A DNA stretch of 64,000 bases, from IMG/VR virus record IMGVR_UViG_3300005264_000009, positions 23,210-87,209 of that record; one strand, 5' to 3'. The DNA comes from a virus. Within the stretch, counting starts at the first letter, position 1; each line of letters starts with the position of its first letter. Position numbers and translations under genes: made by a program. This document shows, in pieces, positions 1 to 64,000 of this stretch. Under the pieces are notes generated by a model. The model did not search any database. It was given only the letters and a program-made list of their open reading frames with translations, and was not told the DNA's origin.

Positions 1-191
1 GTATATGAGGATGAGAATGATTAAATTAAGTATGGTAATAAATCAAGTTAGGTATAGACTCTTTAATATGATTACAGCGAATTTCATAAGTAAAGATGTT
101 TTATATACAGAAGATGAAATTAAAATCGTAAAAGCTGAATTATGGGCTTTAAAAAACTTACAAAAAATGTATTAAAAAAGGGGTGTAAATT

Positions 192-554
192 ATGAGTATT
201 CAAAAGTGTGCTGGGTGTGTTTATGAACCAGAGGAGTGGAGTGAAATACATTATGGTCCTAAATGGAGTTATAAAGAGGGTTTGTGTAAAAAAGAAAATG
301 TTCTTGTTCGTATATATATAAATGTTCCAATAGATATTTGTAGTGATTATAAACAAAAAGATGTAGAGGAATTAAATAATGAAATATTGGAGTTGTGTAA
401 AAAGGCATATAAAAAACCTATTGTAAGTACAGGTAGTGGTTTACGTTGTTTCTTTTGTGATAAATACCAAACTGATGATGGTTTATTAAGGGATAGACAT
501 TACTCCGATTGTGATTTTTTAAAATATAAAAAAGTAATGAAAAAGTACAAGTAA
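192..554 (+). CDS. hypothetical Cys-rich phage protein (paralog of 565..1086)
   Basis: 120 aa ORF with RBS-like GGGGTG; N-terminus QKCxxCxYEP..W..IH and GLCxKxN are shared with the next ORF. Confidence 0.75.
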   Translation: MSIQKCAGCVYEPEEWSEIHYGPKWSYKEGLCKKENVLVRIYINVPIDICSDYKQKDVEELNNEILELCKKAYKKPIVSTGSGLRCFFCDKYQTDDGLLRDRHYSDCDFLKYKKVMKKYK

Positions 555-564
555 GGTGTAAATT

Positions 565-1086
565 ATGTTACAAAAATGTGATGATTGTTTGTATGAACCA
601 AAAAAATGGGATGATATACACTTGGTGCATCATAATTCTAAAGTGTATTTTAAAAAAGGTTTGTGTGAAAAAAAGAATGAACTTATTTATTCTTATACAG
701 ATAACCAAATGAATACAGATTATTACCCTTCTACATGTGTATGTGCATGTACTTCTATTTGTACTTGTAAGTGTAATGAATATAAACAAAAGGAAAAAAC
801 AGGAATGAAAAATTTTAAATTAATAGATAAAAAAGAATTTTGTGCACTTATAGAGTGTAAAAACATTTACAAGATAGTTGATTGTGTTGATTGTGTTGAT
901 TGTAATGTAACACGGTTTAATAATTGGGTAGAAAACATTAAAAAAGGAATAATGATAGCACCAAAAGAAGTAAAAAAAGTAAAAGAAGAAAATCAATTTG
1001 ATTTTACAGCCAGTAGGAGTGTTATGGATACTTTCCCAAAAAAAGAGGAGGATAAAATAAAATTATTAGTTAAATTATTAAAATAA
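565..1086 (+). CDS. hypothetical Cys-rich phage protein
   Basis: 173 aa ORF, AAGGTG RBS, N-terminal similarity to 192..554. Confidence 0.75.
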   Translation: MLQKCDDCLYEPKKWDDIHLVHHNSKVYFKKGLCEKKNELIYSYTDNQMNTDYYPSTCVCACTSICTCKCNEYKQKEKTGMKNFKLIDKKEFCALIECKNIYKIVDCVDCVDCNVTRFNNWVENIKKGIMIAPKEVKKVKEENQFDFTASRSVMDTFPKKEEDKIKLLVKLLK

Positions 1087-1101
1087 AAATAGGTATATAT
1101 T

Positions 1102-1404
1102 ATGATAATAGAAGAACATATCAAATTGAAGTATTTAGAAAAAGGTTGGTGTGATAACGATATTGTAATGCTTCACGCATGTTTTCAATTATTAGAAGAT
1201 TGTGTAGAGCAAGAAGATATATTTAATGTGATTGTTTGGGATAATTCTTCTGACCTTTTAGAAGTTAAACATAAAATAAAAAAACTATATGATTGGTGGA
1301 AGTCAAGATTGACTGCTGATAATTTTGTATCAAGTGATCAATATGACGAAGATAGTAATAAATTAATAGAATTAATAAAATTAAGGGGTTACTTATGGAC
1401 TTAA
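1102..1404 (+). CDS. hypothetical phage protein
   Basis: 100 aa ORF in operon context, ends LIKLRGYLWT. Confidence 0.7.
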   Translation: MIIEEHIKLKYLEKGWCDNDIVMLHACFQLLEDCVEQEDIFNVIVWDNSSDLLEVKHKIKKLYDWWKSRLTADNFVSSDQYDEDSNKLIELIKLRGYLWT

Positions 1405-1419
1405 TAAAGGAATTAGCTA

Positions 1420-1623
1420 ATGAGTATATTAGATTTTTTTCAAGTAGAAAATAACCAAAATTGTTATTTATGTGGTGAAAGTGCACAAACTGTTTGTGAA
1501 CATTGTGAAGAATTTATTTGCTTAAATTGTTGTTGTATTCATACAGAAAATACATTTATTGAATATAACTTATGTTTAGAATGTTATGATTATATAAAAT
1601 TAAAGGAGGAATTAAATGCATAG
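1420..1623 (+). CDS. small Zn-finger (B-box-like) protein
   Basis: CxxC-x6-CxxC-x4-CxxC...CxxC pattern; AAAGGA RBS. Confidence 0.7.
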   Translation: MSILDFFQVENNQNCYLCGESAQTVCEHCEEFICLNCCCIHTENTFIEYNLCLECYDYIKLKEELNA

Positions 1624-1783
1624 TTATGATTCACAACAATGCACTATATGTGAAAGAATAACTGAAACAACTTGTGAAATTTGTGGGAATTACATTTGTT
1701 TTCATTGTTGTTATACTTTTTGTAATTTTGAAGAATTGAATATTAAATTGTGTCTTGAATGTTTTTGTAAAAAGGAGGATTAA
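1616..1783 (+). CDS. small Zn-finger protein, paralog of 1420..1623 (not in ORF track)
   Basis: Translated by hand: MHSYDSQQCTICERITETTCEICGNYICFHCC...LCLECFCKKED, same Cys spacing; GGAGGA RBS. Confidence 0.7.
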   Translation: MHSYDSQQCTICERITETTCEICGNYICFHCCYTFCNFEELNIKLCLECFCKKED

Positions 1784-2782
1784 ATGAAAGATGATGTTGC
1801 TCCAAAAGATATTATTGAAAAATCTGATTTATCTACTATACCTTTAGATTTACTTGATGAATTATTAGACCCAACCTATGCAGAGGGGCTATTCAAGTAT
1901 TACAAAGAATCATGGCGTAAAGGATTTCCTATTTCTGTTTTATATTCAGCTTTAAGAAGACACTTAAATCAATTTTTCTTTGAAAGAGAAGACTTTGATA
2001 AAGAAACTTTTGAAAAGTATGGTATTCAAAAAACACACTTAGGGGCTATTATTTTTTGCTGTATTAGTATGTATAATTCTTTAAAATTAAACAAAGGTTT
2101 TGATGATAGACCTTATATAAAAAAGAAAAAAGAAAATAAACACAATATAAAAAAGAAAAAAGGTAATAAACCCAATATAAAAAAGGAAGAAATAGTTAAA
2201 GAAAAGTATAACAAAATATTTGATTATGATTTAGAGTTACAAAGTGATCTTGATGATTTTCTTAAAGATGATTTATTACCACAAGATGATATGAATGATT
2301 TTCTTAAAAATGATTTATTACCACAAGATGATATTGATGATTTTCTTAAAAATGAGATATTACCACAAGATGATATTGATGATTTTCTTAAAAATGATAA
2401 AAAAGAAGAAAAAAAATTCAAGTATGAAAAAGAATTAATAGATTTTATTAATCAACAAGTTAGAGATAATAAGTTACATGATGTTTTACTTACACAAGAC
2501 GAAGTTACAAAAATGTTTGACTTACCTGATAAGGGTAAAAAACATGATTATGTTTGTAAATATATACCAAAAAACAATGCTGATATTAAGGAAAAATGTT
2601 TGTCTTGCAAATCATTTGATGAAGAATATTTTATGGCATGTATGAATAGTTTAAAATGTGATAATTACTCTTTATATGAAGAATCACATTGTTCTACTTG
2701 TAAAAAACAATATAGTACTTTTGTAAATTTTAAAGAAATAGTGTGTAAACATTGTTCGATCAACCCTAAAAATAGAATATAA
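1784..2782 (+). CDS. dATP/dGTP diphosphohydrolase-like (DUF5664) N-terminal domain plus repeat-containing C-terminal extension
   Basis: K.DL..IP ... G..KY...SWRKG ... SAL.RHL ... HL motif series typical of DUF5664. Confidence 0.7.
   Translation: MKDDVAPKDIIEKSDLSTIPLDLLDELLDPTYAEGLFKYYKESWRKGFPISVLYSALRRHLNQFFFEREDFDKETFEKYGIQKTHLGAIIFCCISMYNSLKLNKGFDDRPYIKKKKENKHNIKKKKGNKPNIKKEEIVKEKYNKIFDYDLELQSDLDDFLKDDLLPQDDMNDFLKNDLLPQDDIDDFLKNEILPQDDIDDFLKNDKKEEKKFKYEKELIDFINQQVRDNKLHDVLLTQDEVTKMFDLPDKGKKHDYVCKYIPKNNADIKEKCLSCKSFDEEYFMACMNSLKCDNYSLYEESHCSTCKKQYSTFVNFKEIVCKHCSINPKNRI
2253..2397 (+). repeat. 42-nt coding tandem repeat, about 3.5 copies (DDFLKNDLLPQDDI)
   Basis: GATTTTCTTAAA.ATGA..TATTACCACAAGATGAT repeated. 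Confidence 0.9.
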
Positions 2783-2794
2783 AGGAAAATTAAA

Positions 2795-3370
2795 ATGGAT
2801 TTCAAAGATTTACAATTTGGAGATAGTGTACATTCTATATTAAACGGTTGGGGAACATACACAAGTAATGATTCTATTCACTATCTTGTTGATTTTCCAG
2901 ATGGTTTTACTAAAAAATATAATGTAAATGGTTTTTTCTTTGAACATGATATTAAACCTGAAATTATTGATGTTAAAAGAAGACATTGGCAACCAAAAAA
3001 AACAGATGACATGTATATAATTAATGCAAATGGTAAAATACATAATACTAAAGCAAGAGATGAAAAATGTTTGGAGACTGGTAGAATTTACCATACATAC
3101 AAACAAGCAAAACACGTATATGAAAAAACAATTAAACCATGCCAAAGATTAGCCTCTTGGATTAGTGAAAACGATCCTAATAATATATATGATATTAATT
3201 GGGGGGATAAAACACAAGGCAAATATTTCATTTATTACTATTATAAAAATTCTGAATGGCTTTTAAATTATACTTTAGAGCATCAAATAGTTGGAGTACC
3301 ATATATTTTATGTAAAAAAACAGCAGAAAAACTTGTAAATGGTCTTAACAATAAAACCATAATTTTATAA
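2795..3370 (+). CDS. hypothetical protein (paralog of 3446..4036)
   Basis: Shared MxFKDLxxGDxV, GWG.Y, DIKPEII, PCQR, GLNxKTI motifs. Confidence 0.8.
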   Translation: MDFKDLQFGDSVHSILNGWGTYTSNDSIHYLVDFPDGFTKKYNVNGFFFEHDIKPEIIDVKRRHWQPKKTDDMYIINANGKIHNTKARDEKCLETGRIYHTYKQAKHVYEKTIKPCQRLASWISENDPNNIYDINWGDKTQGKYFIYYYYKNSEWLLNYTLEHQIVGVPYILCKKTAEKLVNGLNNKTIIL

Positions 3371-3445
3371 GGATTAAAATGGATTTAAATTCTTATGCCA
3401 TCCACACAAACTTCCAAAAATAAACATATTAAAAAGGAGAATGAA

Positions 3446-4036
3446 ATGAATTTCAAAGATTTAAAAATTGGTGATGAAGTAAAATCAAGTTTAAAGGGTT
3501 GGGGCAATTATGCTGGAAAAACTGATAATAATAAATATGTTGTCAGGTACACATCTAATGGTGGTTATAAATTTGATGTGTATGATGCTATTTATACAGA
3601 AGATGGTTTTGCATCTGATAAAGATATTAAGCCTGAAATTATTAAAGTAAAAAAATTTGATTGGAATCCAAGTATAAATAATAGTGCACATATACAAGCA
3701 TCAGGTTTTATAATATCCACAAAAAACGTAATACCAGACTATGAGGGGAGAACATATAAAACAACAAAAGAAGCAAAGCAAGTTTATCATCAAATATTAA
3801 GACCCTGCCAAAGAATGGCAGCATGGGCACAAGAACATGCACCTGATGATATATACAATATTGATTTTGGTAATGAAAATCAATACAAGTATTATGTATA
3901 TTATAATTCTTTATCAAAAAAGTGGGAAGTAAAAAGATCTATATATTATATTTATGTTGGTTGTACTTACTTTTTAAAATTAAGTATAGCAGAACAATTA
4001 GCTAAAGGTTTAAATGATAAAACTATAAAACTATAA
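3446..4036 (+). CDS. hypothetical protein (paralog of 2795..3370)
   Basis: Start re-assigned to ATG after AAGGAG; colinear with upstream paralog. Confidence 0.8.
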   Translation: MNFKDLKIGDEVKSSLKGWGNYAGKTDNNKYVVRYTSNGGYKFDVYDAIYTEDGFASDKDIKPEIIKVKKFDWNPSINNSAHIQASGFIISTKNVIPDYEGRTYKTTKEAKQVYHQILRPCQRMAAWAQEHAPDDIYNIDFGNENQYKYYVYYNSLSKKWEVKRSIYYIYVGCTYFLKLSIAEQLAKGLNDKTIKL

Positions 4037-4054
4037 TTTTATAAAAGGAAACTT

Positions 4055-4225
4055 ATGGATTTTAAAGTAAAGTGTATTGGTTGTAATACAATTAATAACA
4101 TAAAATTAAGTACATCTAAATTAGAATTACTATTTAATATAGAATTAAAATGTTTTAAGTGTAACAGAATACTTTTTATTGATTGGTTAAAATTAAAAGC
4201 GGATAAATCCTTAGAAAAACATTAA
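4055..4225 (+). CDS. small zinc-ribbon protein (not in ORF track)
   Basis: MDFKVKCIGC...KCFKCNR; AAAGGA RBS. Confidence 0.6.
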   Translation: MDFKVKCIGCNTINNIKLSTSKLELLFNIELKCFKCNRILFIDWLKLKADKSLEKH

Positions 4226-4237
4226 AAAAGGTGTAAA

Positions 4238-4432
4238 ATGCATATAGATTTTACGTGTAAAGATTGCCAACAAAAAGGACATATTGATGTGCCTTTTAGT
4301 GTTATAGACGATTATAATATAAGAGGTGATGCAATTCTTATAGAGATTGGTTGTAATTGTGGTTCAAGAATTAATGTAGGTGAATTAATAAAATTAAAAC
4401 AAGGGGAAGAAAATGACAGAAAGAAAAATTAA
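4238..4432 (+). CDS. small zinc-ribbon protein
   Basis: CKDC...CNCG; AAGGTG RBS. Confidence 0.65.
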   Translation: MHIDFTCKDCQQKGHIDVPFSVIDDYNIRGDAILIEIGCNCGSRINVGELIKLKQGEENDRKKN

Positions 4433-4955
4433 GGTTGAAAAAATTACAGATCATTCATGGATATTACGAGCCAATGCAAAAACTACTGGTAAAGTATCAA
4501 AACAGTCTGTTTTTAATGCATACAGAAGTGAACATAGCCCCATACGTAGTCAAATTTTTTGGATCGATTGCGATAATATTGAAACTTTTGTTGCTAATCA
4601 TATAGTGAGACATCACATTGGAGTTGAAAAGTTTGTACAGTCGCAAAGAATTGATAGAGGTGGTGATGAAGATTCAAATCGTTATACACTAACTAATATG
4701 GGTTTATTTATTAATGCACAATCATTAATAAATATGATGAAAGTTCGTTTATGTAAAAAAGCAAGCCAAGAAACATACAGTGTAGCAATGGATATAAGAA
4801 ATAAAATGTTTGATATAGATTATGAGCTTGGTAAGTTTTTTGTACCAACATGCATCTATAGAAATGGTCTTTGTCCAGAAGGTAAAAGTGGATGTGGATT
4901 AAATAAAAACATAAAAGATTCTATATATTCTTATTATGCAAATATGTTTGATTAA
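4413..4955 (+). CDS. thyX: ThyX-like (flavin-dependent thymidylate synthase family) protein
   Basis: EHSP, RHH-x8-SQR (ThyX RHRx7S-like), N..SLI....RLC..A..E motifs; short phage-type version. Confidence 0.65.
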   Translation: MTERKIKVEKITDHSWILRANAKTTGKVSKQSVFNAYRSEHSPIRSQIFWIDCDNIETFVANHIVRHHIGVEKFVQSQRIDRGGDEDSNRYTLTNMGLFINAQSLINMMKVRLCKKASQETYSVAMDIRNKMFDIDYELGKFFVPTCIYRNGLCPEGKSGCGLNKNIKDSIYSYYANMFD

Positions 4956-4983
4956 TAAAATCTTAAAATTTATTAAAAATATA

Positions 4984-5012
4984 TTGACTTCCTATTAAAA
5001 GTGTGTTAGCCT
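4984..5012 (+). promoter_or_regulatory. sigma70-type promoter
   Basis: TTGACT-17nt-TAGCCT with TG extended -10. Confidence 0.65.
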
Positions 5013-5024
5013 GTTTTTAAATCT

Positions 5025-5081
5025 TGTGGGGGAAGATTATTAATAATACTGATACTACCCTTGTCTAAATTTACCCCCACA
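5025..5081 (+). ncRNA. structured leader element (cloverleaf family copy 1)
   Basis: TGTGGGGG...CCCCCACA closing stem just downstream of the promoter. Confidence 0.45.
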
Positions 5082-5129
5082 TTTTCCTTCATTTTAAAAA
5101 ATAATATTTATATACAATTTGGAAGGTTT

Positions 5130-6032
5130 ATGAAAAATATTTATAAACAATTAGAATTTGTTGATATTAGGAATGTTTTGGATGATCTTAATATTGAATA
5201 CAATGAGGCAGGTAAAAACATTGGTAATGAATGGCTTGGTATTGAGATTTGTCCGTTCTGCCAAAGTACAAATAACCATTTAGGAATTAATATTAATTCC
5301 CCTGTTTTTAGTTGTTTTGCATGCGGTGAGAAAGGAAACACATTAAAATATTTAGTTAAAGAACTAAATTCATATCCAAAAGCTATTCAAATCTTAGAAA
5401 AACATCTTCCTTTAGAATTTAAGAAACAAAATAAAAAAATAAAAAACAATAATATAAATGTAAAACTACCCACGAGTAATAAAAACCCAAGTATATACCA
5501 AAAGAATTATTTAATAAATAGAGACTTCAACCCTGATGAATTAATCGAGAAATACGATTTATACTTTTGTGGTCCTACAGGTAAATGGGCTAATAGAATA
5601 ATAGTACCTATATTTAAAAACAGGATGTTAATTACTTTCACAAGTATAGATATTCATAAAGGTTCTAAAATGAGATACAAACATTTATCGGAAGAGAAAA
5701 GTATAATACCTATTAAAAAACATTTATTTGGTCTTGAAAACCAAAGAGATTCTGTTATTGTAGTTGAAGGAATTTTCGATAAATTTAGAATAGGTACTAA
5801 TTGTGTTTGTTCTTTCGGTACACAACAAACACAAGATCAAACAGCAATTTTAAGTGAATTTAAAAGGGTTATAATAGCCTTTGATGGTGATAAGGCTGGC
5901 AATATAGCTATGAACAGATTAGGGGCTAATTTAGCCACGTTATCAGAGGTAATACAGGTAACTTTACCAACTGGAAAAGATCCTGATATGCTTTCCAATA
6001 AAGAAGTAAAAGAAATAAGAAGTTTATTATGA
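5130..6032 (+). CDS. dnaG: DNA primase (Zn finger + TOPRIM)
   Basis: CPFC..H....CFACG zinc finger; VVEGIFD and FDGDKAG TOPRIM motifs; KDP. Confidence 0.9.
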   Translation: MKNIYKQLEFVDIRNVLDDLNIEYNEAGKNIGNEWLGIEICPFCQSTNNHLGININSPVFSCFACGEKGNTLKYLVKELNSYPKAIQILEKHLPLEFKKQNKKIKNNNINVKLPTSNKNPSIYQKNYLINRDFNPDELIEKYDLYFCGPTGKWANRIIVPIFKNRMLITFTSIDIHKGSKMRYKHLSEEKSIIPIKKHLFGLENQRDSVIVVEGIFDKFRIGTNCVCSFGTQQTQDQTAILSEFKRVIIAFDGDKAGNIAMNRLGANLATLSEVIQVTLPTGKDPDMLSNKEVKEIRSLL

Positions 6033-6078
6033 ATATTTTGACAATTAAAGATTATATTGATAAATACCCAAACAATAA

Positions 6079-6424
6079 AAAATATTTACATATGTTTGGT
6101 TTAAATCCAAAATTACAAGCAACAATATTTTAGATTGGAAAGTAAAAAATATTATAGATTTAAAAATGATAAAAGTAAATGATGATTGAAATAATTATCA
6201 AGGTAATTACATACTTTTACAAATGACAGAAAAATATAATAATATTAAACAAATTAATCAGCCTTATTACTTAACTGCATTAGGCTTTGACGATTTTTAT
6301 ATGCGAAAAGAGTATGGTTTTACAAGTGATGGTAAAAAAAAAGAAAATGGTTAAAGAATTTCATAACTTAAATAAAACAATTAATATTAATACTTTATTG
6401 AAAATGGGGTTTACTATTGAATGA
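6079..6424 (+). pseudogene. possible degraded Rha-like regulatory gene
   Basis: Broken reading frame containing QPYYLTALGF...GFT..GKK; internal TGA and an A9 run frameshift. Confidence 0.3.
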
Positions 6425-6926
6425 ATTATCGTTATTTACAGGGATTGGTGGTGGCTTATTAGCCTCAAAATATTTATTAAAATGGAAAACAATAGGGATG
6501 GTAGAATATGAAACGTATCCTCAAAAAGTGTTACAGCAAAGACAAAAAGATAAACTGCTTGATAAATGCCCCATCTTTGGGGATATCAGAAAATTTATCG
6601 ATCAAGGGTATGCGGAAAGCTATAAGGGAATGGTTGATGTCATCACAGGAGGTTTCCCATGCCAACCATTTAGTGTTGCAGGAAAACAAAGAGGTGATGC
6701 AGACGAAAGAAATATGTGGGATGCCATGTGCAAAGTTATCGAAATCATCCAACCAAGATATGTATTGGCAGAAAATGTCCCAGGACTTATTTCATGTGGA
6801 TACATCGGAACAGTCCTTAAAGATATTTCCCAAATCGGGTACAATGCGAGATGGCAAACTTTATCTGCAAAAGCCGTTAATGCCTGTCATAAAAGGCAAA
6901 GATTATGGATCTTTGCATATAAATAA
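6417..6926 (+). CDS. DNA (cytosine-5) methyltransferase, N-terminal subunit (motifs I-VIII)
   Basis: LFTGIGG, GGFPCQPFS, ENV, HKRQR motifs; stops before motifs IX/X. Confidence 0.9.
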   Translation: MNELSLFTGIGGGLLASKYLLKWKTIGMVEYETYPQKVLQQRQKDKLLDKCPIFGDIRKFIDQGYAESYKGMVDVITGGFPCQPFSVAGKQRGDADERNMWDAMCKVIEIIQPRYVLAENVPGLISCGYIGTVLKDISQIGYNARWQTLSAKAVNACHKRQRLWIFAYK

Positions 6927-7377
6927 GAAAAATTTACCAACACCACGAGCATGTGATGGGTTAAGTAGTGGTATAACTGATGCTCTTTTTTCAGGTATAG
7001 GTTGGTATAGAATAAATAAAAAAGGTGAAAGGTTTGGTGTACGTTTAGCAGATGCTGTTTATGCTATTACACACTTAAATAAGAATAAAAAGTGTGATTC
7101 AAAAAATACATTATCATTAAAACCAAAAGGTGAAAAAGATGGGTTAAATCCTGATTGGGTTGAATGGTTAATGCATATGCCTATTGGTTGGACAGATATA
7201 AAAGAGTTAAAAGAATTAATATGGCTTGATCCCTTAATTGATCCTCACCCTAAATTAAAAAGAACAACACAAAATAAAGTAAATAGAAGTTCAAGGCTTA
7301 AAGGAATAGGAAATGCCCAATATTGTTTAACAGTTTATTATGTTTGGCGTATTTTATTCTTAAAAAAAACATTTTAA
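6508..7377 (+). CDS. C5 methyltransferase second subunit in overlapping frame (TRD, motifs IX and X); likely start 6637
   Basis: PTPRA, LNPDWVEWLMHMPIGWT (motif IX-like), RLKGIGNAQ (motif X). Confidence 0.8.
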   Translation: MKRILKKCYSKDKKINCLINAPSLGISENLSIKGMRKAIREWLMSSQEVSHANHLVLQENKEVMQTKEICGMPCAKLSKSSNQDMYWQKMSQDLFHVDTSEQSLKIFPKSGTMRDGKLYLQKPLMPVIKGKDYGSLHINKKNLPTPRACDGLSSGITDALFSGIGWYRINKKGERFGVRLADAVYAITHLNKNKKCDSKNTLSLKPKGEKDGLNPDWVEWLMHMPIGWTDIKELKELIWLDPLIDPHPKLKRTTQNKVNRSSRLKGIGNAQYCLTVYYVWRILFLKKTF

Positions 7378-7389
7378 AAGAGGATAATA

Positions 7390-7983
7390 ATGAAAAAAGA
7401 TTGGACAGGAAATTCAAAAACCACATTTACCACTTTAGGTGCAAGTAGTCATACAAGAGAGAAAAGAGAAGAAAATGATTATTATGCAACACATCCAGAA
7501 GCTGTAAGAATGTTATTTAAGTTAGAAGATTTTAATAGTGTTCTTGAACCATCATGTGGTGAGGGTCATCTTGCAAAAGAAATTAAAAAAATAAAAGGTG
7601 ATGTTACAGCATCAGATTTAATTGATAGAGGTTACGGTACAAAAAAGAATTTCTTACAATACAATAAATGGGATGGTGATATTATCACAAATCCACCATA
7701 TAAATATGCAAAAGAGTTTATATTGCATGCTTTAAAAATTATTCCTGATGGTAATAAAGTAGCAATGTTTTTAAAATTACAATTTTTAGAGGGACAAAAT
7801 AGAAAAGGTTTATTTCTAAACCATCCTTTTAGAACATTATATGTTTCTTCATCACGTATTTTATGTGCAAAAAATGGTGAGTTTACTAAAAATGGTAAAA
7901 AAATATCATCCGCCGTAGCATATGGTTGGTATGTTTGGCATAAAGGTTTCCACGGTAATCCTATTATAAAATGGTTTAATTAG
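7390..7983 (+). CDS. phage amino-DNA methyltransferase
   Basis: DYYAT, LEPSCGEG (motif I), IITNPPY (motif IV). Confidence 0.85.
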   Translation: MKKDWTGNSKTTFTTLGASSHTREKREENDYYATHPEAVRMLFKLEDFNSVLEPSCGEGHLAKEIKKIKGDVTASDLIDRGYGTKKNFLQYNKWDGDIITNPPYKYAKEFILHALKIIPDGNKVAMFLKLQFLEGQNRKGLFLNHPFRTLYVSSSRILCAKNGEFTKNGKKISSAVAYGWYVWHKGFHGNPIIKWFN

Positions 7984-7990
7984 GTACTAC

Positions 7991-8716
7991 ATGAAATATA
8001 TGGGAAGTAAAAGACGTATTGCCAAGTATATTTTACCTTATATTTTACAAGGTAGAAGTAAAAATCAGTGGTATATAGAGCCTTTTGTTGGTGGTGCTAA
8101 TATCATAGATAAGGTTAAGGGCAAAAGGCTTGGAAGTGATATAAATAACTATCTAATAGAGGCTTTAAAAGCTATTCAAGATGGTTGGCTACCACCAATG
8201 AAAATTACCGAAGAAGAGTATTATGATATTAAGAAAAATAAAGATAATTATCCTGATTATTTCGTGGGTTATGTTGGATTTACTATGAGTTTTGGTGCTA
8301 AATGGTTTGATGGTTATGCCAAAGGTGATAATAGAGATTATGCAAAACAGGCTTTTAAAAGTACAAAAAAACAAGCAACCAAACTTAAAGATATTATATT
8401 TAAAACATGTGAATATAACGAATTAGAAACACCTCCTAATAGTATTATTTATTGTGACCCACCTTATAAAGGCACAAAAGAATATAAAAATAAAAAATTT
8501 AATCATGATAAATTTTGGGAGTGGTGTAGAAAAAAAGTAAAAGAAGGACATAAAGTTTTTATAAGTGAGTACAATGCACCACCAGATTTTATTTGTATTT
8601 GGGAAAAAAAGGTAAAAATAACAACATCTTTAGATAATTATAAAACAAGTATAGAAAAATTATTCCAACATAAAAGCCAAGTTATAAAGCGAGAAAAACA
8701 AAGTTTATTATTTTAA
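7991..8716 (+). CDS. Dam/D12-class N6-adenine DNA methyltransferase
   Basis: KYMGSK, EPFVGG, YCDPPY. Confidence 0.9.
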   Translation: MKYMGSKRRIAKYILPYILQGRSKNQWYIEPFVGGANIIDKVKGKRLGSDINNYLIEALKAIQDGWLPPMKITEEEYYDIKKNKDNYPDYFVGYVGFTMSFGAKWFDGYAKGDNRDYAKQAFKSTKKQATKLKDIIFKTCEYNELETPPNSIIYCDPPYKGTKEYKNKKFNHDKFWEWCRKKVKEGHKVFISEYNAPPDFICIWEKKVKITTSLDNYKTSIEKLFQHKSQVIKREKQSLLF

Positions 8717-8726
8717 AAGGAGGATT

Positions 8727-9104
8727 ATGAAAATTTATTTAGCTGTACCTTACATGAGTGATGACATTAATATTATTGAAGAACGTGTCAGATTAGTTAA
8801 TGAAATGGCTGGTAAGATAATGGAACTTGGGCATACTGTATTTAGTCCAATTTCACACAGTCATCCCATATCAAAGACTATGGAAACAAAGGATGATGCT
8901 TTCTGGATCAAACAAGATTATTCTTTTATAAAATGGTGTGATGTTCTTTGTATTTATCAATTAACAGGATGGGAAGAATCAAAAGGTATTAAAAAAGAAA
9001 CAGCTTATGCTATGCTTTTAGATAAAACAGTATGTAATACTGAACATATATTTAAAAATAATATATATAATTGGAGAAATAAATATATTAAAGGAGTAAA
9101 ATGA
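8727..9104 (+). CDS. DUF1937 / nucleoside 2-deoxyribosyltransferase-like protein
   Basis: KIYLAVPY, FSPISHSHP, W...D..FI..CD, GWEESKG..KE. Confidence 0.75.
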   Translation: MKIYLAVPYMSDDINIIEERVRLVNEMAGKIMELGHTVFSPISHSHPISKTMETKDDAFWIKQDYSFIKWCDVLCIYQLTGWEESKGIKKETAYAMLLDKTVCNTEHIFKNNIYNWRNKYIKGVK

Positions 9105-9865
9105 AATTTATAAATAAAATAATTTGTGGGGATTGTTTAGAGGTGATGGATCAGCTTATTGCAAATAATGTAAAAGTGGATGCTATTATTACTGATCCAC
9201 CGTTCGGAACTATCAGTAATTCTTGGGATGTGGTAATTCCTATAGATAAAATGTGGGAAAGATTAAATAAATTAATAAAAAAGAAAGGGGCTACGGTTAT
9301 ATTCGGCACTGAACCATTCTGCTCAAAAGTTAGAATAGCAAATTTAGATAATTATAAGTATGATTGGGTTTGGGAAAAATCTGGTGTTGGGGGTTATCTT
9401 TTAGCAAAAACACGTCCCTTAACAAATTATGAAAATATAATGGTATTTTATCAAGCCCCTCTACATGGTAATGGTGGTGACGATAACGGAAATTATTATC
9501 CACAAGGTACTAAAAAAACAAAAAAATGGGTAAAAACACCAAGAAGAATCACTCCATGCAACAGATCAATATCTAAAAAAGAAGTAATATTACAAGATAC
9601 AACAAATTATCCTAAACGAATTTTACGTTTTAACAAAGAGCCTTTAAGTCTTCACTCTTCCCAAAAACCTTTAAATTTAATGGATTACTTGGTAAAAACG
9701 TACACTAAAGAGGGTGAAACAGTCCTTGACTTCACCTGCGGTTCAGGAAGTACACTTGTATCTTGCAAACGTAATAAAAGGCAATTTATAGGTATAGAAC
9801 AAGACAGTAAATTTGTAGATATATCTAAAAAAAGATTAAACAATATAACATTAAATTTATTTTAA
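9101..9865 (+). CDS. N4-cytosine/N6-adenine DNA methyltransferase (beta class)
   Basis: GDCL, TDPPFG, H.SQKP, VLDFTCGSGST. Confidence 0.9.
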   Translation: MKFINKIICGDCLEVMDQLIANNVKVDAIITDPPFGTISNSWDVVIPIDKMWERLNKLIKKKGATVIFGTEPFCSKVRIANLDNYKYDWVWEKSGVGGYLLAKTRPLTNYENIMVFYQAPLHGNGGDDNGNYYPQGTKKTKKWVKTPRRITPCNRSISKKEVILQDTTNYPKRILRFNKEPLSLHSSQKPLNLMDYLVKTYTKEGETVLDFTCGSGSTLVSCKRNKRQFIGIEQDSKFVDISKKRLNNITLNLF

Positions 9866-9878
9866 AAGGTGAGTTAAA

Positions 9879-10472
9879 ATGGATAGACAAGTAATTATAC
9901 ATCAACATATATTACAAACGCATTTACCAGATGCTTGTAAATTATTAATGGGAAAAATAACTGAATTTGTTGACTGTAATATTGTTAATATAAATAAAAA
10001 AGAAATAACTGATTTTTTTAATTGGAATATTCATAAAGTAAATAAGTGTTTACAAAAGTTAGAAAAAGAAAATATAATTGAAATTATAGATAATAAAACA
10101 ATAAAATTATTTTATTATCATCGATATTTACCAGAATTTCAATTTTTACATTTAGATGATGTAAGCGTATTACGTAAAATATATAATGATTTAGAAGATG
10201 ATGACAATATATACACAAATTTGTATTGTGGTAATGTAATAACAAAAAGTTTACTTGCTTTAAATTTAAATGATGCTTGTACTCTTTTAATGAGTGAACT
10301 TCTATTAAATGAATGGGTAAGGGATAAAAAGAAAAAAACAATAAAAATATCAAAAATATCAATTAAAAAAACTTTATATTGGAGTATTAAAAAAATTGAT
10401 AGAATATTAACAAGATTAAGAAAAGAAAAAATACTAAAGTACAAAAAAGGAGCACATATACTATTATTTTAA
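9879..10472 (+). CDS. putative DNA-binding protein with duplicated winged-HTH-like halves
   Basis: Internal duplication (L.DAC.LL...W...K....L..L.KE); paralog of next ORF. Confidence 0.6.
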   Translation: MDRQVIIHQHILQTHLPDACKLLMGKITEFVDCNIVNINKKEITDFFNWNIHKVNKCLQKLEKENIIEIIDNKTIKLFYYHRYLPEFQFLHLDDVSVLRKIYNDLEDDDNIYTNLYCGNVITKSLLALNLNDACTLLMSELLLNEWVRDKKKKTIKISKISIKKTLYWSIKKIDRILTRLRKEKILKYKKGAHILLF

Positions 10473-10485
10473 AAGGAGAATAAAA

Positions 10486-11157
10486 ATGGAAAACCCTAAG
10501 ATGCTTACATTATATTCACAACTGTTAGAAACAAGTATGCCTGATAGTTGTAAATTATTAATGGGAAAACTTACTGAATCTATATGTGAAAAGAAACTCC
10601 AATTAGGTTTGACTGGAAATAACTATTGTGTAGTAGAAATCAATAGACAGGAATTAGCTGATTTTTTTAAATGGCATATTAAAAAAATACACATAGGTTT
10701 AAAAAGATTAGAGAAAGAAAATATAGTACAAATTATAGATAATAGAAAAATAAAAGTATTTAATTACCATATATACATGGATATTTTTCAGTTAAAAAAT
10801 CAAGATGGTATTGAGGGATTAAAAAAGTTTTTTAATGATTTAAATGATGATACTTCCATGTATTTGTATTTAGGTGAGGATAATATACAAATACCGTATA
10901 GTGTTGCATCTTCAAAATTAGATGATGCTTGTAAAGTTTTATTGGCTGAACTTTCTGCATACCAATTACTTAAAAACGATGATCCCGAAGATACTTATGT
11001 TGTTAATATTCACCAGAAACATACAATAGGTTTTTTAAATTGGACTTTTAAAAAGTTGAATAAGAAATTGGTTTTATTAGAAAAAGAGGGATTTATAAAA
11101 CGTGTAGATGATAACTATTACGAAATTTTAGAGCCTGTTGATTTAGAATTAGTATAA
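10486..11157 (+). CDS. putative DNA-binding protein, paralog of 9879..10472
   Basis: PDSCKLLMGK, DFF.W.I.K, LEKENI..IIDN shared. Confidence 0.6.
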   Translation: MENPKMLTLYSQLLETSMPDSCKLLMGKLTESICEKKLQLGLTGNNYCVVEINRQELADFFKWHIKKIHIGLKRLEKENIVQIIDNRKIKVFNYHIYMDIFQLKNQDGIEGLKKFFNDLNDDTSMYLYLGEDNIQIPYSVASSKLDDACKVLLAELSAYQLLKNDDPEDTYVVNIHQKHTIGFLNWTFKKLNKKLVLLEKEGFIKRVDDNYYEILEPVDLELV

Positions 11158-11174
11158 ACTTTTTTAAAAAGTTC

Positions 11175-11203
11175 TTGACAAACAAACTTTGTTGTGATAG
11201 TGT
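11175..11203 (+). promoter_or_regulatory. sigma70-type promoter
   Basis: TTGACA-17nt-TAGTGT with TG extension. Confidence 0.7.
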
Positions 11204-11219
11204 GCCTTTTAAGACTTCA

Positions 11220-11282
11220 AAGTGGGGAACGGATTAGCTATCTGTTGTGTAAGTTCTTGTCCTCTTGCACTATTCCCCACTT
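11220..11282 (+). ncRNA. C4/CI-like three-way-junction antisense RNA
   Basis: Stems AAGTGGGGAA/TTCCCCACTT, CGGAT/ATCTG and GTGTAAG/CTTGCAC; loop TTCTTGTCCT is the exact reverse complement of AGGACAAGAA at 11315-11324. Confidence 0.7.
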
Positions 11283-11325
11283 CCTTTTTCTCATGGACAT
11301 AGCAGATTAAGATTAGGACAAGAAA

Positions 11326-11487
11326 ATGAAAAGTGTTACATTCTATACAAAAAATCACATTTTAAAAATTAAAATTAAAAATAATCACTTAGGATACATT
11401 TATCTTGAATCTTATGAGAGAGATATAATGTATAATGAAAACATTTGTAAAGATTTACTATTACATTTAAAACAAGGAGGGAACTAA
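11326..11487 (+). CDS. 53 aa leader ORF whose RBS is the predicted antisense target (not in ORF track)
   Basis: AGGA RBS; open frame MKSVTFYTK...KQGGN*, abuts next ORF. Confidence 0.55.
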   Translation: MKSVTFYTKNHILKIKIKNNHLGYIYLESYERDIMYNENICKDLLLHLKQGGN

Positions 11488-11489
11488 AA

Positions 11490-11765
11490 GTGAAGCAAAA
11501 TTCTTCAATGGGTATTTCAAGGCAAAATTATCATCAAATATTACAGAATGATAAAAAAGATAGTAGTACACTTTTTTTATACTTTTTCTTTTTAGATTGT
11601 GTACAAAAACAAAAAACAAAAACAATTAAAATAACAAGTGCACAATGCAAACGAGAATTAAAGTGGGGAGAAAAGAAATTTAAAAAAGCAAAAAATGTAC
11701 TATTAGAATTAAAAATAATAGAGCAAGTAAATAAAAAGCAAGTAAAAGTAAATAATAATAAATAG
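11490..11765 (+). CDS. putative HTH DNA-binding protein
   Basis: GGAGG RBS; ELKWGEKKFKKAKNVLLE helix-turn-helix-like. Confidence 0.55.
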   Translation: MKQNSSMGISRQNYHQILQNDKKDSSTLFLYFFFLDCVQKQKTKTIKITSAQCKRELKWGEKKFKKAKNVLLELKIIEQVNKKQVKVNNNK

Positions 11766-11776
11766 AGGAAATAAAA

Positions 11777-12100
11777 ATGAAAAACATAAAATATGGTGAT
11801 ATATTTAATAACCACAAAGGACTTTCGGGTTTAAATATACCTGATAATATTGCTGAATCAAATTTACATGATTCAAGTAAAATACTTTTAGGAAGATTGA
11901 TTGCATTCACAAATAAAAATGGGGAATGTTCTCCCACAAGAAAAACATTAATGAAAACATTATGTTGGAAAAAAACAAAATTAGATAGAAATATACAAAT
12001 ATTAAAGGAGAAAAAACTAATAAAAACAAAACAAAAGGATTATGGTTCACCAAGTAATTATTACTTTTTATGGCATCCTTTTTATGAAAAAAACAATTAG
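11777..12100 (+). CDS. HTH_36-like winged-helix protein
   Basis: SKILLG.L..F....G.C.P....L...L ... L.EK.LI ... SNYY. Confidence 0.7.
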   Translation: MKNIKYGDIFNNHKGLSGLNIPDNIAESNLHDSSKILLGRLIAFTNKNGECSPTRKTLMKTLCWKKTKLDRNIQILKEKKLIKTKQKDYGSPSNYYFLWHPFYEKNN

Positions 12101-12152
12101 AAATAACAAGGTTGAAAATATCATGTATTAATAAAAATAGGAGAAAATAAGT

Positions 12153-13850
12153 ATGGAGAATAACAACTATTACTTTACTATGCAACAAATCCCAACTATT
12201 GCATCTTGCAATCCATTATTATCACCATCGGATAAATTGGTTTTTTCCAGTATTTATTTTTTAAAAGAGTCAAAACATGGTTCTTGTTTTGCATCAAATA
12301 AGTATTTAGCTGAATATCATGGATTAAGTGAAATTGCTATTAAAAAATCAGTGCAAAAATTAGAACATTTAGGTTATATAAAAAGAAAAACAGAAAAAAA
12401 ATTAGTAAGAACAATACCTGGAAATTACCCTAATGAATATAGATCATATAGAATTATTAATATTTTAAAACAAAATTTATGGTTACTACTATCAGATGTT
12501 TGGAATATGGCTTATCCACAAAAAGATGAAGAAGCAAGACACTTTTGGTATATAATAACAAACATAATAAAAGATTACGAAAAAACAATCAAAAAAGACA
12601 AAAAAGTGTTCAAGATCGTTGAGGCTGTAAGTTTATCCATAGGGGGTATAAAAATTTATCTTCAAGAGGATAAAAATTTATCTTCAAGAGGATACAAAAT
12701 TATACCCTTATTAAAAGAATATATTAAAAGTAGTGAAGATCTAACTAAAGTTAGATCACACAACCTATCGGTTGTTGATAAAAAGGATGGTTATTTAATA
12801 CAAGAGGATAATTCTTGCAATATAAATGATTTTGGGGAAACAAATAAAAAAATAAACAATTCTTGTAATAAAGAAAATTTTTCGCCAGCAAATAAAAAAA
12901 TAAATAAATCTTCTTTAAATTCTTGTGATCGCAAAATAAATAAAAAAATAAAAACAAAGAGACCTAAATATAAAATAACTACATCTACATATTCTTGTTA
13001 TACTCAATTTATTAATGCTGGTGCAACAAAACATAAAGAAGATTCAAAAGCATTTATAATAACAATGGAAAATATACATTCTTTATTTGATAATAAATGT
13101 CTTCCTCCATATAGAGATGCTTTTGTTCCCGAAAAATTCATAGATTATAAATGGAGTAAAGATGAAGTTATAGATACATTTGTGTATCAATTAAAAAACG
13201 CAAAATCAGAAGGTTTTGCATTAATTAAATCTGCTGGGGCATTTATTTTTCAAAAAGGTTTTAATGGCAAAAAAGCTTGGAGTCCTCTTTTATTCTGGAA
13301 TCAAAAGATGAATAAGACAGAAAAAGACGTTTTAACGCCCGAAAGTGTCGTTTTTAGAGACTTACTGAATAAAAACAATATAAACCACACAGAATTACTC
13401 CCAAGCGATTTAAACAGGCTTTCTGGTAGTTTAGAAAAAGCTAAAAAATATTATACATTTTTTAGTGCCTCAATGAAAATACAGCATAAAACATTTGCAC
13501 ACCACTTTGTAAACGTTTATTTACCAAAACAATTTAACAATAAGCAATTCAGGCTTGTTTATATTAGAAAAAAAGGTTTTATCCAACAATACATGAAAGA
13601 ATGTGCTTATGCTAAAGTATATACAAAGATAAAAATAAATTATGAAACTTTTAAAGGCAAGAAAATAACAAGAAAGGAGTATCTACAAATACCTGTTGAA
13701 GAAAGAAGAAAAGAAATAGATAAAGAATTAGAAGGGAAGACAGAATATTATCAAGGTAAGTATATACCAGCTATAGAATACCATAAAATACCATTTGATG
13801 ACAGATTACATGATATAGAATTAACAAAAATGAGACGTAGAAACAGGTAA
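12153..13850 (+). CDS. replication initiator-like protein (N-terminal wHTH)
   Basis: CFASNKYLAE..GLS...IKKS.QKLEHLGYI; located just upstream of helicase; internal iteron-like repeats. Confidence 0.7.
   Translation: MENNNYYFTMQQIPTIASCNPLLSPSDKLVFSSIYFLKESKHGSCFASNKYLAEYHGLSEIAIKKSVQKLEHLGYIKRKTEKKLVRTIPGNYPNEYRSYRIINILKQNLWLLLSDVWNMAYPQKDEEARHFWYIITNIIKDYEKTIKKDKKVFKIVEAVSLSIGGIKIYLQEDKNLSSRGYKIIPLLKEYIKSSEDLTKVRSHNLSVVDKKDGYLIQEDNSCNINDFGETNKKINNSCNKENFSPANKKINKSSLNSCDRKINKKIKTKRPKYKITTSTYSCYTQFINAGATKHKEDSKAFIITMENIHSLFDNKCLPPYRDAFVPEKFIDYKWSKDEVIDTFVYQLKNAKSEGFALIKSAGAFIFQKGFNGKKAWSPLLFWNQKMNKTEKDVLTPESVVFRDLLNKNNINHTELLPSDLNRLSGSLEKAKKYYTFFSASMKIQHKTFAHHFVNVYLPKQFNNKQFRLVYIRKKGFIQQYMKECAYAKVYTKIKINYETFKGKKITRKEYLQIPVEERRKEIDKELEGKTEYYQGKYIPAIEYHKIPFDDRLHDIELTKMRRRNR
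12643..12955. repeat. putative replication origin: 22-bp iterons followed by A-rich repeats
   Basis: ATAAAAATTTATCTTCAAGAGG x2 plus a partial third copy; then 3x AATTCTTG and 3x AAATAAAAAAATAAA. Confidence 0.55.
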
Positions 13851-13892
13851 TACAAGGTGATTTCTTATAATGTTTTATAAAAAGGATTAAAA

Positions 13893-16592
13893 ATGGAAAT
13901 AATTAAAGTTAATATTACAGAAGAAAAAAGAATAACACTTGGTTTTATATTAAGTAATAGGTTTCATAGAAATGTACATGACTTCTTTGAATTAGATTAT
14001 ATTACAAATGTTTATTTAAAACAAATAAGTTCTCTTTGTATTGAATTTTTTAATGAATTTCAAGATGCACCGAAAAAAGCTATAAAAGATATTTTTTTTG
14101 ATTATAGCAAAAATTTAGAAAGTGCAGAAAAAGAAAACATGAAAAATATTTTGCGTGAATTATACACACAAATTTCTGATGGTATTAATGTTGATTATTA
14201 TATTCAAGTAGCAAAAGAATATTGTCAAAAACGATTTGTACAAATCCACATAAACAATATGCAGTTGTTAGATGAAAAAGAGGATTATGAACAGGCTGAA
14301 CAGTTAATATTACAATATAACACATTTGCTGATAAAATGAGTGAGGGTGTCATCCTTGATATGGATGATGATGATGTTTATGAAAGATTATTTGATAAAT
14401 TAGTAAATGAAGATTCTAACTTTTTTAAATTTCCAGGTGCGGTTGGTAAATATTTAGGTAATATGAAAAGAGGTGATGTTGTAGGTTACGTAGCACCTCA
14501 AAAACGTGGGAAATGCGTATCTGAAAATTCATTGATAACATTATCAGATGGTACATTAAAAACTATAAAAGAAGTAGTACAAAAAAAGATAGTAAATGTT
14601 TTATGTAAAAATGAAAAAGATAAAATTGTAAAAGGGAAAGTTATTGATTGGATGTATTGTGGGGAAAAAACAGAATACGAGGTTACAACAAAATCAGGTA
14701 GAAAAACAAAAGTAGCAATAGATCATAAATTTTATACACCAATGGGGTATAAGAAATTGCAAGATTTACAAGTGGGGGATAGAGTTGGCTTGTGCAAACA
14801 TAAACCTTGTTATTCTCATAAAATAGTAAAAAAATCAGAATTACGCATTTTAGCCTATTTACTTGCTGATGGTCATTTAGGCGAAGGTATGAGTTTCACA
14901 AAACATTCACCTAATGTAATGGCTGATTTTTGTAAAAATTTACATGAAACAGATAAATACACAATATTTGATAATGGTTGTATTTTAAGATTACATAGAA
15001 CACAAACATACAGATTTATACAAAAATTAGGTTTGCAATATAAATTATCGGCTGATAAATTTATTCCTGATTTTGTTTTAAAAAGTAATAATAAAAGTAT
15101 ATCCGAATTTTTAAATGTTTTATTTACTTGTGATGGTTCTATTTGGAAAGATCGAAATTGTGTACAAATTGATTATAGTACAAAAAGTTTTATGCTTTGT
15201 AATCAAGTAGTATCTTGTTTGTCAAGATTCAATATATTTGGAAAAATACGTGAAAGGATAGTTAATAACACAAAATATTATGAAATTGTATTGTCAAGCA
15301 ATAAATCTATTATTGCTTTTATGAAACATATTGGTTTTTCTTTTCATAAAGCAGAAAAAGCAAAGAAATTAACATTTGAATTGGTAGATAAACGTGATTA
15401 CATAGATGTAATACCACATGAGTATGTTCTAAAATATGGGAAGGAATTACGTGAATCTGGAAAAGGATTTAATAATGAGTCATTTAGAATAGCTTTTAAT
15501 ACTGGAAAACATGTATCAAAAAAAGCATTTAAAAGAACTGTTGGAGATCAACCTGTATTACACACTGATCTATTATGGGATTCAATAAAAAGTATAAAAA
15601 AGTTAGGTAAAGTTAAAATGTACGATTTAGAAGTTGCAGAACACCATAACTTTATTTCCGATTCTTTTATTGTACATAATAGTTTCTGGTTGATAGAACA
15701 CTTAGCACAAGCCGTAGCACAAAAGAGAAAAACAGTATTTTGGTCTGTAGAAATGACAGAGGTAGAAATTTTTATGCGTGTATTAAAAGCATTTTATCCT
15801 ATGATAAATATGGATGAAGCAAGAGAGTTTTCAGACAACCATGAATATCCCTTTCCTGAATTGGATTGTAAGTTAAATCAAAATGGTGATTGTAATAATA
15901 GAGAATCAACAGTTATTGTTTTGGATGGGGATGATATGCCTATGTTTGATAAAAAACATGTACCTTGTAAAAAATGTAAGGGTACAGATAAATACAAATA
16001 TACTTTATATACATCTTATATGAAAAGACCTATACTTGAAAAGTTTGAGGGTTATAAAATAAAAGAAAAATTTAAGCGTTTATTTAAAAAGTATATAAAA
16101 ATAAGTGTACATCCTAAATATTCATTATCATATCAAAACATGATTTCTGATTTAAGTAAATTAGCAAGAACAAAGAATTTTGTTCCTGATAAACTTATAA
16201 TAGATTATATTGATATTTTAAAAATAGATTCATCATTTGATGATTATAGATTAGTAGATGAACAATGGAAATTATTAGCACAATTAGCTGGTGAAACAAA
16301 AACATTAGTTGTAACAGCAACACAAGCAAATAAAGCAGGGTTAGACTCAACAAGATTAAACAGTTCACATCAAGGGGGTTTTTATGGTAAAAGTAGGCAT
16401 GTAAATTTAATGGTGGGTATAAACCAAACAGCAGAACAAAAAGAACAAGGAATAATAGAATTAGGAATTACAGATAGACGTGAGGGTTTCTTTTCTGAAA
16501 ATGAATCATGTTTAGTTTTACAAGATTTAAAAACAGGACAAGCCCACTTAGAAGGATTAATTGTATATAACACAAAGGGGAAATATATATGA
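13893..16592 (+). CDS. dnaB: DnaB-like replicative helicase with intein
   Basis: Walker A APQKRGK|S split by intein; SVEM, IIDYID, TATQAN. Confidence 0.9.
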   Translation: MEIIKVNITEEKRITLGFILSNRFHRNVHDFFELDYITNVYLKQISSLCIEFFNEFQDAPKKAIKDIFFDYSKNLESAEKENMKNILRELYTQISDGINVDYYIQVAKEYCQKRFVQIHINNMQLLDEKEDYEQAEQLILQYNTFADKMSEGVILDMDDDDVYERLFDKLVNEDSNFFKFPGAVGKYLGNMKRGDVVGYVAPQKRGKCVSENSLITLSDGTLKTIKEVVQKKIVNVLCKNEKDKIVKGKVIDWMYCGEKTEYEVTTKSGRKTKVAIDHKFYTPMGYKKLQDLQVGDRVGLCKHKPCYSHKIVKKSELRILAYLLADGHLGEGMSFTKHSPNVMADFCKNLHETDKYTIFDNGCILRLHRTQTYRFIQKLGLQYKLSADKFIPDFVLKSNNKSISEFLNVLFTCDGSIWKDRNCVQIDYSTKSFMLCNQVVSCLSRFNIFGKIRERIVNNTKYYEIVLSSNKSIIAFMKHIGFSFHKAEKAKKLTFELVDKRDYIDVIPHEYVLKYGKELRESGKGFNNESFRIAFNTGKHVSKKAFKRTVGDQPVLHTDLLWDSIKSIKKLGKVKMYDLEVAEHHNFISDSFIVHNSFWLIEHLAQAVAQKRKTVFWSVEMTEVEIFMRVLKAFYPMINMDEAREFSDNHEYPFPELDCKLNQNGDCNNRESTVIVLDGDDMPMFDKKHVPCKKCKGTDKYKYTLYTSYMKRPILEKFEGYKIKEKFKRLFKKYIKISVHPKYSLSYQNMISDLSKLARTKNFVPDKLIIDYIDILKIDSSFDDYRLVDEQWKLLAQLAGETKTLVVTATQANKAGLDSTRLNSSHQGGFYGKSRHVNLMVGINQTAEQKEQGIIELGITDRREGFFSENESCLVLQDLKTGQAHLEGLIVYNTKGKYI
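14514..15680 (+). mobile_element. intein with LAGLIDADG homing endonuclease (389 aa)
   Basis: Starts CVSENS, ends FIVHN before S; LAYLLADG and LFTCDGS blocks. Confidence 0.92.
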
Positions 16593-17581
16593 AGAAAAAA
16601 CCATGTTTAAAATTAACAGGTGATTTGGGAGATTATTTAGGTGATTTTAATAAATCAGAACTTATTTGTTATTCAGGATTACCAAAGGTTGGTAAGAACT
16701 TCGTTTTATTAGAACATTTTAAACAAGCTATTTTACAAAAGAAAAAGGTTGTCTTTTTTTCTAATAAAATGACAGAGGATGATATTTTACGTAGAATTAA
16801 TAAGTTATTTGTACCAATGGTAGATGAGGAAGGTTTTTACCATCAACCTGTTTTTGATTGCATAGATAATCAAAATGGAAAGTGTGATAATAGAGCATCT
16901 ACTGTAGTTGTTTTGGATGATGGTGAATTATCACATTGTAAAAGACATGAACCTTGTGTAAAATGTAAAGGTAAATCATATGATTATAAAGAGTCTGTTT
17001 ATCATGTTCCTATTTTTCGTGAGAGTGAAAATATAGATACAATTAGAAAATATATACCAGATTTGAAAATATTAAATACATATGGTCGTGTATGTGTTTA
17101 CCCTAAATACACATTAAAATATGATGATATTTTCAAAGAATTACGAGCATTAGCAAATAATAACTTCTTTGCAGATATTATAATTGTAGATTATGCTGAT
17201 ATTTTACAACTGGATGATAAATATATTAGTAAACCAGATTTTATTTGGAAAGCACTATCAGATCTTGCTAAATTAACTAATAGTTTAGTGATAACTGTAA
17301 CACAAGCTAATAAAAAAGCCTTTGAAAGTTATAAACAAGTAAGTAGTGAATTTTATCCCGATAATGAATATATTGATTTTATGTGTGGTTTATTCGCTAA
17401 TAATGAGGAAAAACAACAAGGGGTTTTAAATTTTAGTATAACAAAGTCAAAAAATAAAATATATAATAAAACATGTACTGTTTTACAAGATTTAAGTGCA
17501 GGACAAGTTGTGTTAGATTCTTACACCAATAATTCTCAAAATATTTTTGCTCCTTTTAATAAAAAGAACTTGACAGATTGA
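16589..17581 (+). CDS. degenerate DnaB C-terminal domain paralog
   Basis: GLPKVGKN, IVDYAD, VTQAN, VLQDL.AGQ; colinear with the upstream helicase. Confidence 0.8.
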   Translation: MKKKPCLKLTGDLGDYLGDFNKSELICYSGLPKVGKNFVLLEHFKQAILQKKKVVFFSNKMTEDDILRRINKLFVPMVDEEGFYHQPVFDCIDNQNGKCDNRASTVVVLDDGELSHCKRHEPCVKCKGKSYDYKESVYHVPIFRESENIDTIRKYIPDLKILNTYGRVCVYPKYTLKYDDIFKELRALANNNFFADIIIVDYADILQLDDKYISKPDFIWKALSDLAKLTNSLVITVTQANKKAFESYKQVSSEFYPDNEYIDFMCGLFANNEEKQQGVLNFSITKSKNKIYNKTCTVLQDLSAGQVVLDSYTNNSQNIFAPFNKKNLTD

Positions 17582-17685
17582 TTTTATTGTGTTACAAGGT
17601 TATTAAATACTTAATAAAAGGTGATTAAAATTTTATTAAGTGTTTAAAAAAAAGGCTTGACACAAACAAAGAAGTGTGTTAAGTT
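17570..17685 (+). promoter_or_regulatory. two tandem sigma70-type promoters
   Basis: TTGACA-17-TACAAG (17570) and TTGACA-17-TAAGTT (17657), both with TG extension. Confidence 0.6.
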
Positions 17686-17736
17686 GTTTTTACAATAAAG
17701 ATTGAACAGATAACGACTCTTCAATTATTATAATAG

Positions 17737-18411
17737 ATGGATCGTAACCATCAAATTACACCACACCTTAAAATTATGAAAAAAATTAAGAAAATCAAAA
17801 GTGATCGTAGTTTACAGGAATTATTAGTAAATAAAGATTGTACGTTTAAGTGCCCTATAAAAGGGTATCAAACTATAATCGAAATTTGCCATTACTGTAA
17901 CGTGTATAACTCTTGTGATGTATTTACTAAGGCAGAAAAGGTTTTGCTAAGTGAACATACATTACAATTACCAGTACCATATACTGTACCAAAAAAGGGG
18001 ACTAAAATGAAGAAAAAAGATGTAAAAGATGTAAAGGAAGAAAAAGATGTAAAGGAAGTTAAGGAAGTTAAGGAAGAAAAAGATGTAAAGGAAGTTAATA
18101 AAAATAAAGAAAAACCAAATGATCCTAACAAGGTCAGCCAAAAGAAATTTAAGGAACATTCCAACATCTTAAATAAAATTTTGGTTGAAAATAAATTAAA
18201 GAAAATCAAAAAAAGTAAATCAAAAAAACAATCAATAATGAACTTCATGGCATCTTTTACTGAATTAAATGATGCTAACCTTTTATATTTAATTCCAAGA
18301 GGAACTATCAATGTAATGTGTGTGTTCCTAAGTGATAGAATTGAATGGTTGGAAAAAGAAAAAGCAAAAAAAGAAAAGGAGGAAAAAGTAGAAAAAAATG
18401 TATCTAAATAA
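17737..18411 (+). CDS. hypothetical protein with Cys cluster and KDVKEE repeats
   Basis: 224 aa ORF after the promoters. Confidence 0.65.
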   Translation: MDRNHQITPHLKIMKKIKKIKSDRSLQELLVNKDCTFKCPIKGYQTIIEICHYCNVYNSCDVFTKAEKVLLSEHTLQLPVPYTVPKKGTKMKKKDVKDVKEEKDVKEVKEVKEEKDVKEVNKNKEKPNDPNKVSQKKFKEHSNILNKILVENKLKKIKKSKSKKQSIMNFMASFTELNDANLLYLIPRGTINVMCVFLSDRIEWLEKEKAKKEKEEKVEKNVSK

Positions 18412-19366
18412 TATCATTTCTTGTTTTGATGGTATAAGTTGTGCTCAAATTGCTCTTGAATATGCTGGTATTGTATTTGATAATTATTTTGCATCTGAAA
18501 CAGATAAATCTGCAATAAAAGTTACGCAAAGTAATTATCCTAATACAATACAGATTGGTGATATTACAAAAATAAATACCAATAAGTTACCACAAATAGA
18601 TTTGATTATTGGTGGTAGCCCTTGTCAAGGTTTTTCACAGTCGGGGAAAAAATTGAATTTTACCGATCCAAGAAGTAAATTATTTTTTGATTACGTTAAA
18701 CTTTTAAAAAAAATAAAACCTAAATATTTTTTATTAGAAAACGTAAAAATGAAAAAAAAATGGAGTGATACAATAACACAATATTTAGGTGTTCATCCAA
18801 TAGAAATAGATAGTACATTAGTTTCTGCCCAAAAAAGAAAAAGATTGTATTGGACGAACATACCAAATGTTACACAACCAAAAAACAAACATATTTTTCT
18901 TAAAGATATTATTGAAAATGATGTTAATACAAAGTATTTTTTAACAGCTAAAGATATAAATATTGAAAAAGCTAAAAAACAAAATATGGTTGTTGCTTTC
19001 ACCGAAAGAAGAACACGAGAAGCCAAAAGTATAAGAAAAGATTATCAAAAAAAGTATAATACTGATTTTTCGCCAAGAAGAGGTAAAGAATTAATACATA
19101 GAATAGATGGTAAAATGAATTGTTTAACAGCCACTTATTCATTGAAAGAACATACTTTACTTGATAAACAAATGAATTATAGGAAATTAACACCAATAGA
19201 ATTTGAGAGATTGCAAAATGTTCCTGATAATTACACACATTTATTAAGTGATAATTTAAGGTACAAAGTATTAGGTAATGGTTTTACAGTGTGTGTAATT
19301 GCACATATTTTAAAATGTATAAATAATAAGAATAATAAAATTAATGTAATAAAAAACTTATTTTAA
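18398..19366 (+). CDS. DNA (cytosine-5) methyltransferase
   Basis: FDGIS, GGSPCQ, LENV, QKRKRLYW, LTP.EFERLQ, LGNG. Confidence 0.92.
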   Translation: MYLNNIISCFDGISCAQIALEYAGIVFDNYFASETDKSAIKVTQSNYPNTIQIGDITKINTNKLPQIDLIIGGSPCQGFSQSGKKLNFTDPRSKLFFDYVKLLKKIKPKYFLLENVKMKKKWSDTITQYLGVHPIEIDSTLVSAQKRKRLYWTNIPNVTQPKNKHIFLKDIIENDVNTKYFLTAKDINIEKAKKQNMVVAFTERRTREAKSIRKDYQKKYNTDFSPRRGKELIHRIDGKMNCLTATYSLKEHTLLDKQMNYRKLTPIEFERLQNVPDNYTHLLSDNLRYKVLGNGFTVCVIAHILKCINNKNNKINVIKNLF

Positions 19367-19369
19367 GAG

Positions 19370-20401
19370 GTGAAAATGAATATTAACGATTTGAAAGATG
19401 CTTTAAATATTGTTAAACCAGCATTGAATCCAAATGGAATGAACACTGCATCAGAATATATTTACTTTTCTGGTGAAAAAGTAATGATTAGTGACCAATC
19501 TATGTGTATTCAAACAGATTTGGAAACATCATTTGATGCTTGGATTAAAGGTAAAGATTTAATAAATATTGTTTCTAAAATAAAAAACAATAAAATTAAA
19601 TTCAGTAAAAAAGATAACAATATTAATTTACAAACAAAAACGTCAAATATTAACTTTAAGTTAGAAGAAGTTATTGATGATTATAATACTTATATAAATA
19701 GTATTGTTGATGAAAGTACAAGTGATGATTATACCAATATACCAGATGACTTCTTGGAAAATATCTTGGTTGCATCAAAATATTGCCTTAGTGATGACTT
19801 TGATAGTTCTTTAGCTTGCGTGGGTGTTAAGGATGGTATTATAAGTGCAATGGATAAAAAACAAGCATTTACCACAACAAGTAAGATAGAAGTCGATGAT
19901 ATGCTATTAATGTGTACTACTGTTAAAAAAATAGTAGAAATTAAACCCACTAAATATTTTATATCTGAAAATTGGTATCACTTTAAAAATGATATATCGG
20001 TTATTTCTATAAGAAAAACTGATGGTGAGTTACCATCATTGCAGAAAATAACATCATTTACGGGGCAGAAATTCAATATTTATGCATCTATTCTTGATGA
20101 TATAACCCTTACAGCATCATTTACAGACCATTTTTTGACTTTTATTAAGGTAAAGTTAAGAGATAACAAAATCCAATTAAGTATTAATGCAGAGTCAGGA
20201 ACAATTAAAACACAAGCTAAAATAAATTATAGTGATGATGAATTAATTTTTAAAATTAATCCTGAATACTTTGCTAACTTAGTAGAGAATTGTACAGACT
20301 TTGAGATTAACGAGGATAGTACACTTCTAAAGGGTGTTTCTGATACGGCAATAATAGTAGCAGCCTTATTTAATACACAAGAGACGGAAACGTATGAATA
20401 A
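19370..20401 (+). CDS. dnaN: DNA polymerase sliding clamp (beta-clamp-like)
   Basis: 343 aa, three-domain beta-clamp-like pattern (L..AL..V..A, NPEYF...V); in replication cluster with DnaX-like loader. Confidence 0.7.
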   Translation: MKMNINDLKDALNIVKPALNPNGMNTASEYIYFSGEKVMISDQSMCIQTDLETSFDAWIKGKDLINIVSKIKNNKIKFSKKDNNINLQTKTSNINFKLEEVIDDYNTYINSIVDESTSDDYTNIPDDFLENILVASKYCLSDDFDSSLACVGVKDGIISAMDKKQAFTTTSKIEVDDMLLMCTTVKKIVEIKPTKYFISENWYHFKNDISVISIRKTDGELPSLQKITSFTGQKFNIYASILDDITLTASFTDHFLTFIKVKLRDNKIQLSINAESGTIKTQAKINYSDDELIFKINPEYFANLVENCTDFEINEDSTLLKGVSDTAIIVAALFNTQETETYE

Positions 20402-20489
20402 ACGTTTTAGATTGTACAATGGTGATTGCCTTGAAATTATGGATAGATTGATAGGTGAGAATGTTATGGGATATCTAATACATGGATAA
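20394..20489 (+). pseudogene. 31 aa N-terminal fragment of a beta-class DNA methyltransferase
   Basis: MNKRFRLYNGDCLEIMDRLIGENV then stop. Confidence 0.65.
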
Positions 20490-21291
20490 AAAAAACATTA
20501 AGGAGAAAATACCATACGGTGTGGTTATTAATGATAGCTATAGTTTGTATAATGGTGATTGCTTAGATGTCATGGACTATCTAATATCACAAAACATTAT
20601 ATGTGATGCTATTATCACAGACCCACCGTATGGTTGAGTTAGTACTACTGCTTGTTCATGGGATTCATTAATTCCATTTGAACCTATGTGGAATAAAATA
20701 TATAAACTTATTAAAGATAAAGGAACAATAGTTTTATTTGGAAGTGAACCTTTCAGTAGTCACTTACGTATGAGTAACATTAAAAATTATAGTTATGATT
20801 GGGTTTGGAATAAAAAAAAGGCAGGTAATATTTTCTTAATAAAAAGTCAACCCTTACGTGTACATGAAAATATAATAATTTTTAATGGTAACAAAGACAC
20901 TTATAATAGTCAAAAAACAAAAAGGAGTACAATAAAAAAATCAAAAAATTATGGTAGTGGTGAAACTATGCTTGGGGAACATAAAAGTAACAAAATATAT
21001 ACTTATAAAGATAGACATCCTATAAGTATAATAAAAGTAAGTAATGCAAGTCAAAAAAATAACTTACACCCCACACAAAAACCTGTTCGTTTATTAGAAT
21101 ACTTAGTTAAAACATATTCAAAAGAAAATGAACTTGTTTTAGACTTTACTACAGGGTCAGGAACAACAGGTGTAGCTTGTTTAAATAATAATCGAAGATT
21201 TATTGGTATTGAAAAAGAAAAAAAATATTGTAAAATAGCCAGTCAAAGATTAAATGAAGCATCTCAATGTTTTATATTTGAAGGGAGTTAA
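20482..21291 (+). pseudogene. beta-class DNA methyltransferase interrupted by in-frame TGA plus 2 extra codons after DPPYG (pseudogene or recoded gene)
   Basis: ...GDCL...TDPPYG*VS TTACSWD...HPTQKP...VLDFTTGSGTTG all in one frame; TGA at 20635-20637. Confidence 0.8.
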
Positions 21292-21516
21292 TTGAAAATG
21301 AGTGTTATGTCTTGTGCAAGAAATGGTTGTAAAAATATAATGTGTTATAGGTCTTGCAGATATGGTTATATTTGCAATGAATGTTTTGATGAGCTTGTAT
21401 TAAGTGGTCCTGAAACAAATTTAGAGCTTTTTATGAAATCAATTAAAACCTATAATTGTGAAAAAGAAAAAGAAGCAGCTTTTGCACGTTTTGATATTGA
21501 ATGTTCTGTTTTTTAA
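21292..21516 (+). CDS. hypothetical Cys-rich protein
   Basis: 74 aa ORF, CxxxxC..C...C..C. Confidence 0.65.
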   Translation: MKMSVMSCARNGCKNIMCYRSCRYGYICNECFDELVLSGPETNLELFMKSIKTYNCEKEKEAAFARFDIECSVF

Positions 21517-21531
21517 ATTAAGGGGGAAAAA

Positions 21532-21885
21532 ATGAATGATTGGGTACATAAGTTAAAAAAAGGTGATAAAGTGATAGTAACAAATCACTATCATTTAGAT
21601 GTGGTTCAAAAAATAGATAGAGTAACAAAAACATTGCTAATTGTAAACAAAGTGAGGTTTTCAAAAGCAACATTAACATATACAGGACAACGTGAGGCTT
21701 GGAGTTATTCACCACATTTAATAGAATACACAAAAGAAAAGGAAGAAAAATTACAAAATATAAAAAGTAAAAATGAATTATGTAAAGAAATTAAAGATAT
21801 TAAGTGGGAAAAATTCACATTAATTGGATTGCAAAAAATAAAGGAAATGATAGTAGCGACTGGTTATTTTGATAAAAAGGAGTAA
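21532..21885 (+). CDS. hypothetical SH3-like beta-barrel protein
   Basis: LKKGDKVIV...IDRVTKT pattern. Confidence 0.6.
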   Translation: MNDWVHKLKKGDKVIVTNHYHLDVVQKIDRVTKTLLIVNKVRFSKATLTYTGQREAWSYSPHLIEYTKEKEEKLQNIKSKNELCKEIKDIKWEKFTLIGLQKIKEMIVATGYFDKKE

Positions 21886-21974
21886 GTTTGGATTATATTT
21901 AGTTGTTGTTTTGTGGCTTCTTTTTAAGTGACTAAATTTATAAATAAACGTAGAAAAATAATAGGAGAATAATT

Positions 21975-24635
21975 ATGGATTTATTCAATACAGCGGAATT
22001 AAACGATGCAAAAATAAAGGTAAACCCTAATCATTTACAGCCAAATTGTAAAAAATGTGATTTAAATAAAGCACCTAAAATAGAAGTTTCAGGAGAGGGT
22101 AAAAAAGAAATTCTTGTTATAGGAGAATCAACATTAAATGAGGAAATGACTTATGGAAGTGCTTTTGTTGATGATACAGGATTTCTTTTAAATAAAATAC
22201 TAAGAAAACAAAACATATCTTTAAATAAAGATTGTTGGAAAATAAATGCTGTTAAATGTTATTCACATATAAAAACCAATCATAAACAAATAAATTGTTG
22301 CCGACCAGCATTAGAAAAACTTATATATAAATTAAAACCCAAAACAATATTATTATGTGGAGATGTGGCTGTAACATCATTATTTGGAGAAGATTTTTCT
22401 AATAGAAGTATTTTTCGTTGGAGAATGTATTGTATTCCTGATGAAAAATATAAGTGTAATATTATACCCATTTTACACCCACGTTATGTTTTAGATAATG
22501 ATAAAGATAGTGGTATGTATCGACAATACGAAAGAGATGTTACAAAAGCATGTTATTTAATGAAAAGACCTTTTCTTAAAAACAAAAAGTATGAATCTTA
22601 CGTTACTGTTGTTACTGACTTTACTAAATTAAAACGTATTTTAACTAAAGTAATAAAAAACAAAACAAAAATAGCTTATGATTATGAAACTACAGGTTTA
22701 AAACCATATAGAAATAGACAAAAAATAGTAACAATAGCATTTGCCGTAAGTATGACAAAAGCATTTGCTTTTCCATTTGATTATAAAACTTTTTGGACAG
22801 AAAAAGAACGTAATGAAATTTACACATTATGGCAAACAATTTTAAGAGATGATAAAATAAATAAAATAGCTTATAACGAAAAATTTGAAAAAATCTGGTC
22901 AATGGAAATTTTCAAAGCAAAACCCAAATGTTTTTTTGATCCTATGATAGTTTTGCACATTTTAGACAACCGTAGTGGCATATTAGGATTGAAATTCCAA
23001 ACATTTGTAAATTATGGTGTAAGACCATATGATAAACATATTCAAAAATACTTAAAGGCAAAAAAAGCAAGTGATTATAACAGTGTTGAGGAAGCCCCCT
23101 TTAACGACTTATTGATTTATAATGGCTTGGATTGTATCTTTACATATATGTTATATGACGAATTAATGGGTAAATTAGGAAAAAACAGTGAATTATTAAG
23201 TGCTTATAATTTCTTTATTCGTGGGTTAGATATTATGGCTATTATGCAACATAATGGAATACCTGCAAGTGCTGATTATTATGAACAAACAGATGTTTAC
23301 TTGCACGAAAAAATACAAAAATTAGAAACAGAATTAATGACAGGTAGAGAAGCCACAAAATTTAAAGAAAAGTATAAAAGAGATATTAAAATCAAGTCAA
23401 ATCAAGACTTAGGTAAGCTGTTTTACGAGGTTTTGGGTAAGCCAGCTATAAAGACTTCTAAAGGTAATTACAAGACAGATAAACCTACCTTAGAGACACT
23501 TAAACTACCCTTTGTAGATAAACTCTTAGATATTAAAAAATACGAAAAAGCAAAGGGTACTTACTTGGGGCAATTTAAACGAGAGATTGTAAGTAATAAA
23601 ATACATCCCTTTTTTAATTTACACTTACCTGTTTCATACAGATCAAGTGCAAGTAGTCCTTCATTTCAAAATATACCAAAAAGAGATCCTGAAATATCTA
23701 ATTTAGTTAGAAAAGGTTTATTTGCACCTAAAAATTGTGTTATTTCAGAAACGGATTTTTCTGGAAGTGAAATTATTGGTTCTGCAAGTTGTCATCGTGA
23801 TCCTAATTTTATTCATTATTTACAAAACCCTGAAACAGACATGCATAGAGATATTGCCGAAGATATTTGGCAATTACCAAAAGACATGTTAAACGATCCT
23901 AATTATAATAAGGAACAGAAAAAGAAAGCAAAAATGATAAGATTTTTTGCTAAAAATAATTGGACTTTTGCTCAATTTTATGGAGACTGGTTTCTACCTT
24001 GTGGTACAAATTTGTGGGAAAATGTTATTAATGGTAATTTAGAACTACCAACAGGTCAATCAGTACTTGATTACACAAATGAAAAAGGTATTTACGAGCT
24101 TGGAGAGATAATACAAGGTGTTGTAACACCTGGAAGTTTTCTTGACCATCTGAAAAAAGTTGAAAAGAAAATGTGGTATGATAGATTTCCACAATATACA
24201 CAATGGAAAAATGACATATACGAGCAATATCAAGATTATGGTTATATTGAAAACCACTTTGGATTTAGATTTACGGGTTATATGTCAAAAAATCAATGCT
24301 GTAATTATCCCATACAATCTGTTTCATTTCATCTTTTACTTGATTCTTTAATTGTATTATATAAGAGTTTACGTAAACACAAAATGAAAACAAAATTAAT
24401 AGGACAGATACATGATTCTTGCTTGGCTATTGTACCAGAAAATGAAATTGTAACATACCATACTATTGTACATGATATTATTGCTAATTTACATAATAAA
24501 TTTAAGTGGATGGTTGTTCCAATGGATTCAGAAATAGAAATATCTAAATTAGGTAAAAATGGTGGGAACTTTACTGAAATGAGTGAAATTTCTATAACAG
24601 ATATTCAAGAAGGTAAATATAAAGCAATTATATAA
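21975..24635 (+). CDS. family A DNA polymerase with N-terminal family-4 UDG-like domain and 3'-5' exonuclease (SPO1-type architecture)
   Basis: CKKC/VIGE/NAVKC/LHP UDG-like region; DYETTG exoI, YNGLD exoIII; FQNIP, DFSGSE motif A, R..AK...FYG motif B, IHDS motif C. Confidence 0.93.
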   Translation: MDLFNTAELNDAKIKVNPNHLQPNCKKCDLNKAPKIEVSGEGKKEILVIGESTLNEEMTYGSAFVDDTGFLLNKILRKQNISLNKDCWKINAVKCYSHIKTNHKQINCCRPALEKLIYKLKPKTILLCGDVAVTSLFGEDFSNRSIFRWRMYCIPDEKYKCNIIPILHPRYVLDNDKDSGMYRQYERDVTKACYLMKRPFLKNKKYESYVTVVTDFTKLKRILTKVIKNKTKIAYDYETTGLKPYRNRQKIVTIAFAVSMTKAFAFPFDYKTFWTEKERNEIYTLWQTILRDDKINKIAYNEKFEKIWSMEIFKAKPKCFFDPMIVLHILDNRSGILGLKFQTFVNYGVRPYDKHIQKYLKAKKASDYNSVEEAPFNDLLIYNGLDCIFTYMLYDELMGKLGKNSELLSAYNFFIRGLDIMAIMQHNGIPASADYYEQTDVYLHEKIQKLETELMTGREATKFKEKYKRDIKIKSNQDLGKLFYEVLGKPAIKTSKGNYKTDKPTLETLKLPFVDKLLDIKKYEKAKGTYLGQFKREIVSNKIHPFFNLHLPVSYRSSASSPSFQNIPKRDPEISNLVRKGLFAPKNCVISETDFSGSEIIGSASCHRDPNFIHYLQNPETDMHRDIAEDIWQLPKDMLNDPNYNKEQKKKAKMIRFFAKNNWTFAQFYGDWFLPCGTNLWENVINGNLELPTGQSVLDYTNEKGIYELGEIIQGVVTPGSFLDHLKKVEKKMWYDRFPQYTQWKNDIYEQYQDYGYIENHFGFRFTGYMSKNQCCNYPIQSVSFHLLLDSLIVLYKSLRKHKMKTKLIGQIHDSCLAIVPENEIVTYHTIVHDIIANLHNKFKWMVVPMDSEIEISKLGKNGGNFTEMSEISITDIQEGKYKAII

Positions 24636-24647
24636 AAGGAGAGATAA

Positions 24648-25691
24648 ATGAAAAATTACAAATTAACAAATCATGTTAAACAGATAGAAGTATTTAACAA
24701 TGGCAAAAAAGAGATTAAAACACTATATCAAATACAAGCTATTAAAGATATTGGTGATATAAAAAAAGGTCAATTAGGTGGTTATATTGAAAAAGAAAGT
24801 AATTTATCAGGTAATGCTTGGGTTTACCCATATGCAGTAGTTTATGATAATGCTATAGTTTCTGGGATGGCAAGAATACTGCACATTTCTAAAGTGTATG
24901 GTAATGCTATTATCACACATAATGCAAAAGTGTTTCATGATGCTCAAGTATATGGAAGTGCTATAATACGTGATGATGCTACTGTAGGTGGTGTTGCCCG
25001 TGTTTATGATAATGCCATAATTACAGGAAGTGTTGAAATTGTTGGTGCTAAAGTATTTAATTGTGCACAAGTAGAAGATAATGCACGTATTTATAATAGT
25101 GCTAAAGTATATGGTGATAGTCGGGTTTATCAAAATGCTGTAGTAGCATCTAATGCAAAAATTTTTGGATATAGTGAAATTTATGGTAATGCAAAAATTT
25201 ATGGTAATGCTAAGGTTTATGATATAGCCGAAGTTTTTGGAAATGCTTTAGTTTTTGATAACGCTTGTATTTACAATAGTGCTAAAGTATATGGTAATAG
25301 TGAAGTTTGTGGAAATGCTGAAATTTTTGATCATGCAGAAGTTTACGGAAAAGGAAAAGTATCTTGTTATTCTAAAGTTCATAATAATGATGTTATTATA
25401 AGTAATTTAAACACAAAAAATAAAACAAAAGAAAAACAAGATGTAACAAGTATTATAAAGAAAAAAAGACACAATATTAATGATGAAGTTTGGCTTATCA
25501 GAGATGCTAAAGTAAAAAAATTAATTGTTTTTGAAGTTATAGAAAGAATGTCTGATGCTTTCTATAATAATGAAATTGATACTATTTATAAGTTAAGTAA
25601 AACAAGAGAGGATTGGAATAATAGTATATATGAGACATATAAAGAGAGATATGTTTTTGGAAGTAAACAAGAATTAATTGCTTCTTTATAA
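24648..25691 (+). CDS. hexapeptide-repeat (left-handed beta-helix) protein
   Basis: KGQLGGYIEKESNL followed by VYGNAK-type hexapeptide repeats. Confidence 0.85.
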   Translation: MKNYKLTNHVKQIEVFNNGKKEIKTLYQIQAIKDIGDIKKGQLGGYIEKESNLSGNAWVYPYAVVYDNAIVSGMARILHISKVYGNAIITHNAKVFHDAQVYGSAIIRDDATVGGVARVYDNAIITGSVEIVGAKVFNCAQVEDNARIYNSAKVYGDSRVYQNAVVASNAKIFGYSEIYGNAKIYGNAKVYDIAEVFGNALVFDNACIYNSAKVYGNSEVCGNAEIFDHAEVYGKGKVSCYSKVHNNDVIISNLNTKNKTKEKQDVTSIIKKKRHNINDEVWLIRDAKVKKLIVFEVIERMSDAFYNNEIDTIYKLSKTREDWNNSIYETYKERYVFGSKQELIASL

Positions 25692-25721
25692 AAAGGAAGT
25701 AGAATTGAACTTACAGATATT

Positions 25722-25850
25722 TGCCATGATTGTAAAATGTTACTATTTGTTTTGATGATAGTGATGAAATAACTATTACAAATAATACTATTTATCAACC
25801 ACCCAAAAAAGTGTATTATTTTATAAGTGTAATGTTTGTTATAATAAAAA
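25722..25850 (+). pseudogene. decayed tandem duplicate of the 5' part of the NrdD-like gene
   Basis: Blocks CATGATTGTAAAA, GTGA..AAATAACTATTACA, TTTATCAACC, TTATTTTATAAGTGTAAT recur at 25946-26097. Confidence 0.65.
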
Positions 25851-25876
25851 GAAATATTTATAAAAAAGGAAATAAA

Positions 25877-26227
25877 ATGAAATTAGAAACAATAAGAAAG
25901 TATTTTAAAGACAATGATGCAAATCAAATTATATTTTCAGGTAATTGTCATGATTGTAAAAAAGACGTTTTTGTTTATTGTAATCTTGATGATGAAGGTG
26001 AAATAACTATTACAGGTGGAGCAGTTTATCAACCTGAAAATTTAAACCGTGAACCTAAAAAATTATTTTATAAGTGTAATATTTGTTACGATAAAAATAA
26101 AACATTGGAAAAATATAATCCTTGTGAAGTTTATTCAAGAATTGTAGGTTATTTACGTCCAATTAATCAGTGGAATAAAGGTAAACTGGCTGAATGGGAT
26201 GAAAGGGTTGAATTTAAAAAAATATAA
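25877..26227 (+). CDS. stand-alone NrdD C-terminal (glycyl-radical domain-like) protein with Zn ribbon
   Basis: CEVYSRIVGYLRPINQWNKGKLAEW..R; CHDC and CNIC. Confidence 0.8.
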   Translation: MKLETIRKYFKDNDANQIIFSGNCHDCKKDVFVYCNLDDEGEITITGGAVYQPENLNREPKKLFYKCNICYDKNKTLEKYNPCEVYSRIVGYLRPINQWNKGKLAEWDERVEFKKI

Positions 26228-26245
26228 AATTAAATTAAAAAATTC

Positions 26246-26274
26246 TTGACAACTGATTAAAAACCTGTTATATT
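26246..26274 (+). promoter_or_regulatory. sigma70-type promoter
   Basis: TTGACA-17-TATATT, TG extension. Confidence 0.75.
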
Positions 26275-26310
26275 CTTAATAAAGTGAAACAAAGAATAAA
26301 CACAACATAG

Positions 26311-26544
26311 TTGATTATATATGAAAGGGTGATTATGTACGAGGCAACAAAATCAGAGCGTGAAAAATTAATAGAAGTATATGATTACACACATGAAGCA
26401 ATCAACAAACTTGATATTGCAAGTGATAAAGTTAGGAAAGGAATAACTATCGATTTTATGTTGGCTACTATTGTTTGTGAATATCAGTCAAAACTACAGA
26501 GAATACGTAAATCTAAAAAAAACTGGTGGCAATTTTGGTTGTAA
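26311..26544 (+). CDS. hypothetical protein
   Basis: ORF downstream of promoter, ends KNWWQFWL. Confidence 0.6.
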   Translation: MIIYERVIMYEATKSEREKLIEVYDYTHEAINKLDIASDKVRKGITIDFMLATIVCEYQSKLQRIRKSKKNWWQFWL

Positions 26545-26804
26545 ATGAATTATACGATAAAGATACAGAAAAAATAGATGCAAAGAAGTTACACACTTTT
26601 TTAAACATTGAAACAAGTTATTTTGATTGGTTTAATGAAGAGGTTGAAAATAAAACTATAATTAGTGTTTCTTCAAATTCTACTTGGGAAGTCAAGTCTG
26701 GATTTTTTATGTCTATTCAGGATGCAAAAAATATAACAATGAAAGTGAAAAATTACAGAGGGTATAAGGCAATTAATTTTTTAAATACGTTAAAAACTTC
26801 TTGA
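26526..26804 (+). CDS. AntA/AntB antirepressor-like protein
   Basis: IDAKKLHTFL.I.T.Y.DWF ... S..DAK.I.M. Confidence 0.6.
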   Translation: MAILVVNELYDKDTEKIDAKKLHTFLNIETSYFDWFNEEVENKTIISVSSNSTWEVKSGFFMSIQDAKNITMKVKNYRGYKAINFLNTLKTS

Positions 26805-26829
26805 CTTTTTAATAAAAACGTGTTATACG
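26801..26829 (+). promoter_or_regulatory. sigma70-type promoter
   Basis: TTGACT-TTTTAATAAAAACGTGT-TATACG. Confidence 0.65.
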
Positions 26830-26873
26830 TAGTTATAACAATCAATAATAACATTTACGAAAGGATTTTGCTT

Positions 26874-27737
26874 ATGAAAAGTGACTCACACTTCATTCTA
26901 ACAAGTTTTGTTAGACAAGTAGAAGTTGTTAAAAATGGTAAAAAAGAAAATATATACTTACGACAAATACAAGCTATTAAAGATTTTGGTTATGTAAAAA
27001 AAGGTCAATTAGGTGGGTATATTGAAAAAGAAAGTAATTTAAAAGATAGAGCTTGGGTATATAATAATGCATGTGTTTATAATAATGCTGTAGTATCTGA
27101 AAATGCACATATACAACATAATACACGAGTTTTTGGGAGTGCACAAGTACGAAATAATGCTATAATATCTGGAAGTGCATATATTTATGATAATGCAATG
27201 GTATATGGGAATGCCATGGTATATGGAAATGCAAAAATATATAATAGTGCTAAAATTTTTGATCGATCAAAAATTTATGGGAATGCAATGGTATATGGAA
27301 ATGCAATGGTATATGGAAATGCAAAAATATATAATAGTGCTAAAATTTTTGATCGATCAAAAATTTATGGGAATGCACAGGTTTATGATATTTCACTGGT
27401 ATATGGAAAAGCTAAAATTTCTGGTAATACACATGTTTTTGGTGATGCAGAGGTATATCGTGATGATCTAATTTACGATGATATTATTAATAAAGAAGTA
27501 AACAAACAGTGTTCAAAAGTAAAACATAAAATATTTGATCACGTTTGGGTAATAGTAAATAATAAAATAAAAAAGTTATCTATATTTCTAATTAAAGAAG
27601 TTGCTGTTTCATTTGATGAAACACAAATATTTTATGAATTAAGTGAATCAATGGATCAGTGGCGAAAAGATAATTACGTAAACGTGCAAGCAGATCTTCT
27701 TTTTCAATCAAAAGAGGATTTAATAAAATCTTTATAA
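26874..27737 (+). CDS. hexapeptide-repeat protein, paralog of 24648..25691
   Basis: QIQAIKD.G..KKGQLGGYIEKESNL, repeats, same C-terminal SK..LI.SL; 90-nt internal duplication 27192-27377. Confidence 0.85.
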   Translation: MKSDSHFILTSFVRQVEVVKNGKKENIYLRQIQAIKDFGYVKKGQLGGYIEKESNLKDRAWVYNNACVYNNAVVSENAHIQHNTRVFGSAQVRNNAIISGSAYIYDNAMVYGNAMVYGNAKIYNSAKIFDRSKIYGNAMVYGNAMVYGNAKIYNSAKIFDRSKIYGNAQVYDISLVYGKAKISGNTHVFGDAEVYRDDLIYDDIINKEVNKQCSKVKHKIFDHVWVIVNNKIKKLSIFLIKEVAVSFDETQIFYELSESMDQWRKDNYVNVQADLLFQSKEDLIKSL

Positions 27738-27750
27738 AAAGGGGATTAAT

Positions 27751-27993
27751 ATGAGTAAAACTATATCAATAACAATACCAGATCAATTAGAAGCCAAACT
27801 ACAATTAAGTGCTGATAAAGCTGGTATATCAAGATCAAGATATATAGGTAATTTATTACTACAATGGGGTGAACATCAAAGAGAAACCTTAAATTGTAAG
27901 TATAGGAATGATAAAGACGGAACGTGTCTTACTTCCTATAAAGATTTGTGTACTACAAATATTATGGAAACTTGTAGAATGAGAACAACATAA
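27751..27993 (+). CDS. ribbon-helix-helix (CopG-like) regulator
   Basis: TISITIP..L...L...A...GISRS.YI. Confidence 0.7.
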   Translation: MSKTISITIPDQLEAKLQLSADKAGISRSRYIGNLLLQWGEHQRETLNCKYRNDKDGTCLTSYKDLCTTNIMETCRMRTT

Positions 27994-28004
27994 AGGTATA
28001 AAAT

Positions 28005-30317
28005 ATGTCATTACAACATGATTACAGACCAAAATCTTTTAAAACTTTTGTTGGTAATAAAAGTACTATTGAATCAATCCAAAGTGTAATTAAAAAGAAC
28101 CCACCAAGAGCTTTTTTAATTACTGGAAATTCGGGATGCGGCAAATGTGTATCAGATGATACTTATATTTTTTCAGAATTAGGTATGAAAACAATAAAGT
28201 CATTTGCACCTAATGCTCCTTTAGGTTTTTCTGATTTACAAATAAGTGTGGCTTCTAAAAATGAAATAGATACCACATCACATTTTTATAAAGAAGAAAA
28301 TTGTGAAACTAAAAAAATTGTAACAGAATATGGGTATGGTGTTACAGGAACATATAAACACCCTGTGCTTGTTTATGATGTTGATAAAGCAGAACATGTG
28401 TATAAACATTTAAAAGATGTAAAAACAACAGATTATACATGTATAAACAGAGATATTAATTTATTTTCAAAAAGTAATTCTCCTTTATACTTTTCTTATG
28501 TGAAAGATAAAATGGATGGGAATGGACACACATTCAGATCACCTTGTGAAGTTAATTGTGCTTTATCAGCTATATTAGGGTATTTAATAGCTAATGGATC
28601 ACAAAACAAAAACAAAAACAAATCGAGTGGTTTTTTATTTTCATCAAATTCAAGTAAAATACAAGCTGATTTTGTAAATAAATGTGATGAATTACACGTA
28701 GATGGTTGTACAACATCTGTAAGTAATAGTAATAGTAATATATGTGGTGTATGTAGAGTAAGTAACACTCAATTTGCTACATTTATAAATACACTATTTA
28801 AAACAGGATTCCAAACAGCAAGGTATAAAGTAGTTCCTAATTGTATTTTAGAATCAAAGAAAGAAATGCAAAGAATATTTTTAAGAACACTTTTTGATTG
28901 TGATTCTTACTTTAGTGGTATGGTTTTTGAATATTATACTGCATCCGAAGTACTTGCTAAACAAGTTCATTTAATATTATTAAATTTTGGTATAGTTTCT
29001 AAATTAAAACCAAAAACAGATGTTAAAATCAAAACAAAAGTCTATGATCATACTTATTGGACTGTGGCTGTTGGGTCACAAAATTTGGATTTTTTATGGA
29101 AAACTATTTTATTTGATAGTTTAAAATATGACAAATTAAAAAAAGTAATAAGAAATCCTAATAACGACATTATACCAAATTTAGGTTTGTACATTAAAAC
29201 TTATATTTCAAAATATTTAAAAGTGAATAAAAGTGGTAAATTTAAAATAGGTGGTAAATATTTTTCTAATAAATTATTTGTTGGTGCAAATATATATGAT
29301 GGTATGACATTTGAAAGATTGGAAAAATTAATAGATAATTTTTCTAAAATGCCTGAATTAAAAGAATTATCTATTTTAAAACAACAATTAAGTGACATAT
29401 ACACAAATCATTACTATTATGATAAAATAAAAACTATATCAGAGGATAAAAAACAAACAGTGTATGATTTTACAATACCTAAAACACACTCATTTATTGG
29501 TGGTGGGATTGTGAATCATAATTCAACTTTGTCATATATTATTGCCAAAGCATTAGGTTGTTCCAAAATGGATTTTGTTAAAAAAGATGCATCATCTGAT
29601 AGAACGATTGCAGGCATAAAAAAATTAAAAGAAGATTGCCAATTTTTACCAATGGTGGGCAAAAAGAAAGTTTTTCTTTTAGAAGAGTTTAATAATGTAC
29701 CAAAAATATCACAACAGGCATTATTAGATACTTTAGAAAATCCACCAAAACATGTACACTTTATAATTTGTACAACCAACCCTGAAAACTTATTAGATAC
29801 AGTAGTACGTAGATGCCATAATTATAAATTACTACCATTAAAAGATGCACAAGTAAGAAAAAACATTCTATTACGTACAATTAAAAAAGAAAAAGTAACA
29901 ACCGTTCCTGATACCGTATTAGATAAAATTATTGACTTATCTGATGGATCACCAGGAATTGCTTTAAAGTACTTAGATCTTGTAATAGACCAAACAGATG
30001 AAAAAAAAGCTATAAGTGTTTTACAAAGTGCAGGTGCAGATAATACAGAGATAATTGAAATTTGCAGAGTTCTTTGTCAATTTCAAATGAGTGCTAAAAA
30101 CCGATGGTATAAATTAAAGAATTTATTGAAAAAGTTTGATGGTGATCCTGAAAGTTCAAGAAGAGCTGTATTAGGTTATTTAACCAAAGTTATACTTAAT
30201 TCAGATGAGGAAGATGTTGTTTTTATGGCAGAAAAATTTGAAAAGAATTTTTTTGATTCAGGAAAAAATGGTTTTATTATAGCTTGTAAAAAAGCTGTCA
30301 TGGAGATAAGTGAATGA
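28005..30317 (+). CDS. dnaX: DnaX/RFC-like clamp loader ATPase with intein
   Basis: YRPKSF..FVGN, GNSGCGK|S, LLEE, LENPP, ICTT, RRC. Confidence 0.88.
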   Translation: MSLQHDYRPKSFKTFVGNKSTIESIQSVIKKNPPRAFLITGNSGCGKCVSDDTYIFSELGMKTIKSFAPNAPLGFSDLQISVASKNEIDTTSHFYKEENCETKKIVTEYGYGVTGTYKHPVLVYDVDKAEHVYKHLKDVKTTDYTCINRDINLFSKSNSPLYFSYVKDKMDGNGHTFRSPCEVNCALSAILGYLIANGSQNKNKNKSSGFLFSSNSSKIQADFVNKCDELHVDGCTTSVSNSNSNICGVCRVSNTQFATFINTLFKTGFQTARYKVVPNCILESKKEMQRIFLRTLFDCDSYFSGMVFEYYTASEVLAKQVHLILLNFGIVSKLKPKTDVKIKTKVYDHTYWTVAVGSQNLDFLWKTILFDSLKYDKLKKVIRNPNNDIIPNLGLYIKTYISKYLKVNKSGKFKIGGKYFSNKLFVGANIYDGMTFERLEKLIDNFSKMPELKELSILKQQLSDIYTNHYYYDKIKTISEDKKQTVYDFTIPKTHSFIGGGIVNHNSTLSYIIAKALGCSKMDFVKKDASSDRTIAGIKKLKEDCQFLPMVGKKKVFLLEEFNNVPKISQQALLDTLENPPKHVHFIICTTNPENLLDTVVRRCHNYKLLPLKDAQVRKNILLRTIKKEKVTTVPDTVLDKIIDLSDGSPGIALKYLDLVIDQTDEKKAISVLQSAGADNTEIIEICRVLCQFQMSAKNRWYKLKNLLKKFDGDPESSRRAVLGYLTKVILNSDEEDVVFMAEKFEKNFFDSGKNGFIIACKKAVMEISE
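28146..29522 (+). mobile_element. intein with LAGLIDADG-type endonuclease (459 aa)
   Basis: Starts CVSDDT, ends IVNHN before S; LGYLIANG and LFDCDS blocks. Confidence 0.92.
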
Positions 30318-30520
30318 TTCGTTGTAAAAATTGCAAATCATTTGAAAGAGCTATATGGCATTCATGTATGACAAAAAAAGAAGAAGAGCAACAATTTGGT
30401 GGTTTTTGTGTATTACTAAAAGAGGCATTAGGATTAACTAATGTTGATTTACGTTTTCAAAAAACACTTTATGTTATGGAGTCTTTCGGTTGTGTTTTAG
30501 GTAAGGAGAGATTAGAATGA
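30314..30520 (+). CDS. hypothetical protein
   Basis: 68 aa, CKNC; ATGA overlaps on both sides. Confidence 0.65.
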   Translation: MIRCKNCKSFERAIWHSCMTKKEEEQQFGGFCVLLKEALGLTNVDLRFQKTLYVMESFGCVLGKERLE

Positions 30521-31023
30521 AAAATGCAATAAGAAATTATGATGAGGACATAAAAATTAATGAAAATAATATAGAGGAAATGTGGTTAGAACAGCCAAGT
30601 TTAAATATGTATTATAATGATTTATATGCTGCATCCATCTTTGTAAGAGATAGGTGTAAAATACAAACAGAATATATATATGCACAATTAGATACAAAAA
30701 TCAGGCAAGATTGGAAATCATTTGGGTTTGAAAGTAAACCAACTGAAACAGCCATTAAAAATAAAATTCTTATGCAAGATGAATATAAAAAAATAATATA
30801 CAAAACATTAAAAGCATCTAAAGATGCCAATTTAATGGCAGGAGTTAAAACAAGTTTTGAACATAGAAAACATGCTTTAAGTAATATTGTTTCTTTAAGG
30901 ATTTCAGGGTTTCATTCAGAACCACGAAATATAATAAAGGACATAAAAAATAAAAAAGTTAGTGAGAATCATTTAATGCAAAAACAAAATTTAAAAAGGA
31001 GGAAAAAGAAACAAAAAGATTAA
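30517..31023 (+). CDS. UvsY-like recombination mediator
   Basis: KPTETAIKNKI...Y and FEHRK.AL pattern; adjacent to SSB and RecA. Confidence 0.6.
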   Translation: MKNAIRNYDEDIKINENNIEEMWLEQPSLNMYYNDLYAASIFVRDRCKIQTEYIYAQLDTKIRQDWKSFGFESKPTETAIKNKILMQDEYKKIIYKTLKASKDANLMAGVKTSFEHRKHALSNIVSLRISGFHSEPRNIIKDIKNKKVSENHLMQKQNLKRRKKKQKD

Positions 31024-31077
31024 GTTTAATTGACCATTAATGAGTCCAACAAACAAAAAAATTTAAAGGAGAATAAC

Positions 31078-31980
31078 ATGAGTTTTAGAGACAGAATGAG
31101 AAAAAAAAGAAAAAGTATTAGTACAAGACACCAAAAAACACAAAAAAAAAGTGGTAGTAGATTCCCTACATTTTTTAAAAAAGAAGCAATACCAGAAGGT
31201 ATTGAATTTTTTACATCCAAAGAGGGTGAGCACATAATTGATATAATCCCTTGGGAGGTTGGTAAAGATATGCCTTTTGACGAAAATGATCAACCAATTA
31301 CAGAGGAGGGTGATCTGGATTATGTTTTGGATTTAGAAGTCCATATGAATGTGGGTTCTATGAAAGCACCTTTTATTTGCCCTTATGAAAATTTTGGTAA
31401 ACCTTGTCCTATTTGTGAGTATATAAAGGCAAATAGATTGCCAAAGGAAGAGTGGTCAGCATTAAGAACAAAACGAAGAGTTTTATATCTTGTATGGGTA
31501 CATGACAGTCGTGAGGAAGAGAAAAAAGGTTTACAAATTTTTCACGCTTCACATTATCTTATGGAAGAAAAACTTGCAGAAGTTGCAAAATTACCAAGAG
31601 GTGGTGGTTACGAAGAGTTTTCGGATTTCGATAATGGTAAATCTATTGTTTGGACAAGAAAAGGGGCTGGTAGAGATACAACATATATTGGACATAAATT
31701 AATTGATAGAGATAGAAAAATACCTGATGCTATTTTAGATAAAGCATTCCCTCTTGATAGTATTGTAAAAATGCACCCAACATATGAAGAAATAGATTCA
31801 GCTTTTCACGGCACATCTGAATCTGATGAAGCTCCTTATATTGAACAACAAGAAGAAGAAACAAAACCATCTCGCAGACGTAAAAAGAAAAAGAAAAAAA
31901 CTGTAAGAACATATGAACCTGTAGATGAACCTACAGAGGAAGACTATGAAGATTATGATGATGATGACATACCATTTTAA
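31078..31980 (+). CDS. single-stranded DNA-binding protein (T4 gp32-like)
   Basis: H..C....G.PCPICE zinc site, G.G.DT.Y, acidic tail ending DDDIPF. Confidence 0.8.
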   Translation: MSFRDRMRKKRKSISTRHQKTQKKSGSRFPTFFKKEAIPEGIEFFTSKEGEHIIDIIPWEVGKDMPFDENDQPITEEGDLDYVLDLEVHMNVGSMKAPFICPYENFGKPCPICEYIKANRLPKEEWSALRTKRRVLYLVWVHDSREEEKKGLQIFHASHYLMEEKLAEVAKLPRGGGYEEFSDFDNGKSIVWTRKGAGRDTTYIGHKLIDRDRKIPDAILDKAFPLDSIVKMHPTYEEIDSAFHGTSESDEAPYIEQQEEETKPSRRRKKKKKKTVRTYEPVDEPTEEDYEDYDDDDIPF

Positions 31981-31988
31981 GGTGAGTT

Positions 31989-33110
31989 ATGAAAAAAATT
32001 AAAAAAATTAAAAAAATTAAAAAAGCCATAGATGGTATAAAAAAGGTTGTGGATAATAAAAAAAGTGATCCACAACCTATTATTCTATTACCATCAGGAT
32101 CTACAACATTAAATCTGGAATGTTCTGGGTCTATTGATGGTGCATATCAAATTGGAAAAATGACAAATATCATAGGTGACTCATCATCATCGAAAAGCCA
32201 GTTGATGCTCACAATGTTTGCAGAATGTTCCAAATTAGCACAATTTGATGATTATAAATTTATTTATGATGATACAGAAGCTGCTAATGAATTTGATATT
32301 GCTACCCTTTTTGGTGAAAATGTAAAAAAGCGTATTGAAGCACCAAAAGTTATTGATGAAAATGATGTGTTTAGCAAAACCATTGAAGATTTTAATGATA
32401 ATGTTGCTCATGCATTAGAATCAGATGAACCTTTTATTTATGTACTTGATTCTTTTGATGCCTTAACATCAGAAGCCTTTGTAAGTAAGGATGAAGATAA
32501 CAGACAACAAAGGGATAAAGGAAATAAAATAAAAGGTTCTTACGGTGATGGTAAAGCTAAGATTTTTTCTGATTTTTGTAAAAACAGAATACAAGATTTA
32601 AAAAAGAAACAATCTGCTTTAATTATTATTTCACAAACAAGAGATAATATTGGTTTTGGGGCTATGTTTACACCCAAAACAAGAGCAGGTGGTAAAGCAC
32701 TTAAATTTTATGCCTGTCACGAAATTTGGTTAGCAAAACAAAAAACAGAAAAAAAAGGTAAACGTGTTGTTACAACACAAATACAAGCAAAAATAACAAA
32801 AAATAAATTAACAGGTAATCATGGGGAGGCATTTTTTCCTGTATTAAGAGATTATGGTGTTGATGACATTACATCATGTATTAATTTTTTGATTGATGAA
32901 GGACCTTGGAAAGGTCCTAAAAATAAAATTAATACAAAAGGGTTTGTAGAAGATACTATAAGTCAATTAAAATTGATTGATTTTATCGAAGATAATAATA
33001 AAGAATTTGAATTAAGGCAGATATGTCAAGATGCGTTTCTTGATGTAATGCATGAATTAAAACCTTTACGAAAACAGAAGTATATTAAGGAGAATGAAAA
33101 TGGCAGTTAG
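31989..33110 (+). CDS. recA: RecA/UvsX recombinase
   Basis: SGS..LN, GDSSSSKS, DTE, VLDS, ISQTRDNIG, GGKALKFYA, KNK. Confidence 0.88.
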   Translation: MKKIKKIKKIKKAIDGIKKVVDNKKSDPQPIILLPSGSTTLNLECSGSIDGAYQIGKMTNIIGDSSSSKSQLMLTMFAECSKLAQFDDYKFIYDDTEAANEFDIATLFGENVKKRIEAPKVIDENDVFSKTIEDFNDNVAHALESDEPFIYVLDSFDALTSEAFVSKDEDNRQQRDKGNKIKGSYGDGKAKIFSDFCKNRIQDLKKKQSALIIISQTRDNIGFGAMFTPKTRAGGKALKFYACHEIWLAKQKTEKKGKRVVTTQIQAKITKNKLTGNHGEAFFPVLRDYGVDDITSCINFLIDEGPWKGPKNKINTKGFVEDTISQLKLIDFIEDNNKEFELRQICQDAFLDVMHELKPLRKQKYIKENENGS

Positions 33111-33864
33111 AAAAAGAAAAGCAGTAAAGAAGACAAAAGATGTAGAAACAGTGGATAATAGAAGTATTGAAAAAACTCCACCTGTTATAGAAAAAAGCAA
33201 ACCTGTTGATATTGATTCTGAATATTCCCTTAACAGGTGTGTTTCCGCTTCTATTGGTAAAACAATAAACGTAGGCAATTTTGAGTCTGTCAAAATAAGT
33301 ACAGGTTATACTTGTACTATTAAAGATTCGGCTGATATGGATAGTGCTTACCTACACATTTTTGATAAATTAGAAAATTTATTAAGTATCAAAACAAATC
33401 AGATTGAAAAAGAATATGATTTAATTCCTGATAATTTTGTAGCTGATGATGTTACCCCAGAAAAGGTTAATGAAAAGAAAGAAAAACCAAAAAAGAAAGA
33501 AGAAAAACCAAAAAAGAAAGAAGAAAAATCAAAAAAGAAAGAACCTGTAGAAGAAGTGGAATTAACAGAAGTCATGATTAACAAAATGACAAAATCTGAA
33601 TTAATAAAAGTAATTCAAGATGAGGAATTGGAAATTGCAACAACATTAAGAATTAATGAAATGCGATTAGCTATCTTGGATGAACTTTTTGAGGAAGTCA
33701 TTGATGATTTTGAAGATGATGATGATTTAGATGATGATGATTTAGATGATGATGATTTAGATGATGATGATTTAGATGATGATGATTTAGATGATGATGC
33801 TTTAGATGATGATGATTTTGATGACGATTTTGATGATGATGATGATGATGAGTGGGATGATTAA
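33094..33864 (+). CDS. hypothetical protein with Lys-rich linker and about 50 aa poly-Asp tail
   Basis: TINVGNFES domain; (DDDDL)n repeat. Confidence 0.75.
   Translation: MKMAVRKRKAVKKTKDVETVDNRSIEKTPPVIEKSKPVDIDSEYSLNRCVSASIGKTINVGNFESVKISTGYTCTIKDSADMDSAYLHIFDKLENLLSIKTNQIEKEYDLIPDNFVADDVTPEKVNEKKEKPKKKEEKPKKKEEKSKKKEPVEEVELTEVMINKMTKSELIKVIQDEELEIATTLRINEMRLAILDELFEEVIDDFEDDDDLDDDDLDDDDLDDDDLDDDDLDDDALDDDDFDDDFDDDDDDEWDD
33715..33850 (+). repeat. 15-nt GATGATGATGATTTA coding tandem repeat
   Basis: At least 5 perfect units plus degenerate units. Confidence 0.9.
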
Positions 33865-33882
33865 TATTTAAAATATACACTT

Positions 33883-33931
33883 TACAGGGTAACAACATAA
33901 AATTTATTTTATGTTGTTACCCTGTATTTTT
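33883..33931 (+). terminator. intrinsic terminator-like long perfect hairpin
   Basis: TACAGGGTAACAACATAAAA / TTTTATGTTGTTACCCTGTA followed by T run. Confidence 0.75.
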
Positions 33932-33948
33932 ATAAATGGAGTATATAA

Positions 33949-34806
33949 ATGAAAGAACGTATATTATTGATAGATACATCAACATTATTGTATGCCGCAA
34001 AATTCAGTTTAGGCAAAAGTAAATTAAGTGCCAATAAAATAAAAACAGGTATTATCTTTGGTTTTTTATTAAAATTACAATTAATAACATCAATAGTAAA
34101 ACCAACCTTAATAGTTTTTGCTATTGATAGTAAACAATCAAAAAGAAAAGAAATCTATCCTGATTATAAAGGGAATAGAAAAAATGATAAAACACCAGAA
34201 GAAAAAGCATTTGATGATGAATGTTATAAACAATTTAATATTATTACTTATACTATTCTAAAAGATCTTGGTTATAGAAATTTACTTCATGTAGGTGGCT
34301 TAGAGGCTGATGATATTATTGCATCTATTTGTAAAAAATATATAGATAATGAAATAATAATAGCTTCCACCGATGAGGATATGTACCAATTATTAACAGA
34401 TAATGTTTGTATGTTTAAAACAAGTAAAAACAAGTATTATACAAAATCAGATTTTATTCGTGAATTTGATATTGAACCTAAAATTTGGAAACGTATCAAA
34501 AGTTGGAGTGGTTGTTCAAGTGATAAAGTTGCTGGTGTAAAAGGTGTGGGTGTAAAAACAGCTATTAAGTATTACAAGAATGAATTAAAACCACATTTAA
34601 AAACATATATAGCATTAAAAAGTAAAGAGGGTAAAGAAATAATTAATAGGAATAAAAAATTAGTTATATTACCTTTTAAAGGAACGCCTAAATTTAATTT
34701 AAAACCCAATAGAGTTACACCACATAAAGTATTAAAGGTAGCTAAAGAATATAATATAAAATCAATAGAACGTGATGTTGAAAATTGGTATTATAAATTA
34801 AGGTAA
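33949..34806 (+). CDS. 5'-3' exonuclease / flap endonuclease (RNase H T4-like)
   Basis: LLID, YPDYKGNR, EADD, STDEDMYQL, SD.VAGVKGVG.KTA. Confidence 0.9.
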   Translation: MKERILLIDTSTLLYAAKFSLGKSKLSANKIKTGIIFGFLLKLQLITSIVKPTLIVFAIDSKQSKRKEIYPDYKGNRKNDKTPEEKAFDDECYKQFNIITYTILKDLGYRNLLHVGGLEADDIIASICKKYIDNEIIIASTDEDMYQLLTDNVCMFKTSKNKYYTKSDFIREFDIEPKIWKRIKSWSGCSSDKVAGVKGVGVKTAIKYYKNELKPHLKTYIALKSKEGKEIINRNKKLVILPFKGTPKFNLKPNRVTPHKVLKVAKEYNIKSIERDVENWYYKLR

Positions 34807-34809
34807 ATA

Positions 34810-35292
34810 ATGAATAAACAATTAAGAAAAAAGGATGTACCTAAACTAAGGGAAAAGATATTAAAAAAACAAGGTGGTGTTTGCTGGATTTGTAAAAGAA
34901 TACCTAAAATAGCTTGTTTGGACCACCACCACAGTAAAAAAGTAAAAGGAAGTGGCAAAATAAGAGGTGTTTTATGCTCCTCATGCAATATATTTATAGC
35001 TAAAAGTGAGAATAATTGTGTAAGGTATGGTATAAAACAAGATACCCTGCCTTATATACTAAGGAGAGTGGCTGATTACTTGGAAAAGAAACAATATCCT
35101 TATATACACCCTTCCGAAGCACCAAAACCCTTAAAATTGCAACGTAATAGCTTTAATAAGCTAAAAAAGGCTTTTATTAAAAAGTATCCTAAAAGAAAAA
35201 TCCCTGAATACCCTAAATCAGGTAAACTTATTAAATCTTTAGAAAAACTATATAAAGAATTTAATATAGAACCTAAATATCTAAAAAAATAA
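34810..35292 (+). CDS. endonuclease VII-family Holliday junction resolvase
   Basis: Q.G.CWIC, LDHHH, G.IRGVLC..CN. Confidence 0.85.
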   Translation: MNKQLRKKDVPKLREKILKKQGGVCWICKRIPKIACLDHHHSKKVKGSGKIRGVLCSSCNIFIAKSENNCVRYGIKQDTLPYILRRVADYLEKKQYPYIHPSEAPKPLKLQRNSFNKLKKAFIKKYPKRKIPEYPKSGKLIKSLEKLYKEFNIEPKYLKK

Positions 35293-35304
35293 AAAGAGAA
35301 AAAA

Positions 35305-35520
35305 GTGAAAACACATGAATTAGCACATTTATTATTAAAAATGCCTGATAGTAGAATAACAGTAAGTACCGATATAAGCACTTGTGATGATGACTATGAT
35401 AATAGAGCTTTTGGGGATACTTTGTATGATTACATCTATACGGATAAACATATAACACTTATCTTTATTGATGGTTCACTAAATTTTAATTATAAAACAC
35501 TTAGTGGTAATATTAAATAA
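35305..35520 (+). CDS. hypothetical protein
   Basis: MKTHELA..LL.MPD N-terminus common in small phage ORFs. Confidence 0.6.
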   Translation: MKTHELAHLLLKMPDSRITVSTDISTCDDDYDNRAFGDTLYDYIYTDKHITLIFIDGSLNFNYKTLSGNIK

Positions 35521-35546
35521 AAAATCAGTATCTTATTAAAAACTTC

Positions 35547-35576
35547 TTGACTTCTTAATAAAAACCTGTTAAGACT
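35547..35576 (+). promoter_or_regulatory. sigma70-type promoter
   Basis: TTGACT-TCTTAATAAAAACCTGT-TAAGAC. Confidence 0.65.
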
Positions 35577-35608
35577 ATAAACAATCAAACAATCATAAAA
35601 GGAAAAAC

Positions 35609-36046
35609 ATGAATAAAAAATGGGATCTTAGGTTTATGAAATTGGCAAAGGAAGTATCCACTTGGAGTAAAGATATAAGTACCAAGTGTGGATCAGTTAT
35701 TGTGAATAATGACAAAAGAATTATTAGTACTGGTTTTAATGGTTATCCAAAAGGAGTTGACGATGATAATTATATGGATAGAGATTTAAAATTAGCTCAA
35801 ATAATTCATGGAGAGCTAAACGCAATTTTATTTGCAAAAAGATGTTTAAATGATTGCACAATATATGTTTACCCAATGCCACCTTGTTCTCAATGTATGG
35901 GTGCTATAATACAATCAGGTATAACAAGGGTTGTAACTAAAAAAATGACACCAGAACAAGAAGAAAGGTGGGGTTCTTCTATGGAAATTTCATATCGAAT
36001 GGCTAATAATGTTGGTCTAAGAATAGTAACTTTAAAAGAAATATAG
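35609..36046 (+). CDS. dCMP deaminase
   Basis: WSKD, GFNG.P.G, HGELNA, PCSQC. Confidence 0.92.
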   Translation: MNKKWDLRFMKLAKEVSTWSKDISTKCGSVIVNNDKRIISTGFNGYPKGVDDDNYMDRDLKLAQIIHGELNAILFAKRCLNDCTIYVYPMPPCSQCMGAIIQSGITRVVTKKMTPEQEERWGSSMEISYRMANNVGLRIVTLKEI

Positions 36047-36054
36047 GTTAATTT

Positions 36055-36498
36055 ATGAAATTAACATTTAATGAATATAAAGATTTTGAATATTGTAAGT
36101 ATATTAAGTGTCAAAAAACACAATGTAAAGAGTGTGATGCTTATAAATACCATGATTATTTAATAAAAAAGAATTTTAAAATCATACAAAACAATTTGAA
36201 CATATCACCAGAATATCAGTATGACCATCTTTTACGCCTTGATTCTAATTATGTTTTAAAAGGAAATACTTGTTGGAGTATAAAACAGGGTATGGATATA
36301 GGTCCTATGCCTTACTATATAACTGAAATTATAAGTGTTATAGAATTACCTAACCAATTAATTGTATTTGCTAAAGTAGAGGAAAAAGAAGCATCTTTTG
36401 TTTGTATGCTTAATACTAAGATTTGGACAGTTTACGAGGATACAACCAACAAAAAAGATAATTTTATAAAAAAGATTAAAAAGTTCTTGACTTTTTAA
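36055..36498 (+). CDS. hypothetical protein (N-terminal Cys domain shared with 37931..38668)
   Basis: EYK...YCK.I.C....CK.C.AY..H.YL. Confidence 0.7.
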   Translation: MKLTFNEYKDFEYCKYIKCQKTQCKECDAYKYHDYLIKKNFKIIQNNLNISPEYQYDHLLRLDSNYVLKGNTCWSIKQGMDIGPMPYYITEIISVIELPNQLIVFAKVEEKEASFVCMLNTKIWTVYEDTTNKKDNFIKKIKKFLTF

Positions 36499-36516
36499 TA
36501 GAAACGTGTTAAGACT
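36487..36516 (+). promoter_or_regulatory. sigma70-type promoter
   Basis: TTGACT-TTTTAATAGAAACGTGT-TAAGAC. Confidence 0.65.
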
Positions 36517-36647
36517 ACAACTAAACTTAACAATTAAACAAAGGGGTGGATTATGAATTTTAAAGTATTTAGTAATGTAGTAAGGCATAGTAGATTTGGA
36601 ATTTTAATAGTTTTTTTATTAGGTGATTTTGAATAAAGGAGATTATA

Positions 36648-37754
36648 GTGAGAAAATTAGCTACAATACAAAGAATAAAAAATTTAACACCAATCAAAAA
36701 AGCTGATAGGATAGAATTAGCCTACATATTAGGTTGGGAGTGTGTAGTAAAAAAAGGGGAGTTCAAAATTAATGATTATTGTGTTTATTTTGAGGTTGAC
36801 TCCATTTTGCCAGAGAAAGAAGTCTTTGAATTTATGCGTCCAAGAAAATTCAAGGTGAAAACAGCTAAATTTAGAAAACAAATATCACAAGGGTTAGCTT
36901 TACCTATTTCTATATTAGATAAAAATATTGTTATTAAAGAGGGGATGGATCTAACAACAATATTAAATATCACTAAATACGATCCTGAAAAAATCAAAGA
37001 GTGTAAAAGAAGTAAGAGTAAAAATATATTTGTTAATTATATGATGAAGTATAAAATTTTTAGAAAATGTTACTTATTTATTTTTCCTAAATTAAAAGGT
37101 TGTTTTCCTGATTTTATACCTAAAACAGATGAAGAACGATTGCAAAACATACCAAATATAATAGAAAAAAATAATGGTGAAAACTTTTATTGTATGGAAA
37201 AATTAGATGGTCAAAGTTTAACTGTTTTTTATAATAATAAATTAAATAAATGGTATAAACCTTGGATAAATAATGCTTTTGGTGTTTGTTCAAGAAATAT
37301 TTGGAGGAAAAGAAAAGATATGTCTAATTGGTGGTTTGTTGTAAAAAACTTAGATATTGAAAGGAAGTTGAAAAAATACTGTAAACAAACAAAAACTAAC
37401 TTAGCTATCCAAGGTGAAATTATAGGACCTAATATACAAAATAATAGATATAATATAAAACAAAAGCAATTACATATTTTTTCTATTTTTAATATAGACA
37501 CACAAAAATACTTAAACTTCCATGATAAATCACATGTAATACATCAGTTAGGTTTAACAGAAGTTCCTTTTTATAATATAATTCAATTTAATACGTCAAT
37601 ACACACAGTAAAATGGTTTACAGAGCGAACTAATAAAAAGAGTAAGATTAATAACGAAGTCTTAATGGAAGGACTTGTCTATAGATCTATTAAAAATGAC
37701 GATATAAGTTTTAAAGTAATTAACCCTAATTTTTTATTAAAGTACAATTTGTAA
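36648..37754 (+). CDS. RNA ligase, DRB0094/Rnl5-like family
   Basis: MRKLATI, PI..AD.IELA, PKTDEER.QN, EKLDG (motif I), QGEI.GP, EG.V, SFKVI. Confidence 0.9.
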   Translation: MRKLATIQRIKNLTPIKKADRIELAYILGWECVVKKGEFKINDYCVYFEVDSILPEKEVFEFMRPRKFKVKTAKFRKQISQGLALPISILDKNIVIKEGMDLTTILNITKYDPEKIKECKRSKSKNIFVNYMMKYKIFRKCYLFIFPKLKGCFPDFIPKTDEERLQNIPNIIEKNNGENFYCMEKLDGQSLTVFYNNKLNKWYKPWINNAFGVCSRNIWRKRKDMSNWWFVVKNLDIERKLKKYCKQTKTNLAIQGEIIGPNIQNNRYNIKQKQLHIFSIFNIDTQKYLNFHDKSHVIHQLGLTEVPFYNIIQFNTSIHTVKWFTERTNKKSKINNEVLMEGLVYRSIKNDDISFKVINPNFLLKYNL

Positions 37755-37930
37755 AGGAGATAAATGAAACCAATATGTAACATATGTAAAAAACAAGTTG
37801 AATTTGATTTTACGTTAATGTGTTTTACTTGCTATAATAAGACTTGTAATAATTACCATAAAAATTTATATAGTTTAAAATCAAATAATAAAATATATGC
37901 TGATAAAACAGCATTTAAAAGGACTAAATA

Positions 37931-38668
37931 ATGGAAATTAATTATATTGAATATAAAAATAAGGCTTATTGCAAATCTATTGGTTGTGATAAATTTTACT
38001 GTAAAGATTGTGGTGCTTATAGATTTCACGAGTATTTACAGGAAAACAATTTTTTAATAATTAAAAAAGATTCTGAAATTATTACAAGAAATAATTATGA
38101 TTTAATGTTCAGGAAAAAAGTAAAACATGATTTTATTAATTATATTTTTGTTAATAAAAAAACAAAAAAGGTACTGGCTCAACCCCCTTTTAAAACCACA
38201 AAATATGTGTCAATAATAGAAAAGGATAATGAAGTTTTAATTACAGATTATATAAAAGATAAAGAAGTAAAAATGGTTTATATAATTGATAAAGATGAAT
38301 GGCATTTGATAAGTACACAAAATGTTATTAAACCATCTTTTAAAAATTTAATAGCAAAACAAATAAGTAATGTAGCAAAAAACAGAAAAGATATTTTATC
38401 TGCTTTAGATGATTATTTTAAGGGATACAGTGATAAACAAATAGTAAGTGATAATACTACTATTTATAATATACCAGTGTTTAATATAAAAGTGTATGTT
38501 AATGTACTTGATACACACATTACTTTTTCTCTTATGGGACAAATGAAAAAGATAAATACTGTATATAGTTTTGTAAATGAACAAGATATACCTTGTATTA
38601 TGAAAGATTTAGATACTAAAATATACAATGTTTTAATTGAAGGTGATTTAAATGATCAAAATATTTAA
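37931..38668 (+). CDS. hypothetical protein
   Basis: 245 aa; N-terminus paralogous to 36055..36498. Confidence 0.7.
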   Translation: MEINYIEYKNKAYCKSIGCDKFYCKDCGAYRFHEYLQENNFLIIKKDSEIITRNNYDLMFRKKVKHDFINYIFVNKKTKKVLAQPPFKTTKYVSIIEKDNEVLITDYIKDKEVKMVYIIDKDEWHLISTQNVIKPSFKNLIAKQISNVAKNRKDILSALDDYFKGYSDKQIVSDNTTIYNIPVFNIKVYVNVLDTHITFSLMGQMKKINTVYSFVNEQDIPCIMKDLDTKIYNVLIEGDLNDQNI

Positions 38669-38753
38669 GGGTGATTGTTTAACTGTAATGGATCAATTAA
38701 TATTGGATGGTGTTAAGGTGGATGCAGTAATAACAGATCCACCTTTACAATAA
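38652..38753 (+). pseudogene. N-terminal remnant of beta-class DNA methyltransferase
   Basis: MIKIFKGDCLTVMDQLILDGVKVDAVITDPPLQ*, closely similar to N-terminus of 9101..9865. Confidence 0.8.
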
Positions 38754-38768
38754 GGGGTACAATTAAAT

Positions 38769-39386
38769 ATGAAAAATAAAATAATTAAAGAGTATATTGC
38801 AGGAGTTACCTCTTTAAGAGAGGTTGCTATTATCTGTGGGACTGACCATCACAATGTGAAGAGAACATTAATTAAAGCAAATATAACGATAGTAAGAGCC
38901 AAGACAAAAGCACATACAAAAGCACATTGTAAAGCTATATCTAAGGCATGCAAAGGTAGAAAATGTTGGGTTAAGGGTAAAAAAATGCCAAAAGCATCAC
39001 TTTACAAGAACATGTCTGCACACTTAAAGTGGGACGTTACATCAGAATGGTTGGCGAAGTTTGATGACATCGAAAAACTTAAATTTATAAACAGGGCTAT
39101 AACAAACAGGGATGGTAGGTATCCGTTTACAACAGATGAGTATAAAGAATACATAAATAAGTTTTATAATGATCTGAAATTCAACACACTTTACAAGAAG
39201 TGGTTGGGGACTAACAATAAATATTTGAAACCATCATTAGATCATATAATTCCAAAGTCAAAAGGTGGTACTAATAACTTAGATAATTTACAGTTTCTAA
39301 GTTGGTTTGAAAATAGATGTAAAAGTGATATGTCTCAAAAGGAATGGGATTTACTTAAGAATAATATAAGCGATTATTTAATGTGA
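38769..39386 (+). mobile_element. free-standing HNH homing endonuclease with NUMOD3-like motif
   Basis: PSLDHIIPKSKGGTNNLDNLQFL...EN..K; HTKAHCKAISKACKG. Confidence 0.85.
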
Positions 39387-39425
39387 AGATTAAATAATAT
39401 ATCAGGTAATTCACTTTTTTATTAA
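39387..39425 (+). pseudogene. probable C-terminal remnant of the same methyltransferase
   Basis: RLNNISGNSLFY* vs RLNNITLNLF* at the end of 9101..9865; same frame as 38652. Confidence 0.55.
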
Positions 39426-39432
39426 AAACTTC

Positions 39433-39462
39433 TTGACTTCCTAATAAAAACGTGTTAAGACT
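39433..39462 (+). promoter_or_regulatory. sigma70-type promoter
   Basis: TTGACT-TCCTAATAAAAACGTGT-TAAGAC. Confidence 0.65.
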
Positions 39463-39514
39463 TTAATCAAGATAACAAAGGTATTTTTAATTACTACTTT
39501 ATAAAGGAGCTATT

Positions 39515-39862
39515 ATGGGTAGAGAGTTAAAACGTGTAAGCAAAGATTTTACGTGGGAATTAAATAAGATTTGGAAGGGTTATATAAATTCTGCTACATT
39601 AGAAGAACCACCTGCTGGTAAATACTATCAATTATGGGAAACAGTATCAGAAGGAAGCCCTGTATCACCAGCATTTAAAACAAAATTTGAATTAGCAAAA
39701 TATTTAGCTAAAGTTAAACACTTAAATATATCTGATTATAATACTTGGTTACATTTTTTAAATAATTATACTTGGAGTGTTTCCAGTGTAGGTACAAATG
39801 GAAAACTTATGAGTGGTGTTGAATATTTATATTATAAAGATAAAGATAAAGGAAAAATTTAA
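39515..39862 (+). CDS. hypothetical phage protein
   Basis: AAGGAG RBS; YQLWETVSEGSPVSP motif. Confidence 0.75.
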   Translation: MGRELKRVSKDFTWELNKIWKGYINSATLEEPPAGKYYQLWETVSEGSPVSPAFKTKFELAKYLAKVKHLNISDYNTWLHFLNNYTWSVSSVGTNGKLMSGVEYLYYKDKDKGKI

Positions 39863-41173
39863 ATGGAAACATTAAAAACGGTATATGAACAATTAGAAAT
39901 AATTAAAAAAACAAGTAGTAAAATTAAAAAAGAAGAACTTATTAAAAAATATGCTAAAGATGATACTTTTAAAACTGTTTTAGTATTTGCATACAATCCT
40001 TACATGCAATATAAAATTAAAAAAATACCAAAAGAAAAAGTAATATCCGAATTTTCTATAAATAATATTTTTACCTTTTTAACTACTCTTTCAAATAAAA
40101 AAGGTGCTACCAATGAAGATTATTACAAATTAGGAAGCCTTTGCAATATTGATGATGAAACATACAATGTAATTCATCGTGTGGTAAACAAAGATTTGAA
40201 GTGTGGTTTTTCAGCAAAAACAATTAATAAGGCTATTCCTTATTGTATTCCTGTCGTGCCTTATATGCGTTGTAGTAACGAAAAGAAATTAAAACATATT
40301 GATTATCCTGCTATTGTACAAGAAAAAGCAGATGGGGTTTTTGTAAATGTAATAATTGACAATAATAATGGAAATGGTATTAAAGTTGTTACCAGAAATG
40401 GTAAAGAAGTTCATCAATTAAATCATTTAAAACACTTATTTAATACAGAATTAGATGGCGTTTTTATGGGTGAATTAGTTGTTATAGAAAATAATATACT
40501 AATACTTAGTAGAAAAAAGGGTAATGGCATTATTAATTCATGTTTACATGGTACATGTTCACCAGTTGATTCTGCTAAAATACGCATACTTGTATGGGAT
40601 GTTATACCACTTATAAATTTTTATGATGGTATTCCTTGTAATATACCATATATTGAAAGATTTAATCAATGTAGAAATACTGTTAAAAAAATCAAACATA
40701 GATTTATCAAAACAATAAAAACAAAAAAAGTAAATAATATTGATGAAGCAAGAGAGTTTTATACTTTAATGCGTTCAGAGGGTAAAGAAGGTGCTGTTCT
40801 TAAAAATTATAATTTAATTTGGAAAAATCATACATCCAATGATCAAATTAAATTAAAAAATGAAATGGATGTGGAATTAAAGATTGTTGATATTCAAGCA
40901 GGTAAAGAGGGAACAAAATATGAAGACTGTTTGGGTGCTTTACTGTGTGAATCTAAGTGTGGTTCTTTAAAAGTATCAGTAGGTAGTGGTTTTACAGATA
41001 AAGAGAGGCATCAAGATTGGCAAGCAAGAATAAACCGTATAATTACAGTAACTTGTGAGTCGGTAATTACTGACAAGAAAAAAAGTACAAGTTCTTTATT
41101 TTTACCACGATTTAAAGAATTGCGTGAAGATAAAGACATAGCTGATACTTTACAAGAAATATTGGAAAGGTAA
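39863..41173 (+). CDS. ATP-dependent DNA ligase
   Basis: QEKADG (motif I), TRNG, MGEL, EGAVLK, KLK, VGSGFTD, LFLPRF. Confidence 0.93.
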   Translation: METLKTVYEQLEIIKKTSSKIKKEELIKKYAKDDTFKTVLVFAYNPYMQYKIKKIPKEKVISEFSINNIFTFLTTLSNKKGATNEDYYKLGSLCNIDDETYNVIHRVVNKDLKCGFSAKTINKAIPYCIPVVPYMRCSNEKKLKHIDYPAIVQEKADGVFVNVIIDNNNGNGIKVVTRNGKEVHQLNHLKHLFNTELDGVFMGELVVIENNILILSRKKGNGIINSCLHGTCSPVDSAKIRILVWDVIPLINFYDGIPCNIPYIERFNQCRNTVKKIKHRFIKTIKTKKVNNIDEAREFYTLMRSEGKEGAVLKNYNLIWKNHTSNDQIKLKNEMDVELKIVDIQAGKEGTKYEDCLGALLCESKCGSLKVSVGSGFTDKERHQDWQARINRIITVTCESVITDKKKSTSSLFLPRFKELREDKDIADTLQEILER

Positions 41174-41183
41174 AAAAAACTAC

Positions 41184-41212
41184 TTGACTTTTTAATAAGA
41201 ACGTGTTACAAT
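41184..41212 (+). promoter_or_regulatory. sigma70-type promoter
   Basis: TTGACT-TTTTAATAAGAACGTGT-TACAAT. Confidence 0.75.
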
Positions 41213-41242
41213 ATTATTAAAAAGTCAAGAGGGGAGTAAAAA

Positions 41243-41692
41243 TTGAATACAGAATCATTTTTATTTAAAAAAGCAAAATCAATAACGCCTGAATTGTACA
41301 AGTATATAAGATTAAATTGCTTAAAAACAGGTTCACATATATTTGGTGGATATACCGAAAAATCAGATATTGATTATATTACACATAAGCAATTTTTTAA
41401 CGAAAAACTTTTTTTGGATTATCATTTTGGTGTAAATAGTGGTAGTGTACTATCTGATGAAATACGTAATACTTTATATTTAAAATACACAAATGAGGAA
41501 AATAAACATTTGTTATTAAACATATTAATTTTTAAAGATAAGATAGAATATGTTATTTGGTTATTAGCACAAGATGATATGTGCAACTTACAATTCCCAT
41601 TTACACAAATAGTAAAAAACAAAAAAAATAGAGTAAAACTGTTTAATCTTTTAAAAGCATTTTATAGGTCTGAATATGTTAAAGAACGTTAA
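41243..41692 (+). CDS. minimal nucleotidyltransferase-like protein
   Basis: TGS-x10-DID (GS...DxD Pol-beta superfamily motif). Confidence 0.55.
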   Translation: MNTESFLFKKAKSITPELYKYIRLNCLKTGSHIFGGYTEKSDIDYITHKQFFNEKLFLDYHFGVNSGSVLSDEIRNTLYLKYTNEENKHLLLNILIFKDKIEYVIWLLAQDDMCNLQFPFTQIVKNKKNRVKLFNLLKAFYRSEYVKER

Positions 41693-42719
41693 ATTAAAGA
41701 ATTTCCAATCACACATTGATACAGAAATAAATTTGGATAAAGGTGTAAATTGCATCGTGGGTTCATCTGATTCAGGAAAATCCAGTATTGTACGAGCTTT
41801 AAAGTGGTTAATACTGAATAGACCACAAGGAGATGCTTTTAAAAACAATGAAACAAAACCTAAAGATACTGTATCAATAGAATGTAATGGTATTATAAGA
41901 AAAAAGAATAAAAAAGAAAATTCGTATGTATTAAATAATGAAACATTAAAAGCAATAAAAACAGATGTACCACAAGAAATACAAAATTGTCTTTTAATGA
42001 ATGAAATTAATTTACAAACACAACATCCAAATGACCAATATTTTATGCTTACGGATTCTCCAGGACAGGTAGCAAAAAAATTCAATAAAGTATCTGGTTT
42101 GGAAATTATGGATAAAGCCTTATACGAAATTAATTCGCAAGTTAGAAATTGTAATACAGAATTAAAATTATGTGTAAATGAAATACAAGATAAAAAAGAT
42201 AATATAAAAGATCTTGCTTGGGTTGATCAAGCTATTAAAAAAGGAAAAGTTTTAATAGCTTATAAAAAAGAGTTAAAGAAAAACAAAACAGAAAAAGAAG
42301 TTATTAATGATAATTTATTAGAACTAAAAAATATCTCTAATAAATTAGCAACATTTGATTTTTTAAATGATGCTATAAAGCAAGTAAAAAATTTACAAAA
42401 TATAAATAAAGATATTCAAGAGTATATAAATAAGTTTGACAGTATTAATGATATAATAAAACCACTTAAAAAGACTGTTTTAAATCTAAATAGTTACAAA
42501 GGTATTAGTAAATTACAAAAAGGCTTAGAAACAGTGATTTTGTTAGAACAAAAGGTTAAAAAAGATAATATACAAAGATATGAAATAAGTGACAGATTAT
42601 CACACTTAGAAAATATACAAAAACATATTGATAGAAAACAAAAAGAAATTAATAGTATAACAAAAGAATTTAAAAATGAATTAAGTATAAATGGTTGTCC
42701 TTTGTGTGGTGGTGTATGA
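41676..42719 (+). CDS. Rad50/SbcC-like ATPase, N-terminal half
   Basis: LKNFQSH, GSSDSGKS Walker A, coiled coil, ends in CPLCGG zinc hook. Confidence 0.88.
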   Translation: MLKNVKLKNFQSHIDTEINLDKGVNCIVGSSDSGKSSIVRALKWLILNRPQGDAFKNNETKPKDTVSIECNGIIRKKNKKENSYVLNNETLKAIKTDVPQEIQNCLLMNEINLQTQHPNDQYFMLTDSPGQVAKKFNKVSGLEIMDKALYEINSQVRNCNTELKLCVNEIQDKKDNIKDLAWVDQAIKKGKVLIAYKKELKKNKTEKEVINDNLLELKNISNKLATFDFLNDAIKQVKNLQNINKDIQEYINKFDSINDIIKPLKKTVLNLNSYKGISKLQKGLETVILLEQKVKKDNIQRYEISDRLSHLENIQKHIDRKQKEINSITKEFKNELSINGCPLCGGV

Positions 42720-42855
42720 AAAAAAGTATAGAAAAATTAATAGTAAAGCATTTAAGATATTTAACATTAATTGTTGAATCTTTAGAAGATAGTTTAAAAA
42801 AGAAAAAAGAAGAGCAGTTAAATTTAGCAATAGAAATATTATATAAGGAGGGATT

Positions 42856-43773
42856 ATGCAATTTTTAGCCATAGGTGATACTCATTTTACACATAACACC
42901 CCTACTAACAGAAAAGATGACTATGCACAAACACAATTAGATAAATTTAAACAAGTTTTAGAATTAGCAAGGAGGTATGATTGTCCTATTGTACATTCAG
43001 GAGATTTCTTTGAAAGTGCAAGTGAACCTTATTCTGTAACAAAAAGTTTATTGGATATTTTAACAAAACAAAGATATAAAGATATAAAAATTTTCACCAC
43101 ATTTGGACAACATGATATACGTTATCATATAAAGGGATTAAATAATACACCATTAGGTATTCTTACTACACTACCTAATGTTTATATCTTAGGTAGTGAT
43201 TATAGCTTACTTGAGGGTAAAACAAGTATAACAGGTGCAGGTTGGGATGAAGAACCTAAAGAGGATGCTGATATATTAGTAACACATAGAATGGTTGTAC
43301 ATAAAAATCCTTTATTTCCAGGACAAACTGATTATAGTAAAGCTAAAAATTTATTAAAAAAATATAATTATAAATTTATTATATCGGGGGATAATCATAA
43401 TCCTTTTGTAGAAACGTATGAGGGTAAAACATTAATTAATGTAGGTTCTTTAATGCGAAAAGGTAAAGACCAAATAGATTATAAACCAAGTGTTTGGTTA
43501 TTTGATTCTGTATCATTAAAACATAAAAGAATTTCTCTGGAAATAAAACCAGCAAAAGATGTTTTTGATTTTGAAAAAATAGAAAAAAATGAAATTCAGC
43601 AAGAAATTAAAAAACAAGTTCAAGAAGATATGGATAAGTTTATGGATTCTTTAAATATATCCGAACATGATAAACCAAATTTTGAAAATGTAATAAAAAA
43701 AATAATAAAAGAAACGAATCCTAAAGTTGAAGTAATTGATATTATCAATCAAATTATGGAGGAGTTAAAATGA
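42856..43773 (+). CDS. Mre11/SbcD-like metallophosphoesterase nuclease
   Basis: GDTH, SGDFF, GQHD, TH, GDNH, N.GSLMR. Confidence 0.88.
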   Translation: MQFLAIGDTHFTHNTPTNRKDDYAQTQLDKFKQVLELARRYDCPIVHSGDFFESASEPYSVTKSLLDILTKQRYKDIKIFTTFGQHDIRYHIKGLNNTPLGILTTLPNVYILGSDYSLLEGKTSITGAGWDEEPKEDADILVTHRMVVHKNPLFPGQTDYSKAKNLLKKYNYKFIISGDNHNPFVETYEGKTLINVGSLMRKGKDQIDYKPSVWLFDSVSLKHKRISLEIKPAKDVFDFEKIEKNEIQQEIKKQVQEDMDKFMDSLNISEHDKPNFENVIKKIIKETNPKVEVIDIINQIMEELK

Positions 43774-43782
43774 AAACAATTA

Positions 43783-44058
43783 ATGTTACTAAAAGTGTGT
43801 TGTACTTTTGGGATTGCACAGAATGTCATCATAACACAAGGTGATATAATTATTTGTTCTAATTGTGATAGTGATTTTAAGTGTAATTTTACACTAACAA
43901 AAAAAAAGAAAAGGATTATTAAAATGAGTAATCGTAAAGATGATACAAAAGTTGTTAAAGCAAGAGTAAAGAACAGAAAAAAGAATAGAAAGAAACATAC
44001 TATGATTATAGGTTATTATGATCAATTTGGTAGGTTTACAAAAACAAAAAGGGATTGA
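43783..44058 (+). CDS. hypothetical basic protein
   Basis: ORF in operon context; start uncertain. Confidence 0.4.
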   Translation: MLLKVCCTFGIAQNVIITQGDIIICSNCDSDFKCNFTLTKKKKRIIKMSNRKDDTKVVKARVKNRKKNRKKHTMIIGYYDQFGRFTKTKRD

Positions 44059-44229
44059 ATTTTATCATCTTTTGTTGGTTATGAAGAAGAAAGTGTAATT
44101 ATGGATAACTATATGGAGTATCGTTTTAGAAGTATAGATGATGTTCTATATCGATTTATTAACATTAATGTTGAATCAATAACAGAAAGTTCACCAAAAA
44201 AATTAATATAATAAGAAGGGATTAATAAA

Positions 44230-44835
44230 ATGAGTAATACATACGAAAAAGCAAAAATGGAATTTACATATTTAAATAAAGATGATATTGTTTTACCTTT
44301 TAAAAATGAGATATTAGAATTAGTTAAAGCCTTTGGTAACAGTGGTCAATCAGGTGGATCAGCACCTTATACAGCAGGAGCTATAAGTTCTGTTGTAAAT
44401 AAATTGTGTATGCATCAAGCAATAACACCTATTCAAGGTAAAAAGAATGAATGGGGTGAGCCTTATGATGATAGAGGTACTGTACAAAATAAAAGAAATT
44501 CAGCTATTTTTAAAGACAAAGATGATAAAGCATACTTTATAGATGCTATTATTTTTAAACAACTAAATGGGGAAAATAAAGGTGTTTGTTTTAATGGTGG
44601 TGCTTTATTAAATAACAAATCGGATAAAAAAATAGGTAGTAAGCAGTATATTAAAAGTTTCCCCTTTGTACCAAAAACTTTTTATATTGGTGTAATATCA
44701 ATAGAATATGCTGATCAAGAAGAAACTGTAGAAAAAAAAGGTGGTGGTTGGTGGAAATCAACAATTTTTGATGAGAATCAATTAATACCTGTATTTGAAT
44801 ATTATGATGAATATAAACAAAGTTTTATAAAATGA
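44230..44835 (+). CDS. hypothetical phage protein
   Basis: 201 aa; F.NSGQSGGSAP motif. Confidence 0.75.
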   Translation: MSNTYEKAKMEFTYLNKDDIVLPFKNEILELVKAFGNSGQSGGSAPYTAGAISSVVNKLCMHQAITPIQGKKNEWGEPYDDRGTVQNKRNSAIFKDKDDKAYFIDAIIFKQLNGENKGVCFNGGALLNNKSDKKIGSKQYIKSFPFVPKTFYIGVISIEYADQEETVEKKGGGWWKSTIFDENQLIPVFEYYDEYKQSFIK

Positions 44836-44848
44836 TAATGTAAATCTT

Positions 44849-44916
44849 GTGGGGATGTTCGGATAAATTTATCTATAGCTTAATGTTATTTTAGATTCAA
44901 GTCATAACATCCCCAC
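44849..44916 (+). ncRNA. structured element (cloverleaf family copy 3)
   Basis: GTGGGGATGTT/AACATCCCCAC 11-bp closing stem with two internal hairpins; CGGAT after the stem as in the 11220 element. Confidence 0.55.
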
Positions 44917-44946
44917 TATTTTAAATAATATTAAAAAGGAGCAACT

Positions 44947-45177
44947 ATGCAAGATATAGTAGAAATCAAAAAAAATTTAGATAGAAAAATGAATGAAAAA
45001 GAACGATTATTGGGACAAAAAGAGTCTTTTATTAGTCAATTAAAGATTTTAGGTTATAATTCTATTAAGGAAGCTAAACAGGCTGTAAAAGACCTATCAG
45101 CTAAAATAGAAATAACAGAAGAAAAGTACAAAGAAAAGTTTAATATTTTTAAAGAAAAGTATGATGGATTGCTATGA
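44947..45177 (+). CDS. small coiled-coil protein
   Basis: AAGGAG RBS, heptad-like pattern. Confidence 0.7.
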   Translation: MQDIVEIKKNLDRKMNEKERLLGQKESFISQLKILGYNSIKEAKQAVKDLSAKIEITEEKYKEKFNIFKEKYDGLL

Positions 45178-45425
45178 AAAAAAGCAAAAAATATTATAAA
45201 ATATACAGTATATGGAAATATTGGTGTAATAACTGTAAAGAATTTGTATGTGGTAATTATTGCTATAATAATGTAAATCATAATTTATATGATTGTGTTA
45301 TTGCACAAAATAAAAGGCAATTAAATAAATATTTAAACCGAATGTTAGAAAAACCATATGGAAGTCTTTACGTAGAATATTTTTGCGGTGATTGTTTTTT
45401 ACATGGTACACATTATAAGTGGTAA
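45174..45425 (+). CDS. hypothetical Cys-rich protein
   Basis: 83 aa, ATGA overlap. Confidence 0.6.
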   Translation: MKKSKKYYKIYSIWKYWCNNCKEFVCGNYCYNNVNHNLYDCVIAQNKRQLNKYLNRMLEKPYGSLYVEYFCGDCFLHGTHYKW

Positions 45426-45514
45426 AAAGGTTTAAAGTATGTATTGTATATATAATATTATATAATTATTTAAGTGTACCTAAATCATTAATTCAAGGAA
45501 GATAAACATTATAA

Positions 45515-46138
45515 ATGGTAAAAAGGTTTAAAATGCTTCAAACTTATATTGAAAGTTTAAAAGAAAAAGAATCAGAAAAGAAATTTTTACAAAATGAATT
45601 ACAAAATTGGGAAACCAAACAAGATAATTATTTTCAAAATTTAGAACACTTAGAAACTGCAAGAAGTATTATACAAAAAGCATCAAAAGCAACACAAATT
45701 TATTTGCAAACACATGTATCAACCATTGTTACAAATGCTTTAAAGGCTGTTTTTCAAGATGATGCTTATGAATTTAAAATCAATTTTGTAAACAGAAGAA
45801 ATAGTACAGAGTGTGACTTAATTTTATTAAAAGATGAAAAAGAATACAAACCTTTAGAATCTTGTGGATACGGTGTAGCAGATATAGTTGCATTAGCTTT
45901 ACGCATTGTTTATTGGAAGTTACACTCTAATTTAAGAAATACTCTTATTTGGGATGAACCGTGCAGAAATTGCTCATTAGATTTGCACCCTTTAATTTCT
46001 CTTATGTTACAGCAATTAAGTAAATCTTTAAATTTACAAATGATTATTGTAACACACTCCAAAAGTTTATCCCAAAACGCTGATAAAGTCTTTAGTGTTA
46101 AAAAAATAAATAATAAAAGTATTATAAAAGGAGAATGA
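45515..46138 (+). CDS. Rad50/SbcC-like ATPase, C-terminal half (likely start 45533)
   Basis: Coiled coil, signature-like ESCGYG..D...LALR, Walker B LIWDEP, H-loop IIVTH. Confidence 0.85.
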   Translation: MVKRFKMLQTYIESLKEKESEKKFLQNELQNWETKQDNYFQNLEHLETARSIIQKASKATQIYLQTHVSTIVTNALKAVFQDDAYEFKINFVNRRNSTECDLILLKDEKEYKPLESCGYGVADIVALALRIVYWKLHSNLRNTLIWDEPCRNCSLDLHPLISLMLQQLSKSLNLQMIIVTHSKSLSQNADKVFSVKKINNKSIIKGE

Positions 46139-46139
46139 A

Positions 46140-46544
46140 ATGTATATTTGTGTAGATTTTGACGGAACTGTAGTTGATCATAGGTTTCCATTTATTGGAA
46201 AACCTGTACCTGGTGCTATAGATTGGCTTAAACAATTTAATAAATTGGGGGCTAAAATTATTTTATTCACAATGCGTTCTGATAATAACCAAAAGCCACA
46301 AAATGCATGTGATTTTTTAACACAAGCTGTAACCTATTTGGAATCGGCTGGTATAAAATTATTTGGTATTAATAAAAACCCTACACAAGACACATGGACA
46401 TCAAGTCCTAAAGCCTATGGTGAAGTCTATATTGACGATGCTGCTTGTGGGTGTCCACTGATTCATCCTGATGGGTTTTCCCGACCATGTGTAGATTGGT
46501 CTATTGTGGGACCAATAATTGAAGCAAAAATAAAAGGAGAATAA
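46140..46544 (+). CDS. HAD-family hydrolase (BT0820-like)
   Basis: VDFDGT, FTMR, K.Y..VYIDD. Confidence 0.85.
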   Translation: MYICVDFDGTVVDHRFPFIGKPVPGAIDWLKQFNKLGAKIILFTMRSDNNQKPQNACDFLTQAVTYLESAGIKLFGINKNPTQDTWTSSPKAYGEVYIDDAACGCPLIHPDGFSRPCVDWSIVGPIIEAKIKGE

Positions 46545-46545
46545 G

Positions 46546-46899
46546 ATGAAAGTTGTTATCCCCGAATTAGTAAAAACAGATATCCAATACAGTAACATAG
46601 GTAATCACAATTGGTCTGTCTCACGCTTATTTGAATTGACTAAAGATTTTCTTGTGATGGATATACCTTTAAGACATTTAAATATTTATAGTGTTTATAA
46701 TAAATTAACATTACGAGAAATGGTAATGCACTGTAAAGCTATTCTAAATGCTGATTTATCTTACCCAATAATATTAGATCATGATGGTGATATATTAGAT
46801 GGAAGGCATAGAATAATGCGAGCTTTACTTGAGGAAAAAGAAACAATAAAAGCCGTTCGATTTGATATAAATCCTAAACCTTGTAAAATAAGCGACTAA
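46546..46899 (+). CDS. ParB/Srx-like domain protein
   Basis: ADLSYPIILD..G.ILDGRHRI.RA. Confidence 0.75.
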   Translation: MKVVIPELVKTDIQYSNIGNHNWSVSRLFELTKDFLVMDIPLRHLNIYSVYNKLTLREMVMHCKAILNADLSYPIILDHDGDILDGRHRIMRALLEEKETIKAVRFDINPKPCKISD

Positions 46900-46903
46900 T
46901 AGT

Positions 46904-48475
46904 ATGTTTTTTAATATAGAAAACAAAAAAACATTCAAAAATGCTGATATAAAATACACTATATCAGCAAGGAATTTAAAACCTTTTTATACAATACAAT
47001 CACATATCAATAAATATTTTCCTTATTGTGATATAAAAAATATTTATGAAATGTTTGGTGCTACACACACATTTTCACCTTTATATGGTGGTCGAGTTTA
47101 TAATAAAAATGAGGTACTACAACCACATCATTTGAAAGAAATGCAAAAGAAAAATATAATGCTTTCTTTAACTTTATCAAATCATTATTTTAGTGATGAT
47201 GCTTACAAACAAACAAAATGTTTATTAAAAGAACATCATATAAAGGGGAATAGTATTACATGTACAAATGATGATTTAGCTATAAGAATCAAAAACGATT
47301 ATCCATTATATAAAATAAAAGCAAGTATAATTAAAAATATAAACACAAATGAAAAATTAGTAAATGTTTTTAAAACTGGTTTATATGATCAAGTAATATT
47401 ATCAATGGGGAATAATTTTGATTTATCTTTTTTAAAAAACATAAAAAACAAAGAAAAAATCATTTTATTTGGGAATGGTGCTTGTTGGGCTTTTTGTAAA
47501 AAAAGAGAGTGTCAAATTTGTGTTTCACAAAGAAATTTTGGTAAAAAAGTAACCACAAATTGTACAGATAAAAAAACACCCCTTGATTATTATTCTTTTT
47601 TTAACTTAGATACTTATTATAAATTAGGTTTTAAAACAATAAAAGTTACCATAGATCAATTTATATTAAATGCAAAAAAAAGAAAAAATATAACAACAAA
47701 TTTACCAAAAGGAAGTAATAAAGAACCACATATATTTGCTTCTTTTCCTCGTTGTGGTAGAACATGGTCACATTTTATATTATGTAATTATATAAATTTA
47801 ATTTATAATTTAAAAATACCAAAAATAACATTCAATAATAAACAAACAATTATACCAAATGAAAACCCAGATGATTTTCATTTATATAATTTAGAAAAAC
47901 ATAAAAACATACCTCTTATTTTTTTTACACACAGTTCTAATATTGGTTTTAATAAAAACATTGTTTTCTTAACAAGAGATATTGAAGATATGGTACTTTC
48001 CTTTTATTATCTTAGGAAAAACATGTTAGGAAAGTATAAAGGTACTTTAGAAAATGATTTAATAGACCCTGGATACACACTTAATAATGTTAAAAAATAT
48101 TATAATGATTGGTTACCCATATTATTAGAAAACAAATGTTTAATAATAACTTATAATGATTTACAAACAGATATTTTTGAAACGTTTAAAAAAGTATTAA
48201 AAATATTTCATTTGCCTTTTGATAAGATTATTTTACAAAAAGCTATTGAATTATCAAGTATAAATAAATTAAAAAAATTAGAAAAAGAAGAACCAGATGA
48301 AAAACATAAAACAGTAGCACCAGATGACCCTAATGGATTACACATAAGAAAAGGTGTAATTGGAGAAGCAAAGCGTGTTTTTAGTCCTGAACTTTATAAT
48401 TATGTACATAAAAACACTGTTGATATACGACAGCAATTAAAATTATTAATAAAAAGGAGTAATGATGTCTTTTAA
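46904..48475 (+). CDS. fusion: U32-like (Cys-cluster TIM barrel) domain + PAPS-dependent sulfotransferase domain
   Basis: N-half YGGR, N.AC...C...C, GFK.IK; C-half ASFPRCGRTW (5'-PSB), R...D..LS.Y (3'-PB), Y.DL, IRKG.IG. Confidence 0.7.
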   Translation: MFFNIENKKTFKNADIKYTISARNLKPFYTIQSHINKYFPYCDIKNIYEMFGATHTFSPLYGGRVYNKNEVLQPHHLKEMQKKNIMLSLTLSNHYFSDDAYKQTKCLLKEHHIKGNSITCTNDDLAIRIKNDYPLYKIKASIIKNINTNEKLVNVFKTGLYDQVILSMGNNFDLSFLKNIKNKEKIILFGNGACWAFCKKRECQICVSQRNFGKKVTTNCTDKKTPLDYYSFFNLDTYYKLGFKTIKVTIDQFILNAKKRKNITTNLPKGSNKEPHIFASFPRCGRTWSHFILCNYINLIYNLKIPKITFNNKQTIIPNENPDDFHLYNLEKHKNIPLIFFTHSSNIGFNKNIVFLTRDIEDMVLSFYYLRKNMLGKYKGTLENDLIDPGYTLNNVKKYYNDWLPILLENKCLIITYNDLQTDIFETFKKVLKIFHLPFDKIILQKAIELSSINKLKKLEKEEPDEKHKTVAPDDPNGLHIRKGVIGEAKRVFSPELYNYVHKNTVDIRQQLKLLIKRSNDVF

Positions 48476-48749
48476 TTGGTGGTATCATATTTGTAAATAT
48501 AAATTTACAATATTGAAAAACAAAACTTGCTGTAGTTGTAAAGTTTTTATTCAAAATGAAACAGGCTTAGTTATACCAAGATATGAAACAGAAATGGGAG
48601 GGAATCAAAAACAAATAAGTAGTTATTATATGTGTAAAAAGTGTGGTGAAATTTTCTGTAGATTGGATTTAGAGGGTTATTGTGTGGATATAACACATAA
48701 TATGAATAAGTATTATGAAATGTATAAAAAAATTAAGGGATCAGAATGA
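48462..48749 (+). CDS. hypothetical Cys-rich protein
   Basis: 95 aa ORF with RBS. Confidence 0.6.
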   Translation: MMSFNWWYHICKYKFTILKNKTCCSCKVFIQNETGLVIPRYETEMGGNQKQISSYYMCKKCGEIFCRLDLEGYCVDITHNMNKYYEMYKKIKGSE

Positions 48750-48961
48750 TAACTATTCAAAATGTAAGTAAAAAATTACTTAAAGTAGGTGTTCAAGATT
48801 ATGAATTAAAAATAAATAATAAATTAATAAATACATTTCAACATAGTAGAGAAGAGGGACTTGCTATTTGTTTAAAAAAAGCAGCAATAGCAGCAAGTGA
48901 TAAAATTATTGAGGATTGTATTAAACAATTAGCAAGTCAAACAAACTTCTTTGAGGATTAA
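48746..48961 (+). CDS. hypothetical protein
   Basis: 71 aa, ATGA overlap. Confidence 0.65.
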   Translation: MITIQNVSKKLLKVGVQDYELKINNKLINTFQHSREEGLAICLKKAAIAASDKIIEDCIKQLASQTNFFED

Positions 48962-49117
48962 AAATGAAAAAGTTTATTATAAAACAAATACACAAACTTC
49001 CTTATAACTTTGAAATTTCAAGACAGCATGTATTTTTAGGTATGTTTTTACGATATTTTGGATTTAAAGCAACAAGGATAAATTTAACACACATTTTATA
49101 TATTAATAAGGATTAAA

Positions 49118-49528
49118 ATGAATACACCAGTTAAAAAACTTTTTATATATGGTTTAACCATTGGAATAGCTGAAACAGTTAAAAAAGCTACAAACAATAA
49201 AACTATTTTATGGAAGTTAAAAAAAGTACAAGAATCAGCTCAATTTTTACTTGATACAACAAACGTAAAAATTAATAATACAAAAATAAAACAAGTAGAA
49301 AAAAACGTATCTGAATTTTTTACAACAGATCATATTGATATTTTAGATAGTCTTTGTTTTGTATTATGTGGTTATACAGAATTTGTAGAACGTAGTTCCA
49401 AACAAACTGATATGTACGATAGTATAATAAAAAGGATTATGTGGCTTATTTATTCTTTTGATGCAAAATTGGATAAACCACATATTTATGATAATGCAAA
49501 AAATAGTTATGAAAGGTGGTGTACATAA
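49118..49528 (+). CDS. hypothetical protein
   Basis: 136 aa, AAGGA RBS. Confidence 0.65.
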   Translation: MNTPVKKLFIYGLTIGIAETVKKATNNKTILWKLKKVQESAQFLLDTTNVKINNTKIKQVEKNVSEFFTTDHIDILDSLCFVLCGYTEFVERSSKQTDMYDSIIKRIMWLIYSFDAKLDKPHIYDNAKNSYERWCT

Positions 49529-49587
49529 CAAGCAAAACACATAATTGAATTTGAAAAAATATAATAAACACATTAAAAAGGGGTAAA

Positions 49588-49908
49588 ATGTATATTAGAA
49601 GAGATGAAACACCAAAAAAAGCTAAGATGTTTGCTATAAAAATAACACCTGAATTTGACACTGCACCAGAAGCACAATTAATATTAGCCATATTTATACA
49701 AGCAGCTTATGATATAACAAAAGTGGAAAATGTTAAAAAAAGTACACCAGAACATAAACGAGTATTATGGGAAAGAGATAAAGAACATGCTTGTAGCTTT
49801 TTTAGTGAAAATAGTTTTTTAACTACTTATTTTGAAAGTTATTGTGAATCAGTAAATATCGAGCCTACTTGGATACGAATGATAGCAAGAAAGATAGGTT
49901 TAATTTAG
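49588..49908 (+). CDS. hypothetical phage protein
   Basis: 106 aa, AGGGG RBS. Confidence 0.65.
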   Translation: MYIRRDETPKKAKMFAIKITPEFDTAPEAQLILAIFIQAAYDITKVENVKKSTPEHKRVLWERDKEHACSFFSENSFLTTYFESYCESVNIEPTWIRMIARKIGLI

Positions 49909-49917
49909 GAGTAAAAT

Positions 49918-50115
49918 ATGAAAATACTTGAAAATTGTTGTTTAATATTAATAGGTTTTAGTATTGGTTTTTTGTGTTTAATGATAATAATGTATTATTT
50001 ACCATATAAAACACCAACTTATAAATTAGGACAAATAGATGCTTTAACAGGTAATATTAGATATGAATTAATTATAGATGACTCACAAGAATTAAAATGG
50101 GTATATAAAAAATAA
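49918..50115 (+). CDS. small membrane protein; last gene of the + strand block
   Basis: N-terminal hydrophobic helix, YKLGQIDAL.G. Confidence 0.65.
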   Translation: MKILENCCLILIGFSIGFLCLMIIMYYLPYKTPTYKLGQIDALTGNIRYELIIDDSQELKWVYKK

Positions 50116-50116
50116 T

Positions 50117-50479
50117 TTATTTGTTTATTTGAAAATGTATATGGTCTTTCATTTTAGGTAAATTATAATCATCAGAAACAGATTGTGCAATACCAATTAC
50201 ATCCCCTTTTTTTACATTGCAACCTATTAAGTTATTGTAAGGTAAAAAATAAAAAATACGACCTGTATTTTTACCTTTTGTCCATTTAATACCTGACATT
50301 TCTGTTCTTATTTTAGGTTTAGCTATTCTATCAATAAACATATCAAAAGGTGCTACAATATCTTGTCCTACAAAACACAAGTAATCTATACCATTATGTA
50401 AACGTGAACACCTACTTGCACCGTAATTACCGTCTCCCTCACTATCAACTCTTATACCTAATCCTGTCGGTGAAATCAT
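50117..50479 (-). CDS. M23-family (LECT2-like) metallopeptidase, candidate endolysin
   Basis: HNGID (HxxxD) and HIH (HxH) zinc motifs. Confidence 0.8.
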   Translation of the reverse strand: MISPTGLGIRVDSEGDGNYGASRCSRLHNGIDYLCFVGQDIVAPFDMFIDRIAKPKIRTEMSGIKWTKGKNTGRIFYFLPYNNLIGCNVKKGDVIGIAQSVSDDYNLPKMKDHIHFQINK

Positions 50480-50836
50480 TTAGTGCTCCCCCTTTATATT
50501 CAATTTAAGTTTTTCATTTAATTCATCAATTTTTCTAATCATATCCTTATATTCATATTCATACCTTACTTTAAATGTTTTATGTGATGATTCTAAAATA
50601 GGTACAGCCAACCAAAGAGCCTCCATTTTATCTATTTTTATAGTTAAATTTTTAAAATCTTTTTGTAATGCTTGTGTTGTTAAATTAATAGTCATCCAAG
50701 CACCAAAAATAACACAAATAACTGTAAATAATGCTATTGCAGTATTTATCATTACATGTGGATCTCTTTTTTGTTGTTTTTGCAATGACTGTAATTGTCG
50801 GATACCAGCCATTATATTATCTAATTCTTCTGGCAT
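50480..50836 (-). CDS. single-TM coiled-coil protein (holin/lysis-associated candidate)
   Basis: One hydrophobic helix followed by coiled coil; adjacent to peptidase. Confidence 0.5.
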   Translation of the reverse strand: MPEELDNIMAGIRQLQSLQKQQKRDPHVMINTAIALFTVICVIFGAWMTINLTTQALQKDFKNLTIKIDKMEALWLAVPILESSHKTFKVRYEYEYKDMIRKIDELNEKLKLNIKGEH

Positions 50837-51492
50837 TCGTGATCCTCTCTTGGAATAAAAGTATCATTTAAAAATGGTATAGATGTTTTTTGTATGTAGT
50901 ATGCTACAACATCTTTTGCAAAAGATGTTGTGTCTAAATCTTCTACCCAATTATTTCTAACGTATGTTTTTAATTCCTCTTGAATAACATCCTTACTTTT
51001 TGTTCTATCTCTTGCAAAACCTACTGTACCTATTAAATTACCTGTTTTATCTTTAACAGGTGTTTTAACTACATCTAAAATAAATAGTTTTTTTGCTATA
51101 AAACCTATTTCAATATAACGACAAGTTTTATTTTCTGTCATGCAATGGGCATCTGTACCAACACACATTTCACCAAATGTGTGTTCATTTCCTGTTCTTT
51201 CTCTATATTGATTTAATAAATCTATATCATTTTTACCCTCTATTTTGTAATTTTCTGGTAAACCAAAAAAAACACTCAACCAACGAGGAGATGCATATTT
51301 ATAAATACCATTATTGTCTTTAAACCAAATATAACCATCCATTACAGAAGAGATAGAGTCTAAAATACGTAAACGTGTAAATTCTGTTTCCAATTCAGCT
51401 ATACCAGCCGAAATCTCATTTAAAACTTTTATTTTAGTCTCTTGAAGTTGTTTTCTTATCTGGAATCGCTTTTTAAAAAACATAATCATCAT
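50821..51492 (-). CDS. stand-alone PAS-fold protein
   Basis: IWFKD..G.Y.YA, IEGKND.DL, KTPVKD..G.LIGTVGFARD (PAS_4/PAC pattern). Confidence 0.75.
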   Translation of the reverse strand: MMIMFFKKRFQIRKQLQETKIKVLNEISAGIAELETEFTRLRILDSISSVMDGYIWFKDNNGIYKYASPRWLSVFFGLPENYKIEGKNDIDLLNQYRERTGNEHTFGEMCVGTDAHCMTENKTCRYIEIGFIAKKLFILDVVKTPVKDKTGNLIGTVGFARDRTKSKDVIQEELKTYVRNNWVEDLDTTSFAKDVVAYYIQKTSIPFLNDTFIPREDHECQKN

Positions 51493-52000
51493 CCCTTGGT
51501 GTTATAAATATAGCCTGTTTGCCCATTCCATCTGTATATTTATAACCCTCTCCTAACCAACTATCCCAATAAGTAAACTGCCAAACTGCCATTGTAAAAT
51601 ACCAACTACCCAACCATGTATATTTATAAATATTACCTGTATAATTGTTCTGTATTTTTAGTGTTTTATTTTTAAAATCAATAAAAAATCCACTGGTATT
51701 CACAAAAGTTTCAAACATAACAAATTGGTTTTCAAAATCAGTAAATGTATTATCTTTAAATGTAAATGTTTTTAAAGATAATATTCTTTTATCTGTTAAT
51801 TCCATAACCATTAATTCCGTAGGATAACGAAAATTACCCACCCATAAATTAATAGTATTAATATCTTTTACATGTACAAAAGACATAAAACCATCTGGTG
51901 CTGTGTGTTCAACAAAACAATAAACAGGTTTAATTACAACAAAGAAAATGATTAAAAAAATTACAAGAATTACAAGAATTGTTTTTTTCACTTGTATCAC
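51473..52000 (-). CDS. hypothetical secreted/membrane-anchored protein
   Basis: N-terminal hydrophobic segment. Confidence 0.6.
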   Translation of the reverse strand: MIQVKKTILVILVIFLIIFFVVIKPVYCFVEHTAPDGFMSFVHVKDINTINLWVGNFRYPTELMVMELTDKRILSLKTFTFKDNTFTDFENQFVMFETFVNTSGFFIDFKNKTLKIQNNYTGNIYKYTWLGSWYFTMAVWQFTYWDSWLGEGYKYTDGMGKQAIFITPRDDDYVF

Positions 52001-52077
52001 CCTTTAAAAACATAGATAAAAAACCCCAAAAAACAAGAAATACAAATAACATTAATATATAACTTAATTTTTCCATA

Positions 52078-52251
52078 CTAAAAATAATCTTGTGCATCTA
52101 ATTCACCTTTTAAAATATTAATTTTTTCCACTGTAACTTCTTCATCACTATTTTGCAATAAATTCACAAAAGTTGTCAGTGCAGGTAAACCTTGATTAAT
52201 AATCAAATCCATACTCATTTGTATAAGTTTTATTTTCACATCTGAATCCAT
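52078..52251 (-). CDS. 57 aa hypothetical protein (not in ORF track)
   Basis: GGAG RBS, MDSDVKIKLIQ...QDYF*. Confidence 0.5.
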   Translation of the reverse strand: MDSDVKIKLIQMSMDLIINQGLPALTTFVNLLQNSDEEVTVEKINILKGELDAQDYF

Positions 52252-52625
52252 TATATCTCCGTTTTTTCAATAACGTAAGGTAAAACTAAATCAACATATT
52301 CACCATAAATCTGTTGATAAATAGTTATGTTTTTATGTAATAAACGTCTATTTCCAGTTTGCTTGTATATTTGCAAAGCATCTGCAGTATTATTTATAGC
52401 ATTTTGTAAGTGATTTCCCACACTAATAATATTACTTTTCATATTTTCTGACATATAACCATCTTTATAAACCTCACCTGTTATCTGCAAACTTGTTTTT
52501 CTAAATTCTTTTGCTGTTTGCAGTGACTTGTATGTTGTGTATATTATTTTATCTTGTTGTGTTAAAACAATACAACCTTGTAAAAGTAAAAATAATATTG
52601 GTGTTATGTATATAATTTTTTTCAT
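52251..52625 (-). CDS. lipoprotein (spanin-like candidate)
   Basis: Signal peptide with lipobox LLQGC. Confidence 0.65.
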   Translation of the reverse strand: MKKIIYITPILFLLLQGCIVLTQQDKIIYTTYKSLQTAKEFRKTSLQITGEVYKDGYMSENMKSNIISVGNHLQNAINNTADALQIYKQTGNRRLLHKNITIYQQIYGEYVDLVLPYVIEKTEI

Positions 52626-52634
52626 TTTAATCCT

Positions 52635-53042
52635 TTATTTAATTCTATAATTTTCCCAAGGAATACAATCATCAAATTCATAATTTGCATAAATTTTATC
52701 CCAATCATAATTATCAACGCTTCTTTGTATTGTACAATAATACCAAGGTTTCCAACCAAAAAGTTGTACAGCCATAAAATACAATACAGCTAAAGTTAAA
52801 TACCAAAAAAATTGTAAAATATTAACACAATAATTATGAGCATCTATCACCATTTGTTTCAAAAAGATAAAATTACAAAACCATCGCTTCCATTCGCTTC
52901 CACCTTTCCAGTAACCATAATCATGGTGGTCGCAGGAGGAAGTTAAAAACATAATTTCAGGTGGCTTAAAACGACCACCTTTTGCACCACATCCGTTACA
53001 TATGTATTTTTTTTGTTTGTAATTTAATCTTTCGTACTTCAT
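52635..53042 (-). CDS. phospholipase A2-like fold protein
   Basis: NGCG ... SCDHHDYGY (C..HD..Y). Confidence 0.55.
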   Translation of the reverse strand: MKYERLNYKQKKYICNGCGAKGGRFKPPEIMFLTSSCDHHDYGYWKGGSEWKRWFCNFIFLKQMVIDAHNYCVNILQFFWYLTLAVLYFMAVQLFGWKPWYYCTIQRSVDNYDWDKIYANYEFDDCIPWENYRIK

Positions 53043-53044
53043 TC

Positions 53045-53365
53045 TTATGCTCCCTCTATAATTTTAAACGTGGAATTAGCCACTGAATAAACATTAGTTG
53101 TACCTTTGTTTATAATTATACGAAAATAATATTTACCTTTATCAATACTTGTATCAACAGTAGATAATGGTACTTGTATTTTTCCAGCAGGACCATCAAC
53201 TACTGTTCCAACATTTTCAATCAAAGGGTCAATATCCGAAAGAAGTTTTTTAACTCTTAGTGTAACGTCATAACCTGTACAATCAAAAGGTACTGCACTA
53301 CTATCAGTAACAGTAACAGCTACTTGCCTTGTATCCCCTTGAACAATGTCTTTTATCGTTTCCAT
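53045..53365 (-). CDS. BppU-like baseplate/virion protein
   Basis: QGDT....V.V.D....FD.TG ... G.I...L...DT...G.Y. Confidence 0.6.
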   Translation of the reverse strand: METIKDIVQGDTRQVAVTVTDSSAVPFDCTGYDVTLRVKKLLSDIDPLIENVGTVVDGPAGKIQVPLSTVDTSIDKGKYYFRIIINKGTTNVYSVANSTFKIIEGA

Positions 53366-53619
53366 TCCACATCACCTTTTAAATCCTGGTTTATTGTGCC
53401 CACAAGTTCTTTATCAGGTCTTATTATACCTGAAATATTATCTGTATGTATAACACCAGATAAAGAACTAAAAATTTGTGATTCAAGATGATCTTCTGAT
53501 AATTTTGCTTCTAAACTATCTACTACTTGATCCACACCTTTTTTTGGGTTATTCATAAGAGTATAGGCATCACCTGTTATTGGTAAACTGTTATCCACTA
53601 ATGTTTCCCACATATCCAT
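53353..53619 (-). CDS. hypothetical virion-associated protein
   Basis: 88 aa ORF in late operon. Confidence 0.55.
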   Translation of the reverse strand: MDMWETLVDNSLPITGDAYTLMNNPKKGVDQVVDSLEAKLSEDHLESQIFSSLSGVIHTDNISGIIRPDKELVGTINQDLKGDVEWKR

Positions 53620-54050
53620 TATCTTTCATACCCCCATACATCTGTTGGAATATTAAACAATTTATCATGTTCATCTACAGATAAACCAGAATCTGATGAT
53701 ATATTAATAATAGGACTATCAGAAACTTTATATGAAACTGCACCATTACTTGTTACAAGAAATGGAAATGTGTTGGTATTTGTAGCTTGTTCACAATAAA
53801 TATTTAATTGAAACTCCACATTTATTCCAGAAACAGCTATTTTCCAATCATTCATTAAGAAAAAATAAGCAGGACTTGACTGACCAGAACCAATCAAGTC
53901 ACCACCTACAGATCGTAATGCCTGAACAAATTTGCCATTATCACCTTGTATTACCCAATTCTTCCATGCAGAATATATGTCCTTCTGAACGTCTATTGAG
54001 GTAACAGACGTTACTAATATCTGCTTGCTTATACCGTTAAAAACAACCAT
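53619..54050 (-). CDS. virion structural protein
   Basis: IYSAWK.W ... GGD ... YFFLMN.W motif typical of tail-associated ORFs. Confidence 0.6.
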   Translation of the reverse strand: MVVFNGISKQILVTSVTSIDVQKDIYSAWKNWVIQGDNGKFVQALRSVGGDLIGSGQSSPAYFFLMNDWKIAVSGINVEFQLNIYCEQATNTNTFPFLVTSNGAVSYKVSDSPIINISSDSGLSVDEHDKLFNIPTDVWGYER

Positions 54051-54063
54051 AAAAATAACCTTA

Positions 54064-55434
54064 TTATGCTGGGTCAGTATATGTCAATTCATCATTCGCA
54101 ACAAAAGAAAAATTGTTTGCCTTTGTTCTGGTAAGCGTTCCTTGCATACTAACATATTGTGCCGTTTCAAGCCCAATAGCGACAAGTGTTACAGGTACAT
54201 CCGTTCCAGCACTTCCAGCACCACGCTGAACATTACCATCATAATCATAATCAAAAGCAATTGATGATACACCTGATATACTACCTGATATTGGTGTACC
54301 AACATTGTCGTTCACAATAATTGCATCATCAGTACCAAAATCAGAACCATCGTCATCACCAGCGTCATTATTAGTAAAAAACATACGATAAATAGCATCA
54401 CCATCATTTTGCAATGCTGAATTAAAACTTAACGTACCAGCAGCTGCATAAGGATGTGTTCTGTCAACACCTGTTATATCATTAAATACAACTCTATTAG
54501 TATCTTGCCCGACAAGATTGGTAATATACACACCTTGTTGTGTATGTAGTGTGTCACCTACCCAATAAAGAAGTTCATCTGCCGTATCACCTCTCATAGA
54601 TCCTGTGTTGTCATCAATATCAGTAGTCTGCCTTAACTGATACTGTATTCGCTCATATACTACTTCTAATGTGTGTGTATTCGCATCTATTAAAATATTA
54701 AAACCATAATTATTCCCACCAATAGAATAATTTTGGGTTGTTGTGTAATAATCTAATGTCACATCTGACCATGGGTAAGTTGTCATTTCTGCGTCTGTAT
54801 GTGTAACTTTAATAGCATCTGACGCATTTGACAATGGAAGAGCATACTTCTTGTAAGTTAAGGCAGATATATTTTGCTCTGTCAACAAGTCGTATTGATC
54901 AAAGATTTTTGCTTCTTCACGAAGGAAAATAATAAAATCTCCTCGATAATCAAAATCACCATGACTTCCATCACCATATATTTTAATTGCCTGATTGACC
55001 TCCCCTGCCAAAATTAAATCTGTAGGGCTATCAGCATCACCTTGTGTATAATAGGCTTTATCCACACTACTATTATGAAATGCACCAAGTGAGGTAAGGT
55101 TCATATACTCTTCAAGTGATACACCAGCACCATCTTTAAGTGACCAACCACCATCTCTTAATAATTCTCTTGTTGTCACATCTTCCCAATCCCAACCACC
55201 AATCATATCAAACTGTGTTCCAGAAGGACCATCGATTGCTTTCATAGGAAATGGTTGTTTAATAAGATTTGCGTCGGACTTCCATTCATCCTTGCAAAAT
55301 GAATAAACACATTGGATAGTTACACCATCAGTACTTAAATTACCAGCAGTCAATAACTGAATAGTCTTGGTTGCTCTGTTAAAAACGATTTCTGTTCCCT
55401 GATTTAGATCATCTAAATCAATAATTTTAGCCAT
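54064..55434 (-). CDS. virion structural protein
   Basis: 456 aa acidic, Gly/Thr-rich; GGAGG RBS. Confidence 0.7.
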   Translation of the reverse strand: MAKIIDLDDLNQGTEIVFNRATKTIQLLTAGNLSTDGVTIQCVYSFCKDEWKSDANLIKQPFPMKAIDGPSGTQFDMIGGWDWEDVTTRELLRDGGWSLKDGAGVSLEEYMNLTSLGAFHNSSVDKAYYTQGDADSPTDLILAGEVNQAIKIYGDGSHGDFDYRGDFIIFLREEAKIFDQYDLLTEQNISALTYKKYALPLSNASDAIKVTHTDAEMTTYPWSDVTLDYYTTTQNYSIGGNNYGFNILIDANTHTLEVVYERIQYQLRQTTDIDDNTGSMRGDTADELLYWVGDTLHTQQGVYITNLVGQDTNRVVFNDITGVDRTHPYAAAGTLSFNSALQNDGDAIYRMFFTNNDAGDDDGSDFGTDDAIIVNDNVGTPISGSISGVSSIAFDYDYDGNVQRGAGSAGTDVPVTLVAIGLETAQYVSMQGTLTRTKANNFSFVANDELTYTDPA

Positions 55435-55453
55435 TTTCTTTCCTCCTGATTAA

Positions 55454-58400
55454 TTATAGGTTAAGATAAGTTGTGTCAAAAACTTGTTGTATTGGTATAG
55501 TTAAATTGTTTTCGGTTATAGTTATATTTTCTAATCTAATATATTGATATTCTTCATTATGTATTATAATATTTACATCAAAATCAGTACCTGGATAAAA
55601 TATTGTATCAACAAAATCACCCACTGTATATTCAACCCCAGATATTTCAATACCATCTTCTACTTTGTAAATACGAACTTCTGTATCATCATGTAATCCT
55701 GTAAGTGTGATTGTCACCTCTTGCTGGTCTATTGGATATAAATTTGTACTTTGTGCTTCTAAAGTAGTTGTCGTTTCCATAAGCAACATACTCATGCTTG
55801 TTTGTGTTCCCGTAGCTGAAAAACGAAATTTGAACTTAATTCCTTCAGCGATATCACCTGATATTCCTGTCCAATTAGATACTGTTCTTACATCCAACCA
55901 AGTACCGTTCCAAGCCCCACCTTTAAATTGATATTGAAAAGCTAAATCAATATTACCCCACTCATTATTACCAAGCGTACAAGTTCCCACAGCGGCTGTA
56001 TAATTTCCATTAAAACCAGTATGTCCCTGCATGAAGTAACTTTGCTCAAACTCTATTACATCTCCATCCACCATATCCAAGTCTCCATCTTTGTAAAAAA
56101 GTGGATTACCTGCTATAATAGTTGTTTCGTTTACGGTTGCCGAAGGAGTTATCATAACAACCCCTAAAACTCCCAACGTATCGGACTTAAAACAATCATG
56201 GATATTATGTCCGTAAGAGGCAGCCAATGCGTCTTCCCAACCAGTGTTGGAACTTACATTCCCAGAACCACCATGTACACCTTTAAAAAGAATACCATCA
56301 TTTCCTGTTAGCTGTATTTCTGATGCATATTTGGCAGAACAATTCTGTACTAATATATTTTTCACTGTTACTGGGGCAACTGTAACATTCCCACCTGTAC
56401 CACCAATACCATCATCAGCCCATAACCTTGCAATATCTATATCCGAACAAATACCAGCCAGATAAACAAGCCTTTCTCCGTCCACTCCGAAACTGACTTT
56501 ATTATGTACATTTCCCATACATCTTATTTTTATGTTTATACAATCGGTTATGGAAACTAAATAATTTCCCATTGTACCATTCCCAATAAATTCAATACCT
56601 ACTATCTCACTATTATTGGAAAACGCAGCAAAAATAATTGCATTCTTTTCTTCTGTCTGCTCAATGCCTTCTTGTGTGCAGCATAATTTAATACTCCGTG
56701 CCTTAAATAAGGGGGTAGCGTTAATATTCAACATTGCGTCAAATTCCGCATGGTCACTACCAACCAGAACATTATTTTCAAATGTCACATCCTGACATCT
56801 TGAAAAATAAGTACAATATATCGAGTTAGTTCCCCAAACTGCTCCACATCGAAGAGTACAAATACAACCTTTTACTTCAACTCCAACTGTTGTTTCAGCA
56901 CCTAAAGAGCATCTTTCCGACTCTGATATAATGTTCAGGCAGTCTATTATGGAAGTACCAGCAATTAAATCCAATCCCCGAAAAGCATATCTTGTGGAGT
57001 ATGCACGACCTATCGGGTCGGGGCATCGTACACAATTTTTAAACGTAGTTTTTGAACCTGCATTATTGCTTCCCATATCCACATTACAACCGACATACTC
57101 CGCATCATATTTACTTGCATTGGTACTACCAAACCATGCAGAACCTACATTACAAACCTTTAAATCCACTTCCCCTGCGTTTGTAGTCACTAATTCAAAG
57201 CGTTGAGTTTCATTGCTACCTGTTGCAGTGTTGGACATGAAATGCACATTTGGTACTCTAATATCACATCCTGCAGGTGGTTTAAAACCACCTGTTGCAC
57301 CTGCAGAACTACCAAAGGTTAATGTTGTTGATAAATATTGATTTTCAAAAACAAACCCACCAACGCCTTGATGAAAGCCACTTATAAAGGATGCACTATT
57401 GGCAACACAATTACCAAACTCCTGATAAATTCCAGCTTCTTTTATATCTCCTAACACATTATTTATGTTTGCCGTAAATGATGTTTGCAAATCTGGTCCA
57501 GCATTATCTACTAATTTTCGCACAAAAACCTCATCATTGTCTGCTAAAGTTCCTGTTAAAAATCTTACAATAATAGAAACAGTCATACTCATTTCTACAT
57601 CTTGATCATCAGCAACATCCGAACCAATGTGTTCAGGTAAATCATCGTTAAATATAAGTGTGCTATTCGTAACGGTATTACCATAAACTGTGTCTGTGAT
57701 GGTATCAGTTGAAACATATATTTTAGTAGCTTTTACACCTACAGTAGTACTACCACCTGTATTATGACTATTATTAATGCGTATTCCCTTAATATCTTGG
57801 ACAGTATTAAAAACAACAATAAGTCTAAGGTTTGTTACTTCATCATTTCCCCCGAGCCATTGTGAATCCCACCAATCACCTGTTTTAAGTGTACTTGTGT
57901 TAAAAACATGATCGGCACTAAATCCTGACGCATCATATTCTGATGTGGCATAAGTTGTAAAATCAGATGTTGATAATTCTATTACCTCATCATCTAAACC
58001 AATAAATTCAATCGCACGAATACCCATGTAAGAACTATACCCATAATTATCTGCAAAATCGAATACAACACTTTTAATATCACTTAAACTTCCACCACCA
58101 GCACCAGCTTCGACACTTACAATTCTCCCCATAACTTTTTCATCAGAGGTTTTATAAATCCAATCATCCTTTACTGGATATTCACCATCTATGTTATCAA
58201 GAATTAACTTTCTACCTGTTTCTACCTGTACCATGGGGATTACATCTGGATTTTCTGCAAAGGTTATTACTTGGGAGTCTGTTCCATCAGTTGTCCCAAT
58301 ACTGTACCAATCACCACGAACTTGAAGTATGCCTTGTCCATTCACGTTTATTTCTTGAAGATTATGCCCTTCAAACCATATAACATTACCAGAAGAGATG

Positions 58401-58582
58401 TTTTCACCATCTACTTTTAAGATACCATTATTTATATCAACCTGATCAACAATAATAGAGGGTGTTTCATCACAAGTAACAACTGCACCATTATTGATAG
58501 TAAGATTATCACCATCAACCATTGAACCTGCTACAACTGCCTCTTCAAATGTCATATCTGTCGTTGCTGTATAACTTGGCAT
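55454..58582 (-). CDS. large tail fibre/spike-like protein with beta-helix region and inserted discoidin-like domain
   Basis: 1042 aa beta-rich, Cys-containing repeats; insert homologous to 63287..63850. Confidence 0.7.
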   Translation of the reverse strand: MPSYTATTDMTFEEAVVAGSMVDGDNLTINNGAVVTCDETPSIIVDQVDINNGILKVDGENISSGNVIWFEGHNLQEINVNGQGILQVRGDWYSIGTTDGTDSQVITFAENPDVIPMVQVETGRKLILDNIDGEYPVKDDWIYKTSDEKVMGRIVSVEAGAGGGSLSDIKSVVFDFADNYGYSSYMGIRAIEFIGLDDEVIELSTSDFTTYATSEYDASGFSADHVFNTSTLKTGDWWDSQWLGGNDEVTNLRLIVVFNTVQDIKGIRINNSHNTGGSTTVGVKATKIYVSTDTITDTVYGNTVTNSTLIFNDDLPEHIGSDVADDQDVEMSMTVSIIVRFLTGTLADNDEVFVRKLVDNAGPDLQTSFTANINNVLGDIKEAGIYQEFGNCVANSASFISGFHQGVGGFVFENQYLSTTLTFGSSAGATGGFKPPAGCDIRVPNVHFMSNTATGSNETQRFELVTTNAGEVDLKVCNVGSAWFGSTNASKYDAEYVGCNVDMGSNNAGSKTTFKNCVRCPDPIGRAYSTRYAFRGLDLIAGTSIIDCLNIISESERCSLGAETTVGVEVKGCICTLRCGAVWGTNSIYCTYFSRCQDVTFENNVLVGSDHAEFDAMLNINATPLFKARSIKLCCTQEGIEQTEEKNAIIFAAFSNNSEIVGIEFIGNGTMGNYLVSITDCINIKIRCMGNVHNKVSFGVDGERLVYLAGICSDIDIARLWADDGIGGTGGNVTVAPVTVKNILVQNCSAKYASEIQLTGNDGILFKGVHGGSGNVSSNTGWEDALAASYGHNIHDCFKSDTLGVLGVVMITPSATVNETTIIAGNPLFYKDGDLDMVDGDVIEFEQSYFMQGHTGFNGNYTAAVGTCTLGNNEWGNIDLAFQYQFKGGAWNGTWLDVRTVSNWTGISGDIAEGIKFKFRFSATGTQTSMSMLLMETTTTLEAQSTNLYPIDQQEVTITLTGLHDDTEVRIYKVEDGIEISGVEYTVGDFVDTIFYPGTDFDVNIIIHNEEYQYIRLENITITENNLTIPIQQVFDTTYLNL

Positions 58583-58600
58583 TTAAACACCCATATTATT

Positions 58601-59494
58601 TTATTGTTTTATTAATCTTGTATCCCCTGTTTTTAAGGATGCAAGTTCTGTAACTTCACCTGTCATACCTTTATATACTGCGTATTCTTTACTAACACCT
58701 TTATATTTATCACCCATATTATTTAGAAATTGCATATACATATCATGTGTTGGTTCAGGCATTTCTAAAAATGGTTCTATTGGTTGTTTACTTTTGTATG
58801 CCTCCTGTATAGCATTTTGTTTATCTTTGAATAATTTACCTTCCATTGCTAAATAAACGTTTACTTCCATTTGTGCAGAAGCTCCATTTATACCAATTTG
58901 TTGGAAATAAATATGATTTCCCTCATCAATAATACCATTTCTTGATCTGGCAGCAATAGTACCTTGATTAAATGCTGTCATAATATGGTAACGCTCTTCG
59001 TCTTCCTCAAAATCTATTTCATTAAATTCTTTTATGTTTTTACTTTTTAAAATAGAATTGTACTGTTCAATATAATTTGCAATTTTTCTGATTGCACCTG
59101 ATATATAAACAATACCATTTTCTAATTGTGATTTCTTTTGATCTATCTTTATTTGTATTAATTCTCTTTTTAAAGGATCTGTTACTTCCTCTATATCACG
59201 TTCTAATATTTTTATTTGTACTTCACTTTTAGCTCTTTTGAATTTAGCTTCGTCTAAAGCTGATTTAGATTTATTTATTTCTGCTAAAATTTGCCTAACA
59301 GATCTTAGTGCTGTTGGTTGAGTTACGGTTAAAAAATTATCCATGAATTGACTTTGACTTTTACCAAACAAAGATGTTGCTCTTTGTATTTCTGGATAAT
59401 TTTCATTAATCATACTAATCATTTTAGTATGTTCAGGTAAATAACTGGTTAAATCGGTTGAATTTACTTCTTCTGTTGTAATTACTTCGTACAT
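58601..59494 (-). CDS. hypothetical coiled-coil protein associated with tail genes
   Basis: 297 aa, KSQSQFM...RQILAEI. Confidence 0.7.
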   Translation of the reverse strand: MYEVITTEEVNSTDLTSYLPEHTKMISMINENYPEIQRATSLFGKSQSQFMDNFLTVTQPTALRSVRQILAEINKSKSALDEAKFKRAKSEVQIKILERDIEEVTDPLKRELIQIKIDQKKSQLENGIVYISGAIRKIANYIEQYNSILKSKNIKEFNEIDFEEDEERYHIMTAFNQGTIAARSRNGIIDEGNHIYFQQIGINGASAQMEVNVYLAMEGKLFKDKQNAIQEAYKSKQPIEPFLEMPEPTHDMYMQFLNNMGDKYKGVSKEYAVYKGMTGEVTELASLKTGDTRLIKQ

Positions 59495-59518
59495 TTTTCT
59501 CGCCCTCTTTTTATGTTT

Positions 59519-59959
59519 TTATATTACAGAACATTCAAACTTGCTTATATTATCAACAATAACTTCTTTTCGCAATACAAAATGTGTATAATTCATCATT
59601 TTTCTATTAAAAGCACCCCATTTTAATTCAGGGCAAACATCTAATACAAGATTCCCAAATAAATTATACCATGAAAATATAGATAAATCCCTTAAATTCC
59701 AAGACCAAGTTTTATCAAAATAAACAAAATCCACACCAGTAGCGTATAAAGGTGGTATTATTTCCAAATCGTATAAGTGTTCAGAAATAATATTTTTTGT
59801 TTTGCCTTTACTTATTAACATTTGATGCCGATCTTTTGTTCTACCTGTTTCAAATAACTTAAAAGGCATTTTATACTTGTAAATAACTTCTTTTTGTATA
59901 ATATCTACTTTTTCCCTTAAAATAGGGTGTAACATTTCTAATGTTCTTTGTGTTTGCAT
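59519..59959 (-). CDS. M15-family (L-Ala-D-Glu peptidase-like) peptidoglycan hydrolase
   Basis: LHP.L, ETGRT..R...L, SEH, A.GVD, WG, H near C-terminus. Confidence 0.65.
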   Translation of the reverse strand: MQTQRTLEMLHPILREKVDIIQKEVIYKYKMPFKLFETGRTKDRHQMLISKGKTKNIISEHLYDLEIIPPLYATGVDFVYFDKTWSWNLRDLSIFSWYNLFGNLVLDVCPELKWGAFNRKMMNYTHFVLRKEVIVDNISKFECSVI

Positions 59960-59970
59960 ACTTAAAATCC

Positions 59971-60195
59971 TTATGGAACATGAATAGTTTGTGTATTTTC
60001 CTGATTAATAACAGCCATTATTTGATTATTAGAAATTAATACAGTATTTCCAACCTTTGCTCTACCCCAAACAACTGTTACAACATCACCTAATTTTACC
60101 TTTGCTTTATCACCTATGATAGATTGCACGATGGCTATATAACTTTTTCTTTTTCCTACACCCAACATGTTTTTAAAATCCATAAGGGGATTCAT
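59971..60195 (-). CDS. small OB-fold-like tail/baseplate protein
   Basis: 74 aa beta-rich ORF in tail operon. Confidence 0.55.
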   Translation of the reverse strand: MNPLMDFKNMLGVGKRKSYIAIVQSIIGDKAKVKLGDVVTVVWGRAKVGNTVLISNNQIMAVINQENTQTIHVP

Positions 60196-60515
60196 ATTAC
60201 CTCCTCTTTCCTTTCTACAATAACTGTACTATTTATAGATAATGTATTATTTGTCATATTTATATCTACTTTATGAAATATGACACGACCCACAAAAGAT
60301 TCCCCCAAATTATTATCTGTTACAGCTATCAAATCTGTAGGATAAATTTTACCTTTATAAGGAAATTGCATTTCATATAATCTTTTATTATATCCTTCAT
60401 CATACAAATATGTACTACCTTTTTCCTTACCTATATCATTTGTTGTACAAAGAGTATCTATTAATGTTTCTGGAGCTAATTTGTCACCAGCACCCCTTGT
60501 CACTAAAATTCTCAT
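60192..60515 (-). CDS. tail/baseplate protein
   Basis: 107 aa, overlapping neighbours. Confidence 0.55.
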   Translation of the reverse strand: MRILVTRGAGDKLAPETLIDTLCTTNDIGKEKGSTYLYDEGYNKRLYEMQFPYKGKIYPTDLIAVTDNNLGESFVGRVIFHKVDINMTNNTLSINSTVIVERKEEVI

Positions 60516-61003
60516 ATTATTGCCTCAATATAAATCAAAATATAATAAACATCTGTCATATCACCTGGAGGTATTAATGTATATTCATCATATTCAGATT
60601 GATAGTCAATTTTTGCTATACCTAATGTATCTGTTGTTGCATTTTGTATTTGTACATTAGTTATATCCACAATATCTATAGTTCCCAAAGTATTTACAGC
60701 ACTTGTCGGATAAAACGTTTGATTTAAAATATTTACAATTTTTTTATCTGTACTTGCTGGTGCACCTTTAATAAAAGAGCAAATAAAATCTTTTATATCC
60801 TCTTTAACATTTTTTAAACCATCAGAAATTGTACCACTTGTTTTTTCAATCACATAATTACAATTAGAATAAATTTTAAAGTGTACAGGATCACCTTTTT
60901 GAAATGTTGTTTTATTATTATTTTTAATTTCATCTAATGCTACACTTAAAAAAGCATTATCAACACCACCAAAATTAACAACAAATGTTGCTGTTGTAGC
61001 CAT
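60512..61003 (-). CDS. tail/baseplate protein
   Basis: 163 aa, GGAGG RBS. Confidence 0.6.
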   Translation of the reverse strand: MATTATFVVNFGGVDNAFLSVALDEIKNNNKTTFQKGDPVHFKIYSNCNYVIEKTSGTISDGLKNVKEDIKDFICSFIKGAPASTDKKIVNILNQTFYPTSAVNTLGTIDIVDITNVQIQNATTDTLGIAKIDYQSEYDEYTLIPPGDMTDVYYILIYIEAII

Positions 61004-61998
61004 TATAAACCCTCCTCAACATAAACTTGAATATCTTTTGCAATATCAGATTGTATTGTAACAAAATGAAATTGAGTCACATATGTTATTTCTAATAATG
61101 ATGTTTTTTTATTAAAAGAAGATATATTAGTGTTATTAAATACTAATGTACCTAAATCTAAATCTAAATAAGTATGTGAATCAATAGATAAAACAGGTTG
61201 CGATACATTACCAACACCATCCACAATTTCTATAACCTCTGTTAATGTCTCTGTTTGTATTTCTGATGGAAGAATTGTAACATTATTTCTTGAAGTTAAT
61301 AATTCAATAGATAAAACAAATGGGAAAACAACCACTTTTAAAATGGCTGTAAGATTCACTTTATTTATTTCATGTTCAGAAATAACAATACTACCCTCAT
61401 TACTATCAGGTTCATTCGATACCCAAACTTCATTATAACCAGGTTTAAATTCTTTTGTTTCTTTTAATTCAAAAACATCATCAAAATCAGAAAGGACATG
61501 ATCTACATTTGTTATATCATAATTTGCTGGTGCTATTTTATACTTGGGTACAATATATAAATCACCCTCTGAATCAGAATAAACAATACCACCAACTGCA
61601 TTTGCTATTCTTGTCACTAATGCTATTGGTGTTTCCCCCTCTGAAATTAAAACACCATTAGCTAAATTCCAATTAGGTATATTTATACTTGGAGTATCTA
61701 TCAATTCATTTATAACAGTATCTGTTGTGGTATTACCCCAAGTTTTATGTAATGGTATAGAACCCTCCCCATATTTCGACGATTTAGAACGTGCAGTAAC
61801 ATTAAATGAACTCTCACCAAATATTTCAACCCTCTCTCGTGTATCTATTATAAATCTATATGTATCAGCACCAATTTGTACTTCAATTTCTTTTCCTACT
61901 TCGGCTAAAACCCATTGTTCTCTATCAGAAACCTGCCCTGTTAATGACCAACAATATGAATTTTCATCAATAGAAAAACTTAAATTATCAAATTTCAT
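61003..61998 (-). CDS. tail hub/baseplate-like protein
   Basis: TPIALVTRIANAVGG.VYSD.EG.L pattern of hub proteins. Confidence 0.6.
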   Translation of the reverse strand: MKFDNLSFSIDENSYCWSLTGQVSDREQWVLAEVGKEIEVQIGADTYRFIIDTRERVEIFGESSFNVTARSKSSKYGEGSIPLHKTWGNTTTDTVINELIDTPSINIPNWNLANGVLISEGETPIALVTRIANAVGGIVYSDSEGDLYIVPKYKIAPANYDITNVDHVLSDFDDVFELKETKEFKPGYNEVWVSNEPDSNEGSIVISEHEINKVNLTAILKVVVFPFVLSIELLTSRNNVTILPSEIQTETLTEVIEIVDGVGNVSQPVLSIDSHTYLDLDLGTLVFNNTNISSFNKKTSLLEITYVTQFHFVTIQSDIAKDIQVYVEEGL

Positions 61999-62801
61999 AA
62001 TTCACCCTCTAATTTAACCCAATAACCATAATTTTTTATACTTGGTGTTAATTCAATTAAAGCAAATATACTTAACACATCTTTATTAACACTAAGTTTA
62101 TTTGTAAGATCGTACATTACTTCTAATGTGTTTTTAACATCCTTTATAATAAAATAATTAGATTGTACGTCTTTTTTTATTAGTGTATTTATTCCATAAT
62201 CAATTTGTATATCATTATTAACATTAATACTAAATACATTATCAAAATTTACATTCACTTGTAATTTTTGTAAATCATAATTCACAAAATTGTCATTTTT
62301 AATAATAGGCATTAAACTATAACCAACTTGTATGTCATTTAAAATCGGATTAATAGTGTAATTTATACTATAATTATTATTCAATTTAGCATATAAATCA
62401 ATCGTGTATCTAATATCAAAACTGTTGTTTTTTTGTGTATTAATGGTGTAAAGAGAATCAAAATCTGTTGTTAAATAAGGTTTTAATGAAAAAGAACTGG
62501 TTATATCATTTAACACATACGGTTTTAATGAAAAAACACTGGTTATATCATTAGCTACATATTGTTTTAATGAAAAAATACTGTTTATATCAGAAGCTAC
62601 AAAAGGTATTAATCTAAAAGTACTGATTATATCATTTATTACAGATAATTTAAGTGAAAAAGTACTGATTATATCATTTATTACAGATAATTTAAGTAAA
62701 AAATCAGTATATATATCTGTACTCAAATATATATTATATGTACTTTCAAAAGTATTACTTATACTTTTAGTTGTTTTAGTTGTGAATAAAACAATACCCA
62801 T
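61995..62801 (-). CDS. virion protein with 14-aa repeats
   Basis: NDI.S.FSLK.Y repeats. Confidence 0.65.
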   Translation of the reverse strand: MGIVLFTTKTTKSISNTFESTYNIYLSTDIYTDFLLKLSVINDIISTFSLKLSVINDIISTFRLIPFVASDINSIFSLKQYVANDITSVFSLKPYVLNDITSSFSLKPYLTTDFDSLYTINTQKNNSFDIRYTIDLYAKLNNNYSINYTINPILNDIQVGYSLMPIIKNDNFVNYDLQKLQVNVNFDNVFSINVNNDIQIDYGINTLIKKDVQSNYFIIKDVKNTLEVMYDLTNKLSVNKDVLSIFALIELTPSIKNYGYWVKLEGEL

Positions 62802-63271
62802 TATACACCTGCTAATTTAACATAAACAGTTCCTGCACTTATTGTATCTAATGCTAAGGCTATTCTTGATGCACCAAACAAGTCAAATGTATGTACATTT
62901 GACATATAATGACCAGCAGTATCTGTTCGAGTTGTTGCCGTTAAAGTTGTTGCATCACCCATAATTTCATTTAAGTCATTATCATACCAAAGAGTTCTCA
63001 CATTAACACTTGCACCAGTATTAGAAAATGCTATTTTAGCAATTCCTTTTGATAATCTTTGACACCAATAAGAATTAGTATCTGAATTACCTGTAAATTC
63101 ACCAACATCAATAAATTCTAAAGGTGCATATGTTATTGTTTGTGTTTGTAAATAATCATTATCCCAACCATGTAATCCACCAATAGGTATAGATTCAGAT
63201 GTATCTATATCAGTTACAGCTAAATGTGGTAAAATTGGTGGTACAAATGGTGCAGCAAAAACGGCTATCAT
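62801..63271 (-). CDS. virion protein
   Basis: 156 aa, GGAGG RBS. Confidence 0.6.
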   Translation of the reverse strand: MIAVFAAPFVPPILPHLAVTDIDTSESIPIGGLHGWDNDYLQTQTITYAPLEFIDVGEFTGNSDTNSYWCQRLSKGIAKIAFSNTGASVNVRTLWYDNDLNEIMGDATTLTATTRTDTAGHYMSNVHTFDLFGASRIALALDTISAGTVYVKLAGV

Positions 63272-63286
63272 TATATAATTCCTCCA

Positions 63287-63850
63287 TTATAAGAGTGTAA
63301 GTATTTCTGGATCTTCCTGATCACTTGATATATGTTCTCTAAATTGTGAGTCAAAAATCAATTTAGGATTAGTAATAACTTCTCCAGGAGTATCATCATA
63401 ATACTCATCCAGTGTTATATTTATTTTATTGTCTTTAATACCTCTATTAGTGTAATTTCCAGAAGTATGAAAATTATTTATAATAATAGTATCAAAAATT
63501 ATAGGCACTTCAAAAATGGCTATAATTCTGTATGGTGGTGCATAAGAATATGAACTACCAACTTTCCAACCCATATTAGTATCCAGACCAACTTTACTTA
63601 ATGAAGTTATAAAAGCATTATCAACATAACCACCAGAAGCACTATCATTACTATAACAATAAGTGTTCTCCTCTGTTCTTTGTAGTTTAACCCCATTATA
63701 CCAAAAATCTATAGAACGAATACCCATAAAACCACCAAAAGAATTAATAGCATCTAAAATAAAACTTTTAGCTATATATTCTTTCGCTTTAAATGGTGTA
63801 TATATTAATTGCCGTACATCTCTATTATTTAAAAAAACAGATCTTCTCAT
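63287..63850 (-). CDS. discoidin/F5-8-like beta-sandwich virion protein
   Basis: MGIRSIDF, INNFH, GIKD.KI, LIFD....H motifs shared with insert in 55454..58582. Confidence 0.65.
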   Translation of the reverse strand: MRRSVFLNNRDVRQLIYTPFKAKEYIAKSFILDAINSFGGFMGIRSIDFWYNGVKLQRTEENTYCYSNDSASGGYVDNAFITSLSKVGLDTNMGWKVGSSYSYAPPYRIIAIFEVPIIFDTIIINNFHTSGNYTNRGIKDNKINITLDEYYDDTPGEVITNPKLIFDSQFREHISSDQEDPEILTLL

Positions 63851-64000
63851 TATAATCCACCATGTCCATTAGATAATCCTGCTAAATCAGACTTTCCTTC
63901 ACTTAAATCACCAAAATCTTGTGCATCACCTAATGTGGCTATGGTTATGTATTCCATAACATTTGTGGAATCAGCACCATAGCCACCACCAAAAATACCT
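63850..64000 (-). CDS. C-terminal end of a repeat-containing (Kelch-like) virion protein, truncated by window edge
   Basis: GIFGGG...NVMEYITIATLGDAQDFGDL...SNGHGGL*. Confidence 0.7.
   Translation of the reverse strand, partial: GIFGGGYGADSTNVMEYITIATLGDAQDFGDLSEGKSDLAGLSNGHGGL

Follow-up and report, generated by a model that had tools for sequence, protein, structure and literature searches.

A predicted Y-shaped leader RNA at the head of a viral replication operon, with a loop complementary to the first Shine-Dalgarno sequence

In the AT-rich genome of an uncultured marine phage, the promoter of a replication operon is followed by a predicted compact Y-shaped RNA, here called element A, and one loop of this RNA is the exact reverse complement of a stretch that contains the Shine-Dalgarno (SD) sequence of the first cistron. 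The analysis supports element A as a structured RNA close to its promoter. There is about an even chance that it is a leader-encoded antisense RNA, made from the same strand as its target, which would occlude the first ribosome-binding site (RBS) of the operon and work like the C4 RNA of phage P1 and the CI RNA of phage P4. With a paralogue in the same genome (element B) and a look-alike in a relative (element C), element A represents an RNA family that is not yet catalogued, with two paralogues or more, whose members, to judge from their sequences, probably work like C4 and CI. The window, that is, the whole stretch of DNA analysed, is 64 kb long and comes from an IMG/VR virus record of 87 kb, whose completeness is rated at 63%. 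Near-identical DNA occurs in marine-sediment and hydrothermal-vent metagenomes from several studies, and the contigs that cover element A in four DNA sequencing runs are identical to the window, without variation in loop or target.

The initial annotation of this DNA had proposed a promoter, a three-way junction made of a closing stem (P1) and two hairpins, a recognition loop, a target and a start codon, and the coordinates of all of them proved correct letter for letter (Table 1). The promoter is of the sigma-70 type, with TTGACA at 11175-11180, a 17-nt spacer and TAGTGT at 11198-11203, preceded by TGa. It belongs to a rare type, as the pattern TTGA[CT]-N17-19-TAGnGT is found on both strands of the 87-kb record only before element A and its paralogue B. 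It is absent from the consensus promoter scan of the sequence because its -10 hexamer fits the consensus at only three of six positions. The proposed three-way junction was returned exactly by RNA folding, the same Y shape being both the MFE and the centroid structure of the 131-nt and the 73-nt stretches around the element. The 73-nt stretch has a z score of -4.68, and none of 200 dinucleotide shuffles was equally stable; for the entire 131-nt leader the z score is only -0.65, with 47 of 200 shuffles equally stable. P1 has a GGGG/CCCC core followed by CCUUUUUCUC, an arrangement that resembles an intrinsic terminator or attenuator. This U-tract site is missing from the terminator scan of the sequence, since that scan takes only simple hairpins, with loops of 3-8 nt. 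ARAGORN found no tRNA or tRNA-like genes in the 64-kb window.

Table 1. Positions of element A, its target and the downstream genes in the window, and of elements B and C in their own records
Feature	Position	Strand	Basis
Sigma-70-type promoter, TTGACA-17 nt-TGa-TAGTGT	11175-11203	+	Read from sequence; motif search
Element A, Y-shaped three-way-junction RNA, 63 nt	11220-11282	+	MFE and centroid folds agree
P1 5' strand AAGTGGGGAA, pairs with 11273-11282	11220-11229	+	Sequence and fold
Hairpin 1, CGGAT-TAGCT-ATCTG	11230-11244	+	Sequence and fold
Hairpin 2, GTGTAAG-TTCTTGTCCT-CTTGCAC, 7-bp stem and 10-nt loop	11247-11270	+	Sequence and fold
Recognition loop TTCTTGTCCT, in hairpin 2	11254-11263	+	Unpaired probability, duplex energy
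P1 3' strand TTCCCCACTT	11273-11282	+	Sequence and fold
U-rich tract CCTTTTTCTC directly 3' of P1, possible intrinsic terminator or attenuator	11283-11292	+	Putative function
Target AGGACAAGAA, contains SD (AGGA) of ORF53	11315-11324	+	Exact reverse complement of element A loop
ORF53, first cistron, 53 aa	11326-11487	+	Codon score
ORF91, 91 aa, weak wHTH/DnaD-like match (phrog_186, E 0.0015)	11490-11765	+	Profile match
ORF107, HTH_36 replication-initiator-like protein	11777-12100	+	Profile match
Replication initiator-like protein, 565 aa	12153-13850	+	Profile match
DnaB-type helicase interrupted by an intein	13893-16592	+	Profile match
Element B, same genome, 1.1 kb ahead of the window	G000 21927-22080		Covariance model
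Element C, before a 204-aa gene	G003 14021-14090		Structure-descriptor scan

The complementarity of the whole 10-nt loop to the SD region was confirmed in the sequence. It is co-extensive with the loop, as the letters flanking loop and target cannot pair, and the target stops 1 nt short of the ATG at 11326. Perfect matches to AGGACAAGAA occur twice in the 64-kb window, at the loop of element A and at its target. The loop has a mean unpaired probability of 1.0 in the folded leader, and the loop:target duplexes are predicted at -13.4 kcal/mol for A, -11.5 for B and -7.6/-9.6 for C. A closed 10-nt loop would be strained if all ten pairs formed, and therefore the real contact would be shorter. No other convincing target of the A or B loop was found elsewhere in the genome, which fits a private, local regulator of its own operon. 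A second contact had also been proposed, between GCTAT of hairpin 1 and ATAGC at 11299-11303, downstream of element A; this was discarded, as it amounts to only 4-5 nt, lies at chance level and is absent from B and C.

It could be argued that element A is a structural leader only, which stabilises the 5' end and/or works as an intrinsic terminator or attenuator, and that the match between loop and SD is fortuitous. Pyrimidine-rich loops tend to fit purine-rich SD regions, and the SD/anti-SD core accounts for four of the ten letters that match. Besides, this AT-rich genome abounds in local inverted repeats, and a complement of at least 7 nt turns up in about 10% of random placements; the AT-rich, repeat-filled DNA also explains why the random-placement background lies above naive arithmetic. 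Against a fortuitous match, all ten letters pair and the pairing ends exactly at the loop borders; a complement of at least 10 nt within 110 nt downstream was found in 0.4% of 20000 random genome placements (a chance of 0.004), a value to be read in the light of A and B having initially been chosen for complementarity, so that their p-values are not independent tests. A purely structural leader is considered unlikely, and the weightier argument against it comes from paralogue B, as explained below.

Behind the target lies a set of genes on the same strand with small gaps. The first of them, the 53-aa ORF that had been proposed to start at 11326, is present and looks coding: its in-frame codon score is 0.20, where true-gene windows have their 5th percentile at 0.19, and the two remaining frames score -0.61 and -1.03. 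Neither a Pfam or PHROG match for ORF53 nor a relative of it in the related records was found. ORF91 has its SD (GGAGGG) within ORF53 and its GTG start 3 nt past the stop codon of that ORF. A homologue of ORF107 (40% identical) is fused to the initiator gene in the related record G002, and homologues of the 565-aa initiator are present in G002 and in a second relative, G003, at 31-32% identity. The intein-bearing helicase gene is followed by a second DnaB-like gene. DNA methyltransferases and two paralogous wHTH proteins are encoded upstream of element A. Five wHTH or initiator-like genes lie across 9879-13850. The expectation of replication genes downstream was thus borne out by profile matches to wHTH initiator-like proteins and a DnaB-type helicase. 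Roles in superinfection immunity or dormancy, which had also been suggested, found no support: neither integrase nor resolvase was detected in the 87-kb record (63% complete), and therefore nothing points to such a role.

A covariance model built from element A alone, run over 68 kb with filters off, recovered only A itself, the reverse strand of A, and element B (23.3 bits, E 0.0011), which the same model misses at default filters. Element B has a promoter of the same rare type (TTGACT-17-TAGAGT), a P1 stem AAAGTGATTGGAG/CTTCAATCACTTT, a hairpin 1 CAGTTT-TGC-AAACTG and a hairpin 2 with the loop region TTCCCTGA, which differs from the loop of element A. In the alignment of A and B, which was fitted to the structure of the covariance model, each of the 22 pairs is a standard pair in both elements, and in 12 of them both partners differ, including 6 of 10 pairs in P1 and 5 of 7 in the stem of hairpin 2. 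The B loop TTCCCTGA finds its match TCAGGGAA twice, 7 and 23 nt past P1 and inside a 15-nt direct repeat (chance of at least 8 nt 0.014 in random placements, under the same prior choice for complementarity as in A). Neither of these 8-nt sites falls on the SD, both being upstream of it; downstream of them come AGAGGGAG and then the ATG of a 73-aa ORF, for which no similarity to ORF53 was found. As judged from the alignment, the unit of promoter and Y-shaped RNA has been duplicated as a module, its helices having been kept by compensatory change whereas the loop and its sites have changed together. A covariance model built from both elements found no third copy in the entire 87-kb record.

This bears directly on the match of loop 2 and SD in element A, which is unlikely to be due to chance because B has kept the fold while carrying another loop and another, duplicated target. 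The P1 stem of B begins at about the predicted +1, as in 5' stabilisers, which would suit a structural leader, as would the U-rich tracts that follow A and C and the alignment of TTTTTCT with the U runs that follow the G002 and G003 hairpins. Co-variation of loop and RBS had been suggested as a check on the initial annotation, and it was found between the paralogues, where loop and targets both differ, and not between orthologues.

The sequences could also act as DNA, as the 8-10-bp inverted or direct repeats (TTCTTGTCCT/AGGACAAGAA in A, TTCCCTGA and two copies of TCAGGGAA in B) might bind proteins that regulate the promoter or mark an origin. The flanking tandem wHTH paralogues would be the candidate binders, the region lies in a replication module with its five wHTH or initiator-like genes, and the placing of both B sites within a 15-nt direct repeat is iteron-like. 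Such operators are nonetheless judged highly improbable. All three elements have one copy placed exactly in the apical loop of the second hairpin of a stable RNA fold, a fact on which the DNA model is silent; the half-sites of A are 51 nt apart and downstream of the promoter; a separate protein would be needed for each element; and the compensatory changes in the helices point to selection on RNA.

Further Y-shaped elements were sought in the relatives of this virus, which belongs to a thinly sampled lineage: a PolA search gave seven IMG/VR loci at 51-59% identity, G002 and G003 among them. A structure-descriptor scan of both strands of six records yielded 60 compact Y-shaped candidates, 18 of which have a loop complement of at least 6 nt within 110 nt downstream, and the three most stable of these are C, A and B. 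The 15 weaker candidates for the most part fall within coding sequence or find their complement only at a distance of about 100 nt, which again argues against a fortuitous origin of the matches in the stable elements. Element C is placed in a divergent promoter region and therefore cannot be the terminator of an upstream gene. Its P1 is TGTGGGAA/TTCCCACA, with a U-rich tract behind it; the stem of its hairpin 1 is longer than in A, with an identical loop (TAGCT); and its hairpin 2 loop GAACTCGTCAT matches ATGACGA, 7 nt past P1, and GACGAG, which overlaps the SD. Element C is recovered by neither the A-only nor the A+B model, the best match of the latter in G003 being another place (E 0.089), and its 7-nt match alone has a chance of 0.08 in random placements; for these reasons it is counted as having the same architecture and not as a proven homologue. 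The members supported by covariance models are two, A and B.

At the syntenic position, before the initiator operons of G002 and G003, promoters are again present (TTGACA-17-TAATAT; TTGATT-17-TATGGT). The leaders behind them form long hairpins near the promoter (z -4.4 and -6.4) and not Y shapes. The 5' arm of these hairpins, AAAGACUYCUUU..GUGG, pairs with AAAGGAGUUUUU, so that an SD-like AAAGGAG stands opposite the upstream GACUYCUUU. In G002, AAAGGAGUUUUU corresponds to the genuine SD of the first gene together with its spacer, and in G003 a second SD comes after it. Element A's leader and these hairpins have in common AAGACUUC..AAAGUGG and a TTTTTCT run. As in A, the SD-sequestering hairpins are found between the upstream module and the initiator operon, carry AAGACUYC...GUGG on their 5' side and end in a U run; unlike A, they are nested long hairpins without an apical loop complementary to a downstream site. 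As they pair the SD-like AAAGGAG, RBS occlusion at the head of the initiator operon would recur with different folds. On the predicted structures, the head of this operon carries a structured, RBS-pairing and U-tailed leader in all three phages, and the Y of element A is one variant of it.

Searches for close relatives, in which loop and target might be seen to co-vary, were largely negative. No match was obtained by blastn against 50,697 phage records. For the 565-aa initiator, a search of 5.8 billion proteins gave no homologue beyond itself, and as a single query it found none in IMG/VR. An alignment of the three initiators retrieved from IMG/VR only G002, G003 and one weak N-terminal match, and from a metagenome collection only the source contig of G003; the proteins adjoining B and C, used as queries, gave no new relatives. 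The DNA pattern AGTGGGGAA-N35-50-TTCCCCACT was found in IMG/VR at 21 loci in about 8 groups, approximately the chance number estimated by hand. These loci were rejected as relatives of element A, as the five that were folded are long hairpins in which the covariance model matches the typed stem only. In one of the groups, a UCCUUUC loop segment lies opposite a GAAAGGA SD, and one variant weakens this match with no change to compensate for it. Aligned with MAFFT, A, B and C gave no structurally consistent result, and the models were therefore built from A alone and subsequently from A and B.

The fold of element A, the exact complementarity and its place on the SD, the paralogue and the gene content come from the sequence itself; that A is transcribed, that its transcripts terminate, that the loop pairs in vivo, in cis or in trans, and that the downstream genes respond are predictions. 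If element A occludes the RBS as proposed, transcription from the TTGACA/TAGTGT promoter would first yield the compact Y-shaped RNA. A share of the transcripts would probably end at the U tract behind P1, giving an RNA of about 75-80 nt, and the others would continue through ORF53 to the genes for the wHTH/initiator proteins and the helicase. Hairpin 2, by its open 10-nt loop, would then pair with AGGACAAGAA on the read-through mRNA. It could do so within one molecule, in cis, by forming a pseudoknot between loop and leader, or the short RNA could act in trans. With its SD covered, ORF53 would remain untranslated, and expression of the genes behind it would fall via translational coupling, polarity or decay. 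The U tract by which a short RNA could be released follows P1 in A and C and is missing after P1 in B. Two equal sites per loop, as in B and C, would suit the binding of more than a single RNA molecule to each mRNA and thus speak slightly in favour of action in trans. Since regulator and target would come from one promoter, repression would rise with phage genome dosage, and the expected outcome is a pulse or a delayed, dosage-dependent copy-number brake on initiator synthesis.

It has also been considered that a cis pseudoknot could activate or time translation instead of repressing it. There is a precedent in the IncI1/IncB plasmids, where, as described in PMC8053102, a pseudoknot between loop and leader beside the RBS is required for translation of the initiator gene, a case that likewise concerns replication-initiator genes with a leader peptide. 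Both B sites and the first C site are upstream of the SD and off it, as such a pseudoknot would allow, although two equal sites per loop, as in B, would be unneeded for a single pseudoknot. The paired stretch of A includes the SD and ends 1 nt before the ATG, and it should block the ribosome. Activation is thus conceivable for B and unlikely for A, because the SD of A is itself paired; as an account of these elements in general it is given a very low probability.

Going beyond occlusion at element A, a wider proposal is that a virulent large marine phage uses the duplicated cassette of promoter and Y-shaped RNA as a programmable, operon-private antisense address. Each short RNA would be made by attenuation from the target operon's own promoter, its single loop would recognise only that leader, and translation of the replication-initiator operon (A) and of a second one (B) would be braked in proportion to phage genome copy number. 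This proposal is judged rather doubtful. If true, it would represent plasmid-style copy-number control in a lytic phage, exerted by an RNA family without catalogued relatives.

The comparison with known systems places element A close to C4 and CI in logic, without membership of their families. In a cmscan against all families of Rfam 15, no match at E<=10 was obtained for A, B or C, C4 included, the latter being presumably family RF01695 (C4 antisense RNA of phages P1 and P7). As described in PMC5320573, C4 is an RNA of about 77 nt with three stem-loops (the closing stem P1, P2 and P3), cut by RNase P from a longer transcript, whose loop b' covers the RBS while loop a' adds specificity. It belongs to the c4-icd-ant operon (as outlined in PMC8198154) and, in the accounts given in PMC5320573 and PMC8198154, is encoded on the same strand as its own targets and upstream of them in one operon, with icd as the first small ORF, its specificity being set by a few changed loop letters. 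Element A resembles C4 in strand, in the order of promoter, RNA, target and first small ORF, and, by prediction, in placing a loop on the RBS. The layout of a closing P1 and two hairpins is found in A and equally in B. As for the loop on the RBS of the first ORF, the A site contains AGGA, the second C site overlaps the SD, and the B sites lie upstream of it. Unlike C4, where two loops have each their own target, only loop 2 of element A has a significant complement, and instead of icd and ant in the immunity operon of a temperate phage, element A precedes wHTH/initiator and DnaB genes. The sources also differ, element A coming from marine-sediment and vent metagenomes, in AT-rich DNA, from a record (63% complete) in which nothing indicates temperate growth. 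Lacking an Rfam match, a second loop contact and an immunity context, element A stands outside the C4 family. The analogy with C4 and CI drawn by the initial annotation therefore stands as regards the same strand, the position upstream of the targets and the first small ORF, and fails as regards membership of C4.

The CI RNA of satellite phage P4 is the closer parallel in gene content. According to the account in PMC4825925, the operon that CI controls carries replication genes, and CI itself is processed out of the untranslated leader of this operon; it pairs with seqA (upstream) and seqC (downstream), so that premature termination shuts off the replication genes in the lysogen. The leader position and the replication-gene content of element A fit this system, and the idea that control of replication genes rather than of an antirepressor would be new does not hold, since P4 CI already controls replication genes (as stated in PMC4825925). 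One antisense segment of CI serves two sites, as the loops of B and C likewise would. The sites of CI flank the RNA, whereas those of A (one site) and of B and C (two sites) are all downstream, and the site of A is the SD region. Signs of lysogeny and sequence relatedness to CI were not found here, in line with the lack of a match to any Rfam family.

Plasmid copy-number systems, namely CopA/tap/repA of R1 and Inc RNA/repY/repZ of IncI1/IncB, share with the proposed working of element A, in the description of PMC8053102, a small leader ORF that gates the initiator, an RNA loop near the RBS and the sensing of gene dosage. The antisense RNAs of these plasmids are made from the opposite strand and the IncI1 pseudoknot activates, whereas element A is on the same strand and inside the leader. 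The same-strand, leader-encoded antisense RNAs known so far are a handful from temperate enterobacterial elements (P1/P7, P4 and the CB RNA of N15), with a role in immunity. If the proposed function of element A is true, a sequence-unrelated family would do the job of C4 and CI at the head of a replication operon, in a sediment and vent phage without sign of lysogeny. Paralogues A and B, with different loop and target addresses in one genome, would then be a natural specificity-swap pair, and the leader-antisense logic of C4 and CI would be a general, repeatedly invented way for phages to meter the expression of early and replication genes.

The Y-shaped leader RNA of the initiator operon, element A, has a counterpart in the same 87-kb source record, paralogue B, in which two TCAGGGAA sites lie opposite the loop TTCCCTGA, both of them contained in a 15-nt direct repeat that precedes a 73-aa ORF. 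Directly 3' of this ORF, in an ORF-poor stretch, a further Y-like structure with a strong fold and a 15-bp closing stem is found (G000 22346-22437; L042 3347-3438). Element C, a Y-shaped leader of the related phage G003, has the hairpin-1 loop TAGCT in common with element A, and two sites complementary to its hairpin-2 loop are located downstream, one of them on the SD of a 204-aa gene. In another related phage, G001, the structure scan returned a tRNA-gene-like cloverleaf (L037 1825-1896, minus strand).

Features of the window, its source record and related phages
Feature	Location	Strand	Remarks
Paralogue B, promoter-plus-Y-RNA module	G000 21927-22080 = L042 2928-3081		1.1 kb upstream of window start
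Element C, Y-shaped leader	L038 (G003) 13980-14145		divergent promoter region
Syntenic initiator-operon leader of G002	L032 7214-7430		long hairpin
Syntenic initiator-operon leader of G003	L033 8352-8110	minus	long hairpin
Five-codon mini-ORF (ATG..TAA)	window 11293-11310		between U tract and target of element A
wHTH / DnaD / initiator-like genes	window 9879-10472, 10486-11157, 11490-11765, 11777-12100, 12153-13850
DnaB-type helicase	window 13893-16592		intein with LAGLIDADG domain
Family A DNA polymerase	window 21975-24635		N-terminal uracil-DNA-glycosylase-superfamily domain
Clamp-loader (DNA_pol3_delta2) gene	window 28005-30317		intein with LAGLIDADG domain

In G002 and G003 the syntenic initiator-operon leaders fold with z values of -4.4 and -6.4, respectively; in both hairpins AAAGGAG is paired with GACUYCUUU and a U run stands at the end, and compensatory changes distinguish one from the other. 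The mini-ORF of the window is devoid of an SD; in the alignment with the G002 leader its ATG falls on the start codon of that leader's first gene.

The genes with wHTH, DnaD or initiator-like matches form a tandem array of five (window 9879-13850), the first two of which are paralogues, 36% identical. Contigs identical to window 10900-12100 were present in hydrothermal-vent and marine-sediment metagenome runs from several studies and years.

A 63-nt hairpin with a U run occurs in an unrelated, G+C-richer phage group (L002-L005, L009, L013, L014, L017, L019 and L021, from IMG/VR sample 3300045988), where the letters of the 9-bp closing stem are shared and the SD of the next gene, GAAAGGA, lies opposite an apical UCCUUUC. 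This resemblance between unrelated phages is probably convergent or due to chance.

Follow-up and report, generated by a model that had tools for sequence, protein, structure and literature searches.

The question raised by this locus is whether, and how, a DNA methylase can still be made from a gene in which a stop codon directly follows the codons of the catalytic motif DPPYG. The gene lies in a stretch of viral DNA of 64,000 nt, which was analysed as a whole and is referred to here as the window. The codons GAC CCA CCG TAT GGT (20620-20634) are followed by the 9-nt insert TGA GTT AGT (20635-20643) and then by ACT ACT GCT TGT TCA TGG GAT, the insert splitting the DPPYG codons from the TTAC codons. 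Alignment with three homologues (Clostridium phage FA88, Flavobacterium phage snusmum6-1, and the window's own paralogue at 9101) revealed that the insert amounts to exactly three extra codons between DPPYG and TTAC, in agreement with the preliminary description of this DNA, which had quoted the same sequence. As GT stands at both ends of the insert, the nine nucleotides could alternatively be placed at 20633-20641 or 20634-20642. The gene is composed as follows:

20482-20634, + strand: replacement N-terminal part of the methylase (N-part), running over 51 codons from ATG to DPPYG; its N-terminal extension bears the RNA elements
20635-20643, + strand: coding gap of 9 nt, made up of the stop TGA (20635-20637), the spacer GTT (20638-20640) and the proposed landing triplet AGT (20641-20643)
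20644-21291, + strand: methylase body, 215 codons plus stop, an open frame that restarts at TTACSWD, with PF01555 matched across the break

The proposed take-off codon GGT directly abuts the stop (20632-20637), and the putative landing triplet matches it at two of three positions (GGT to AGT). The remainder of the gene had been described as open and motif-complete, and this was borne out: the read-through protein matches PF01555 at profile positions 2-220 of 221, spanning the stop, with an E value of 3.7e-35 and a score of 122 bits against a cut-off of 26.7, and the domain includes DPPY (motif IV) as well as the C-terminal FxGxG. By sequence, the body is closest to uninterrupted methylases (59% identical to L007). 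No close relative of the whole phage was found; the best methylase relative is 58% identical, and DNA matches to named phages are 60-80% identical.

That the insert is an assembly artefact is ruled out by contigs of three studies (metagenomes of 2017, 2018 and 2023), which carry it unchanged; one of them (X1) is possibly the window's own source. The contig from the 2018 vent metagenome (X2) shows no difference from the window over 20346-21323, and the 2023 contig (X3) differs in the body at three positions (two synonymous changes and one Leu to Phe), too few for a selection test. No RNA run appeared among the datasets listed for this stretch. These contigs, together with a family of 36 sites described below, indicate that the insert is not unique to this assembly. 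A reassigned stop codon (translation tables 4 or 25) was considered and rejected: hardly any other frames join up under table 4, about ten ORFs in the window terminate in TGA, some of them with ATGA overlaps, and the two other frames that are fused under table 4 are ordinary neighbouring genes. A group I intron or another known RNA family was rejected as well, as the 64-kb window gave no Rfam match at the gathering score. The spliced mini-intron that had been put forward finds no support, given the same result and the existence of inserts down to 4 nt.

Searching phage methylase genes for short inserts at DPPYG, as had been suggested, revealed a family. IMG/VR was scanned for DPPYG, 3-33 nt and TTAC.WD, which gave 26 stretches, and MAGs were scanned for the same pattern with D[PL]PYG allowed, which gave 14. 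A cultured case is Geobacillus phage PK3.6, in which gp63 and gp64 are annotated as two genes. IMG/VR contigs, MAGs, PK3.6 and the window, pooled, comprise 36 distinct sites with 28 distinct insert strings of 4-11 nt. A stop directly after GGN opens the insert at all 36 sites (TGA in 23, TAG in 9, TAA in 4). The last triplet of the insert is GGN at 28 sites and AGY at seven, each of these seven with a GGT take-off codon; the single remaining insert, in the relative L050, ends in GTT and is a poor fit to re-pairing of a glycine tRNA. The GG...GG flanks could be a DNA-level by-product of the origin of the insert rather than a selected landing site. The upstream frame starts with ATG in all 26 IMG/VR genes and in the window, and in 23 of these 27 the frame beginning directly behind the insert stays open for 200-293 codons, the other four being cut by contig ends. 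Under a first-ATG rule, the N-part is 44-53 aa long in 24 of the 27 insert-bearing genes; among uninterrupted genes the same rule gives at least 44 aa in 6 of 121, with a median of 31. The PK3.6 paper, in the portion used here, says of PF01555 only that it is 'encoded twice' (PMC10459684). In the literature, supplementary tables aside, no paper on bypass or on an HNH cassette in methylase genes was found.

Three further features of the window relate the insert to an HNH endonuclease cassette:

20394-20489, + strand: displaced 5' fragment of an older methylase, a 31-codon ORF with homology to methylase N-termini until about 20468; the HNH gene expected here is absent
38652-38753, + strand: second displaced methylase 5' fragment, 33 codons ending in DPP-LQ-stop, 73% identical to the N-terminus of the methylase at 9101
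38769-39386, + strand: HNH endonuclease gene of the cassette family (PF01844), the only copy in the 87-kb record

A tblastn search of the window with the 20394 fragment matched methylase N-termini at 20527-20601, 9128-9172 and 38658-38714. The interrupted gene had been taken to start at 20394; its start is at 20482, and position 20394 opens the displaced fragment. Likewise, the supposed second broken methylase at 38745 is a 33-codon 5' fragment plus an HNH gene, downstream of which no new N-part, gap, methylase body or downstream exon was found. Elsewhere, homologues of this HNH gene (36-63% identical) lie directly upstream of insert-bearing N-parts. When insert-bearing sites with at least 900 nt of upstream sequence were counted, near-duplicate contigs included, an HNH homologue was found just upstream of 21 of 35, as against none of 113 uninterrupted sites. 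Intact cassettes elsewhere consist of a displaced fragment ending near DPP, then the HNH gene, then a new N-part. Comparison of these loci showed that the cassette enters methylase genes at the DNA coding for DPPYG-TTAC and pushes the original 5' end aside, and that it supplies its own nuclease gene and a replacement 5' part, leaving a stop-first insert before the old TTAC codons. As the cassettes are homologous, the 36 sites do not represent 36 independent inventions of the stop-first insert. In the window, no HNH gene lies within 1.5 kb upstream of the gap and the only one is 18 kb away; this absence at the methylase is read as a secondary loss. The tight link to the HNH cassette lends support to the suggestion in the preliminary description that the insert may be a scar protecting against a homing endonuclease. 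The cassette is also highly mobile. There are 50 gene pairs with N-parts at least 80% identical, and in 29 of them the bodies are less than 60% identical; N-parts with as much as 100% identity are joined to bodies with about 50%. A tree of 162 bodies, 34 of them insert-bearing, requires 27 state changes, and well-supported branches force at least 13 of these.

The replacement N-part carries a long-range helix that involves the DPPYG codons themselves:

20500-20505, + strand: Shine-Dalgarno-like AAGGAG, 5 nt upstream of the helix 5' arm; AAGGAGG is conserved in the family alignment
20511-20526, + strand: helix 5' arm, present in both the MFE and the centroid fold; the corresponding helix of the family shows covariation over 32 genes
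20620-20634, + strand: helix 3' arm, which is the DPPYG codons including the take-off GGT (20632-20634), supported by the folds and by covariation

The MFE and centroid folds of 20495-20650 gave -47.2 kcal/mol and a z score of -4.45, and none of 200 shuffles was equally stable. A small local hairpin, CCACC-GTAT-GGT, had been described just before the stop; these letters are in fact the 3' arm of the 15-bp helix with 20511-20526, and the local structure is not relevant. In the family, the helix comprises 10 pairs between the N-terminal extension and the PPYG codons, and its 5' arm covaries with synonymous sites, namely the third positions in both Pro codons and in the Tyr codon. Paired cells reach 93.1%, compared with 81.6% in shuffles, and two-sided changes occupy 38 cells where 12.8 are expected (0 of 500 shuffles reach the observed value in either case); slid controls are 35-57% paired. 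The best upstream 11-nt complement has at least 10 pairs in 25 of 32 insert-bearing genes versus 4 of 133 uninterrupted genes (p 3e-15), and the 20 nt preceding the 5' arm contain GGAG, AGGA or GAGG in 25 of the 32. Four of the 32 genes, namely PK3.6, L180 and two Leptolyngbyaceae copies, are without a strong helix. A role of the N-terminal extension as a nascent peptide was downgraded, because the conservation of the extension is explained by the RNA arm (the conserved V-G-R codons are the arm) and because in L038 the arm lies upstream of the ATG.

The replacement 5' gene part, the covarying long-range helix and the upstream HNH homologue support a recoding device. The locus is probably a working beta-class methyltransferase gene joined to the right-hand end of a selfish HNH homing-endonuclease cassette, in which peptidyl-tRNA-Gly would hop from GGU to AGU. 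Alternatively, the gene could be dead, with the HNH cassette inactivating the methylase, the insert doing no more than blocking re-cutting, and the open frame reflecting a recent invasion. The mobility of the cassette and the 27 state changes on the tree suit this explanation; since the cassette moves often, many invasions may be recent and the bodies may lack time to decay, and open frames alone are therefore no proof of use. Several other methylases of the phage could cover the function, and HNH-plus-fragment loci without a methylase body do exist, at 38652-39386 in the window and in Vibrio phage VnaP. A disruptor, however, has no need of an ATG-started replacement N-part kept across cassettes that are only 30-50% alike, nor of a helix that covaries with synonymous DPPYG sites, nor of a stop as the first triplet through 28 insert strings. 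In the window, moreover, the HNH gene is gone and the displaced fragment has largely decayed, whereas the N-part, helix, gap and body have persisted intact. In view of these points, a dead gene is considered unlikely. The dN/dS of insert-bearing body pairs is 0.23-0.40 where calculable, on 12 usable pairs and confounded by recombination; it counts neither way, as the diverged pairs are probably recombinants.

Readthrough of UGA by a near-cognate or suppressor tRNA, by which the enzyme would gain X-V-S after DPPYG, had also been listed as a candidate. The window's own 9-nt insert is in frame and, taken alone, remains compatible with it; 19 of the 36 family inserts are multiples of three, and the middle triplet of the 9-nt inserts often codes for I, L or V. 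As a general mechanism readthrough fails, since the other 17 inserts shift the frame. The pattern scans of IMG/VR and MAGs found no stop-free, sense-codon insert of any scanned length at the junction, which speaks against tolerance of extra residues behind the catalytic loop, and TGA is an ordinary stop elsewhere in the window. Readthrough is thus regarded as quite improbable. Split methyltransferases are known, and assembly of an active split enzyme from the 51-residue N-part and a re-initiated body could be imagined for PK3.6, with its two annotated genes and an ATG inside TATGG that lies in the body frame. A start codon in the body frame is missing from most inserts, however; in the window, none of ATG, GTG and TTG occurs in frame from the stop to ACT, a TAC Tyr codon removes the ATG of TATGG (as in L032, L039 and L045), and the first in-frame Met lies about 14 codons into the conserved segment, which leaves two polypeptides a very slim chance. 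It is extremely improbable that a subpopulation of genomes drops the insert between its short flanking repeats (GT...GT in the window, GG...GG in most relatives) and alone expresses the enzyme, because slippage would be inefficient on repeats as short as 1-2 nt and every contig spanning the site in the three studies (X1, X2, X3) has the insert and none the insert-free joint, contigs being blind to rare variants.

For the probable hop, the following course is proposed. The earlier suggestion of hopping from GGU to the near-cognate AGU fits the family pattern, in which a Gly take-off codon is directly followed by a stop and a short gap, with GGN or AGY just ahead of the resumed frame. The insert would split the likely target site of the nuclease, by which the invaded gene is spared re-cutting, and the enzyme would still be made if ribosomes pass the stop without terminating. 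When Gly-tRNA occupies GGU in the P site and UGA stands in the A site, the peptidyl-tRNA may let go, the mRNA would slide by 9 nt, and the tRNA would re-pair with AGU at two of three positions. Decoding would then restart at ACU, yielding DPPYG-TTAC with no added residues. The helix between 20511-20526 and the DPPYG codons is expected to re-form behind the ribosome as the codons exit; the tRNA should thereby be separated from its take-off codon and the mRNA drawn forward, and through the anti-Shine-Dalgarno AAGGAG may tether the 5' arm at the mRNA exit. At the window locus, the nuclease gene has been lost, with the decoding device and the enzyme body left intact. A joint reading is put forward more tentatively, as a possibility: the methylase genes may be the first natural family of very short stop-hops, with a mechanism distinct from that of T4 gene 60. 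The helix that the upstream arm forms with the take-off codon and its four preceding codons would re-zip at the mRNA exit, strip the codon and ratchet the mRNA by 4-11 nt onto a two-of-three landing triplet, with a Shine-Dalgarno-like tether holding the arm. Such a device might be spread by the HNH cassette as self-immunity, outlive the nuclease, and then perhaps set the amount of methylase.

To our knowledge, very few natural genes are known to use programmed bypass. The methylase family would provide a natural variant series, with gaps of 4 to 11 nt, varied landing triplets, and genes with or without a helix, which is useful for understanding how ribosomes release and re-find the mRNA. A second, independent homing endonuclease with its own translational repair would suggest a general strategy. 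There is also a consequence for annotation, since methylase genes of this kind are currently labelled as pseudogenes or split into two genes, as in PK3.6. Because the affected genes are orphan methylases, the device bears on phage defence against restriction.

The device can be compared with a T4 gene 60/MobA cassette on a small scale. In T4-like phages, the MobA element brings together an HNH gene, an N-terminal extension and a bypass cassette (10.1101/2022.08.31.505936). In that system and in the methylases alike, a phage enzyme gene has been entered by an HNH gene at a conserved position, and an N-terminal extension with a stretch homologous to the displaced part is followed by a coding gap; the displaced fragment 20394-20489 and the replacement part 20482-20634 of the window follow the MobA layout. 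The window HNH is likened to MobA by this layout, its class being taken from the PF01844 match alone. As in T4 gene 60, the take-off codon is Gly with a stop at once after it. The T4 gap protects against re-cutting (10.1101/2022.08.31.505936, with Bonocora et al. 2011 cited there; PMC5009743), and some gene 60/MobA relatives have lost the nuclease and kept the bypass (10.1101/2022.08.31.505936; PMC5009743), as the window methylase appears to have kept its gap. Several features differ from T4 gene 60. The host gene encodes a DNA methyltransferase instead of a topoisomerase, the gap is 4-11 nt (9 in the window) instead of 50, and the landing triplet is often only two-of-three matched. There is no stem-loop inside the gap; a structure of the stimulatory type was found at the window's take-off codon, which pairs with a partner about 110 nt upstream, a geometry unlike that of the T4 take-off stem-loop. 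Bypass in the methylases is predicted from sequence.

The terminase gaps of Streptomyces phage phiHau3 are likewise short bypasses in a phage gene with a slow A-site codon, and bypass at one of them was demonstrated by mass spectrometry in E. coli (PMC10732093). In contrast to the methylase family, their slow codon is the rare UUA and not a stop, the host gene is another one, the proposed function is regulatory, and the portion of the source used here describes no homing-endonuclease cassette (PMC10732093). A closer mechanistic parallel is offered by synthetic stop-hops in E. coli (Weiss et al. 1987 and later work, via PMC5009743), in which the peptidyl-tRNA leaves a stop-adjacent codon and re-pairs a few bases downstream; constructs with matched codons flanking the stop work (PMC5009743). 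These operate at low level in constructs (PMC5009743), whereas the methylase family is natural and conserved and has dedicated RNA signals. According to the part of a 2016 review used here, no natural in-frame stop-hop was known (Atkins et al., PMC5009743). The relatives L044 (GGT TGA GGA) and L047 (GGC TGA GGC) have the exact 9-nt geometry of the synthetic stop-hops; the window, by comparison, has an extra spacer triplet.

The bypass elements of Magnusiomyces capitatus reportedly span 27-55 nt. They differ from the methylase device in being mitochondrial and in occurring in many genes (Lang et al. 2014, via PMC5009743). The M. capitatus elements are reported to be independent of mRNA context (PMC5009743), whereas the methylase device is found at one precise site with a conserved helix.

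The source record is an 87-kb IMG/VR virus, an AT-rich phage with at least five DNA methyltransferase genes and a replication module that includes a clamp-like protein and a family A DNA polymerase that carries fused UDG and exonuclease domains. In addition to the interrupted PF01555 methylase (start 20482, body to 21291), the window contains the following genes:

7390-7983, NPPY-type methylase gene
7991-8716, Dam-like gene with DPPY near the C-terminus
9101-9865, uninterrupted PF01555 paralogue
18398-19366, C5 cytosine methylase
21975-24635, family A DNA polymerase, a single 886-residue ORF with an N-terminal uracil-DNA-glycosylase-superfamily domain and a 3'-5' exonuclease domain

The sequence quoted in the preliminary description was confirmed at 20620-20666, where GAC CCA CCG TAT GGT (DPPYG) is followed by TGA GTT AGT (20635-20643) and then by TTACSWD. 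Alignment with three homologues placed the three added codons, as described, exactly between G and T of DPPYG/TTAC, and the PF01555 match of the protein, with X at the stop, spans the whole profile, break included. TGA is an ordinary stop in the window, terminating about ten ORFs, some with ATGA overlaps, and the insert is not private to one assembly, being unchanged in contigs of three studies (a marine sediment metagenome of 2017, possibly the source itself, and two from hydrothermal vents, dated 2018 and 2023); a changed genetic code and a faulty assembly are thus both rejected as explanations. A reassigned TGA was rejected also on the ground that translation table 4 fuses no other ORF of note. 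An eight-A run (20488-20495) lies directly after the ATG GAT of the region from the start codon to DPPYG (the N-part, 20482-20634), and one A fewer is present there in X3, the 2023 vent contig with a depth of about 6. In X3, DPPYG would then no longer be in the frame of the ATG at 20482; an error in the contig, true variation or a slippery run could explain the missing base.

A search of phage methylase genes for short inserts at DPPYG had been suggested, and a scan of IMG/VR for DPPYG followed by 3 to 33 extra bases and TTAC.WD revealed 26 such stretches. All 26 inserts open with TGA, TAG or TAA right behind the Gly codon; they are 4, 6, 7, 8, 9, 10 or 11 nt long, 10 of them not a multiple of three, and end in GGA, GGC or GGT (21), AGC (4) or GTT (1). 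The same pattern, with DLPYG also allowed, yielded 14 further stretches from one prokaryotic genome per species, in MAGs of seven phyla-level groups, again with the stop first in 14 of 14. A DNA search of named phages added Geobacillus phage vB_GthS_PK3.6, in which GGT TAACGGC ACG divides the annotated methyltransferase genes gp63 and gp64; the available part of the PK3.6 paper (PMC10459684) makes no comment on this split. Removal of repeats by 200-nt context left 36 distinct sites with 28 distinct insert strings. The stop holds the first position in 36/36, 17/36 shift the frame, and the final triplet, the putative landing triplet, is GGN in 28, AGY in 7 and GTT in 1. The codon before the stop (take-off codon) is GGT in all seven AGY-ending sites, the window's AGT among them. 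No insert of sense codons only was found at the junction in the IMG/VR and prokaryote scans, and the uninterrupted form is far commoner, with more than 119 stretches among the matches listed. A homologous stretch, L023 (IMGVR_UViG_3300035698_004917, about 300-1100), has in-frame TGA where several conserved Gly residues are expected, the one in DPPYG among them, and looks like a phage that decodes TGA as glycine (table 25-like) rather than a case of hopping.

DPPYG is reached by a frame with an ATG start in each of the 26 IMG/VR genes and in the window, and the frame starting directly after the insert has 200-293 open codons in 23 of these 27, the other four ending at contig edges; taken alone, intact flanking frames are no proof that a gene is used. 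Of the 27 insert-bearing genes, 24 have an N-part of 44-53 residues, whereas uninterrupted genes have a median of 31, and only 6 of 121 reach 44 or more. At first sight the extra stretch resembles a conserved peptide, K-E-V-x-x-V-G-R, but folding revealed that what is conserved is the RNA. Codons around V-G-R (CCGUAGGGNG) pair with the P-P-Y-G codons (CNCCCUACGG) about 110 nt downstream, forming a helix that terminates on the take-off codon and was recovered by RNAalifold across 32 distinct genes. For a 10-pair version of the helix, 93.1% of cells are paired (shuffled, 81.6%), 38 cells are changed on both sides (shuffled, 12.8) and the covariation score is 0.358 (shuffled, 0.138), none of these values being reached in 500 shuffles. 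Sliding the partner by 1-3 columns lowers pairing to 35-57%, and covariation falls on the third positions of both Pro codons and of the Tyr codon. In a control search of the 125 nt upstream for the best ungapped complement to the 11-nt 3' arm, 10 or 11 pairs were obtained for 25 of 32 insert-bearing genes, compared with 4 of 133 uninterrupted genes. In 25 of the 32 insert-bearing genes, the upstream arm is preceded within 20 nt by a Shine-Dalgarno-like word, mostly AAGGAGG. The corresponding elements in the window are:

20500-20505, Shine-Dalgarno-like AAGGAG
20511-20526, helix 5' arm
20620-20634, helix 3' arm

The window's helix has 15 pairs and one bulge, and the fold of 20495-20650 reaches -47.2 kcal/mol, whereas shuffled sequences give -31.8 (z -4.45; 0/200 as stable). 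As the window has AAGGAG, both arms and this stable helix, the small local hairpin to which the preliminary description drew attention is not the structure that matters. In L038 / L177 (homologous stretch, about 5340-5480), with an N-part of 31 residues, the upstream arm and AAGGAGG lie 5' of the ATG, outside the coding frame, which argues that RNA rather than the nascent peptide is the conserved signal.

In most relatives, an HNH endonuclease gene lies upstream of the replacement N-part, preceded by a short methylase 5' fragment whose end lies at DPP or close to it. The order is thus displaced 5' fragment, HNH gene, new N-part with RNA signals, gap (the stop-first insert) and old body (the methylase from TTAC onward). 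The cassette therefore begins at the old DPPY codons and extends through the whole of the stop-first insert. When the window's HNH protein (38769-39386, PF01844) was compared with 1.5 kb upstream of every site, a homologue was found directly upstream of 21 of 35 insert-bearing sites with at least 900 nt of upstream sequence and of 0 of 113 uninterrupted sites, counts that include near-duplicate contigs; at three further insert-bearing sites, the HNH 3' end lies at the contig edge. N-parts are at least 80% identical in 50 of 595 pairs of insert-bearing genes, and in 29 of these 50 the bodies are less than 60% identical; in one pair, the N-parts are identical and the bodies 53% alike. A FastTree phylogeny of 162 distinct bodies requires 27 state changes to account for the 34 that bear an insert (31 with shuffled labels), at least 13 being forced by well-supported branches alone, and the nearest relatives of the window's body are uninterrupted methylases. 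Cassette and body evidently have separate histories. On one contig, L028 (IMGVR_UViG_3300005613_002790), three methylase genes stand in tandem, two uninterrupted and one with HNH cassette and gap. A Leptolyngbyaceae MAG has seven insert-bearing copies on different contigs (including L175, L176, L178, L183, L185 and L186) with a 5-nt gap (GGT TGAGC ACG); HNH is upstream of none, and the strong helix is absent from both distinct versions examined. Each copy is preceded by a conserved 120-residue ORF, so another repeated element may carry them.

Pieces of such cassettes occur at two places in the window:

20394-20489, displaced 5' end remnant of 31 codons, adjoining the new N-part
38652 (start), 33-codon methylase 5' fragment ending DPP-LQ-stop
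38769-39386, HNH endonuclease gene, the record's only one

No HNH gene lies between the remnant at 20394-20489 and the new N-part, and the cassette at 20.4 kb is apparently degenerate. No N-part, gap or methylase body was found after the 38.7-kb HNH gene; the second broken methylase suspected there is real, yet it represents another part of an element of this type. Vibrio phage VnaP, a cultured Vibrio natriegens phage, has the same layout of 5' fragment and HNH gene with no body (L193, 1307-2124). These body-less arrangements in the window (38652-39386) and VnaP suggest that the cassette often survives loss of the host gene. A close HNH homologue is also present in Pseudoalteromonas phage H101.

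From the observed anatomy, recurrence, covariation and HNH association, we infer a mechanism in which the gap splits the probable target of the nuclease, the conserved DNA encoding DPPYG|TTAC, and would render the invaded gene immune, the enzyme being restored by ribosome hopping. When Gly-tRNA sits on GGU and the A site holds UGA, the peptidyl-tRNA would detach, the mRNA would move by 9 nt, and the tRNA would re-pair with AGU, decoding restarting at ACU. The 3' arm of the helix would be inside the ribosome at take-off; re-forming behind it, the helix would draw the take-off codon away from the anticodon and favour forward movement, and its arm length of 10-15 nt matches the span of the gap lengths. 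The upstream arm may be held by AAGGAG close to the anti-Shine-Dalgarno sequence, where the mRNA leaves the ribosome. Both hopping and endonuclease protection, proposed earlier from the window alone, gain support from comparison with other sequences, and hopping at the window's gap is considered probable, with appreciable room for doubt.

The strongest competing explanation is that the methylase gene is dead and its frames are open since the invasions are recent, a fair worry given the mobility of the cassette; a dN/dS analysis, suggested previously, did not discriminate a dead gene from a used one. Against it stand the retention of an open frame in the replacement N-part, the covariation of the helix and the persistence of the stop in first position despite much sequence change; in addition, the window has lost the nuclease and most of the displaced fragment to decay but keeps an intact device and body. 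Stop-codon readthrough, a weaker candidate, would suffice for the decodable 9-nt insert of the window but not for the 17 relatives whose inserts shift the frame. The idea that the body is translated separately is also weaker, as most members lack a start codon there, and a DNA-level switch would have only 1-2 nt repeats available and left no sign in the contigs, which are blind to rare variants.

Returning to hopping from the Gly codon, a literature search found no published report of bypass or of an HNH cassette in methylase genes, and natural in-frame stop-hops are not known according to the available text of a 2016 review (PMC5009743). The proposed gap and nuclease mechanism parallels T4 gene 60 and MobA, as far as these are described in the accessible parts of the Manning and Atkins preprint and the 2016 review. 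Compared with published knowledge, the methylase element is a gene 60/MobA-like cassette, which differs from T4 gene 60/MobA and is novel in its miniature gap and its different RNA signal.

Follow-up and report, generated by a model that had tools for sequence, protein, structure and literature searches.

Selfish nuclease genes usually spare their host by residing in introns, inteins or intergenic sites. The Seg and Mob proteins of phage T4 are free-standing homing endonucleases that spread by intronless homing, and the MobA/gene 60 arrangement of T4 is said to have been presented as a mobile cassette by Bonocora et al. in 2011.

The locus described here belongs to a 64,000-nt stretch of viral DNA (the window) and probably represents the worn remains of a mobile homing-endonuclease cassette whose home is the DPPYG-coding site of beta-class (N6_N4) DNA methyltransferase (MTase) genes. 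Like Seg and Mob, it involves a stand-alone nuclease gene adjoining its target, putative break-repair spread with co-conversion of flanking markers, and a promoter-in-hairpin module before the nuclease gene in a subset of relatives, although the window copy is devoid of both arms; the T4 elements differ in being intergenic and in leaving gene ends unduplicated.

The closest known systems are MobA/gene 60 and certain mitochondrial endonuclease ORFs with replacement gene ends. In MobA/gene 60, according to Manning & Atkins (bioRxiv 10.1101/2022.08.31.505936), an HNH homing-endonuclease gene is inserted in the phage topoisomerase gene, and a 50-nt untranslated gap is accompanied by a stem-loop and a nascent-peptide signal. 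Both systems place an HNH homing-endonuclease gene in a phage gene, supply the downstream part with a fresh N-terminal coding stretch, and contain an insert, untranslated in gene 60 and predicted to be so here, located at the presumed nuclease target, in which a Gly take-off codon and a stop precede a matched Gly codon. The differences are that the target here is a DNA MTase instead of a topoisomerase; that the host gene does not end up as two working genes but as a dead upstream duplicate of 25-45 codons and a complete downstream gene; that the gaps are 1-11 nt instead of 50 nt, too short for a gene-60-like stem-loop; and that the window copy has lost the protected gene altogether.

PMC3630166 reports mobile endonuclease ORFs carrying a replacement gene end in Allomyces (atp6) and Glomus (atp6, atp9, cox2, nad3). 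As in our case, a free-standing endonuclease ORF travels there with a foreign copy of one host-gene end, which functionally replaces the native end, and the displaced native end stays beside it as a duplicate. The arrangement described in that text is, however, a mirror image: the C-terminus is replaced and the native C-terminus is left downstream, and the endonucleases are organellar, of the LAGLIDADG or GIY-YIG type, and come without a stop-containing insert. No published HNH cassette in MTase genes was found in the mostly non-subscription literature searched.

Pieces of the locus and other methyltransferase genes

The relevant features of the window are as follows:
9101..9865, + strand: intact N6_N4 MTase paralog (DPPFGTISNSWD, without insert; PF01555, 5e-25)
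20394..20489, + strand: second MTase 5' stub, with no HNH after it (sequence reading)
20482..21291, + strand: third N6_N4 MTase, with a 9-nt stop-containing insert (TGA GTT AGT, 20635-20643) directly after DPPYG
38652..38753, + strand: displaced MTase 5' stub (N6_N4, 9101-like, 33 codons, ending in DPPLQ and a stop)
38714..38745, + strand: within the stub, a perfect inverted repeat of 9 bp, AAGGTGGAT / ATCCACCTT (codons for KVD opposite those for DPP)
38745..38768, + strand: stub/HNH junction, a disrupted target region (break between DPP and YG) with a TAA stop (sequence reading)
38769..39386, + strand: intact HNH endonuclease gene, 205 aa (Pfam HNH, family alignment)
39386..39425, + strand: 9101-like MTase 3' remnant, RLNNISGNSLFY and a stop (17/19 nt match to the end of paralog 9101)

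The locus at 38652-39425 thus consists, in this order, of a 33-codon MTase 5' stub, an HNH gene and a 12-codon MTase 3' remnant. Its neighbours are a 245-aa ORF at 37931-38668 and a 115-aa ORF at 39515-39862. An earlier note, made from the letters of the sequence, had recognized these three pieces, and each of them stands. The stub (MIKIFKGDCLTVMDQLILDGVKVDAVITDPPLQ, then a stop) retains its own ATG and the upstream GAAGGTGA; in tblastn it matches the N-termini of a D'Alembert MTase (E 5e-8) and of paralog 9101 (E 9e-8), and it covers positions 2-31 of an MTase HMM built here (E 3e-6, 6 targets), while a Pfam scan detects no domain in it. The 3' remnant shares its first base with the last base of the HNH stop codon. 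When the 19 nt that close the coding sequence of paralog 9101 were searched with up to two mismatches, the only matches in the window were the paralog itself and 39386-39404; the chance expectation is 0.06 per window, and two matches occurred in 0 of 100 shuffles. The MTase C-stub at 39386 is therefore genuine. Paralog 9101 is the closest relative of both ends, which is to be expected if these are the recipient's own gene ends. No functional N6_N4 MTase (PF01555) is found at 38652-39425: only HMM positions 2-31 and the last ~12 codons are left, and motif IV and the SAM-binding motif I region do not lie in one readable gene.

The HNH protein scores 25.3 bits with Pfam PF01844 (cut-off 21.4; residues 157-177) and matches phrog_1035 at 3.4e-12 as well as six HNH PHROGs. 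Its core, residues 154-186, folds in the AF2 model (pLDDT 88.6) as strands 155-159 and 174-178 followed by helix 179-183. Residues D158, H159, N173 and N182 are invariant in a 29-sequence family alignment, whose 27 invariant columns are all retained by the window protein, and the terminus coincides with the ends of relatives. The gene is apparently functional. A NUMOD3 motif at residues 48-72 is below threshold (15.3 bits, cut-off 20.4, E 0.02), and PF07460 is precomputed for many close homologs. Foldseek gave weak HNH-domain rows and no whole-chain PDB match at E<=1e-3, and the family profile, searched against PDB sequences, met nothing beyond weak rows for the HNH domain of Cas9. The family comprises 535 proteins at E<=1e-3 (among 939 candidates), and the closest match in the collections searched is that of phage H101 (62% identical). 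An intron- or intein-encoded endonuclease was ruled out, as no Rfam intron family (group I/II core) appears at E<=1 in 38300-39800 and no Hint/intein domain is detected by Pfam around the HNH ORF.

This phage carries many MTases. The one at 20482..21291 appears to be the protected-allele form found downstream of HNH genes elsewhere. The 5' stub at 20394..20489 is followed by ATGGGATAT, in which a likeness to the cassette's left-end signature is seen by eye only.

The collections searched contain nothing closely related to this phage or to its HNH copy, so that the boundaries and history of the window copy are inferred from more distant cassettes. Blastn of 37000-41200 matched only pieces of VnaP and D'Alembert. 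The upstream 245-aa ORF and the DNA ligase have no relatives in the viral contigs; the former has no tblastn match in phages, and the latter is at most 38% identical to those of Campylobacter T4-like phages. A single-sequence scan of viral contigs with the HNH protein gave no match.

The cassette in 72 loci

The viral-contig search yielded 151 relatives among 322 matched stretches, of which 80 were kept. The survey was made on 72 distinct HNH loci/proteins: 69 from IMG/VR, phages VnaP and H101, and the window. VnaP grows in Vibrio natriegens and H101 in Pseudoalteromonas marina. The loci were classed as follows, with some classes reassigned by hand (3 of the 49, 2 of the 7 and 2 of the 3):
49 loci: interrupted MTase directly downstream of HNH
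7 loci: uninterrupted MTase downstream of HNH
1 locus: MTase 598 nt from HNH
3 loci: C-terminal MTase remnant only (window, VnaP, L029)
10 loci: HNH without MTase
2 loci: flank too short to class

The canonical order, present in 49/72 loci, is a displaced MTase 5' stub, the HNH gene, and a complete MTase broken by an insert. An N6_N4 MTase gene adjoins HNH in 57 of the 72; the 5' stub was detected upstream by HMM in 39 loci, and the DPPYG-coding site is disrupted between DPP and YG in both copies around HNH genes. Both HNH flanks of VnaP are annotated 'DNA methylase' in GenBank. An assembly artefact was excluded, as the same architecture is found in many independent contigs and in two GenBank phages. 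One contig, that of L007, carries two uninterrupted DPPYGTTACKWD MTases together with its HNH; either the target is more specific than the DPPYGTTACKWD motif or the nuclease is tolerated.

Mobility was evaluated in eight pairs of loci. In four of them, nucleotide identity is 81-99% in HNH, 91-100% in the spacer and 98-100% in the MTase N-part; past the insert it declines to 72-87% (+1..60), 62-77% (+61..160) and 44-53% (+161..360), and upstream of HNH it is 35-42%. In the remaining four, the cassette stands out only weakly from the MTase body. Near-identical cassettes in unrelated genomes, together with gradual decay into the MTase body, indicate that the mobile unit is the HNH gene, the replacement MTase 5' end and the insert, and this pattern is the signature of homing. 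For relatives, one nuclease gene in unrelated contexts with co-converted flanks is thus found in 4/8 pairs; the window copy has no near relative to compare. Altogether, the MTase neighbour, the disruption of both DPPYG copies and the unrelated flanks favor the view, already put forward in the earlier note, that the protein is probably a homing endonuclease aimed at the DPPY(G) site.

An HNH tree was built with IQ-TREE from 58 of the 72 rows. The window is sister to H101 (99/93) within a 16-row clade (99/96) that contains 11 canonical forms, VnaP groups with canonical L019 (95/76), and L029 with canonical L030 and L039 (100/98). Since the three nest separately among canonical forms, they are derived copies that lost the downstream MTase; loci reduced to stub, HNH and remnant have thus emerged within canonical clades on at least three independent occasions. 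What these comparisons have shown is the architecture of the cassette, its recurrence, its signature of mobility and the derived state of the copy in the window.

The following scheme would account for these data. In its canonical form the cassette is made up of the HNH gene, followed by a short spacer, then a replacement 5' end for the MTase (from the start codon to DPPYG) and a 1-11 nt stop-containing insert. The nuclease is predicted to cut insert-free DNA that codes for DPPYG-TTACKWD, and upon invasion the recipient's own 5' end would be stranded upstream as a dead stub while its MTase body continues downstream of the insert. As the target is then disrupted in both copies, the carrier would be protected from its own nuclease. 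HNH would be translated from its own ATG, 15 nt past the stub stop codon in the window, possibly via re-initiation. The window copy would have kept the recipient-derived stub and the HNH gene, whereas the replacement 5' end and the insert would be gone, and with them nearly all of the MTase body, of which the last 12 codons are left. The loss may have been a later deletion, or the result of imprecise repair while a divergent 9101-like paralog was being invaded. The distance from the HNH stop to the start of the MTase remnant is 0-14 nt in each of the three remnant-only loci, unlike what random later deletions would leave, so a one-step imprecise event fits as well or better. Under this scheme the window copy would show how elements of this type ordinarily end, with the nuclease gene stranded among gene debris.

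Stop-containing inserts and possible ribosome hopping

The insert in the downstream MTase is 1-11 nt long, contains a stop and lies exactly at the catalytic DPPYG codons. The insert at 20635 in the window is of this kind, and its connection with the HNH gene, suspected in the earlier note, is borne out by 49/72 loci, in which the MTase that directly follows HNH has an insert of this type. Among 51 distinct junctions the stops are TGA (23), TAG (15) and TAA (13), and frames vary. An alternative genetic code was rejected because the stops are confined to a single site and include each of the three stop codons. No tRNA genes were found within the 64-kb window, so a suppressor tRNA is not visible there.

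Where the take-off codon is Gly, a GGN landing codon follows 6-10 nt on in 25 of 35 junctions, and three more have one at +5 (by eye). The (G)TTACKWD codons directly after the insert are conserved in the new frame. In 12/51 junctions the gap falls inside the catalytic tetrapeptide, between DPP and Y, where read-through could not rescue the enzyme. A partial match to the take-off, stop and landing arrangement is seen at 20635; at 38652-39425 the gap and landing codon of the MobA/gene 60 type are absent because the downstream MTase is gone. These features suggest, with a probability that we place slightly above even, that ribosomes hop over the insert in canonical copies.

An alternative, in our view unlikely, is that the cassette kills the MTase that it invades: inserts, whether scars of repair or marks of immunity, would never be bypassed, downstream ORFs that are still intact would denote recent invasions, and a stub, HNH and remnant would be the normal end state of decay. 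The cassettes are highly mobile, with near-identical HNH beside MTase bodies that are 44-56% identical, so many invasions may indeed be recent; further breaks exist in the downstream MTases of L059, L061 and L046, the MTase is mostly or wholly lost in 13/72 loci, and just one of the 12/51 distinct junctions with a Pro take-off codon has a matched landing codon. Against this alternative stand the GGN landing codons, the variable frames with all three stops, and the conservation past the insert described above. The N-part, too, accompanies HNH across deep divergence but keeps the form of an MTase-like ORF, start codon and DPPYG included (pN 0.198 vs pS 0.669). The pN/pS ratios (N-part 0.30, C-part 0.41, HNH 0.31, stubs 0.34) cannot set stubs apart from functional parts because synonymous sites are saturated.

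Returning to the worn-down homing cassette, a bolder version is conceivable and we offer it tentatively. The HNH family might form a natural system comparable to MobA/gene 60, the second of its kind and much the larger, in which the host gene is spared by a replacement 5' end and a protective gap of 1-11 nt that ribosomes must hop; the stranded HNH gene at 38769 might still act in trans, cutting insert-free MTase alleles of co-infecting phages and favouring the unlinked protected allele at 20482. Read as a homing cassette, the family uses a third solution in phages, a spare front end carried for the invaded gene; until now this strategy was known in mirror-image form from fungal mitochondria and, in a related version, from T4 MobA. 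The cassette ties the nuclease to short stop-containing gaps in phage methylase genes and provides dozens of natural variants for testing short ribosome hops. A 2016 review (PMC5009743) states that no natural in-frame stop-hop was known. A practical consequence is that the cassette accounts for many tiny 'DNA methylase' ORFs beside HNH genes and for apparently broken phage methylases.

The stub/HNH junction

A model along the lines of the earlier note sees the locus as the product of a single swap, in which DNA was broken at DPPY and a free-standing HNH gene took the place of the core of a 9101-like MTase, with a functional shared frame joined by stop-hopping or read-through. We consider this improbable. 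The three pieces do share one frame in the window and CAA codons flank the TAA stop; stubs are in frame with HNH in 20/39 loci (p 0.015 against one third, or 19/39 without the mis-picked L007, with shared ancestry ignored), five in-frame stubs are stop-free fused ORFs, two database homologs (P0111 and P0088) have an MTase N-end fused in frame to HNH, and the proximity of all three remnants to the HNH stop is in line with a single event. Nevertheless, the usual product is a complete MTase downstream of HNH, as in the 49 canonical loci, and the remnant-only forms nest within canonical clades; spread by replacement of the core in frame is not supported. A single frame across the three pieces is absent from VnaP and L029, and in the window it is compatible with chance. 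For the C-stub to be joined as well, recoding would have to occur once more, at the HNH TGA, and HNH ends as its relatives do. Since matched codons around the stop are absent from the other in-frame, one-stop junctions, stop-hopping into HNH lacks comparative support. The lengths compared in the earlier note, 774 nt for the locus and 765 nt for the paralog, are arithmetically right, but the corresponding span is 945 nt in VnaP and L029 does not reproduce the agreement either.

The weakest alternative, that HNH is paired with its MTase neighbour in a restriction-modification-like or other domesticated system, finds some backing in their adjacency on the same strand in 57/72 loci and in the number of MTases in the phage, but is very hard to sustain, as HNH proteins 94-99% identical lie beside MTase bodies only 44-56% identical (so that nuclease and methylase specificity are not inherited together), a duplicated 5' stub and a break exactly in the catalytic motif are foreign to such operons, and no PADLOC defence model matches HNH.

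Small sequence motifs at the junction were also considered. The TACAAT boxes (38746-51 and 38758-63), the CAA codons on both sides of the stop and the other frame at 38756-67, where GGT ACA ATT AAA (GGTACAATTAAA) reads GTIK, are in the sequence as the earlier note described, at a level compatible with chance. The proposed hairpin between CCACCUU and AAGGGG (the latter at 38752-57) is weak and not significant: its energy is -5.3 kcal/mol (z -0.44), and 62/200 shuffles are as good or better. It is out-competed by the 9-bp inverted repeat at 38714..38745; in the fold of 38700-38790 the MFE structure pairs AAGGUGGAU (38714-22) with AUCCACCUU (38737-45), at -15.8 kcal/mol (z -2.17, matched by 5/200 shuffles).

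A promoter and terminator scan of 38400-39600 detected no site at the junction and no terminator. The junction does align with the -10/loop part of the relatives' hairpin-promoter module, which may serve to regulate the nuclease gene. Among regions upstream of HNH genes, 11/59 contain an extended -10 box, compared with 3.1% of control segments.

The HNH gene and the methyltransferase pieces around it

The record that holds the window is 87,209 bp long, with an estimated completeness of 63% (IMG/VR), and the DNA ligase of the phage shares at most 38% identity with those of Campylobacter T4-like phages. According to the earlier note, an HNH gene is flanked here by both ends of a DNA methyltransferase (MTase) resembling the intact N6_N4 paralog at 9101-9865 (9101 hereafter). 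This description was borne out. The pieces are:

38652-38753, + strand: MTase 5' stub, a 33-codon ORF encoding MIKIFKGDCLTVMDQLILDGVKVDAVITDPPLQ and a stop
38769-39386, + strand: HNH endonuclease ORF, 205 aa
to 39425, + strand: MTase C-stub, RLNNISGNSLFY and a stop, immediately 3' of the HNH TGA, frame unchanged

The matches of the short ORF mark it as a true MTase N-terminus: tblastn relates it to the MTase of Psychrobacter phage D'Alembert (E 5e-8) and to 9101 (E 9e-8), and it aligns with positions 2-31 of a custom-built MTase HMM (E 3e-6, among 6 targets). The C-stub is likewise a real MTase end: with up to 2 mismatches allowed, the final 19 nt of the 9101 coding sequence occur only at their own position and at 39386-39404, against a chance expectation of 0.06. 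The HNH ORF is intact, and all 27 invariant alignment columns of the family are conserved in it. It matches Pfam HNH (25.3 bits, cut-off 21.4) and phrog_1035 (3.4e-12), with a sub-threshold NUMOD3 (15.3 bits), and its AlphaFold model (pLDDT 88.6) has a beta-beta-alpha core. No intron core was found around the gene, and it matched no defence model.

The shared frame of the three pieces, and their span of 774 nt compared with 765 nt for 9101, are both true in the window, but neither is typical of relatives. In phage VnaP the pieces span 945 nt and their frames differ; in L029, an HNH locus from a viral contig, the remnant lies in another frame.

A cassette with a whole methyltransferase

At E<=1e-3, 535 database proteins are related to the window HNH, and in two of them (P0111 and P0088) the HNH is joined in frame to an MTase N-terminus. 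When viral contigs were scanned with the family alignment, 322 stretches matched, 151 of them relatives; 80 loci were retained. MTases were sought in all loci by tblastn and with an HMM from 23 uninterrupted MTases. Removal of identical HNH proteins, with VnaP, phage H101 and the window included, left 72 distinct loci.

MTase 3' of the HNH gene in 72 distinct loci (seven assigned by hand: L026, L050, L078, L056, L058, VnaP, window)
Complete but interrupted at the DPPYG codons, start a few tens of nt 3' of the HNH stop: 49
Uninterrupted, same place: 7
598 nt distant: 1
C-terminal remnant only (window, VnaP, L029): 3
Absent: 10
Flank too short: 2

The usual arrangement is therefore stub, HNH, whole MTase and not stub, HNH, tail, and in-frame replacement of the MTase core, the mechanism proposed earlier, is judged wrong. 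In 39 loci the HMM picked up an MTase 5' stub ahead of the HNH. VnaP has the window order (in GenBank, 'DNA methylase' of 40 aa, HNH, 'DNA methylase' of 31 aa), and H101 has a degenerate stub, then HNH, and no remnant.

The interruption is a stop-containing insert of 1-11 nt, within or directly 3' of DPPYG (51 distinct junction sequences). A Gly codon precedes the stop in 35 junctions, of which 25 have a GGN codon 6-10 nt later, in the frame continuing as (G)TTACKWD, and three others have GGN at +5 (read by eye). In twelve of the 51 the insert separates DPP from Y and the take-off codon is Pro; only one of the twelve has a matched landing codon. The frame changes at 19 junctions, and the stops are TGA (23), TAG (15) and TAA (13). 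The window has an insert of this type in its third MTase:

20394-20489: second MTase stub
20482-21291, + strand: third MTase, insert at 20635-20643

The link suggested between this insert and the HNH element holds. After the second stub (MNKRFRLYNGDCLEIMDRLIGENV..., 20394-20500) come ATGGGATAT, similar to the left-end signature of the cassette, and the codons G-Y-L-I, similar to the usual C-terminus of the HNH; the interrupted MTase starts next. Both matches are short and made by eye. The stretch 20394-20500 looks like a cassette whose HNH gene was deleted. In all, at least four MTase genes lie in the 64 kb (7991-8716, 9101-9865, 18398-19366, 20482-21291), one D12, two N6_N4 and one C5 with GGSPCQGFS, in addition to the dead copy at 38652-39425.

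Evidence of mobility came from pairs of related loci.

Nucleotide identity by region in four contrasting pairs (L008/L010, L015/L018, L042/L045, L045/L048)
Upstream of HNH, stub included: 35-42%
HNH: 81-99%
Spacer: 91-100%
MTase N-part up to insert: 98-100%
First 60 nt 3' of insert: 72-87%
Next 100 nt: 62-77%
+161 to +360 after insert: 44-53%

Contrasts were weaker in the remaining four of eight pairs (L016/L008, L038/L050, L027/L044, L048/L049). We read HNH, spacer, replacement MTase 5' end and insert as the probable mobile unit, the stub and MTase body as the recipient's own, and the decay of identity 3' of the insert as a likely co-conversion tract. Recipient-derived stubs would fit the 9101-likeness of both window stubs. 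In L015/L018 the shared sequence starts 26 nt 5' of the HNH ATG, at GTAAGTAAATGGGAT, which resembles MTase codons for (C)KWD.

The nuclease would recognize insert-free DNA encoding DPPYG-TTACKWD, and the earlier proposal that a homing endonuclease is directed at the DPPY(G) site is probably right. The uninterrupted MTases downstream of HNH (L022, L053, L054, L060, L079) mostly deviate from the canonical GTTACK residues (e.g. YNSTQNSWD, YETTKCSWD, FGITACKWD), and their sites might be protected by sequence change instead of an insert. Just upstream of its stub-HNH-interrupted-MTase cassette, L007 (156-1614) has two tandem uninterrupted MTases encoding canonical DPPYGTTACKWD; either the target is narrower than the canonical motif, or both copies would be otherwise protected.

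The closest known system is T4 MobA/gene 60, in which the gene downstream of the HNH element receives from it an N-terminal extension and a bypass gap; Manning and Atkins (bioRxiv 10.1101/2022.08.31.505936) report the arrangement from topoisomerase genes only, and methyltransferases are not mentioned in their text. In a mirror-image analogue from fungal mitochondria, endonuclease ORFs bring a replacement C-terminus and the native one stays downstream (PMC3630166). According to the Atkins 2016 review (PMC5009743), natural in-frame stop-hops are not known. No description of an HNH cassette in MTase genes was found in the literature covered, which was partial and without supplements.

Descent of the window copy

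A maximum-likelihood tree was built from 58 HNH proteins, the 72 less 14 partial ones; midpoint rooting served for drawing only, and direction of change was taken by parsimony. The window HNH is sister to H101 (99/93) within a 16-row clade (99/96) that includes 11 canonical members (stub, HNH, interrupted complete MTase). VnaP pairs with canonical L019 (95/76), and L029 falls with canonical L030 and L039 (100/98). On this tree the remnant-only state needs three separate changes, and our conclusion, with direction by parsimony, is that the window copy is a derived and decayed form of the cassette.

Two routes may have led to it: later deletion, or one-step imprecise repair when a divergent 9101-like paralog was invaded. 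The remnants are about 12, 23-31 and 45 codons long, and in all three loci they start 0-14 nt 3' of the HNH stop (window 39386; L001 4625-4640; L029 1598-1645), a proximity that leans toward the one-step route. The locus at 38652-39425 is itself a decayed element, and its value is that it reveals the nuclease partner and full architecture of a widespread cassette. The original observation was largely right.

Expression of the nuclease and the left junction

Ribosome hopping at the stub/HNH junction, also proposed earlier, is judged wrong. Translation of the HNH would begin at its own ATG, 15 nt past the stub TAA, and re-initiation is possible because the stub retains an ATG and upstream GAAGGTGA. 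The stub is in frame with HNH in 19 of 39 loci, five of them fused ORFs; the p of 0.015 refers to a scripted 20/39 that includes mis-picked L007 and ignores relatedness. The left junction may therefore have some in-frame history, though the count ignores relatedness. In L020, L033, L042, L044 and L078 (about 2930-3020 in each) the stub continues into the HNH ORF without a stop, and the nuclease would be a fusion protein made from the methylase start codon. P0111 and P0088 have this fusion too.

Expression in some relatives may be controlled by an extended -10 box within a hairpin. Such a box occurs in 11 of 59 upstream regions, compared with 3.1% of 1180 control segments, and hairpin arms TCCCAnTT/AAnTGGGA in about ten loci. 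Both arms are absent from the window; its two TACAAT boxes align, tentatively and over a short length, with the TATAAT box and loop of this module.

The GTIK codons of the other frame, GGT ACA ATT AAA, are indeed similar to GGA ACT ATC AGT of 9101. This similarity fits the relatives' stubs, which often reach the CKWD codons but have lost the YGTTA segment or carry other sequence in its place. The proposed junction hairpin CCACCUU/AAGGGG folds no better than shuffled sequence (z -0.44) and, in a longer fold, is out-competed by a perfect 9-bp stem in the stub, AAGGUGGAU/AUCCACCUU (z -2.17). In this MTase type GTGGAT (Val-Asp codons) and ATCCAC (Asp-Pro codons) are reverse complements (38714-38745 and 9161-9195), a built-in inverted repeat directly 5' of the DPPY site that forms the perfect stem in the stub.
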